From Candidatus Scatosoma sp. (GTDB taxonomy: Bacteria > Bacillota > Clostridia > Christensenellales > Borkfalkiaceae), in the NCBI GenBank assembly GCA_045651305.1, contig JAZRSE010000151.1, positions 1 through 24,675 on the forward strand: DNA of 24,675 nt. The letters are read 5' to 3'. The translations under genes were made by a program, and so were the position numbers. The notes beneath the pieces were generated by a model. The model was not told where the DNA came from and did not search any database. It saw only the letters and a list, made by a program, of their open reading frames with translations. Below, one piece after another: positions 1 to 24,675 of this stretch (within the stretch, counting starts at the first letter, position 1; the number at the start of each line of letters is the position of its first letter).

Positions 1-2
1 CG

Positions 3-806
3 CTTGTGGACGCATCGGGGAGCGTCGCTATCCAAAAGGTGCTCTCCTCCCACGCCCAACGGGTGGGCACGGTGTTGCCCTCCACCTTACGAGAATTTGC
101 CATTGGGTATTTTAGCGAGAGCAAAAGCGGATTTTTGCCCATTTTGAAAACGCAACCGCAACAAGAACAGGTGGGGCAAAACGGACAAGGTTCTCAAAGC
201 GGCGAGAACAACGCCCCCTCCGCCCCAAGCGGACAAGCGTCCCCCAGCCAAGGCGCGCAAAACACGCAAAATACACAGGGCGGAAACGAACAGGATAAGC
301 CCGTTTTTAGCGCAGGCGAAACCGCCCTTTTTTACGCAGGCAAACGGGTGGCGAAATGGACGGAAGAGGAAACGTTTGCCTTTAACGCCGTTAAAAACAA
401 ACTGCGCCTTGCCTCCTACTCGGTAGAAACGGACGAGGCGACGTATTCGCTCACCGTCAAGAAAAACAAAGCGAAAACTTCTTGCAAATTGGGCAAGGAC
501 GGACGGGCGGTCTACAAAATCGACGTGACCCTGTCCGCAGGACTTCTCGATAGCTCCAAAGCGTTTACAAAAACGGAGGGTATCGACGTGGGCGACGCCC
601 CTGCGTCCGCTTTTGAGAGCGCGGAAAAACGGCTTGCCTCGCAAATTTCTTCCGCTTTTGAAAAGGCGCGGACAAGCGGTTGCGACGTGTTCGCCCTCTC
701 GCAAGCTATCCAAAAACGGGAGAAGAAACGCTTTGAAGAGGTGAAAAACACCCTGCTTTTGGATAGCATTTTGGACGTTTCCGTGCGCTTTCAAAACGTT
801 CGATAA
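3..806 (+). CDS. Ger(x)C-family spore germination receptor C subunit, 5'-truncated by the window edge
   Basis: The frame is open from the window start. The C-terminus (AFEKARTSGCDVFALSQAIQKREKKRFEEVKNTLLLDSILDVSVRF) resembles the Ger(x)C C-terminal domain (D-x-F-G/A-x-G/S helix followed by a terminal beta strand). Family recognised by eye. Confidence 0.7.
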   Translation, partial: LVDASGSVAIQKVLSSHAQRVGTVLPSTLREFAIGYFSESKSGFLPILKTQPQQEQVGQNGQGSQSGENNAPSAPSGQASPSQGAQNTQNTQGGNEQDKPVFSAGETALFYAGKRVAKWTEEETFAFNAVKNKLRLASYSVETDEATYSLTVKKNKAKTSCKLGKDGRAVYKIDVTLSAGLLDSSKAFTKTEGIDVGDAPASAFESAEKRLASQISSAFEKARTSGCDVFALSQAIQKREKKRFEEVKNTLLLDSILDVSVRFQNVR

Positions 807-884
807 ATTTCAACCTTGCAACTTTTCTATACCATAATTTTTTTGGGATTATTCATTTATCACCCTTTGCATAAAACAAATAAA

Positions 885-1335
885 TGTGGATAACTTTTGC
901 CTTTTTTCAAAAAAAACATTTGTTTGTGGATAAATTTGCCTTTTTTATACCTTTTTAATGCTTTTTTACGAACAGTTTTCCACTTTTAATCGAGTTATCC
1001 ACCGTATTTTACACGAATATATGTTTCGAATTTTTGTTCGTTTCGCCGTTTTATCCACCGAAAAAGGGGCTTTTTCGCCCTTTTAACCGCGCAAACGCAG
1101 GAAAACGCTTTTTTGTTTTGTTAAGAGCCTGCACTTTTATCCACAATTTGTTTTTTTTGTACGTGGATAACCCCTACTTATCCACTTTGGGGGTGGAGAA
1201 GGTGGATAAAGGGCAATGTATATTTTTATAAAAGCATTTTTTCGCCCCTCTTCGACAAATTTATACACAAAATATTTGCATAGGTTATCCACAGAAAAAC
1301 AAGTTATCCACACAGCGTTTGCCTTGGGTGGATAA
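885..1335. promoter_or_regulatory. DnaA-box cluster without an evident unwinding element
   Basis: Perfect TTATCCACA (either strand) at 885, 925, 1137, 1285 and 1304. TTATACACA at 1261. One-mismatch boxes at 995, 1051, 1162, 1178, 1201 and 1327. The region is AT-rich, non-coding and lies between convergent genes. Confidence 0.85.
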
Positions 1336-1382
1336 CTTTCTTTACGCTTTTTTATGGCAGGTTTTTTAGGGAGAAAAGCGGC

Positions 1383-1618
1383 GTGATTTGCCCGTTGGGC
1401 GTGATTTGACGGCGTTGCCGTCGTGATTTGCCTACGGCGTGAATTGGCTTGCGCCGTGATTTGCACGCCGAGGGCGTGCGTTGTGGCTATTATTTTTATG
1501 ACTTTTTTTCGTATTTATTCTTCCGCAACGCATTGCAAGGCAATGCAATTCACGCGGTTGAAAAACCGCAATTCACGAAATTTATTTCAATTCACGCAAG
1601 ATTTATCTTGCAATTCAC
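1383..1618. repeat. Linker-hairpin array, locus 1 (two inverted arms)
   Basis: Left arm: GTGATTT at 1383, 1401, 1423 and 1456 and GTGAATT at 1439, each followed by a G...C-closed palindrome, ending GTTGTGG (1480-1486). A 36-nt AT-rich spacer follows. Right arm: CCGCAAC (1523), then four palindromes each followed by AATTCAC (1547, 1570, 1589, 1612). Confidence 0.9.
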
Positions 1619-1627
1619 CTAAAAATA

Positions 1628-1667
1628 AAAGCCCCGTTGCGGATAGACGCAACGGGGTTTGTTTTTT
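1628..1667. terminator. Bidirectional intrinsic terminator
   Basis: Stem CCCCGTTGCG (1632-1641) / CGCAACGGGG (1648-1657), with an A-tract on the left and a T-tract on the right, just past the cvpA-like stop codon. Confidence 0.8.
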
Positions 1668-1668
1668 A

Positions 1669-2379
1669 TTATACCAACACCCAACCGATGATGATGTTGA
1701 TGAGGTTGTGATTATACAGTACGCGAAGAAGTAGACAATCGCCAAAGAAGTTGTTGATGCCTGCAACGGGGATAACGCCAAGCACGGCGATAACGGCGCT
1801 CAATAGCAGCCAACCTTGCACCAAGCCCACGAGAAAGCCGAGAAAACGATTCAATCCGCTTATAAACGGCATTTTATTTATGAGGGAGGAAAGCAATCTC
1901 TTAACGATATTAAGGAGCAATTTCGCAACGATAAACAACAGGAAGAACACAATGAGCGACGTGGCGAATTTACCAAGCGGCGCGCCGATAACCATCGCAA
2001 GCGTCGTGCCTGCCGCAATCGTTTCGTTCCCTACGCTATTGACGACGAATTTTGCAAGGAAGGCAGGAATTTTGTTCGCCTCCATACTCGCCTGCAAGCC
2101 CGCGTTCGAAACGTCCACGTTCAAGGCTTTTATCTTCCCAAGCGCCTTTGCACAAGCGTTTTGCATCACCTCTTGCAAGCCGAATAACCCGTTCGTCCAA
2201 CGCATTACGCTACGGAGCAACAATATCGCCGTTATAAATGCGAGCAGCGTGGTGATTAGACCGAACAAACAGTCTATAAACCCTCGCTTTGCCGCAAGCG
2301 CCGCAAACCCGATAATGAGCATTATCGCAAGAATATCCACAACCCAACACGCCCAAGCCGCGTTCAAGCCAAGCAACAT
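1669..2379 (-). CDS. CvpA-family (colicin V production-like) membrane protein, 236 aa
   Basis: Start moved to ATG 2379, which follows a GGAGG RBS. The N-terminal pattern 'VVDILAIMLIIGFAALAAKRGFIDCLFGL' and C-terminal 'NRFLGFLVGLVQG' are typical of CvpA. Confidence 0.75.
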   Translation of the reverse strand: MLLGLNAAWACWVVDILAIMLIIGFAALAAKRGFIDCLFGLITTLLAFITAILLLRSVMRWTNGLFGLQEVMQNACAKALGKIKALNVDVSNAGLQASMEANKIPAFLAKFVVNSVGNETIAAGTTLAMVIGAPLGKFATSLIVFFLLFIVAKLLLNIVKRLLSSLINKMPFISGLNRFLGFLVGLVQGWLLLSAVIAVLGVIPVAGINNFFGDCLLLRVLYNHNLINIIIGWVLV

Positions 2380-2581
2380 TTTTCTTCCTCCTTTCCCTTT
2401 CAAACGCTTGGATTTTTTCCCTATCCAACCGTTTTTATGCAAGCGTTTCGTCTATTATATCATATCTTTTGCTTTTTTTCAACTATATTAAAAAAATTGC
2501 ACCTCTTTTCTTCCTGCCTGCTCGTTTATTCTTTTTGCGATTAGGGAATACTCTATAAGCGGTTTTCGCAGGGAGGGAAAT

Positions 2582-3184
2582 ATGGAATACGCTTTTCATA
2601 TATATAATAAAGCGGCGGTAAACGGGATTGTTATGGGCGTAGAAAGTTTGATACGAAAAAGTAAAGGAAAGCTCGGTTTTTCCTACACGCAAAAGGAACA
2701 GCCCACGTTTGCACCCCCTATTATCGTTTGCGTAGGCAGCGATTTGGCGGTGGGCGATAGTTTGGGGCCGATTTGCGGTTCTATGCTAAAATATAAAACG
2801 CAGGGAATCCCTGCGTTCATTTACGGTACGCTTGCCTCGCCCGTTACGGCAAAGGAAATTAAATACGTCCGCGCCTTTTTGAAAGACGCGCACCCGTTTA
2901 GCCCTGTTATCGCCGTGGACGCCGCCGTTGGCAGCGAGGGGGATATTGGGCTTATCAAACTTTTGGACGCTCCTCTCCGCCCCGGGGCAGGCGCAAACAA
3001 AAAATTGGGCGCTATCGGGGATACGTCCATCCTCGGCATCGTGGCGGAAAAATCTATCGCCAATTACGGGCTTTTGAACACCACTCGCTTAAACCTCGTC
3101 TATACGATGGCAGAGCTTATTTCAACCGCCCTTGCCGATTATCTTCGCAACCTGCAACCGCTTAAAAATTTAGCCTCGTTTTAA
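2582..3184 (+). CDS. yyaC: Spore protease YyaC (DUF1256, GPR-related)
   Basis: Motifs VCVGSD...GDSLGP, YGTL..PV, IAVDAAVG and PLRPGAG..K.L..IGD. GGAGG RBS at 2572. Confidence 0.85.
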   Translation: MEYAFHIYNKAAVNGIVMGVESLIRKSKGKLGFSYTQKEQPTFAPPIIVCVGSDLAVGDSLGPICGSMLKYKTQGIPAFIYGTLASPVTAKEIKYVRAFLKDAHPFSPVIAVDAAVGSEGDIGLIKLLDAPLRPGAGANKKLGAIGDTSILGIVAEKSIANYGLLNTTRLNLVYTMAELISTALADYLRNLQPLKNLASF

Positions 3185-3688
3185 CACTCTTTTCACGCCG
3201 AAATACAAGGGCGTGCCAAGCGCGTACACCCAAACGCTTTGCGTGAGTAAGAAACTCCCAACGTACGTGAAATACGCCACTCTCACGCTCGTATAGCCCT
3301 CTCCGCCGCCACACAAGAACACGATAACAAGCGGAATAACAAAGGCGTTGACAAGCACGGGGAACAATCCGCCAAGCGTAATTTTCGCCCAATCCTTTTT
3401 GAATATTTTTCCCACGGCGAACGTAGCAAGCGCCGCCACCAAGCTTGCCGCCGCGCCTATCGTCATATCGTACACGGCGTAGGGCGAGGCGATATTAGAG
3501 AGCATACACCCTATAAAAAGTGCCGGCACCGCCTCGGGGAAAAAGAGGGGTAAAATACAAAGCGCCTCTGCTGGACGAACCTGAAAAGGGCCAAAAGCAA
3601 AGGGCATAAAAGCATACGTGAGCGCAACGTACAAAGCGGCAATTACACCTGCGCGGCATAACCGCTTTGTCATACTCGTCTTATTCAT
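3170..3688 (-). CDS. queT: QueT-family queuosine-precursor transporter (ECF S-component type)
   Basis: Motifs 'AGVIAALYVALT', 'FGPFQVRPAEALCILP' and 'P.LFIGCMLSN'. Hydrophobic, 172 aa, with a riboswitch-like leader. Confidence 0.85.
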   Translation of the reverse strand: MNKTSMTKRLCRAGVIAALYVALTYAFMPFAFGPFQVRPAEALCILPLFFPEAVPALFIGCMLSNIASPYAVYDMTIGAAASLVAALATFAVGKIFKKDWAKITLGGLFPVLVNAFVIPLVIVFLCGGGEGYTSVRVAYFTYVGSFLLTQSVWVYALGTPLYFGVKRVLKRG

Positions 3689-3697
3689 AAAATTGTA

Positions 3698-3740
3698 CCT
3701 CGGTTTTTTTATTAGGAAGTGTTCTACCGAAAACCTTCCT
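3698..3740 (-). ncRNA. Probable preQ1 class I riboswitch
   Basis: The minus strand reads AGGAAG-GUUUUCGGUAGAACA-CUUCCU-AAUAAAAAAACCGAGG: a P1 stem, an A-rich tail, and loop UCGGU complementary to tail ACCGA overlapping the GAGG RBS of queT. The loop is longer than in canonical examples. Confidence 0.6.
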
Positions 3741-3748
3741 TCTTTTTA

Positions 3749-3778
3749 ATTATAACACTCTATAAAGGAATATGTCAA
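3749..3778 (-). promoter_or_regulatory. sigma-A promoter of queT
   Basis: TTGACA (3778-3773), N18, then TATAAT (3754-3749) with an extended -10 TG. Confidence 0.75.
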
Positions 3779-3781
3779 TAA

Positions 3782-3820
3782 AAAACGGCTCGCTTTTCAT
3801 AATTACAAGCAAGCCGTTTT
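3782..3820 (-). terminator. Probable terminator after the ABC permease
   Basis: Inverted repeat AAAACGGCT / AGCCGTTTT with an A-tract to its left. Confidence 0.5.
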
Positions 3821-3826
3821 CCTTTA

Positions 3827-5623
3827 TTATTCCACCGTTTTAAGAGAGGCGTTCATATCCGTTTTCAATATCTTTCTACGAAGTAACATCGTCGAAATAA
3901 ACCCGAACACCATCGTTAAAATGGGCGTCAATACGTAACTCCACCACTTCACCTCCGCAAGCGAGCCAAAACTGATGAAATCGAACACGAATTTAACGAA
4001 CCCCATACCAAGCGGTATGCCAAGCACTGCGCCGATAGCGCACATTATATACACCTCGCGGTAGATATACCCCGTCACTTCCCGTTCACGATAGCCAAGC
4101 ACCATTAGCGTAGCTATTTCCCTCGTCCGTTCGCTAACGTTGATATTGGTCAAGTTATAAATAACCAACGCGCACAACACGCCCGAGAACACGATTAACA
4201 CGGCGGATATGCCCACCAAAGAGCCTGCTTCCCCGTACGCCACCGCGCTATTGAAAAGCCCCAAGCCTGCAAACACAAGCACCGTCGAGCCGACAACGGA
4301 AATCACCGTCATCAAAAAGCGGCTTTTGAAAAGGAGCACGTTTCGCACCGTCGATTTGTACTTAAAAGAAAGCATTTTCCAAATAAAGGGTATTCGCTCC
4401 AACAACACCTTCTTCCCTGCCTTGGGCGCTTTGGGCGTGAGTAGTTTAGCAGGATTTCCTGCCGTCGCTTTTTTGCCGCTGAAAAAGGACAAGAGAATAT
4501 TGGCAAGCAGGATAATGCCAAACGTCATTGCGTAATAATAGAAGTTAAGCGAATTGGGGAAAGGCGGCATATAGTATTGCAAATGAAAGCCGTTGTAAAG
4601 CAGGCTCGTCAAAATCAAACCGATGAAAAAGCCTATCCCACCGCCGATTATCGAGCCGAACGCCACAAACCAAACGTATTTGCCCGTTATCTTATTATCC
4701 TCAATCCCCAACGTCTTTTGACAGGCGATTTGCGCGCGTTCTTCCTCGAACAATCTCGACATCGTGGAATACACCACAAGCAGGGTTACGAGCAGGAAAA
4801 ACACCACGAATATAATCCCTATTTGCCCCACCTTTTCCGCGTACGAATAAAGGGAATACATACCGATATTCTCGTATAAAGTGAGTACGTTTGCGCTTTC
4901 GCCAAACAGTTCTTGCATTTCCTTTTTAAGCTCGCCTATCCTCTCTTCATACCCGTTTGTGAACAGCTCGTCCGTTTGTTCCACGCCCACGTGTACGTAG
5001 ATATCGTTGGTTATCGGCGTTTCCGTATACGAATAATACACCTCGCCAAGCGGCTTGTATTCCTCTTCGCCCTCTTTAATAAAGCTCGGCTCGTCCTCGT
5101 GATAAATATGCACGGGATTATACACGATACCGCAAACGGTGTATTCTATTTCTTGCCCAACGAACGGATTGAAAACGGTTATCTTCTCGCCCACCGTGCG
5201 CCCTTTAATCCACTCCGTTTCCCTCTCGGCAAGAACTTCGTTTTCCGCCGTGGGAAGTCTGCCCTCTAAAAGCTCCGTTTTGTTCACGTTTTCTCTATCG
5301 GCGGAGGAGATATAAAAGCGCATAGCCATATCCTCTTTTTCCATTTCGTAGAAAAAGCCCGTCGATACGCTCTCCTCGCCAAAACGCTCTTTCACCATTG
5401 CAAGCTCTTCGCCCGTAAACCCAAGCGGATTGCCGCTCACTATCCGTAAATCGTAGACGCGGCTTTGTTCGTGCAAATCACGCGTGCCTATTTTTATTTT
5501 GTTTTCTACTTCCCCAATGCCCGACATAAACCCAACGCTTACCGCCACGATAGCGATAATCGTCGTCAATCTCGTAAAATGTTTTTTGAACAGGCGAAAG
5601 GCGGTTTTTATGCTCGCTTTCAT
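3827..5623 (-). CDS. FtsX/MacB-like ABC transporter permease, 598 aa
   Basis: Two FtsX-type C-terminal units ('EERAQIACQKTLG' and 'ERTREIATLMVLG'). ATG 5623 overlaps the ATPase stop (TGATG), indicating translational coupling. Confidence 0.9.
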   Translation of the reverse strand: MKASIKTAFRLFKKHFTRLTTIIAIVAVSVGFMSGIGEVENKIKIGTRDLHEQSRVYDLRIVSGNPLGFTGEELAMVKERFGEESVSTGFFYEMEKEDMAMRFYISSADRENVNKTELLEGRLPTAENEVLAERETEWIKGRTVGEKITVFNPFVGQEIEYTVCGIVYNPVHIYHEDEPSFIKEGEEEYKPLGEVYYSYTETPITNDIYVHVGVEQTDELFTNGYEERIGELKKEMQELFGESANVLTLYENIGMYSLYSYAEKVGQIGIIFVVFFLLVTLLVVYSTMSRLFEEERAQIACQKTLGIEDNKITGKYVWFVAFGSIIGGGIGFFIGLILTSLLYNGFHLQYYMPPFPNSLNFYYYAMTFGIILLANILLSFFSGKKATAGNPAKLLTPKAPKAGKKVLLERIPFIWKMLSFKYKSTVRNVLLFKSRFLMTVISVVGSTVLVFAGLGLFNSAVAYGEAGSLVGISAVLIVFSGVLCALVIYNLTNINVSERTREIATLMVLGYREREVTGYIYREVYIMCAIGAVLGIPLGMGFVKFVFDFISFGSLAEVKWWSYVLTPILTMVFGFISTMLLRRKILKTDMNASLKTVE

Positions 5624-6324
5624 CACCACTCAATCTCCTCGATAGCTTTGGGTTGCGCGTTGGTAAATACCCCCTCTATACGCCCGTTTTTGATGGTGAT
5701 TACCTTGTCCGCCATATCCTTTAACGCTTGGTTGTGCGTAACTACGACAACGAGCTTTTTATTGTTCTTACAAACGTCGTGCAAGAGCCTTAAAATATTT
5801 TTACCCGTCGTATAGTCAAGCGCGCCCGTCGGCTCGTCACAAAGGAGCAGTTTGGGGTTTTTCGCAATCGCTCTTGCGATACTCACGCGTTGTTGTTCGC
5901 CGCCCGAAAGTTGGGCGGGGAAGTTGGTTAAACGCTCGCCAAGCCCCACGCTTTCCAGCACCGTTTGGGGGTCTAACGCGTCGGGACAAATCTCGGTGGC
6001 AAGCTCCACGTTTTCAAGCGCGGTGAGGTTGGGCATAAGGTTATAGAATTGGAAAACGAAACCTATATCGTCACGGCGGTAGTTGGTTAAATCCTTTTTT
6101 CCCAAACGGGAAATTTCCTTGCCGTCCAAAACAATCGTGCCGTCGCTTACGCTGTCCATACCGCCAAGCAAGTTCAAAAGCGTGGTTTTCCCTGCGCCGC
6201 TCGGGCCGAGAATAACGACAAATTCTCCGTTTTCAAGCGAAAAGCTCACGTTGTCCAAAGCGCGGTATGCCCCTGCTTGCGATTCGTATTCCTTTCCTAC
6301 CTTTTCCAATGTCAAAAACGCCAT
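5623..6324 (-). CDS. ABC transporter ATP-binding protein (LolD/MacB-like)
   Basis: Walker A GPSGAGKT, signature LSGGEQQR, Walker [13 protein letters not shown] and H-loop VTHN. Confidence 0.95.
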
Positions 6325-6411
6325 AATCCACCCTCTTTTGCTTTTTTATTTTTCGCCTGCGTATAGACGAAAACACACCATACTGTTCGTACGGTGCGTT
6401 TTTATTTTTTC

Positions 6412-7338
6412 TTATTTGTCTTCGCCGCTGTTTCCGCTGTTGCCAAGGAAAATACCGAAGAAATCGTTGCTCGTTTTCAAGCTCGTGCCACCGGAGGCGT
6501 TGTTGCCGCTTTGGTTGTATTTCTTAAAGCCGCCGCTCTTGCCGCCGTTTCTGCTACGGTTGTAGCCGCCCGATTTAGAGCCGTTCTTGTTGCCATAACC
6601 GCCCTTACCGCCGCGTCTATTGTCGTTTCTTCTTTCCCCTCTTGCCATAATTGCAGGAGCGGATTCGTCTTCCAAGTTATCGGGAATTACCACGATATAA
6701 CGGTTGGGTTCTTTGCCCTCGCTTTCCGTCTTAACGCCCTCTCTGTTCGAAAGCGCCGCGTGGATAATTCTTCTTTCATAGGGGTTCATCGGTTCAAGTT
6801 GCACCTTCTTTTGCAAACGGATAGCCTTTTGCGCCAAGTTTTCCGCAAGCTTGTTCAACGTTGCCTCGCGGTTTTCACGGTAGTTTTCGCAATCTACCAC
6901 AACGCGCTTGTAATCGTCCCTGCCCGTGTTTGCTACCGCGCCTGCAAGCGTTTGAATCGCGTCGAGCGTTGCGCCGTGCTTACCGATAACCGCCGTCGTG
7001 TTTGCCGCCGTTACGTTGATTTCTACTTTGTCGCCCTCGCCAACAAGCTCGGTACAAGCGGTGATTTTCAAAAGCTTGAACAAGCCTTCCAAGAACTCTA
7101 CCGTTCTTTCACCGTCCGTCAAACCCGCTTTCGTAACAGGGGCTACTACTTCTGCCGCAGCCTCTTTGATTTCTTCTTTCGCCGCAATTTCTACGCGCGC
7201 TTTTACCGCGCCAAAAAGTTTCTTTTTGCCCTCTTCCAAAACACGGATATCCGCGTTTTCTTTGGTCAAGGATAATTCTTTCAATCCTTTCTCAACGGCC
7301 TCTTCCACCGTCTTGCCTGTGAATTCGAAATATTGCAT
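6412..7338 (-). CDS. jag: RNA-binding protein Jag/EloR (KhpB): Jag_N, KH and R3H domains
   Basis: N-terminal 'FTGKTVEEAVEKGLKEL', KH motif 'IGKHGATLDAIQ', R3H 'PYERRIIHAAL'. Sits directly downstream of yidC. Confidence 0.95.
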   Translation of the reverse strand: MQYFEFTGKTVEEAVEKGLKELSLTKENADIRVLEEGKKKLFGAVKARVEIAAKEEIKEAAAEVVAPVTKAGLTDGERTVEFLEGLFKLLKITACTELVGEGDKVEINVTAANTTAVIGKHGATLDAIQTLAGAVANTGRDDYKRVVVDCENYRENREATLNKLAENLAQKAIRLQKKVQLEPMNPYERRIIHAALSNREGVKTESEGKEPNRYIVVIPDNLEDESAPAIMARGERRNDNRRGGKGGYGNKNGSKSGGYNRSRNGGKSGGFKKYNQSGNNASGGTSLKTSNDFFGIFLGNSGNSGEDK

Positions 7339-7386
7339 TTATCTCTCCCTTCCCCTGCCCCTTGGCAGTAGGAAATATTATTTTTC

Positions 7387-8838
7387 TTATTTACGCTTGT
7401 TGTTTTTATCGCCGTTTTGACGGTTCTTGGGCAAACGCATATTGTATTTTTCTTGCAATGCTTTTTGCTCTTTCTTGTGTTCGCTTACGTCTACGCATTT
7501 ATTGATAAGCAACGTAGAGCCGAGCGAGAACAGGTTGCTCGTAATCATATAGATAGAGAACGCGGACGAGTACATAAACGAGAATACACCGAACATAATC
7601 GTCATAATAATCATCGTCATCTTTTGCGTCGACGCCGCTTGTCCGTCTACCGACGAGTATTTTTGTTGCTCTTTTTGCGAGTGCATCGTGATAAATTGTT
7701 GCAACAAAATCGTACCGATAGAAAGCACGATAAGCACGAAGTAACCGTTGGCTTGTTTCTTTTGTTCGCCAAGGTTTGCCGTAACTTTATTGTAAATATC
7801 CTTTTCGTAAACGTCCGTCAATTCGATTTCGTTTTGACGAAGAGAGCCCTCGGGGCTAATGGAAATTTCTTCCCCGTTTACCAAGAACTTACCGTTCGAA
7901 CTGCAAGACGAACCGCAAGACGCCGCCGCTACTTCTTTCAAGAAATCTTCGTGCGAAAGAATCGGGTGCTTATAGCTTGCGTCCGTCGTCCATACGTTTT
8001 TAATCCAAAGGAATTTCGTTTTAATTGCTACGTTTTCCTTGTATTCCTTTTCCGCAGCTGCCGCGCCCTTTGCGTTAAAGAAGTTTGCAAATTCCGCTTC
8101 CAAATCCGCCGCTTCGAAATTGAAAGTTTCAAAGCCTGCCGTAGCTTGCGCTTTTGCTACGTCTACTTGGTATTGATAAAATTCGCTATTCATTTTGCCA
8201 AATTCCGCTTTCAAAGTAGCTTGGTCTGCGCCTGCAAGCGTAGCCGCCGTTTCCGCGGAAATAGGCGCGCGGAGGTAAATTACTTTATCCGCCTCTTTTG
8301 CAATTATATAGTTTTGTTCCCCTTCTGCGCTCAAAACGTAAGAGTTGTCTTCCGCGCTCGTGTCGATTACGTACTCGTTTATGCCTGCTTTGTATGCGTT
8401 TACGAGCGTGTTGTAATTGTCTACGGACGAGAATTTTGCATAGGCGTTGAACGCGCCGATAGCAATAAAGAAGATAACGAGCGACAAAATCATAGGAAGG
8501 CAGGAAGAAAGCAAGTTCAAGCCGTTTTGCTTTTGCATTTCCATCAATTTTTGGTTATACATCCGCTTGTCGTTGGCGTATTGCTTTTGCAATTTTTCCA
8601 TCTTCTCTTTGTTTTCTTTCATACTGATATTTTGCTTACGCATCGAAATACGTTGGAAAATATCGAAAGGCAATACGATTACCTTCAAAATAAGCGAAAA
8701 CAAAATAATACCGATACCAACCCCTACCCCCGAAGAGATAATGATTTTTACCAGCTTGCCTATCCAGTTGAGTGAAATGTCATACGTGTTTCCTATCATC
8801 GAGAAAGACACGTCTGCCAATGAATTCAAAATTTCCAT
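7387..8838 (-). CDS. yidC: Membrane protein insertase YidC/SpoIIIJ with a large loop insertion, 483 aa
   Basis: 'LKVIVLP', a Q/K-rich coiled-coil hairpin, 'SCLPMIL', 'FLWI' and a C-terminal 'SIY.ITSNLFS'. Conserved rnpA-yidD-yidC-jag context. Confidence 0.9.
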   Translation of the reverse strand: MEILNSLADVSFSMIGNTYDISLNWIGKLVKIIISSGVGVGIGIILFSLILKVIVLPFDIFQRISMRKQNISMKENKEKMEKLQKQYANDKRMYNQKLMEMQKQNGLNLLSSCLPMILSLVIFFIAIGAFNAYAKFSSVDNYNTLVNAYKAGINEYVIDTSAEDNSYVLSAEGEQNYIIAKEADKVIYLRAPISAETAATLAGADQATLKAEFGKMNSEFYQYQVDVAKAQATAGFETFNFEAADLEAEFANFFNAKGAAAAEKEYKENVAIKTKFLWIKNVWTTDASYKHPILSHEDFLKEVAAASCGSSCSSNGKFLVNGEEISISPEGSLRQNEIELTDVYEKDIYNKVTANLGEQKKQANGYFVLIVLSIGTILLQQFITMHSQKEQQKYSSVDGQAASTQKMTMIIMTIMFGVFSFMYSSAFSIYMITSNLFSLGSTLLINKCVDVSEHKKEQKALQEKYNMRLPKNRQNGDKNNKRK

Positions 8839-8875
8839 TTATTTTCCTTCTTACATCGACTTTTTATAAAAGAAT

Positions 8876-9178
8876 TTATAAAAGCCAACGTTTTTTGAAA
8901 TATTTTTCAGGCGCCGGGTCGAAACCGCCTTTGCTAAACGGATTGCAGCGCATAATGCGCCATACGCCAAGCAAAATGCCAAACAGCACCCCTTTGTTGT
9001 TGATAGATTCTAACGTGTATTGCGAACAGGTGGGATAATATCTGCACTCCCCTTTTGAAAGGCGTTTTTGATAAAACAATATCATCCGCATACAAGCCAT
9101 TTTCAAATAAGGTTTGAACACCGTTTTGCGTAAATATTTCCAATTCGCCCGTAACATTTGGCGAAAAGAAAGGGACAT
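8876..9178 (-). CDS. yidD: Membrane protein insertion efficiency factor YidD
   Basis: CRYYPTCSQY and RCNPFSKGGFDP motifs. Confidence 0.95.
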   Translation of the reverse strand: MSLSFRQMLRANWKYLRKTVFKPYLKMACMRMILFYQKRLSKGECRYYPTCSQYTLESINNKGVLFGILLGVWRIMRCNPFSKGGFDPAPEKYFKKRWLL

Positions 9179-9495
9179 TACAGTTTCTCCTTTTTGATAA
9201 CGCCGCTTAAATGCTTTTCAAAGGTATGAAAGGAATATTCCTCGCAAACTTTGGGCACGATAACAAACGAATACGTGCCTTTTATCTCGCTTTCCACCGC
9301 ACGAAAAGCCTCTCTTACAAGCCTTTTAATATGGTTTCTTTGTACGCTTTTCCCGTGTCTTTTTCCTACGGAAACACCCATAAACGGCGTATCCGTTTGC
9401 TTGTAGACAATGGTAAACGTAGGCGAAAAAGCACGTTTTCCGCTCTTGAAAAGCCTATCAAAATCCGATTGTTTTTTCAGCCTCAAATAACGCAT
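9178..9495 (-). CDS. rnpA: Ribonuclease P protein component
   Basis: 'RLKKQSDFDRLFKSG', 'GVSVGKRHGKSVQRNHIKRLVRE'. Start set at ATG 9495. The stop overlaps the yidD start (TAATG). Confidence 0.93.
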   Translation of the reverse strand: MRYLRLKKQSDFDRLFKSGKRAFSPTFTIVYKQTDTPFMGVSVGKRHGKSVQRNHIKRLVREAFRAVESEIKGTYSFVIVPKVCEEYSFHTFEKHLSGVIKKEKL

Positions 9496-9674
9496 CTTTC
9501 GCCTTCCAAGCAAGTTTTAACCCGTTTTTCATTTGCTTTCAAAAAATGGCAAATCCTCTCCTTTATGAAAAGGAAAGGAATTGCTTGCTTTTTTACCTTT
9601 TATCCGTTGTAAAAATACCCTTCTACATACCCTTTTCTTAAAAAAGAGCGTTAGAATTTAGCGTTTATTCGCTA

Positions 9675-9809
9675 TTAGTGGGTAAGACGCTTTCTACCCT
9701 TATCGCGACGACGTTTCAACACTCTTCTACCTGCCGTCGTAGCCATTCTCTTACGGAATCCGTGTACTTTGCTTCTTTGTCTTTTCTTGGGTTGGTAAGT
9801 TCTCTTCAT
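9675..9809 (-). CDS. rpmH: 50S ribosomal protein L34 (absent from the supplied ORF track)
   Basis: Translated by hand: [44 protein letters not shown], 44 aa, with a GGAG RBS. Confidence 0.97.
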
Positions 9810-9883
9810 AATCGTTCTCCTACTTCGCTTTTTAGCGATAATTTTCTTATTTTTTTAAGTGCCTTTTTTTCAAAAGCTTTCCT

Positions 9884-9913
9884 ATTATACCGCAAGAAAA
9901 GGATTTTCGTCAA
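9884..9913 (-). promoter_or_regulatory. sigma-A promoter of the rpmH operon
   Basis: TTGACG (9913-9908), N18, TATAAT (9889-9884). Confidence 0.7.
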
Positions 9914-9970
9914 GCAATTTTGCCTCACTTTCCCTCTTTCCTTACGCTATTTTTTATTTTTTTCCCTTTC

Positions 9971-11077
9971 TTATGCTTGATTGCCCGTACGCATAGGCAT
10001 TATAAGATATTGGAAACGTTTTTCGCCCGCGTTTTCAATGGTGAAAGGCGAGTTTGCCATATTGAACGAAAGCACGATTTTTTCTTCCGTCAACGCTTTC
10101 ACCGCGTCCAAAAGATATTTGCCGTTCATCGCAATTTTAAGCTCTTTACCCTCTAATTCCGTGTTCACCGTTTCTTCAATTTTACCCATATCCGAGTTTG
10201 CATTGATAACGATTTTACCGCTCTTAATATCGAAGATAACGAGGTTGTTCTTATCGCCGCGGGTAAGCACGCCTGCACGCTCGATACTTTGCATAAGCTC
10301 GCTCTTTAATACAATCGCTTCGCTTGCGAAATTGATAGGATAAATATTTTCCTTTCTAACAAATTCGCCTGCGTACAAACGGGAAGTAATCACCGTGTTG
10401 TTTACCTCTACGGAAATCTTGTTCTTGTCCGCATAAATTTTCAACGCCTCGTCCCCTTCAAGCATACGCGCAATTTCCGTAAGCGTTCTTGCAGGGCATA
10501 CGATTTTCATATTCCCGCCGTCCGTCGTTTCCGCCCAACCGCTCGCCATACGAAGTCCGTCCAAAGCCGTTGCGTAAAGCTTGCCGTCTTTCGCCTCTAA
10601 AAGACAGCCTTTCAAAATAGGTCTGCTCTCGTCCGTAGCACAGCAGAACGTTACTTTGGAAATGAGTTCCTTCAAATCGTTTTGCTTAATTTCGAAATAT
10701 TTATCTTGGGCGATTTTTTCGCCTGCCATCATAGGGAAATCGTCCGCGGGCAACGTTTGGATGTTCGTTTCGCTATCGCCGTAACGTACGATAATGCCCT
10801 TATCGTTGGAGGAGATAATCACTTCGCTATACGAAATCTTGCCCATAAAGTCTGCGAAGAATCTGCCGTTTACGCAAACTTCGCCCTCTTCTATAACTTC
10901 CGCTTTAATTTTCTTTTCAATGGAAATTTCTCCATCGTAAGCGGTCAAAATCAAAGAATCGTTTTCCGCCTTAATTTTAATGCACTCCAAAACAGGCGTC
11001 ATCGTTCTAATAGCGCAAGCCTTGCTAACGATAAATGCCGCTTCCGATAAAACCATCCCTTCACATACGAATTTCAT
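9971..11077 (-). CDS. dnaN: DNA polymerase III beta sliding clamp
   Basis: 368 aa. 'PVLECIKIKAE..SLILTAYDGEISI', 'SRPILKG', 'ATALDGLRMA', 'NGKYLLDAVK' and a C-terminal 'YLIMPMR'. Confidence 0.97.
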   Translation of the reverse strand: MKFVCEGMVLSEAAFIVSKACAIRTMTPVLECIKIKAENDSLILTAYDGEISIEKKIKAEVIEEGEVCVNGRFFADFMGKISYSEVIISSNDKGIIVRYGDSETNIQTLPADDFPMMAGEKIAQDKYFEIKQNDLKELISKVTFCCATDESRPILKGCLLEAKDGKLYATALDGLRMASGWAETTDGGNMKIVCPARTLTEIARMLEGDEALKIYADKNKISVEVNNTVITSRLYAGEFVRKENIYPINFASEAIVLKSELMQSIERAGVLTRGDKNNLVIFDIKSGKIVINANSDMGKIEETVNTELEGKELKIAMNGKYLLDAVKALTEEKIVLSFNMANSPFTIENAGEKRFQYLIMPMRTGNQA

Positions 11078-11133
11078 AAATGTTAAACCTATCCTTATAC
11101 CAAATTAAAACACTTTATTTTTGCGTTCAATTT

Positions 11134-11162
11134 ATTTTACCATATCCCCCGTTTTTTTGCAA
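11134..11162 (-). promoter_or_regulatory. sigma-A promoter of dnaN
   Basis: TTGCAA (11162-11157), N17, then TAAAAT (11139-11134) with an extended -10 TG. A DnaA-box-like TTTTCCACC lies at 11176-11184. Confidence 0.65.
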
Positions 11163-11219
11163 GCGAATTGCCTGCTTTTCCACCATAATTTCCCGTTATT
11201 TTTACAATTCTTTTTTTAT

Positions 11220-11729
11220 TTATAAAAAAACTTTCTCTTTTAAGGGATACTTTTTAGAAAAATAATTCACCGTGTATGCCGTTCCGCCCGTATCCTTTTT
11301 TAAGTACGCCAAAAGTACGTCCGCCCTGTCCGCCATATACCTATCTCTCTCCAACATACACCACTTCGTATATTCCTCGTACAGCACCACCTTTTCGTCC
11401 GCTTTTTCTATCAATTCTAAATACCGTTTTTTGTCGTTCGCAGAATAGTATTTTTCTTGATTTTTGCAGGGCACGCAAGCGAACAATCTAACGTTATCAT
11501 ACTTTTTCTTGTAATATAAAACCACCTCTCCTGCAAGCAAATCGAACCCCGGAGCTAAACCGCAATAAAAGGTTTCGACTCCACGTTCGATGAGTTTTTT
11601 CACCTCTCTTTTCAATGCCTGCACGGAAAAATCCTTTTCCAAAACTCTATGTCCTGTAAAGGCGCAGCTTTTCGGCGCTGTAAACAGCGCCTCGATTTTG
11701 AGTTGTTCGTTACTCAAGCTTTTCATCAT
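11220..11729 (-). CDS. DUF1273/YpsA-like SLOG-superfamily protein
   Basis: 'CAFTGHR', 'FYCGLAPGFDLLAGE', 'VPCKNQ', 'MLERDRYMADRAD' and 'GGTAYTV'. Confidence 0.85.
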   Translation of the reverse strand: MMKSLSNEQLKIEALFTAPKSCAFTGHRVLEKDFSVQALKREVKKLIERGVETFYCGLAPGFDLLAGEVVLYYKKKYDNVRLFACVPCKNQEKYYSANDKKRYLELIEKADEKVVLYEEYTKWCMLERDRYMADRADVLLAYLKKDTGGTAYTVNYFSKKYPLKEKVFL

Positions 11730-11735
11730 ACCATC

Positions 11736-11763
11736 ATTATACCATACTTTGGCGTTTTGTCAA
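11736..11763 (-). promoter_or_regulatory. sigma-A promoter of the SLOG gene (likely leaderless transcript)
   Basis: TTGACA (11763-11758), N16, then TATAAT (11741-11736) with an extended -10 TG. ATG follows 6 nt later and there is no SD. Confidence 0.7.
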
Positions 11764-11833
11764 TGCCGATATTTTTATTTTATCGCTTTACCACGCATTT
11801 TCAAAAGAATATTTGTTTCAATTTTTTGATTGC

Positions 11834-12132
11834 TTTTATTTATATTTAATATATATTTAGTAGTATTATTAGTAGTAGGGTGCGGTGGAATTGTGGATAA
11901 AGAGCAAAACCCCTTTATTTTCAAGGGAAAGAGAGTATTTTTGCGGTGGACAAGTAGGTGGATAAGCCGTATAAAAAGAGTGGATAAACGGTGGAATAAA
12001 TTGTGAATAAGTGGAAAGAATCACAAACCGTCAAAAAACGAAGGTGTAATAATTATGCAAAAAAGTTTATAAAAATAAGAAAAACGTCTGTTATCCACAA
12101 AATTTATCCACAGGTGGACAAAGCTATCCACT
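11834..12132 (-). other. Chromosomal replication origin (oriC) with basal unwinding system
   Basis: The minus strand reads TTATCCACA (11900-11892), overlapping degenerate AATTCCACC, then GCACC, seven trios (+ strand TAG TAG TAT TAT TAG TAG TAG, 11858-11878) and an A/T-only run (11834-11859). Further boxes at 11945, 11957, 11979, 12002, 12091, 12104, 12113 and 12124. Same architecture as B. subtilis box6/7-GC-trios-AT. Confidence 0.85.
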
Positions 12133-12170
12133 TATCAAGATAAAAAGGAAAAAAAGATAGCGAAAAAGGA

Positions 12171-12199
12171 TTGATATTTTTAGAAAAAAATGGTATAAT
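12171..12199 (+). promoter_or_regulatory. sigma-A promoter of rsmG
   Basis: TTGATA (12171), N17, then TATAAT (12194) with an extended -10 TG. ATG lies 9 nt downstream of the -10 with no SD. Confidence 0.7.
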
Positions 12200-12208
12200 G
12201 AAAACACT

Positions 12209-12904
12209 ATGAAAACAGCTGAAATGATTGAAAGTTACGAAAACTTAATAAAGGGCGAAAATGCGGAAAAATTCGCTTATTTTAGGGCTTTATTGCTCGA
12301 ATATAACGAAAAATACAACCTTACCACCATTTTAGAGGAGCAAGATATGTATTATAAGCATTTCCTCGACAGCGTTTTAGGGGAAAGATTTTTCGAAAAA
12401 AACGCGCGTGTTGCGGAAGTGGGTTCGGGCGCGGGGTTTCCCTCTATCCCCTTAAAGATAATCCGTCCCGATTTATCCCTCTCGCTTATGGAAAGCGTGG
12501 GTAAAAAATGCGAGTTTTTGTCCGTCGTTGTGGATAAGTTATGTTTGCAAAACGTGTATATTTATAATATTCGTGCGGAGGACGCCGCAAAGGATAGCAA
12601 ACACAGGGAAAAATACGACCACGTTACGGCGCGCGCCGTTGCGAGGATGAATACGTTAAGCGAATATTGCTTGCCTTTCGTAAAGGTAGGCGGCACGTTT
12701 ATTGCCTATAAAAGCGGTGAAACGGAGGAAATTTACGAGGCGGAAAGCGCGTATAAGGTGCTTGGCGGAAAGATGCGTTTATGCGAAAAATACGCCCTTC
12801 CAAACGGTTACGGCGAAAGAACGCTTGCCGTTATTGAAAAGAAAAAGTCCACTCCGCCCAAGTATCCGCGCGGACAAGGAAAGGAAAGAAAACAACCCCT
12901 TTAA
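12209..12904 (+). CDS. rsmG: 16S rRNA m7G527 methyltransferase (GidB)
   Basis: 'YNLTTI', 'KHFLDS', SAM motif 'EVGSGAGFPSIPL', 'TARAVA' and a C-terminal 'TPPKYPRGQG'. Confidence 0.96.
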   Translation: MKTAEMIESYENLIKGENAEKFAYFRALLLEYNEKYNLTTILEEQDMYYKHFLDSVLGERFFEKNARVAEVGSGAGFPSIPLKIIRPDLSLSLMESVGKKCEFLSVVVDKLCLQNVYIYNIRAEDAAKDSKHREKYDHVTARAVARMNTLSEYCLPFVKVGGTFIAYKSGETEEIYEAESAYKVLGGKMRLCEKYALPNGYGERTLAVIEKKKSTPPKYPRGQGKERKQPL

Positions 12905-12922
12905 CGAGGGTGTATGAGAAAG

Positions 12923-12950
12923 AAAAAGAACGGTGAAAACCGTTCTTTTT
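12923..12950. terminator. Bidirectional terminator between rsmG and the BY-kinase
   Basis: AAAAAGAACGGT-GAAA-ACCGTTCTTTTT, a perfect stem with a GAAA tetraloop. Confidence 0.85.
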
Positions 12951-12967
12951 TCATTTGTTTATACCTA

Positions 12968-13738
12968 TTAGTCTTTGGACGAATAATCGTACTTATAGGA
13001 ATAGTATTTGTATCTATCCGAGTAGTAGGATTTCTTTTCGTTTACCATATAGTCGTTTACGACGACGCCGAGGATATTTGCTTTGGCAAATTTAAGCTTT
13101 TCAATCGTTCTTGCGATATCGTTCACGTAAGAGGTTTCGTAACGGGTAACGATAACCGTACCGTCCGCTTGCGTAGCGATTGCGATTGCGTCCGAAACGA
13201 CGAGAAGGGGGGGCGTGTCGATAATAACGTAGTCGTATTGCTTTTTAAGTTCTTCAATGAACTTCGTCATTTCTTCGCTTTCCAAAAGTTCGTAAGGACG
13301 GGGCGCGTGCGTACCGCAGGTGATATAGGAAAGGTTGTTATTTTCCTTATAAACGTGCGTTACCTCTTCCAAGGACGCTTGGCCGGATAAGCAATCTGCA
13401 AGCCCGGGAACGGACTTTCTCTTGAAGAAACGGGCAACTCTGCCCTTTCTAATATCGGCGTCTACGAGCACTACTTTCGCATCGGATAACGCAAACATCA
13501 TAGCAAGGTTTACCGCAACCGTCGTTTTGCCGTCTTCGGGACAAGCGGAGGTCATAACGATAAGCGTGCCCTCGCCCGATTGTTTTTTAGGGATAGATAC
13601 GGTCAAAGAGGATTTGAAGTTACGGAACGCTTCCATAACGTTAAACGACATTTTATCGGAGAGCAGGTATTCTACACGATGAGAGGTGTTTTTGCTGCTG
13701 CTACGTACTTTTTCTTTACGTTTACTAAAAAGTCTCAT
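12968..13738 (-). CDS. CpsD/CapB/PtkA-type bacterial tyrosine kinase
   Basis: 'EAFRNF', Walker A 'PEDGKTT', A' 'VLVDADIR', B 'IIDTPP', and a C-terminal Tyr cluster YYSDRYKYYSYKYDY. Confidence 0.92.
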   Translation of the reverse strand: MRLFSKRKEKVRSSSKNTSHRVEYLLSDKMSFNVMEAFRNFKSSLTVSIPKKQSGEGTLIVMTSACPEDGKTTVAVNLAMMFALSDAKVVLVDADIRKGRVARFFKRKSVPGLADCLSGQASLEEVTHVYKENNNLSYITCGTHAPRPYELLESEEMTKFIEELKKQYDYVIIDTPPLLVVSDAIAIATQADGTVIVTRYETSYVNDIARTIEKLKFAKANILGVVVNDYMVNEKKSYYSDRYKYYSYKYDYSSKD

Positions 13739-14970
13739 TATTCAACGTCCTCCTTCGTTTGTTCTTCTTTGCTTTCATCCAATTTATCCGTTTCTTTGAA
13801 GGAAGGAATTACGCCGAGGACGGGTACGCCGAATACGTCGGTAACCTGTTCAATACTGCGAAGACGTTTATCCGAACGGTCTATGATGATAAATACGATA
13901 CAAGCGATAATGAGGGATGCCGCGCCGAGGATTAAGCCGTACTTGGTAGCCGTTTTCGAAACGATACCCTCGTTCGTTCTATGCACTTCGTCCGTACGGG
14001 AGATACGGATACAGTTGGTATCGTTGTATCCCGAAGGGATAGGCATTTTCTCAATAACGTAATCTTTTACGGAGTCAATCATAAGAAGACGCAATTCTTC
14101 CGCGTATTCTTTATCGTTGAGTACGGAAATGTTTACGTAAATGAAACTTCTTGCCAAGTCGTCCGCCTCTACGTCCGCCGCTTCGTCGTAATAGGAGAAT
14201 CTCGTTGCGCCTGCGATACGGTTGAGCTTCGTTCTATACGTCGTGTCCAATTCTCTCCACAACGCAAGGGCAGGCTCTTTCGCTTCGTCCGCGTTTTTGG
14301 AAAGAACGATGGTTTCTTTATACAAGCTATCGTATAATTGTTGCGCGGCAATTTGGTTTACCGTCGCTTGACTCGACGCCGCCATAGCGTTGTCTATTTC
14401 GTCGCTAACGCCTTGTTGGGGAGTGAGAGGCAAGGTGGGATTTTTCAATTTTTCCGCTTCCCAAAGTCTGTTCAACTCCGTTTCTTTGGCACTTTTATTC
14501 TCGTTTGCGAGGGTGAGCGCAGTAAGCGCGTCTTCCATTTTTTGATACTTTTCTTGATATGATTCTACGGCAACAGTCGCGGTAGCAACAAGCGTATTCA
14601 AATTCTCGTTGTTAATTCTTAAAAGCGCCTCATCGGTAGGCAAACCGCTATCGTTGAGGAGCAATTTTTCGGCAAACGCCTCGCTTTCCAAAAGCTCTAC
14701 CATGTTGTTGAGCACGTTTTTACCATACGCGCCGTAAACGCCGTATTGGCTCTCCGAATCGACGGACGCGCCCTTGTCCTTGCTGGGGTTGATGTAGAAC
14801 TTAATTTCCGTGCCGTAGTATTCTACGTTGTGCGTGCGTAAAAAGCCGATGCCTGCGCCAAGCGCCGCGCCGAGAATTACCACAAGCACAATATATTTAA
14901 GTTTACTCAAAAGCAAGCGGAAGATTTCCATTATGCTAATTTCATTTTGCTTTTGCGTGATTTCTTCCAT
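13738..14970 (-). CDS. CpsC/Wzz/TkmA-type transmembrane kinase modulator, 410 aa
   Basis: N-terminal 'EISIMEIFRLL' plus a TM helix, a long helical extracellular region, a second TM, then 'DKRLRSIEQVTDVFGVPVLGVIP'. The stop overlaps the kinase start (TAATG). Confidence 0.88.
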   Translation of the reverse strand: MEEITQKQNEISIMEIFRLLLSKLKYIVLVVILGAALGAGIGFLRTHNVEYYGTEIKFYINPSKDKGASVDSESQYGVYGAYGKNVLNNMVELLESEAFAEKLLLNDSGLPTDEALLRINNENLNTLVATATVAVESYQEKYQKMEDALTALTLANENKSAKETELNRLWEAEKLKNPTLPLTPQQGVSDEIDNAMAASSQATVNQIAAQQLYDSLYKETIVLSKNADEAKEPALALWRELDTTYRTKLNRIAGATRFSYYDEAADVEADDLARSFIYVNISVLNDKEYAEELRLLMIDSVKDYVIEKMPIPSGYNDTNCIRISRTDEVHRTNEGIVSKTATKYGLILGAASLIIACIVFIIIDRSDKRLRSIEQVTDVFGVPVLGVIPSFKETDKLDESKEEQTKEDVE

Positions 14971-15025
14971 AACTATCTCCTTATCTATTTGTGTTTCCGT
15001 TTTGTAAAAAGAGTATTACTCCATT

Positions 15026-15054
15026 ATTATACCATTGAAAAAAGCAAATGTAAA
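15026..15054 (-). promoter_or_regulatory. sigma-A promoter of the modulator-kinase pair
   Basis: TTTACA (15054-15049), N17, then TATAAT (15031-15026) with an extended -10 TG. Confidence 0.65.
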
Positions 15055-15110
15055 GGGCTTTTCTAATAAAATAATGTTATAATACGCGCGTTTTATATAA
15101 ATTTCCGCTA

Positions 15111-16007
15111 TTATTCGTCTTCGTCGAGCAAATCGTCGTCGTTGTCGTTATCGTCGCTATTCTCGTTTTTCCCTTTCGGGCATTGCGGACAGGGCTTTTT
15201 GAAACACAACTCGCTTGCAGGGTAGTCTTTGAAAATCCAACCCCCGTTTTTATCGTCCATCTTAACGCGTACTTCCATTTTGAGCATATTGAGCGCCGCA
15301 ACGATGGCTTTGCCTTCGGGAGTGCCTACCTCCGCACCAACTTTGGGGAGTTGTTTCGCCGCGTCTACGTAATAATCAATCTCGTAGCCCAAACAGCACA
15401 TCAATCTTCCGCAAAGACCGCTAATTTTCCCGGGGTTGAGCGAGAGGTTTTGCGCTTTCGCCATTTTTACGCTTACCTTTTTGAATTCGGGCATATTCCC
15501 TGCGCAACAACAAACTCTTCCGCAAGGGGCGATACCGCCAAGGTATTTCGTTTCGTCACGGATACCCACCTGTCGCAAATCAATACGGGTGTGGAAAGCG
15601 GACGCCAAGTCCTTTACAAGCTCTCTAAAATCCACACGGCTTTCCGAGGTGAAGAAGAAAGTGATTTTGCCGCTATCGAAAGAGAATTCGCAGTCTACGA
15701 GTTTCATTTCGAGTTCCCTTGCGGCGATTTTTTCCTTGCAAATACGGATAGCCTCGGGCTTTTTCGCCTCGTACGCTTGATATTTTTCCGTGTCCTTTTG
15801 CGTGGCGATACGGACAATCGGTTTCAAAGGGGATACGATTTCGCTATCGTCGATTTCCTTTTCGGGGTGCGCCACCCAAGCGTATTCTACCCCGCGCGAA
15901 GTTTCTACGATAACGGGCATATTCCGCGTGTAAACCTCGCCCGTCTTGGGGGTAAAATAATATAACTTGCCCCCGTTCTTAAATTTTATGCCTACAACTT
16001 TTGTCAT
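15111..16007 (-). CDS. ricT: RicT/YaaT (PSP1 domain, stage 0 sporulation family), 298 aa
   Basis: Start reset to MTKVVGIKF (16007). 'YFTSESRVDFRELVKDLA', 'CGRVCCC', 'KISGLCGRLMCCL'. Follows holB as in B. subtilis. Confidence 0.92.
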   Translation of the reverse strand: MTKVVGIKFKNGGKLYYFTPKTGEVYTRNMPVIVETSRGVEYAWVAHPEKEIDDSEIVSPLKPIVRIATQKDTEKYQAYEAKKPEAIRICKEKIAARELEMKLVDCEFSFDSGKITFFFTSESRVDFRELVKDLASAFHTRIDLRQVGIRDETKYLGGIAPCGRVCCCAGNMPEFKKVSVKMAKAQNLSLNPGKISGLCGRLMCCLGYEIDYYVDAAKQLPKVGAEVGTPEGKAIVAALNMLKMEVRVKMDDKNGGWIFKDYPASELCFKKPCPQCPKGKNENSDDNDNDDDLLDEDE

Positions 16008-16038
16008 AATACGTCCTTTTCGCTTATCGAACCGTTTT

Positions 16039-17028
16039 TTAGCGCAAACGGTCTTTGGCGTTATTTTCGAAAATTTTTGCAATCAACAACTCTAAACATT
16101 GCGGGAAGGTTGCGTTGAAGAAGGTGTGGAGTTCCGCTTTGGAAAGCTCGTCTTGGGCAAAGAGCATCGTCGCCGTGCCAAACCTTTGCGCCACCCGTTT
16201 TAAGCGTTCCGTTTCCACACGCAACAAAACGTGTTTCTCGCTCCCCTTGACGTCTTTAAGCAAAAGCGCGTCGCGGAAGATAAGGCGGAGCAAATACAAC
16301 AGCTCTTTCTTGGCTTTCGTTTCGCCCGTCTTTTTGATGAGGGAGGGGAGAGCCTCTTTCGTGGAAAGGAGCAACGCAAACGCCTCGTCTACGAGCGCGT
16401 GATAATCGCCCCCTTCAAGCGTGTTTTGCGCCTCGCCCAAACTGCCGCCGCTTGCCGCCGCGCATAACGAAAAATCCTTTTCCGTGTACTTGCCGTCGGT
16501 GTAAATACGAGCGAGCGCCTCCGCCACTTCCCTTTCGTCAAAGGGTGGAATTTCCAACTTGGAAACACGGGAAAGCACGGTGGAAAGCACGGGGAAAGCC
16601 GTCGTTGCGCCGAGAAGAAAGATAACCCCCTCGGGCGGTTCTTCCAAAAGTTTCAAAAGCTTGTTTTGCGAGGCAACGTTGGCGTCGGCAAAATCGGCGA
16701 TTACGAAAACCTTTATATCCCCCTCAACGGGGCGGAGCATACACTCTTCCGTCAATCGTTCGGCGTCCTCAACGACGAATTTTTTGTCGTGATTTGGGAA
16801 GAACAAACAATCGGTAAACGTTTCCTTGTCAATGCGTTCGGCAATTCGCTTTTCCCTGTCCGTAACGGGGGTATCGCAAGCAAATAATATCTTTGCAAAC
16901 GTCTTTAATGCGTTTCGAAGATTGCGTTTGTCGTCTAAAAGGAGCAAGTAAGCGTGCGAAAGACGGCTCTTTTGCGCTTCCGCTTGCAATAAACGGTATG
17001 CCTGCGTGTTTTTGATAAGCGTTTGCAT
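16039..17028 (-). CDS. holB: DNA polymerase III subunit delta-prime
   Basis: 'LSHAYL', 'KVFVI', 'ASQNKLLKLLEEPP', 'TVLSR'. Upstream of ricT. Confidence 0.85.
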   Translation of the reverse strand: MQTLIKNTQAYRLLQAEAQKSRLSHAYLLLLDDKRNLRNALKTFAKILFACDTPVTDREKRIAERIDKETFTDCLFFPNHDKKFVVEDAERLTEECMLRPVEGDIKVFVIADFADANVASQNKLLKLLEEPPEGVIFLLGATTAFPVLSTVLSRVSKLEIPPFDEREVAEALARIYTDGKYTEKDFSLCAAASGGSLGEAQNTLEGGDYHALVDEAFALLLSTKEALPSLIKKTGETKAKKELLYLLRLIFRDALLLKDVKGSEKHVLLRVETERLKRVAQRFGTATMLFAQDELSKAELHTFFNATFPQCLELLIAKIFENNAKDRLR

Positions 17029-17062
17029 ACTTTATCACCCCTCCTTTATAGCGTTCTACACT

Positions 17063-17091
17063 ATTATAACATAAAACTTGTAAATAAGCAA
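17063..17091 (-). promoter_or_regulatory. sigma-A promoter of holB-ricT
   Basis: TTGCTT, N17, then TATAAT (17068-17063) with an extended -10 TG. Confidence 0.55.
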
Positions 17092-17110
17092 GTAGTTATA
17101 AGAAAAGAAA

Positions 17111-17137
17111 AAAGGAAAAACATACCGTTTTTCCTTT
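17111..17137 (-). terminator. Terminator after the EamA transporter
   Basis: AAAGGAAAAAC-ATACC-GTTTTTCCTTT with an A-tract to its left. Confidence 0.7.
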
Positions 17138-17181
17138 GGAATATGCTATTTTCAATGCGTACATGGTGGGGTGTTTTTATT

Positions 17182-18141
17182 TCAATGCGTACCTGCCCCG
17201 TTCGTTTTGTTTTGTTTTCTATGTTCGCGGAGGGCAAGGAAGTATTTGACGATTGCCGCGCCGATGATGATAACGTAGCCGATAACGCTTAAATAATCGG
17301 GAAATTCCCACAAAACGACGATACCGAGAAAGGCGGAGAAAAGCACTTGCGAATAATCGAATACGGAAATTTCCCTCGCAGGCGCGCACGAATAAGCGGT
17401 GGTAATGGAAAACTGCGCCGCGCTCGCACAAAGCCCTGCAAGGAGCAGGAAAAGGACTTGGGAAAGGAGCATAGGCTCGAATTGAATAATCGCCATTGGC
17501 AGTACGGCAAGACAGGAAAAGGTGGAGAAGAAAAAGACGATAACCGCCGTACGTTCTCCTCTATTGCCAAGATAGCGTACGAACGTATAAGCAAGCCCTG
17601 CGCCCAAGCCGCCCAAAACGCCGACGAGGGCAGGGATAGTGGTTTGCGAGGAGAAGGAGGGCTTAATCACGAACAGCGCGCCGAAGAACGCCACGGCGAT
17701 AAGCAGCCAGTTTTTCCAGCCTGCCTTTTCCCGTAAAATGATAGCGGAAAATAAAATGGCGAAAAACGGGGAGAGTTTGTTTAAGATAGACGCGTCCGCC
17801 ACCGTCAAATTGTCGATAGCGTAGAAATTGCAAACAATCCCCACCGTGCCTGCAATCGAACGGGCGAAAAGCGCAGGCAAGCTCCCTTTTTTAATTTTGA
17901 ACGAACGGTTTTTGCAAAGCAAAGCAAACGCGACGAGCGCGGCTATGGCGTTGCGGAAAAGACATTTTTGGAAGGTGGGCAAATCCCCTGCGAGGCGGAC
18001 GAACAAGCCCATAAGCGCGAAGAAAAAGGCGGAGAGGAGTATAAAGAAAATTCCCCGCTTGGTGCTTTTCACCCTATCCGTCCCGTCTTGGGAAGAGGGA
18101 GCGTTGGTGTATGGAGTTTGTTGCAATTCTTCGTGGCTCAT
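17182..18141 (-). CDS. DMT/EamA-family transporter, 319 aa
   Basis: Start reset to MSHEELQ (18141). About 10 hydrophobic segments, with 'ADASILNKLSPFF..LFSAIILRE' and 'EISVFDYSQVLFS..LG'. Confidence 0.88.
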   Translation of the reverse strand: MSHEELQQTPYTNAPSSQDGTDRVKSTKRGIFFILLSAFFFALMGLFVRLAGDLPTFQKCLFRNAIAALVAFALLCKNRSFKIKKGSLPALFARSIAGTVGIVCNFYAIDNLTVADASILNKLSPFFAILFSAIILREKAGWKNWLLIAVAFFGALFVIKPSFSSQTTIPALVGVLGGLGAGLAYTFVRYLGNRGERTAVIVFFFSTFSCLAVLPMAIIQFEPMLLSQVLFLLLAGLCASAAQFSITTAYSCAPAREISVFDYSQVLFSAFLGIVVLWEFPDYLSVIGYVIIIGAAIVKYFLALREHRKQNKTNGAGTH

Positions 18142-18203
18142 ACTATTATTATACGCAAAACAGAGGAAAAAGTAAAACGAAAAGAGGGAGAAAGGCAAAG
18201 AAA

Positions 18204-18231
18204 AACAGGGAACGGAAAACCGTTCCCTGTT
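18204..18231 (-). terminator. Terminator of rplU-rpmA
   Basis: AACAGGGAACGG-AAAA-CCGTTCCCTGTT, a 12-bp stem with an A-tract to its left. Confidence 0.85.
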
Positions 18232-18244
18232 AAAGCCATTTTGA

Positions 18245-18529
18245 TTATTGCGCGTCCGCTACGGGATATACGCTTGCTTTTTTCTTGTCTTTGCCCATTC
18301 TTTCGTAACGTACCACACCGTCAACAAGCGCGAAAAGCGTGTCGTCTTTGCCGATACCTACGTTTGCGCCCGGATGGATTTTCGTACCACGTTGACGTAC
18401 AAGGATGTTGCCTGCAAGAACGCTTTGGCCGTCGCTACGCTTCGTGCCAAGACGCTTTGCTTCGCTGTCTCTGCCGTTGTGGGAAGAACCGGTACCTTTC
18501 TTATGAGCGAATAAACGAATAAAAATCAT
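18245..18529 (-). CDS. rpmA: 50S ribosomal protein L27 with an N-terminal extension
   Basis: [28 protein letters not shown]...[20 protein letters not shown]. Confidence 0.97.
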
Positions 18530-18582
18530 TTTTCTTTCTCCTTAATTCAAGTATTTGTTACCCCTTTAATAGGGCGGTGCGA

Positions 18583-18888
18583 TTAAAGTTCGATTTTTTC
18601 AACTTTAACTGCGGTGAAAGGTTGTCTGTGACCTTGCTTTTTACGTTCGTTCTTCTTTGCTTTATACTTGAAGACGATAATCTTTTTAGCCTTGTCTTGC
18701 TTAACAACCGTTGCGGTTACTTTTGCAGAAGCAACTTCTGCGCCAGCTTTGATACCGTTCTCGTCGGAAACCATAAGCACTTTGAATTCCACGGTGTCGC
18801 CTTCGTTCGCCGCGAGTTTTTCTACGCGTACAACGTCGCCTTCCGCTACTTTGTATTGCTTATTTCCGTTATCGATGATAGCGTACAT
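18583..18888 (-). CDS. rplU: 50S ribosomal protein L21
   Basis: Start reset to [14 protein letters not shown] (18888) after GGAGG. C-terminal 'GHRQPFT'. Confidence 0.97.
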
Positions 18889-18894
18889 ACAATT

Positions 18895-19032
18895 TTTACC
18901 TCCTCTTTCCAGTCTCGAAGAATACCCAAGGCGCACGCTTTTCCCTCATTTTTGCGGAAAAAACGCAACTTAAAACAGCCCGTTTCTATCGGCTCGGATA
19001 ATACTATATCATATTTAGCAAAGCTCCGTCAA
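18895..19032 (-). promoter_or_regulatory. rplU promoter and structured leader (possible L21 leader)
   Basis: TTGACG (19032-19027), N18, TATAGT (19008-19003). A leader of about 110 nt contains hairpins at 18977-18994 and 18952-18968. The promoter is well supported. The L21-leader identity rests on position only. Confidence 0.4.
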
Positions 19033-19142
19033 GCATTTTTTCTTTTATTTTCCTAAAAAAATGAAAAATTTTCCCACTTGCGAGGTATTTTTCTATCCCA
19101 AAAGCGGTAAACTGTGAAAAAGCAAAAAAGGAGTGAAAAATT

Positions 19143-19589
19143 ATGGAAGAAAAAGACTTTAAGCAAACGGAAGAAATCCTTGCGGAAATTTACCGCAACG
19201 CACAGCTTGCTTTGCAATCCATTTCCAATATCCTCCCCCAAGTGGAGGACGAGGAGGTGAAAACGGAGCTTTCGCTTCAACACGAAGAATATGAAAAATT
19301 TTCCTCGCGCGCATCAATGCTTGCCAAGGATAAGGGCTTGGAATTGAAAGAGCCGAACCCCTTTAAGAAGATGATGATGTGGGGTTCTATCAAAATGAAT
19401 TCGATGATGGATAACTCCCGTGCGCATATTGCGGATATGATGTTACAAGGCACGGTAATGGGGATAACCGCCCTTCGAAAGACGCAAAGCGAAAGTTGCG
19501 TAGAGGGCGCGGACGATATTTTACAACTTTTGGACGAAATGATTGCCGCCGAAGAACGCTTTGAAAAGAAGTGGAAGGAATATTTGTAA
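19143..19589 (+). CDS. Hypothetical protein, predicted four-helix (ferritin/coat-like) fold
   Basis: 148 aa with a GGAG RBS. Amphipathic helical pattern ('IYRNAQLALQSI', 'HIADMMLQGTVMG'). Function not assignable from sequence. Confidence 0.75.
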   Translation: MEEKDFKQTEEILAEIYRNAQLALQSISNILPQVEDEEVKTELSLQHEEYEKFSSRASMLAKDKGLELKEPNPFKKMMMWGSIKMNSMMDNSRAHIADMMLQGTVMGITALRKTQSESCVEGADDILQLLDEMIAAEERFEKKWKEYL

Positions 19590-19607
19590 GGTTTTCATTT
19601 TGCCGCA

Positions 19608-19677
19608 GGGATTTGCCTAATAGGCGTGAATAGACGGCGTTTCCGTCGAGATTTGCGCGATAAAGCGCGCGTTGTGG
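19608..19677. repeat. Linker-hairpin array, locus 2 left arm
   Basis: GGGATTT-[GCCTA A TAGGC]-GTGAATA-[GACGG CGTTT CCGTC]-GAGATTT-[GCGCG ATAAAG CGCGC]-GTTGTGG. Same terminus as the locus 1 left arm. Confidence 0.75.
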
Positions 19678-19687
19678 TAAATTATAA

Positions 19688-19713
19688 TAGGGACGAGCAA
19701 CGCTCGTCCCTAC
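19688..19713. repeat. GTAG-type REP-like palindrome (may also terminate the upstream gene)
   Basis: TAGGGACGAGC-AAC-GCTCGTCCCTA, an 11-bp stem. The minus strand begins GTAG. A T-tract follows. Confidence 0.6.
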
Positions 19714-19751
19714 GTTTTTTCATAACCCTAATTTTTCGCCCCAATAAAAAC

Positions 19752-19972
19752 CTTTCACTACGCCATAGGCGTAATTTCACTTTGCATAGCAAAACTACAC
19801 TATGCCCTTGGCATAACTTCACTTGTCACAAGACAAACTTCACTATGCCCTTGGCATAACTTCACTTGTCACAAGACAAACTTCACTATGCCTTTGGCAT
19901 AATTTCACTTGTCGCAAGACAAATTTCACTATACCTTTGGCATAATTTCACTTGTCGCAAGACAAATTTCAC
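19752..19972. repeat. Linker-hairpin array, locus 2 right arm (includes four 43-bp tandem units)
   Basis: Eleven 7-nt linkers (ACTTCAC/ATTTCAC, variants CTTTCAC and ACTACAC) separate ten T...A-closed hairpins. Over 19801-19972, TATGCC-NNN-GGCATA alternates with TTGTC-NCAA-GACAA. Confidence 0.92.
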
Positions 19973-21687
19973 TATATTTGCGGTTTTACCAGCACCGTCT
20001 TATAATCGGTGTAAACGACGAACCCTGCTTTGCTTTTGCTCGGTTTTTTGACAAACTTGCGCTTGCAATAGTCCACGGGTATCTTGTCGCCCTCTCTCGC
20101 TTGCGAGAAATACGCGCAAAGCTGTGCGGCGTATAAAATGGTTTCATCGCGTACCTGCCCCCCTTCTGCAAGGATAATTACGTGGGAAGAGTGGTATTTT
20201 TGTACGTGCAACCATATATCGTCGGGGGAGGCGAGTTTCAAAAGCCGTTCGTTTTGTAAATTGTTTCTCCCTACGAGAATTTTCTTGCCGTCACGCTCAA
20301 ATTCTCTAAAGGGTACGGGCGCGTCTTTTTTATTCTTTTTGACGGTTGCTTTCGGTGCGCGCAGCAGTCCTGCGTCCAAAAGTTCCGTTTCAATTTCTTT
20401 CAAGTCCTCGTCCGTTTCGGCGAGCGCGATAGAAGAGGCGATACTTTCCGCATACGAAAGCTCGTTTTCGTCCGCTTTTTGCATAGGCAGTAGAATTTCC
20501 CTTGCGCGCTTTTGTTTGTTGTATTGTTTGAAATACCGTTGCGCGTTTTTCGCAGGGGAAAGCAGGGGGTCGAGCGCGATTTTTATGCTCTTGCCCTCTT
20601 CGTCGTACCAGTTGACGAGTTCTACAAAGCGCATACCCTTTTCAATGGCGTACAAATTCGCCGTCAAAAGCTCGCCCTTGATACGGTTTTCGTCCGCTTT
20701 GTCCGCCTCGCGCAGTTTTTCCGCCGTTTCTTGCAGACGTTTCGCCGTCTTTTTCACAAGCGTTTTTACACCGCTTTCCAAACGGCGTTTTTTATCGTCA
20801 AAGCCCTTTTTCGTTTCTCGCTTGGTGTAAAATTCGTCCTGCGCTTTGCAAAGAGAGGGCATCGCCACGCCCCCGTTGATTGGAAAGGCGAAAAAGTCGC
20901 AAATCACGCCGTTATCCATACGTATATGGGGGTTAGACGGCTCGTTCAAGCAAAAATCACCGATAAAATTCCACAACGGCGCGGTTGCCGACGGGGATAA
21001 ACAAAGGGCGAGAGAGCCGTTTATTTTCTCCGCTTTTAAGACGAGTTCCCTTGCCGTGGGAAGAGCTAAGCCCGAAACGGTGTCGAAGATATGTTGCGCC
21101 AACGTTTCGCTATCCACCGCCTCTTGCCTATTTGCCATAAAGTTTTTCAAGCGCGTAAAAATTCCCTCGCTATCAAAGGGGGAAACCTTGTCTTGGGGGG
21201 TGGGGTAGGCGTACTTTGCGCCTGCAAAGAGGATACGGTGCGTATCGTCCAATAGCGCCGTCGTTTTCAACGCGCCCAAAACAACCCCTTTCTCTACGAG
21301 AATTACGTTGGAGTATTTCCCCATTAACTCGCAAACGAGGGTGCGGTTTGCGCTCGAAAAATCGGTGGTACAATGCAAATCTATTTCCACAATCCGTTCA
21401 AATTCGTGTTGACGAATCGCCAAAATTTCCGCATTTTGCAAATGTTTTCGAAGGAGCATACAAAAATTGGGCGCGACGGCAAGCGGTTCTTTTTCCACCG
21501 TGGATAAACAAACGCGCGCATTTGACGCATTTGCGCTTAAAATGAGTTTAACCGTCGATTTTCCGGTGTATATAATAAAGGTCAGCTCGTCTTTGTTCAC
21601 TTGCGAGATGCGGTTGATTTTTCCGCCGACGAGAAGGTTGTTCAACTCGATTGTGCTGCGGCGGATATGAAAAGCGTCCTGTGGCAT
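19972..21687 (-). CDS. rqcH: Ribosome quality control factor RqcH (FbpA/PavA, NFACT family), 571 aa
   Basis: Start reset to MPQDAF (21687) after GGGGAGG. 'GGKINRISQ', 'NFCMLLRKHL', 'ELMGKYSNVILV', 'NAQRYFKQYNK', 'VGRNNLQNE', 'DIWLHVQKYHSSHV'. Confidence 0.93.
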   Translation of the reverse strand: MPQDAFHIRRSTIELNNLLVGGKINRISQVNKDELTFIIYTGKSTVKLILSANASNARVCLSTVEKEPLAVAPNFCMLLRKHLQNAEILAIRQHEFERIVEIDLHCTTDFSSANRTLVCELMGKYSNVILVEKGVVLGALKTTALLDDTHRILFAGAKYAYPTPQDKVSPFDSEGIFTRLKNFMANRQEAVDSETLAQHIFDTVSGLALPTARELVLKAEKINGSLALCLSPSATAPLWNFIGDFCLNEPSNPHIRMDNGVICDFFAFPINGGVAMPSLCKAQDEFYTKRETKKGFDDKKRRLESGVKTLVKKTAKRLQETAEKLREADKADENRIKGELLTANLYAIEKGMRFVELVNWYDEEGKSIKIALDPLLSPAKNAQRYFKQYNKQKRAREILLPMQKADENELSYAESIASSIALAETDEDLKEIETELLDAGLLRAPKATVKKNKKDAPVPFREFERDGKKILVGRNNLQNERLLKLASPDDIWLHVQKYHSSHVIILAEGGQVRDETILYAAQLCAYFSQAREGDKIPVDYCKRKFVKKPSKSKAGFVVYTDYKTVLVKPQI

Positions 21688-21773
21688 AGTTGCCCTCCCC
21701 GTTTTTATCAAAGAGTATTCTTCCCTCCTCGAATTTTGTCGAAAAGCATTGACGGGAATACTCCTTTTCTTAA

Positions 21774-21802
21774 ATTATACTCCAAAAAACGGAAATTGTA
21801 AA
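21774..21802 (-). promoter_or_regulatory. sigma-A promoter of rqcH
   Basis: TTTACA (21802-21797), N17, TATAAT (21779-21774). Confidence 0.6.
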
Positions 21803-21938
21803 TAAAAACAATGAAAAAACGCTTTATTTTCTTTGATAAATATGATAAAATGTAATGAGCAAAACCGAAAACGTAGTTTTCCGTCTTGCCAAAAAATAAA
21901 AAAAATAAAAATTGCAATATAGCAGGAGAAAAAGTATT

Positions 21939-23234
21939 ATGAAGTACACCACCAAAGCCAGCGAAAAAAGCACGGTAAAAATCACGCTTAAATTCGACGC
22001 GGAAGAATTCAAAGCAGCGCAAACGAAAGCGTACCTTAAAACGAGAAACAAGTTCACGGTAAACGGTTTCCGTAAAGGTAAAGCGCCCAAGAACGTTATT
22101 GAAAACGTTTACGGCAAAGGCGTATTCTACGAAGACGCGCTCAATATTCTTTTCGGCGACAACTACGGCACGGTTATCGAAAAGTGCGAAAAGAAATTCA
22201 CGGTTGTTGGCGACCCTGACGTTTCCGTGGAAGATTTCACGGAAGAAGGCGTAACGCTCGCGGCGATTGTACCCGTTAAACCCGAGGTAAAAATTTCCTC
22301 CTACAAGGGTATGAAAATTAAGGAAATCGCGTATACTGTTAAAGACGAAGAAGTGGATGCGGAAATCAACCGTTTGCTCGACAGAAACGCACGCAAAGTG
22401 CCCGTTGCTGACAGAGCGGCTCAAAACGGCGACATCGCAAACATCGATTTCGTTGGCAGCGTTGACGGCGTAAAATTCGACGGCGGCGAAGCGGAAGGCT
22501 TTGATTTGACGCTTGGCAGCGGTCAATTTATCCCTGGTTTTGAAGACCAAGTAGTTGGTATGAACATCGGCGAAAAGAAGGACGTAAACGTAACCTTCCC
22601 CGAAAACTACCAAGCGGAAAACTTGAAAGGCAAAGCGGCGGTGTTCGCTGTTACGCTTAACAGCTTGCAAGCAAAAGAACTTCCCGAACTCAATGATGAA
22701 TTCATCAAAGACGCAACGGGCAGCGAAAGCGTAGAAGCTTACAAGGCAAAGACGAAGGAAAGATTGCAACAACAAGCGGATAGACGTGCAAACGACGCAA
22801 CGGAAAACAGCATTTTGGAAGCAATCGCTCAAAACACGGAAGTAGTTATTCCCCAAGCGATGATTGATAGAGAAATCGACACCCTTTTGCAAAAGTTCGA
22901 ATATCAACTTATGTACCAAGGCTTGAAACTTGCGGACTATCTCGACTTCCTCAAAGTTACGGAAGCTGATTTTAGAAAGAACTACGAAGCGCAAGCTGAA
23001 AAGAACGTGAAGAGCCAACTTATCATTTCGCAAATCATCAAAGACGAAGCGATTGACGCAACGGAAGAAGAAGTTGACGCGAAGATTGCAGAACAAGCAA
23101 AATCGGTCGAAAAGGACGCTGCGGAATACAAGAAGGGTATGGACCCTCGTCAATTCGACTATATCCGCAACGACATCGTTATCACCAAGCTTTTCAACTT
23201 CTTGAAAGAAAACAACGAAATGTATCAAGAATAA
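21939..23234 (+). CDS. tig: Trigger factor
   Basis: Start reset to MKYTTK (21939) after AGGAG. Ribosome-binding motif GFRKGKAP and FKBP motif 'LGSGQFIPGFEDQVVG'. Confidence 0.97.
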   Translation: MKYTTKASEKSTVKITLKFDAEEFKAAQTKAYLKTRNKFTVNGFRKGKAPKNVIENVYGKGVFYEDALNILFGDNYGTVIEKCEKKFTVVGDPDVSVEDFTEEGVTLAAIVPVKPEVKISSYKGMKIKEIAYTVKDEEVDAEINRLLDRNARKVPVADRAAQNGDIANIDFVGSVDGVKFDGGEAEGFDLTLGSGQFIPGFEDQVVGMNIGEKKDVNVTFPENYQAENLKGKAAVFAVTLNSLQAKELPELNDEFIKDATGSESVEAYKAKTKERLQQQADRRANDATENSILEAIAQNTEVVIPQAMIDREIDTLLQKFEYQLMYQGLKLADYLDFLKVTEADFRKNYEAQAEKNVKSQLIISQIIKDEAIDATEEEVDAKIAEQAKSVEKDAAEYKKGMDPRQFDYIRNDIVITKLFNFLKENNEMYQE

Positions 23235-23270
23235 GCTTAACGCTTATCAACAAAAACAAGGAAACGGATT

Positions 23271-23864
23271 ATGGAAACGAAAAACGTATTGGTTCCCTAC
23301 GTCGTAGAACGCACCTCTTCGGGCGAACGCACGTATGATTTGTATTCGAGATTGCTCGACGATAGAATTATCTTTTTAAGCGGTGAAATCAACGACGCCG
23401 TGGCAAACACCGTCGTTGCGCAGCTTATCTACCTTGAAGGGAAAGACCCTACGAAAGATATTAGTTTGTATATCAACTCCCCCGGCGGCTCGGTATCCGC
23501 AGGTATGGCGATTTACGATACGATGAACTATATCAAATGCGACGTATCCACCATTTGCGTTGGTTTGGCGGCGTCTATGGGCGCGTTCTTGCTTTCCAGC
23601 GGCGCACGTGGTAAGCGTTATGCGTTGCCCAACTCCGAGATTATGATTCATCAACCTCTCGGCGGCGCGCAAGGTCAAGCAAGCGATATTAAAATTCAAG
23701 CGGAACACATCCTTCGCACGAAAGCGAAACTCAACCGAATCCTTGCGGAGAACTCGGGCAGAGATATTGCTACCATCGAAAGAGATACCGACAGAGATAA
23801 CTATATGTCGGCGGAAGAGGCTCGCGCATACGGGCTCATCGACAGAGTGTTCGTAAGAAGATAA
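23271..23864 (+). CDS. clpP: ATP-dependent Clp protease proteolytic subunit
   Basis: '[15 protein letters not shown]', 'YINSPGGSV', catalytic Ser 'AASMG', His 'MIHQP', Asp 'ERDTDRD'. Confidence 0.98.
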
Positions 23865-23886
23865 TCCACGAAAAAGCATAGACGAA

Positions 23887-23930
23887 CGCGCAAAACCTTC
23901 CACTATCGGGGTTTTGCGCGCTATCTTTTT
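23887..23930 (+). terminator. Terminator-like hairpin between clpP and clpX
   Basis: Stem CGCGCAAAACC / GGTTTTGCGCG (11 bp), 12-nt loop, followed by CTATCTTTTT. Confidence 0.6.
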
Positions 23931-24064
23931 ATGGCAGTTTATAATTGAGAAAAAGCTGATTAAAAGGCTTGATATCAGGGTATAAATAGGCAAACGGCGC
24001 AGGCACAATTTTACGCGCGTGCGTCATACTTTGAATAGTAAGATTGATTACGGAGTTATTATCA

Positions 24065-24675
24065 ATGGCAAACAAAAACCAACATTGTTCCTTTTGCGGA
24101 AAACCCAAAGAAGAAACCCGCCGCTTGATTACCGGCCCTGACGGGGCGTGTATTTGCGACGAGTGCGTAGATATTTGCAAATCTATGGTGGAAGAGTGGG
24201 AAAACGAAAAGGAAGAACAAAAGGACGTTCCCTTAAAAAAACCTGCGGAAATCAAGGCGGAGCTTGACAAATATATCGTTGGGCAAGACAAGGCAAAACG
24301 CGTGCTTTCCGTGGCGGTGTATAACCACTATAAGCGTATTAACGCCCTTGCAGGCGCGAAAAAGGACGACGACGGCGTAGAGATTGAAAAGAGCAACGTG
24401 CTCTTGTTAGGCCCTACGGGTAGCGGTAAAACGTTGCTTGCAAAAACGCTTGCGAAAATTCTTAACGTGCCCTTTGCCTCTTCGGACGCAACGAGGCTCA
24501 CCGAGGCTGGCTACGTAGGCGAGGACGTGGAAAATATCGTTTTGAAACTTATCCAAAACGCCGATTACGACGTGGCGCGCGCGCAAAGGGGCATTATCTA
24601 TATCGACGAAATCGACAAAATTTCCCGTAAAGGCGAAAACGTGTCGATTACGCGCGACGTTTCGGGCGAGGGCGT
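24065..24675 (+). CDS. clpX: ATP-dependent Clp protease ATP-binding subunit, 3'-truncated (absent from the ORF track)
   Basis: Translated by hand: [13 protein letters not shown]...CICDEC (zinc-binding domain), '[22 protein letters not shown]', Walker A GPTGSGKT, '[10 protein letters not shown]', 'IYIDEIDKI', '[10 protein letters not shown]'. Confidence 0.98.

Follow-up and report, generated by a model that had tools for sequence, protein, structure and literature searches.

A modular hairpin array in Candidatus Scatosoma as a probable solo copy of a dispersed, Gut-1-like element associated with PF05635 genes in Clostridia

The window analyzed here is a stretch of 24,675 nucleotides from Candidatus Scatosoma sp. 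(contig JAZRSE010000151.1 of assembly GCA_045651305.1), whose genome, designated G000, is a 1.30-Mb draft of 239 contigs with a completeness of 76%. Between positions 1383 and 1618 it contains an array of constant 7-nt linkers and small hairpins, which are arranged as two inverted arms around a core, and next to this array lies the terminator of a convergent CvpA-family gene. A second array with a related linker is present farther along the window. The features of the window that are discussed below are as follows:

1383-1618: hairpin-array element of 236 bp, probably a solo copy, read base by base
1383-1479, plus strand: left arm, G+C-rich, composed of five GTGAWTT linkers and their hairpins (sequence reading and shuffles)
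1383, 1401, 1423, 1439 and 1456: the left-arm GTGAWTT linkers, with a G..C-closed hairpin after each
1480-1529, no strand assigned: core, consisting of the inverted repeat GTTGTGG/CCGCAAC with a 36-nt AT-rich loop in between
1530-1618, plus strand: right arm, A+T-richer, composed of four hairpins with AATTCAC after each
1547, 1570, 1589 and 1612: the right-arm AATTCAC linkers
1629-1668: two-way terminator hairpin of the convergent CvpA-family gene, outside the element and kept at the empty site of the related genome G219
1669-2442, minus strand: CvpA-family gene, the convergent neighbour
19608-19972, minus strand: second array, with linkers of the sister class AYTTCAC (GTGAARU on the minus strand)

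In the left arm the hairpins are 11, 15, 9, 10 and 17 nt long, the last of which (1463-1479) directly adjoins the core, and in the right arm they measure 17, 16, 12 and 16 nt. All nine hairpins are different and all are closed by G..C, with stems of only 3 bp in two of them. The two halves of the core, GTTGTGG (1480-1486) and CCGCAAC (1523-1529), are complementary with one G·T, and the 36-nt loop between them (1487-1522) is approximately 83% A+T; this is the 'long core' variant, the loop being about 9 nt in most copies. The linkers, hairpins and core listed in a preliminary description of the region match this reading base for base. The grammar of constant 7-nt linkers and variable hairpins in inverted arms is real, considering that a pattern of three linkers with gaps of 9-17 nt occurs five times in the window and 0.00 times in 100 shuffles. 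No promoter-like site and no promoter or terminator consensus was found inside the window copy. An array of intrinsic terminators (G+C stem plus U tract) was rejected as an explanation, the sole terminator-like sites being located at 1629-1660, outside the element.

The preliminary description had also proposed that structure rather than sequence is conserved in the hairpins, and this was borne out by two analyses. A survey of 537 inter-linker spacers (369 distinct sequences; 93 from G000 and 444 from other loci) revealed that a perfect stem of at least 3 bp starting from the spacer ends is present in 86% of the spacers from G000 and 72% of the others, compared to approximately 2.6% of shuffled spacers, and that 93% of the spacers are closed by G..C. 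When 62 different instances of the core-adjoining 17-nt hairpin were aligned, 97.9% of the 434 stem cells were paired (64% in shuffles), and compensatory two-sided changes were observed in 129 cells compared to 36 in shuffles, a number that none of 500 shuffles reached. Controls in which the alignment was slid gave only 28-50% pairing. One-sided changes of the G·U type were absent from all 434 stem cells of these 62 instances.

The loops are equally distinctive. Triloops account for 152 of 270 hairpins, and 51 of these 152 read c-TNC-g on the linker-sense strand, which is c-GNA-g on its complement; GNRA tetraloops (20 of 77) were found on the complement strand and none on the linker-sense strand. 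In arrays beside PF05635 genes (see below), linker-sense loops of the T..C type outnumber those of the G..A type by 34 to 0 in the three largest linker classes and by 1 to 0 in a fourth class with four hairpins, giving 35 to 0 overall, while five GTGAAGT hairpins have neither loop type. The strand with stable GNA/GNRA loops reads hairpin-AAWTCAC. Owing to the inversion of the arms, this is the bottom strand for the left arm and the top strand for the right one, and in either arm its 5'-to-3' direction leads from the core out to the terminus. C-G-closed GNA triloops are classic and very stable DNA mini-hairpins, and G·U pairs are normally tolerated in functional RNA helices. The presence of GNA loops, the lack of G·U and the dominance of triloops therefore point to single-stranded DNA more than to RNA, and it appears that the hairpins act as single-stranded DNA on the hairpin-AAWTCAC strand, RNA being less likely. 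The asymmetry between G·T and A·C mismatches was discarded as an indicator of an RNA strand, as there were too few of them (7 versus 13).

At a higher level of structure, four stacked four-way junctions had been envisaged in the preliminary description, with linkers of the two arms pairing with each other. Folding of both strands revealed that 1383-1618 beats its shuffles, with z-scores of -4.0 for plus-strand RNA and -3.4 for minus-strand RNA, and folding as an isolated DNA strand gave -2.9. In the isolated RNA model, two inner linker levels are favourable, with pair probabilities of 0.6-0.95 except for a central U-U mismatch at level 0, and the stacked-junction structure has an energy of -79.9 kcal/mol, compared to -61.4 for the hairpins alone and -92.8 for the minimum free energy structure. 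In such a model, any inverted repeat of a 7-mer would be expected to show comparable inner pairing. Among 117 levels, paired linkers are complementary at their W position in 86.3%, compared to 86.9% expected from base frequencies; the arms are of unequal size in 23 of 36 elements; and in the window copy GTGATTT faces AATTCAC at three of the four levels, with a mismatch at the centre. Thus, the stacked junctions are thermodynamically possible in isolation, but with no arm-arm covariation, unequal arms and mismatched levels they receive no support from evolution.

A search for other copies revealed that the window copy is not unique: approximately 20 loci with the array grammar and with homologous, ordered modules are scattered across G000, and more are present in other gut and rumen Clostridia metagenome-assembled genomes (MAGs). 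The real pattern has 52 matches in G000 and its reversed control has 0. The copies in G000 share the same build, with one G+C-rich arm, one A+T-richer arm and a core that is either short (loop of ~9 nt) or long (36 nt), and the right arm of the window copy is 88-96% identical to those of other copies. Gain and loss of modules were seen between copies that are otherwise 87-93% identical. The preliminary term 'variable hairpins' therefore holds within one element but not between copies in G000, which draw on a limited and ordered set of modules. The core can have either orientation with respect to the arms, and the G+C/A+T asymmetry of the arms is specific to the G000 subfamily. The number of linkers per arm peaks sharply at four (89 of 128 arms), which suggests a stoichiometric constraint, and unit length ranges from 16 to 25 bp with no helical phasing.

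A pattern scan of one genome per prokaryotic species detected the array predominantly in MAGs of uncultured Clostridia from gut and rumen, including Ca. Scatosoma, 'Clostridiales bacterium SIG403/406/410', RGIG MAGs and Christensenella sp. UBA3798. The strict GTGAWTT pattern has a patchy distribution in the GTDB family, with only three of 151 genomes containing it (52, 44 and 3 matches; 0 for the reversed control), and a broader pattern that also admits the words GTGAAAT, GTGATAT and GTTATAT was found in 76 of the 151. No strain-level variants were recovered by an exact-protein look-up, by a metagenome scan or by two look-ups of sequencing runs. Eighteen pattern matches in IMG/VR, five of which were on giant-virus MAG contigs, were set aside as simple or tandem repeats other than this element.

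Several contigs of G000 end inside arrays, and some copies have unusual arrangements. At C191:15100-15225, approximately 120 nt with inverted ends of their own (AAGTCGGA...TCCGACTT) split the core of an element that has an arm with eight linkers; the interruption lies near a contig end and may be either another small repeat or an assembly join. In addition, C110:2525-2917 and C102:1-389 are head-to-tail pairs of elements with an identical junction, in which the right end is followed by TTTTT and then by a hairpin without a leading linker. The identity of the two junctions implies that the element dimer itself was copied.

Comparison of orthologous sites provides information on how the copies come and go. 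The flanks of the window site can be aligned with G219 (76-77% identity) and G020 (about 74-77%), and in both genomes the 236-bp element is absent from the orthologous site. A cluster of DnaA boxes at 885-1335 of the window is conserved box for box in the same two genomes; judged by these alignments, the cluster is genuine and is inherited irrespective of the repeat. The tie to the cluster that had been suggested in the preliminary description is thus not supported, and neither is the idea of an oriC or DnaA-box accessory element, as the array is not conserved together with the boxes in G219 and G020. The same comparison bears on the possibility that the array is a set of double-stranded DNA operator or nucleoid sites serving the neighbouring DnaA boxes or local regulation. 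Such a role would agree with the distance of only ~50 nt between the element and the dense cluster, and with the position of gene-linked arrays just upstream of PF05635 promoters; however, it is largely refuted by the orthologous loci that lack the element yet conserve the boxes. Also against it, the approximately 20 copies lie beside unrelated genes, the units vary from 16 to 25 bp without helical phasing, and neither covariation nor strand-specific loops would have a meaning for binding to B-form DNA. We regard this explanation as scarcely tenable.

Other insertion sites are polymorphic as well. Four sister species lack the copy on contig C169, their gaps at this site being 13-34 nt long compared to 196 nt. 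The site of the C236 copy is empty in G219, G020 and G024, G001 carries an element of its own there, and in G011 the array is absent and the gap is only 82 nt compared to 282 nt. For the C146 copy, the site in G020 is empty. The 'empty' sites may be deletions, given the existence of scars. In a separate observation, the C169-equivalent spacer in G020 (L192; G020:C303, ~10465-10658) contains an insert, unrelated and hairpin-rich, that spans ~190 nt and has different linkers, which suggests either a hot spot at this stop-codon/ribosome-binding-site spacer or fast turnover in place.

The insertions follow a stop codon or terminator and precede the next ribosome-binding site, and their distance from the stop is often 0-4 nt. 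Comparison of filled and empty sites revealed no direct repeat that would represent a target-site duplication; one flank is often rich in A and the opposite one in T, and ATGAATT is frequently the terminal linker. Gene contexts were taken from a codon-bias caller, as naive calls of the longest open reading frame had given false contexts. By these calls, none of the real copies extends into a confidently predicted gene, and the only overlaps are a chance cluster of linkers inside a gene (C152) and a low-scoring open reading frame at C236. In 10 of 12 co-directional contexts in G000, transcription would meet the A+T-rich arm before the other arm, a bias compatible with a transcript as well as with a lagging-strand template. 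When core half-sites were used to examine polarity across species, no orientation bias emerged (16 '++' and 14 '--'), and this approach was dropped.

The array resembles a catalogued but enigmatic motif. Gut-1 (RF01706) was listed by Weinberg et al. (2010; PMC2864571) only among candidate non-coding RNAs, from human gut sequences, and no function was given. Its Rfam consensus, typed as sRNA, consists of three hairpins linked by GUGAAAU. An Rfam scan over positions 1000-2000 of the window at E <= 10 matched neither Gut-1 nor any other relevant family, and 1383-1618 was also left unmatched when the whole of G000 was searched with the Gut-1 model. The same model does match the second array of the window, at 19897-19974 on the minus strand with 59.3 bits (the gathering score is 50) and at 19747-19824 on the minus strand with 44.8 bits. 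The heptamer GTGAWTT differs from GUGAAAU at one or two positions and the architecture is shared: in both, short hairpins are joined by a constant heptamer, and both come from gut organisms, which were uncultured when the motif was described. Hence, the preliminary reading of the array as an unrecognized element is not supported, although the Rfam model misses 1383-1618, and we treat the array as a GTGAWTT-linker variant of the Gut-1 design rather than as a member by the Rfam model. There are also differences. First, Rfam models a single arm of three hairpins, whereas the arrays described here are two-armed, inverted, modular and dispersed and have a gene-bearing form. Second, the strand modelled in Rfam has U..C loops, whereas the stable GNA/GNRA loops lie on the opposite strand (as at 19897-19974 on the minus strand), and the catalogued orientation of Gut-1 may be wrong. 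We found no literature linking Gut-1 with PF05635 and none on repeats of Ca. Scatosoma.

The second array has further features of its own. Two-hairpin units in tandem make up its right arm, and its core holds a terminator-like hairpin followed by a T tract (~19690-19720). No PF05635 gene of its linker class was found in the 76%-complete G000, and G011 has one (L147).

G000 contains a single PF05635 gene, encoding an Avd-like, small four-helix-bundle protein of 116 amino acids (Pfam E = 1e-26; TIGR02436) whose closest solved structure is 2RLD (E = 1e-26); a PADLOC analysis of this protein returned only an insignificant match to SduA. The gene is part of a copy on another contig:

C133:2915-3476: full-length, gene-bearing copy, in which GTGAWTT-type arms surround the PF05635 open reading frame, which replaces the core loop

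In this copy the order is A+T arm, PF05635 gene and G+C arm. The solo copies align arm for arm to its arms with approximately 80-93% identity, and their prevailing polarity, with the A+T arm first, is that of the gene in the full-length copy. Since the solo copies and C133 share arm order, polarity and homology, the window copy can be assigned to a PF05635-linked hairpin-array cassette. In the spacer between fhs and glnS, the gene-bearing copy is present in G000 and G011 and absent in G219, and G024 has no array there; the same spacer contains a two-linker remnant (AAATCAC-hairpin-AAATCAC) in G020 (L215) and a lone terminal linker (ATGAATT) in G001 (L217). These remnants indicate that elements also decay by deletion.

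The association is widespread. PF05635 was detected in 39 of the 151 genomes of the GTDB family, and 29 of the 33 PF05635 loci fetched contain at least four copies of one linker word within 450 nt. The linked array is usually complete and two-armed and is located directly upstream of the gene; at two loci that were read in detail (L153 and L172), it lies between the upstream terminator and the PF05635 gene's own promoter. In addition, the clades of PF05635 proteins match the linker words (GTKATAT, GTGAAAT, GTGAWTT and ATGATGT), with six label changes on the tree compared to a minimum of five and a shuffled mean of 16.5, none of 200 shuffles being as low. This match supports a coherent gene-plus-array unit but is no proof of recognition, because neighbours are co-inherited and simple co-inheritance could produce the co-variation of clade and linker. 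Near-identical PF05635 proteins of the GTKATAT clade in different genera (L144 in G171 and L156 in G050; branch lengths of 0-0.01) suggest, on the basis of these sequences, that this gene-plus-array unit has recently moved horizontally. On the other side, five array-rich genomes (18-69 pattern matches; 83-95% complete) lack PF05635 even at E <= 10, implying that the protein is not needed for keeping arrays. Genes flanked by repeats are easily lost from MAGs.

How the element is mobilized was approached through searches for enzymes. Y1_Tnp (PF01797) gave no match in G000 (76% complete) or in G171, G075, G001, G011 and G219 (86-98%); four of these six genomes are 92-98% complete, and six of 14 control genomes were positive. 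The HUH nuclease or RAYT partner that had been put forward in the preliminary description is therefore not supported by the six genomes, and among the roles listed there a BIME/REPIN-like one comes closest in behaviour but lacks its HUH enzyme. In Escherichia coli and Pseudomonas, the REP, BIME and REPIN repeats that accompany RAYT are short intergenic palindromes with a conserved word beside the stem, and their units form inverted pairs and mosaics that are numerous and change fast. The arrays likewise have a conserved word beside an imperfect palindrome and units in inverted pairs. They differ in that their hairpins are much smaller (9-17 nt) and are direct repeats within an arm rather than alternating, and in that their gene encodes a four-helix-bundle protein and not a nuclease, with no RAYT. 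Movement of a REP/BIME- or REPIN-like repeat by a single-strand HUH transposase of the RAYT/IS200 type would share the logic of a short conserved word next to a hairpin, the inverted pair formed by opposite-strand units, the intergenic and clustered copies and the loops of a single-stranded DNA type; yet with PF01797 missing from all six genomes when controls were positive, and PF05635 being the only gene seen between the arms, this is a very improbable explanation.

A reverse transcriptase (RVT_1) was not found in G000, and its occurrence in 32 of the 151 family genomes does not track the array-rich ones; a diversity-generating retroelement (DGR) or reverse transcriptase was accordingly rejected as the mobilizer, being missing from G000 and from most array-rich genomes. 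Among 186 arrays, there was no far-apart pair of arms enclosing a transposase that could represent an autonomous form, and no excision product was found. These results also bear on an ordinary MITE, that is, an internally deleted DDE transposon whose outer linkers are the terminal inverted repeats (TGAATT...AATTCA) and whose inner linkers are extra transposase-binding sites. Extra sites of this kind are present in the ends of Tn7 and Mu. The TG...CA type of the termini, the several direct copies of the end word per arm and the insertion polymorphism would all be expected of such an element. However, no target-site duplication accompanies the copies, whose flanks have an A-run on one side and a T-run on the other; none of the 186 arrays is a transposase-bearing relative and the full-length copy encodes PF05635; and the strict covariation of the hairpins and the asymmetry of their loops would be left without a role. 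We consider a MITE of this type very improbable. Among non-coding repeats, the pneumococcal BOX elements are modular and dispersed, with a variable number of internal units. A minisatellite-containing MITE of Porphyromonas gingivalis has internal tandem repeats (PMC4596501). Both resemble the arrays in being modular, dispersed and non-coding with variable numbers of internal units, but their internal units are constant, whereas the hairpins here differ while pairing is kept.

A further alternative is that the array functions as RNA, either as a structured non-coding RNA or as an element embedded in mRNAs, which would be co-transcribed with its neighbouring genes and would stabilize or insulate transcripts or titrate an RNA-binding protein through its single-stranded GUGAAUU/AAUUCAC words. 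Rfam types Gut-1 as sRNA and its model matches the second array in the window; solo copies lie 0-50 nt from co-directional stop codons or ribosome-binding sites, so that most would be transcribed; and the orientation bias relative to transcription (10 to 2), the plus-strand folding z-score of -4.0 and the enrichment of GNRA tetraloops would be in keeping with such a role. However, an RNA helix would hardly be expected to show zero G·U in 434 stem cells despite 129 double changes, or a dominance of triloops (152 of 270 hairpins), and the strand with stable loops differs between the arms, which means that one transcript could not contain every hairpin in its favoured sense. The arrays at L153 and L172, flanked by an upstream terminator and by the promoter of the gene itself, and the window copy, in which no internal promoter-like site was found, also argue against it. 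On balance, we view a function as RNA as unlikely.

Taken together, it is probable that 1383-1618 represents a solo copy of a modular and dispersed hairpin-array element, one that is found in uncultured Clostridia of gut and rumen, is a variant of the Gut-1 design and derives from a selfish cassette of PF05635 plus array. The identity of the element and the behaviour of its family are well supported, and for the mechanism we infer the following. The word between the hairpins is predicted to be the recognition site of a protein, most plausibly a ring-forming PF05635 protein, and the protein-plus-array unit would behave as a selfish cassette that spreads and decays to solo arrays, with one- or two-linker scars as the putative end point of decay. 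The four words and the core half-site of a typical arm could suit a multimeric ring. More specifically, and only tentatively, these arrays may represent a previously undescribed selfish protein-repeat system, in which a PF05635 ring would read the 7-nt word on single-stranded DNA between GNA-loop hairpins and the unit would spread without a recognizable transposase.

Two known settings of PF05635 are relevant to the selfish-cassette interpretation. Intervening sequences of 23S rRNA, such as that of Coxiella burnetii, encode S23p, a PF05635 protein (PMC4990558). They are likewise small selfish inserts with a PF05635 open reading frame, but they reside in rRNA and have one long stem, whereas the arrays are intergenic, have arms built of words plus hairpins and have mostly lost the gene. 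Avd, an accessory protein of DGRs, is related to PF05635 (PMC10053308), and the C133 protein is a homologous small four-helix bundle, the difference being that G000 has no reverse transcriptase.

Gut-1 has been in Rfam since 2010 without an organism, partner or function, and PF05635/TIGR02436 proteins outside DGRs are likewise unexplained. G000 ties the two together, since one gene-bearing copy and approximately 20 solo copies use the same word. In practical terms, the arrays break MAG assemblies, and as they are located between the stop codons and ribosome-binding sites of housekeeping genes, they may affect the expression of these genes. If the selfish protein-repeat reading is true, it would give Gut-1 a function, and would provide a nucleic-acid partner for stand-alone Avd-like proteins and for the S23p open reading frames of rRNA intervening sequences.

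Follow-up and report, generated by a model that had tools for sequence, protein, structure and literature searches.

We identified arrays of short hairpins joined by a constant 7-base tag at two loci of a 24,675-nt contig of Candidatus Scatosoma sp. (JAZRSE010000151.1), namely locus 1 (1383-1618) and locus 2 (19608-19972), and we conclude with moderate confidence that locus 2, like locus 1, is made up of gene-less copies of a two-armed, modular, Gut-1-type DNA repeat centred on a gene of the PF05635 family. The whole contig (C151 of a 1.30-Mb metagenome-assembled genome (MAG) that is 76% complete) is called the window below. The features on which the description rests are the following.

1383-1486, + strand: A arm of locus 1, with five tags, four variable hairpins, a terminal hairpin and GTTGTGG
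1487-1524, no strand: AT-rich spacer, the centre of locus 1; the PF05635 gene occupies the equivalent position in the gene-carrying copy (L121), as compared by eye
1525-1618, - strand: B arm of locus 1, with four tags on the - strand and hairpins with AT-rich loops
19143-19589, + strand: 148-aa ORF, convergent with rqcH, without Pfam family
19608-19677, + strand: left arm of locus 2, with three decayed tags, three G...C-closed hairpins and an inner terminus
19608-19614, 19626-19632 and 19648-19654, + strand: left-arm tags, by sequence reading
19615-19625, 19633-19647 and 19655-19670, + strand: left-arm G...C-closed hairpins, by sequence reading
19671-19677, + strand: left-arm inner terminus GTTGTGG, by sequence reading
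19688-19712, both strands: central GC-rich hairpin of 11-12 pairs, from a terminator scan
19752-19972, - strand: right arm of locus 2, with 10-11 tags alternating with two types of T...A-closed hairpin
19972-21711, - strand: rqcH (NFACT family; Pfam NFACT_N, 349.6 bits)

Structure of the two loci and the Gut-1 match

The first-pass annotation of this DNA had described the left arm of locus 2 as a row of GTGATTT-like linkers and G...C-closed hairpins ending in the same terminus as locus 1. All of these are present, each tag being one base off GTGAWTT, the usual spelling in the genome. The terminus common to the left arm (19669-19677) and locus 1 (1478-1486) is nine bases long, and reading the two sequences side by side verified that the hairpin at 19633-19647 is identical to the one at 1408-1422 of locus 1 at 14 of 15 positions, the mismatch disrupting the innermost pair. 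The left arm, which starts 19 nt past the stop of the 148-aa ORF, is homologous by BLAST to about 15 other arms of the genome, including locus 1 (best E-value 8e-9, 52.5 bits). Chance similarity, which the annotation had allowed for, does not account for this score, as the maximum among 100 shuffles was 31.1 bits; likewise, GTGAWTT occurs 21 times in the window vs 8.0 ± 2.7 times in shuffled sequences, none of 100 shuffles reaching as high a count.

The right arm also agrees with its earlier description as a row of inverted AYTTCAC linkers (GTGAAAT or GTGAAGT on the - strand) and T...A-closed hairpins. TRF resolved it into 5.2 copies of a 43-bp unit with 90% matches and a regular period of 21/22 bp, and a spelling-agnostic array detector counted 10 linkers and 9 hairpins in it. 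It has the architecture of the right arm of locus 1 but no sequence in common with it, and BLAST detected no sequence homologue of it elsewhere in this 76%-complete MAG.

The Rfam model of Gut-1 (RF01706) matches the - strand of the right arm at 19897-19974 (59.3 bits), 19854-19931 (52.0 bits) and 19747-19824 (44.8 bits). The gathering threshold is 50 bits, and the 59.3- and 52.0-bit matches both span model positions 1-77. The left arm and locus 1 had no Gut-1 match in the Rfam search, nor anything near threshold, because their tag spelling differs. When it was described in 2010, Gut-1 was known from human-gut metagenomes only, with 43 representatives and no organism, context or function (PMC2864571); Rfam types it as Gene; sRNA, and our literature search found nothing on it beyond that description. 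The right arm resembles Gut-1 in that the model is matched end to end above threshold, in that GUGAAAU tags separate three short hairpins, and in its setting in gut Clostridia. On the other hand, Gut-1 was described as a stand-alone non-coding RNA, whereas here it forms one half of a variable DNA repeat with two arms and many copies. This arm starts on a stop codon, its stems are perfect Watson-Crick helices, and the Rfam model misses the spellings of its sisters.

Locus 2 ends exactly at the rqcH stop, as the annotation had claimed, the G of the TAG (19974-19972, - strand) being a one-base overlap with the first right-arm tag. Comparison of C-termini revealed that RqcH is one residue shorter than in relatives, indicating that the array edge replaced the last codon and the native stop; the 148-aa ORF and rqcH are adjacent in relatives too. 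With its T run (+ strand) and T-rich tail (- strand), the hairpin between the two arms resembles a bidirectional intrinsic terminator according to the scan. Locus 2 looks like a composite in which the terminator hairpin separates a decayed common-type arm from a Gut-1 arm proper with the other tag spelling. This hairpin is probably the original one, with an old common-type arm and a second-spelling arm on either side, and the right arm would then have been enlarged by tandem duplication of its two-hairpin unit. Four ORFs of the window have no Pfam family at E <= 0.001, namely, that of 148 aa listed above and those at 21708-23228 (- strand, 506 aa), 18577-19056 (+ strand, 159 aa) and 12914-13390 (+ strand, 158 aa); the 506-aa ORF overlaps the rqcH start by 4 nt.

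At locus 1, the inner terminus of the B arm is an inverted repeat of that of the A arm. Both loci had been placed between convergent genes; this stands for locus 2, and for locus 1 only across an 860-nt gap that also contains a cluster of DnaA boxes. Such clusters, counted with at most one mismatch, lie at 885-1335 (12 boxes) and 11892-12112 (six boxes), vs 3.7 boxes expected in the whole window. They are found in an origin-type neighbourhood (jag, yidC, yidD, rnpA, dnaN and gidB) in which no dnaA gene stands beside dnaN within the window, and the box order of the first cluster is kept in four relatives.

Copies in the genome and across the genus

The annotation had proposed that the two loci belong to one dispersed family whose modules are shuffled while their stems stay paired, and had called for a genome-wide count. 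Far more than two copies exist: the three-tag pattern identified 28 arms at 19 loci in the MAG, locus 1 as query gave 31 BLAST matches, and the spelling-agnostic detector found 23 arrays vs none in the block-shuffled genome. The detector's only other match, G000:C42:4634-4763, is an imperfect tandem repeat with an AGAAACG motif on the - strand; it shows no hairpin design and is probably a repeat within a coding sequence. A typical arm consists of 7-base tags (GTGAWWT), most often four, that alternate with small perfect hairpins, followed by a conserved terminal hairpin and GTTGYGG. Hairpin modules recur between loci in varying order and number, and 131 of the 147 distinct tag-flanked hairpins have perfect Watson-Crick stems, so the proposal of one shuffled family with paired stems was borne out. 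In complete copies, an A arm with GC-rich hairpin modules and a B arm with AT-rich loops face each other, separated by either about 40 or about 15 nt of AT-rich spacer, and their inner termini are mutual inverted repeats. Convergent arm pairs occur at 7 or more loci, and several copies lie at contig ends.

As the tags are strictly conserved while the sequence between them varies, as arms occur as inverted pairs, and as a regular period is seen in the right arm of locus 2, the arrays could be iteron- or centromere-like rows of duplex DNA sites, bound by a sequence-specific protein that recognises the 7-bp tag. However, tag spacing across the genome ranges from 16 to 24 nt with several modes and no single phase, at odds with constant helical phasing, and the segments between tags are perfect palindromes closed at the tags, for which a duplex-reading protein has no need; we consider this explanation improbable. 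CRISPR arrays have identical repeats of at least 23 nt, unique spacers and associated cas genes. We rejected this class since the constant part here is 7 nt and the variable parts are palindromic and turn up at more than one locus.

A preference for convergent gaps, which the annotation had taken for a trait of such elements, was not recovered: by a crude ORF-based gene call, which also predicted spurious ORFs across some arrays, the genes on either side of most copies are co-directional, and three such gaps are in an ilv/leu operon. The latter are in the genome G091 (L104, G091:C2:173800-185000), where three complete two-armed elements occupy the leuC-ilvD, ilvB-leuA and leuA-ilvE gaps and start 0-4 nt from the upstream stop. 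Since these elements are inside a co-directional operon, they cannot be strong terminators.

Relatives of RqcH identify the genus as Candidatus Scatosoma. Among the 81 genomes of this genus, 35 contain the three-tag pattern (0 to 108 matches per genome), and a reversed-pattern control had no match in any of the 81. In the order, 31 of 201 genomes have the pattern; in several of these it is a single match that forms no array, and the control also matched a few genomes. The tag spellings include GTGAATT, GTGAAAT, GTGATAT and GTGATTT. The Rfam Gut-1 model matches 42 of the 81 genomes of the genus, with up to 39 matches in one genome.

Orthologous gaps were compared, as proposed earlier, for presence/absence and target duplications. 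In a comparison that rests on other species of the genus, the closest relatives were found to be without full arrays at both window loci: the rqcH gap of the closest relative (L017, RqcH 90% identical) has a plain terminator only and is about 70 nt long vs 382 nt here, other relatives have either a three-tag array on the opposite strand or remnants in this gap, and the element is absent from the cvpA/DnaA-box gap of locus 1 in four relatives. On the other hand, no target-site duplication was evident at eight inspected junctions, whose flanks are mostly A-rich or a stop codon, and neither a transposition event nor an empty/filled pair at nucleotide resolution was seen in the copies inspected. 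For same-species sequences, exact-protein look-ups with the 148-aa ORF and ClpP as well as a degenerate 23-mer scan of metagenome contigs returned no match. The family comes and goes between species and is lineage-specific.

PF05635 genes flanked by arrays

Proteins of the PF05635 family are four-helix bundles of the 23S-rRNA-IVS or Avd-like type, with no known enzymatic activity. The single PF05635 match in this genome (G000:C133:3029-3343, 94 bits) encodes a protein of 116 aa (93.6 bits to PF05635; E-value 1e-26 to PDB 2RLD). The gene is bracketed exactly by a four-tag arm, which begins 3 nt past the fhs stop, and an opposite arm with A-type modules; both arms match the locus 1 arms by BLAST, and the neighbours are fhs and a class-I aminoacyl-tRNA synthetase gene. 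The same site and layout are found in G080, G011 and G082, with the same tag and different hairpins. At this orthologous site in four species (L121 1387-1935, L123, L134 and L132), the PF05635 gene and the tag are conserved, and the hairpins differ per species and resemble the dispersed copies of the host genome itself, which suggests concerted turnover.

Arrays flank PF05635 genes about 80 times above background: a strict array lies within 350 nt of 18 of the 36 PF05635 genes, and near these 36 genes there are 28 arrays per 23.6 kb vs one per 70.8 kb of the remaining sequence of these loci. Further arrays beyond the strict detection are visible by eye beside such genes, and Gut-1 model matches adjoin them in five genomes. 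PF05635 genes in G011, G015 and G048 have flanking arrays that, like the right arm of locus 2, combine the GTGAAGT spelling with T...A-closed hairpins; a PF05635 gene with this spelling was not found in the present, 76%-complete genome. Each PF05635 gene has its own tag spelling. The protein clades cross host families, and G233 has five PF05635 clades with five tag spellings. On the PF05635 protein tree, tag spelling takes 15 changes, which is the minimum, vs a mean of 26.8 in shuffles, none of 200 shuffles being as low; since gene and arrays are physically linked, this agreement between spelling and clade could be plain co-inheritance.

No PF05635 match was found in the array-rich genomes G091 (93% complete) and G067, so arrays can persist without the gene. 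At the level of whole genomes, PF05635 presence is weakly linked to the GTGAWWT pattern (14 of 35 pattern-positive vs 14 of 46 negative genomes), a count that is confounded since the pattern misses other tag spellings. One PF05635 clade (L144, L145 and L146, that is, G063, G046 and G065) is without tag-hairpin arrays and has a different flank design: at all three loci, TTCACT-type words in short runs stand on the flanks together with a conserved hairpin. At one or more of these loci, L145 among them, a tRNA-like sequence lies beside the PF05635 gene.

As a tentative proposal, to which we give somewhat less than an even chance, PF05635 proteins may be sequence-specific partners of Gut-1-type arrays, each clade reading its own 7-base tag beside a hairpin, in single-stranded DNA or in RNA. 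The gene and its arms would then form a previously unrecognised small mobile or self-maintaining element, whose gene-less arms would litter the genomes of gut Clostridia. PF05635 has been described as functionally uncharacterised (PMC11270868), and its occurrence in rRNA insertions as well as in cas loci is on record (PMC11270868, PMC3936711, PMC10910872); our literature search found no paper linking it to flanking hairpin arrays.

The first-pass annotation had compared the loci to REP/BIME elements and had suggested a search for a trans-acting HUH (Y1/RAYT) transposase. The likeness is real in several respects: both are short intergenic hairpin repeats with a conserved motif beside the stem (5' of each hairpin, like GTAG in REPs), inverted in arrangement, lineage-specific and present in tens of copies, and in both one copy surrounds a gene. 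However, REP/BIME elements (REPINs) have one conserved palindrome, whereas in the arrays here hairpins that differ from one another follow in direct rows, with a constant 7-mer between them, and the gene flanked is the PF05635 four-helix bundle, not a Y1 transposase. The partner itself did not materialise: neither the present MAG (76% complete) nor G091, which is 93% complete and has 69 pattern matches, gave a PF01797 match, PF01797 occurs in 11 of the 35 array-positive vs 19 of the 46 array-negative genomes of the genus and thus does not track the arrays across the 81 genomes, G059 has six PF01797 matches and no arrays, and no transposase is present among the genes seen between neighbouring elements (ilv/leu biosynthesis genes). 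Mobilisation in trans by a Y1 HUH (RAYT or IS200-like) transposase is therefore very improbable. A PF00078 reverse transcriptase was not found in four of five array-rich genomes (G000, G091, G067 and G080). A diversity-generating retroelement (DGR; Avd plus RT plus TR/VR) was rejected, as no reverse transcriptase adjoins the Avd-like gene in this genome.

Under the reading that we favor, the dispersed copies look like the gene-carrying element with its gene deleted, as MITEs relate to their parent, the gene-less two-armed copies having both arms in common with the single gene-carrying copy. No target-site duplication was evident at the junctions inspected. The copies differ from MITEs in that the parent-like copy (G000:C133) encodes only the PF05635 protein and no recognisable transposase, and in that the arms are modular and change their content rapidly. 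As in rRNA intervening sequences, a PF05635 gene sits between inverted structured repeats; unlike those and Avd genes, it is not inside an rRNA gene and has no reverse transcriptase or DGR context.

Proposed action at the DNA level and possible roles as RNA

Mismatched pairs inside the stems are few, with three internal G:T vs six A:C among about 776 stem pairs and hence no G:U excess. The near-perfect stems, unlike those of structured RNAs and without strand bias, argue that the palindromes are maintained, or formed, as DNA. Arms also abut stop codons: 19 of 53 arms begin between -4 and +5 nt relative to where a long ORF on the same strand stops, and in six arms the TGA inside the first tag is the stop codon of such an ORF. 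Since every tag contains TGA, a tag is able to supply a stop codon. Arms that begin at stop codons are transcribed, and such arms may thus have a role as RNA. We found no promoter-like site in front of the right arm of locus 2, and a shared terminator stands downstream of both arms; beginning on the rqcH stop, without a promoter and with a terminator after it, the right arm fits a 3' UTR or a read-through transcript.

These observations bear on the explanation that the arrays act as RNA, that is, as Gut-1-type structured 3' UTR or intercistronic elements or as small RNAs, whose single-stranded tags bind a protein or shield the upstream mRNA from exonucleases, the many copies being a recruited useful module. 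Besides the shared terminator and the above-threshold Gut-1 score, it draws on the rating of Gut-1 as certainly RNA by Weinberg et al. 2010 (PMC2864571), on the fact that the tags read in the same sense as the upstream gene, at whose stop a third of the arms begin, and on the strong folding of both arms of locus 2 relative to shuffles (z = -7.6 for the right arm and -3.4 for the left). However, G:U pairs are not favored over A:C, unlike in typical structured RNAs, every element has a second arm on the opposite strand, the tags are constant while the hairpin content is replaced even at orthologous sites, the same genes occur without arrays in close relatives, and an own promoter was not found. 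We judge a role as RNA to be unlikely as the explanation of the family, though clearly less so than duplex binding sites.

For the PF05635-centred repeat, we propose that the family acts at the DNA level, where it would land at or on the stop of the upstream gene, swap hairpin modules between copies and amplify locally. Copies may spread by an active mechanism that uses single-stranded hairpin DNA, and the PF05635 protein may recognise the tag plus the hairpin.

In practice, these arrays break MAG assemblies, and their position on stop codons and inside operons matters for annotation and possibly for mRNA fate. The orphan motif Gut-1 is now placed in a named genus, as one arm of a fast-changing, many-copy DNA repeat, and is tied physically and phylogenetically to PF05635, itself an unexplained family with members in rRNA intervening sequences, cas loci and diversity-generating retroelements. 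If PF05635 proteins are indeed the partners of the arrays, an orphan Rfam motif would acquire a function, and so would a widespread uncharacterised protein family, including its ORFs inside rRNA intervening sequences and cas loci.
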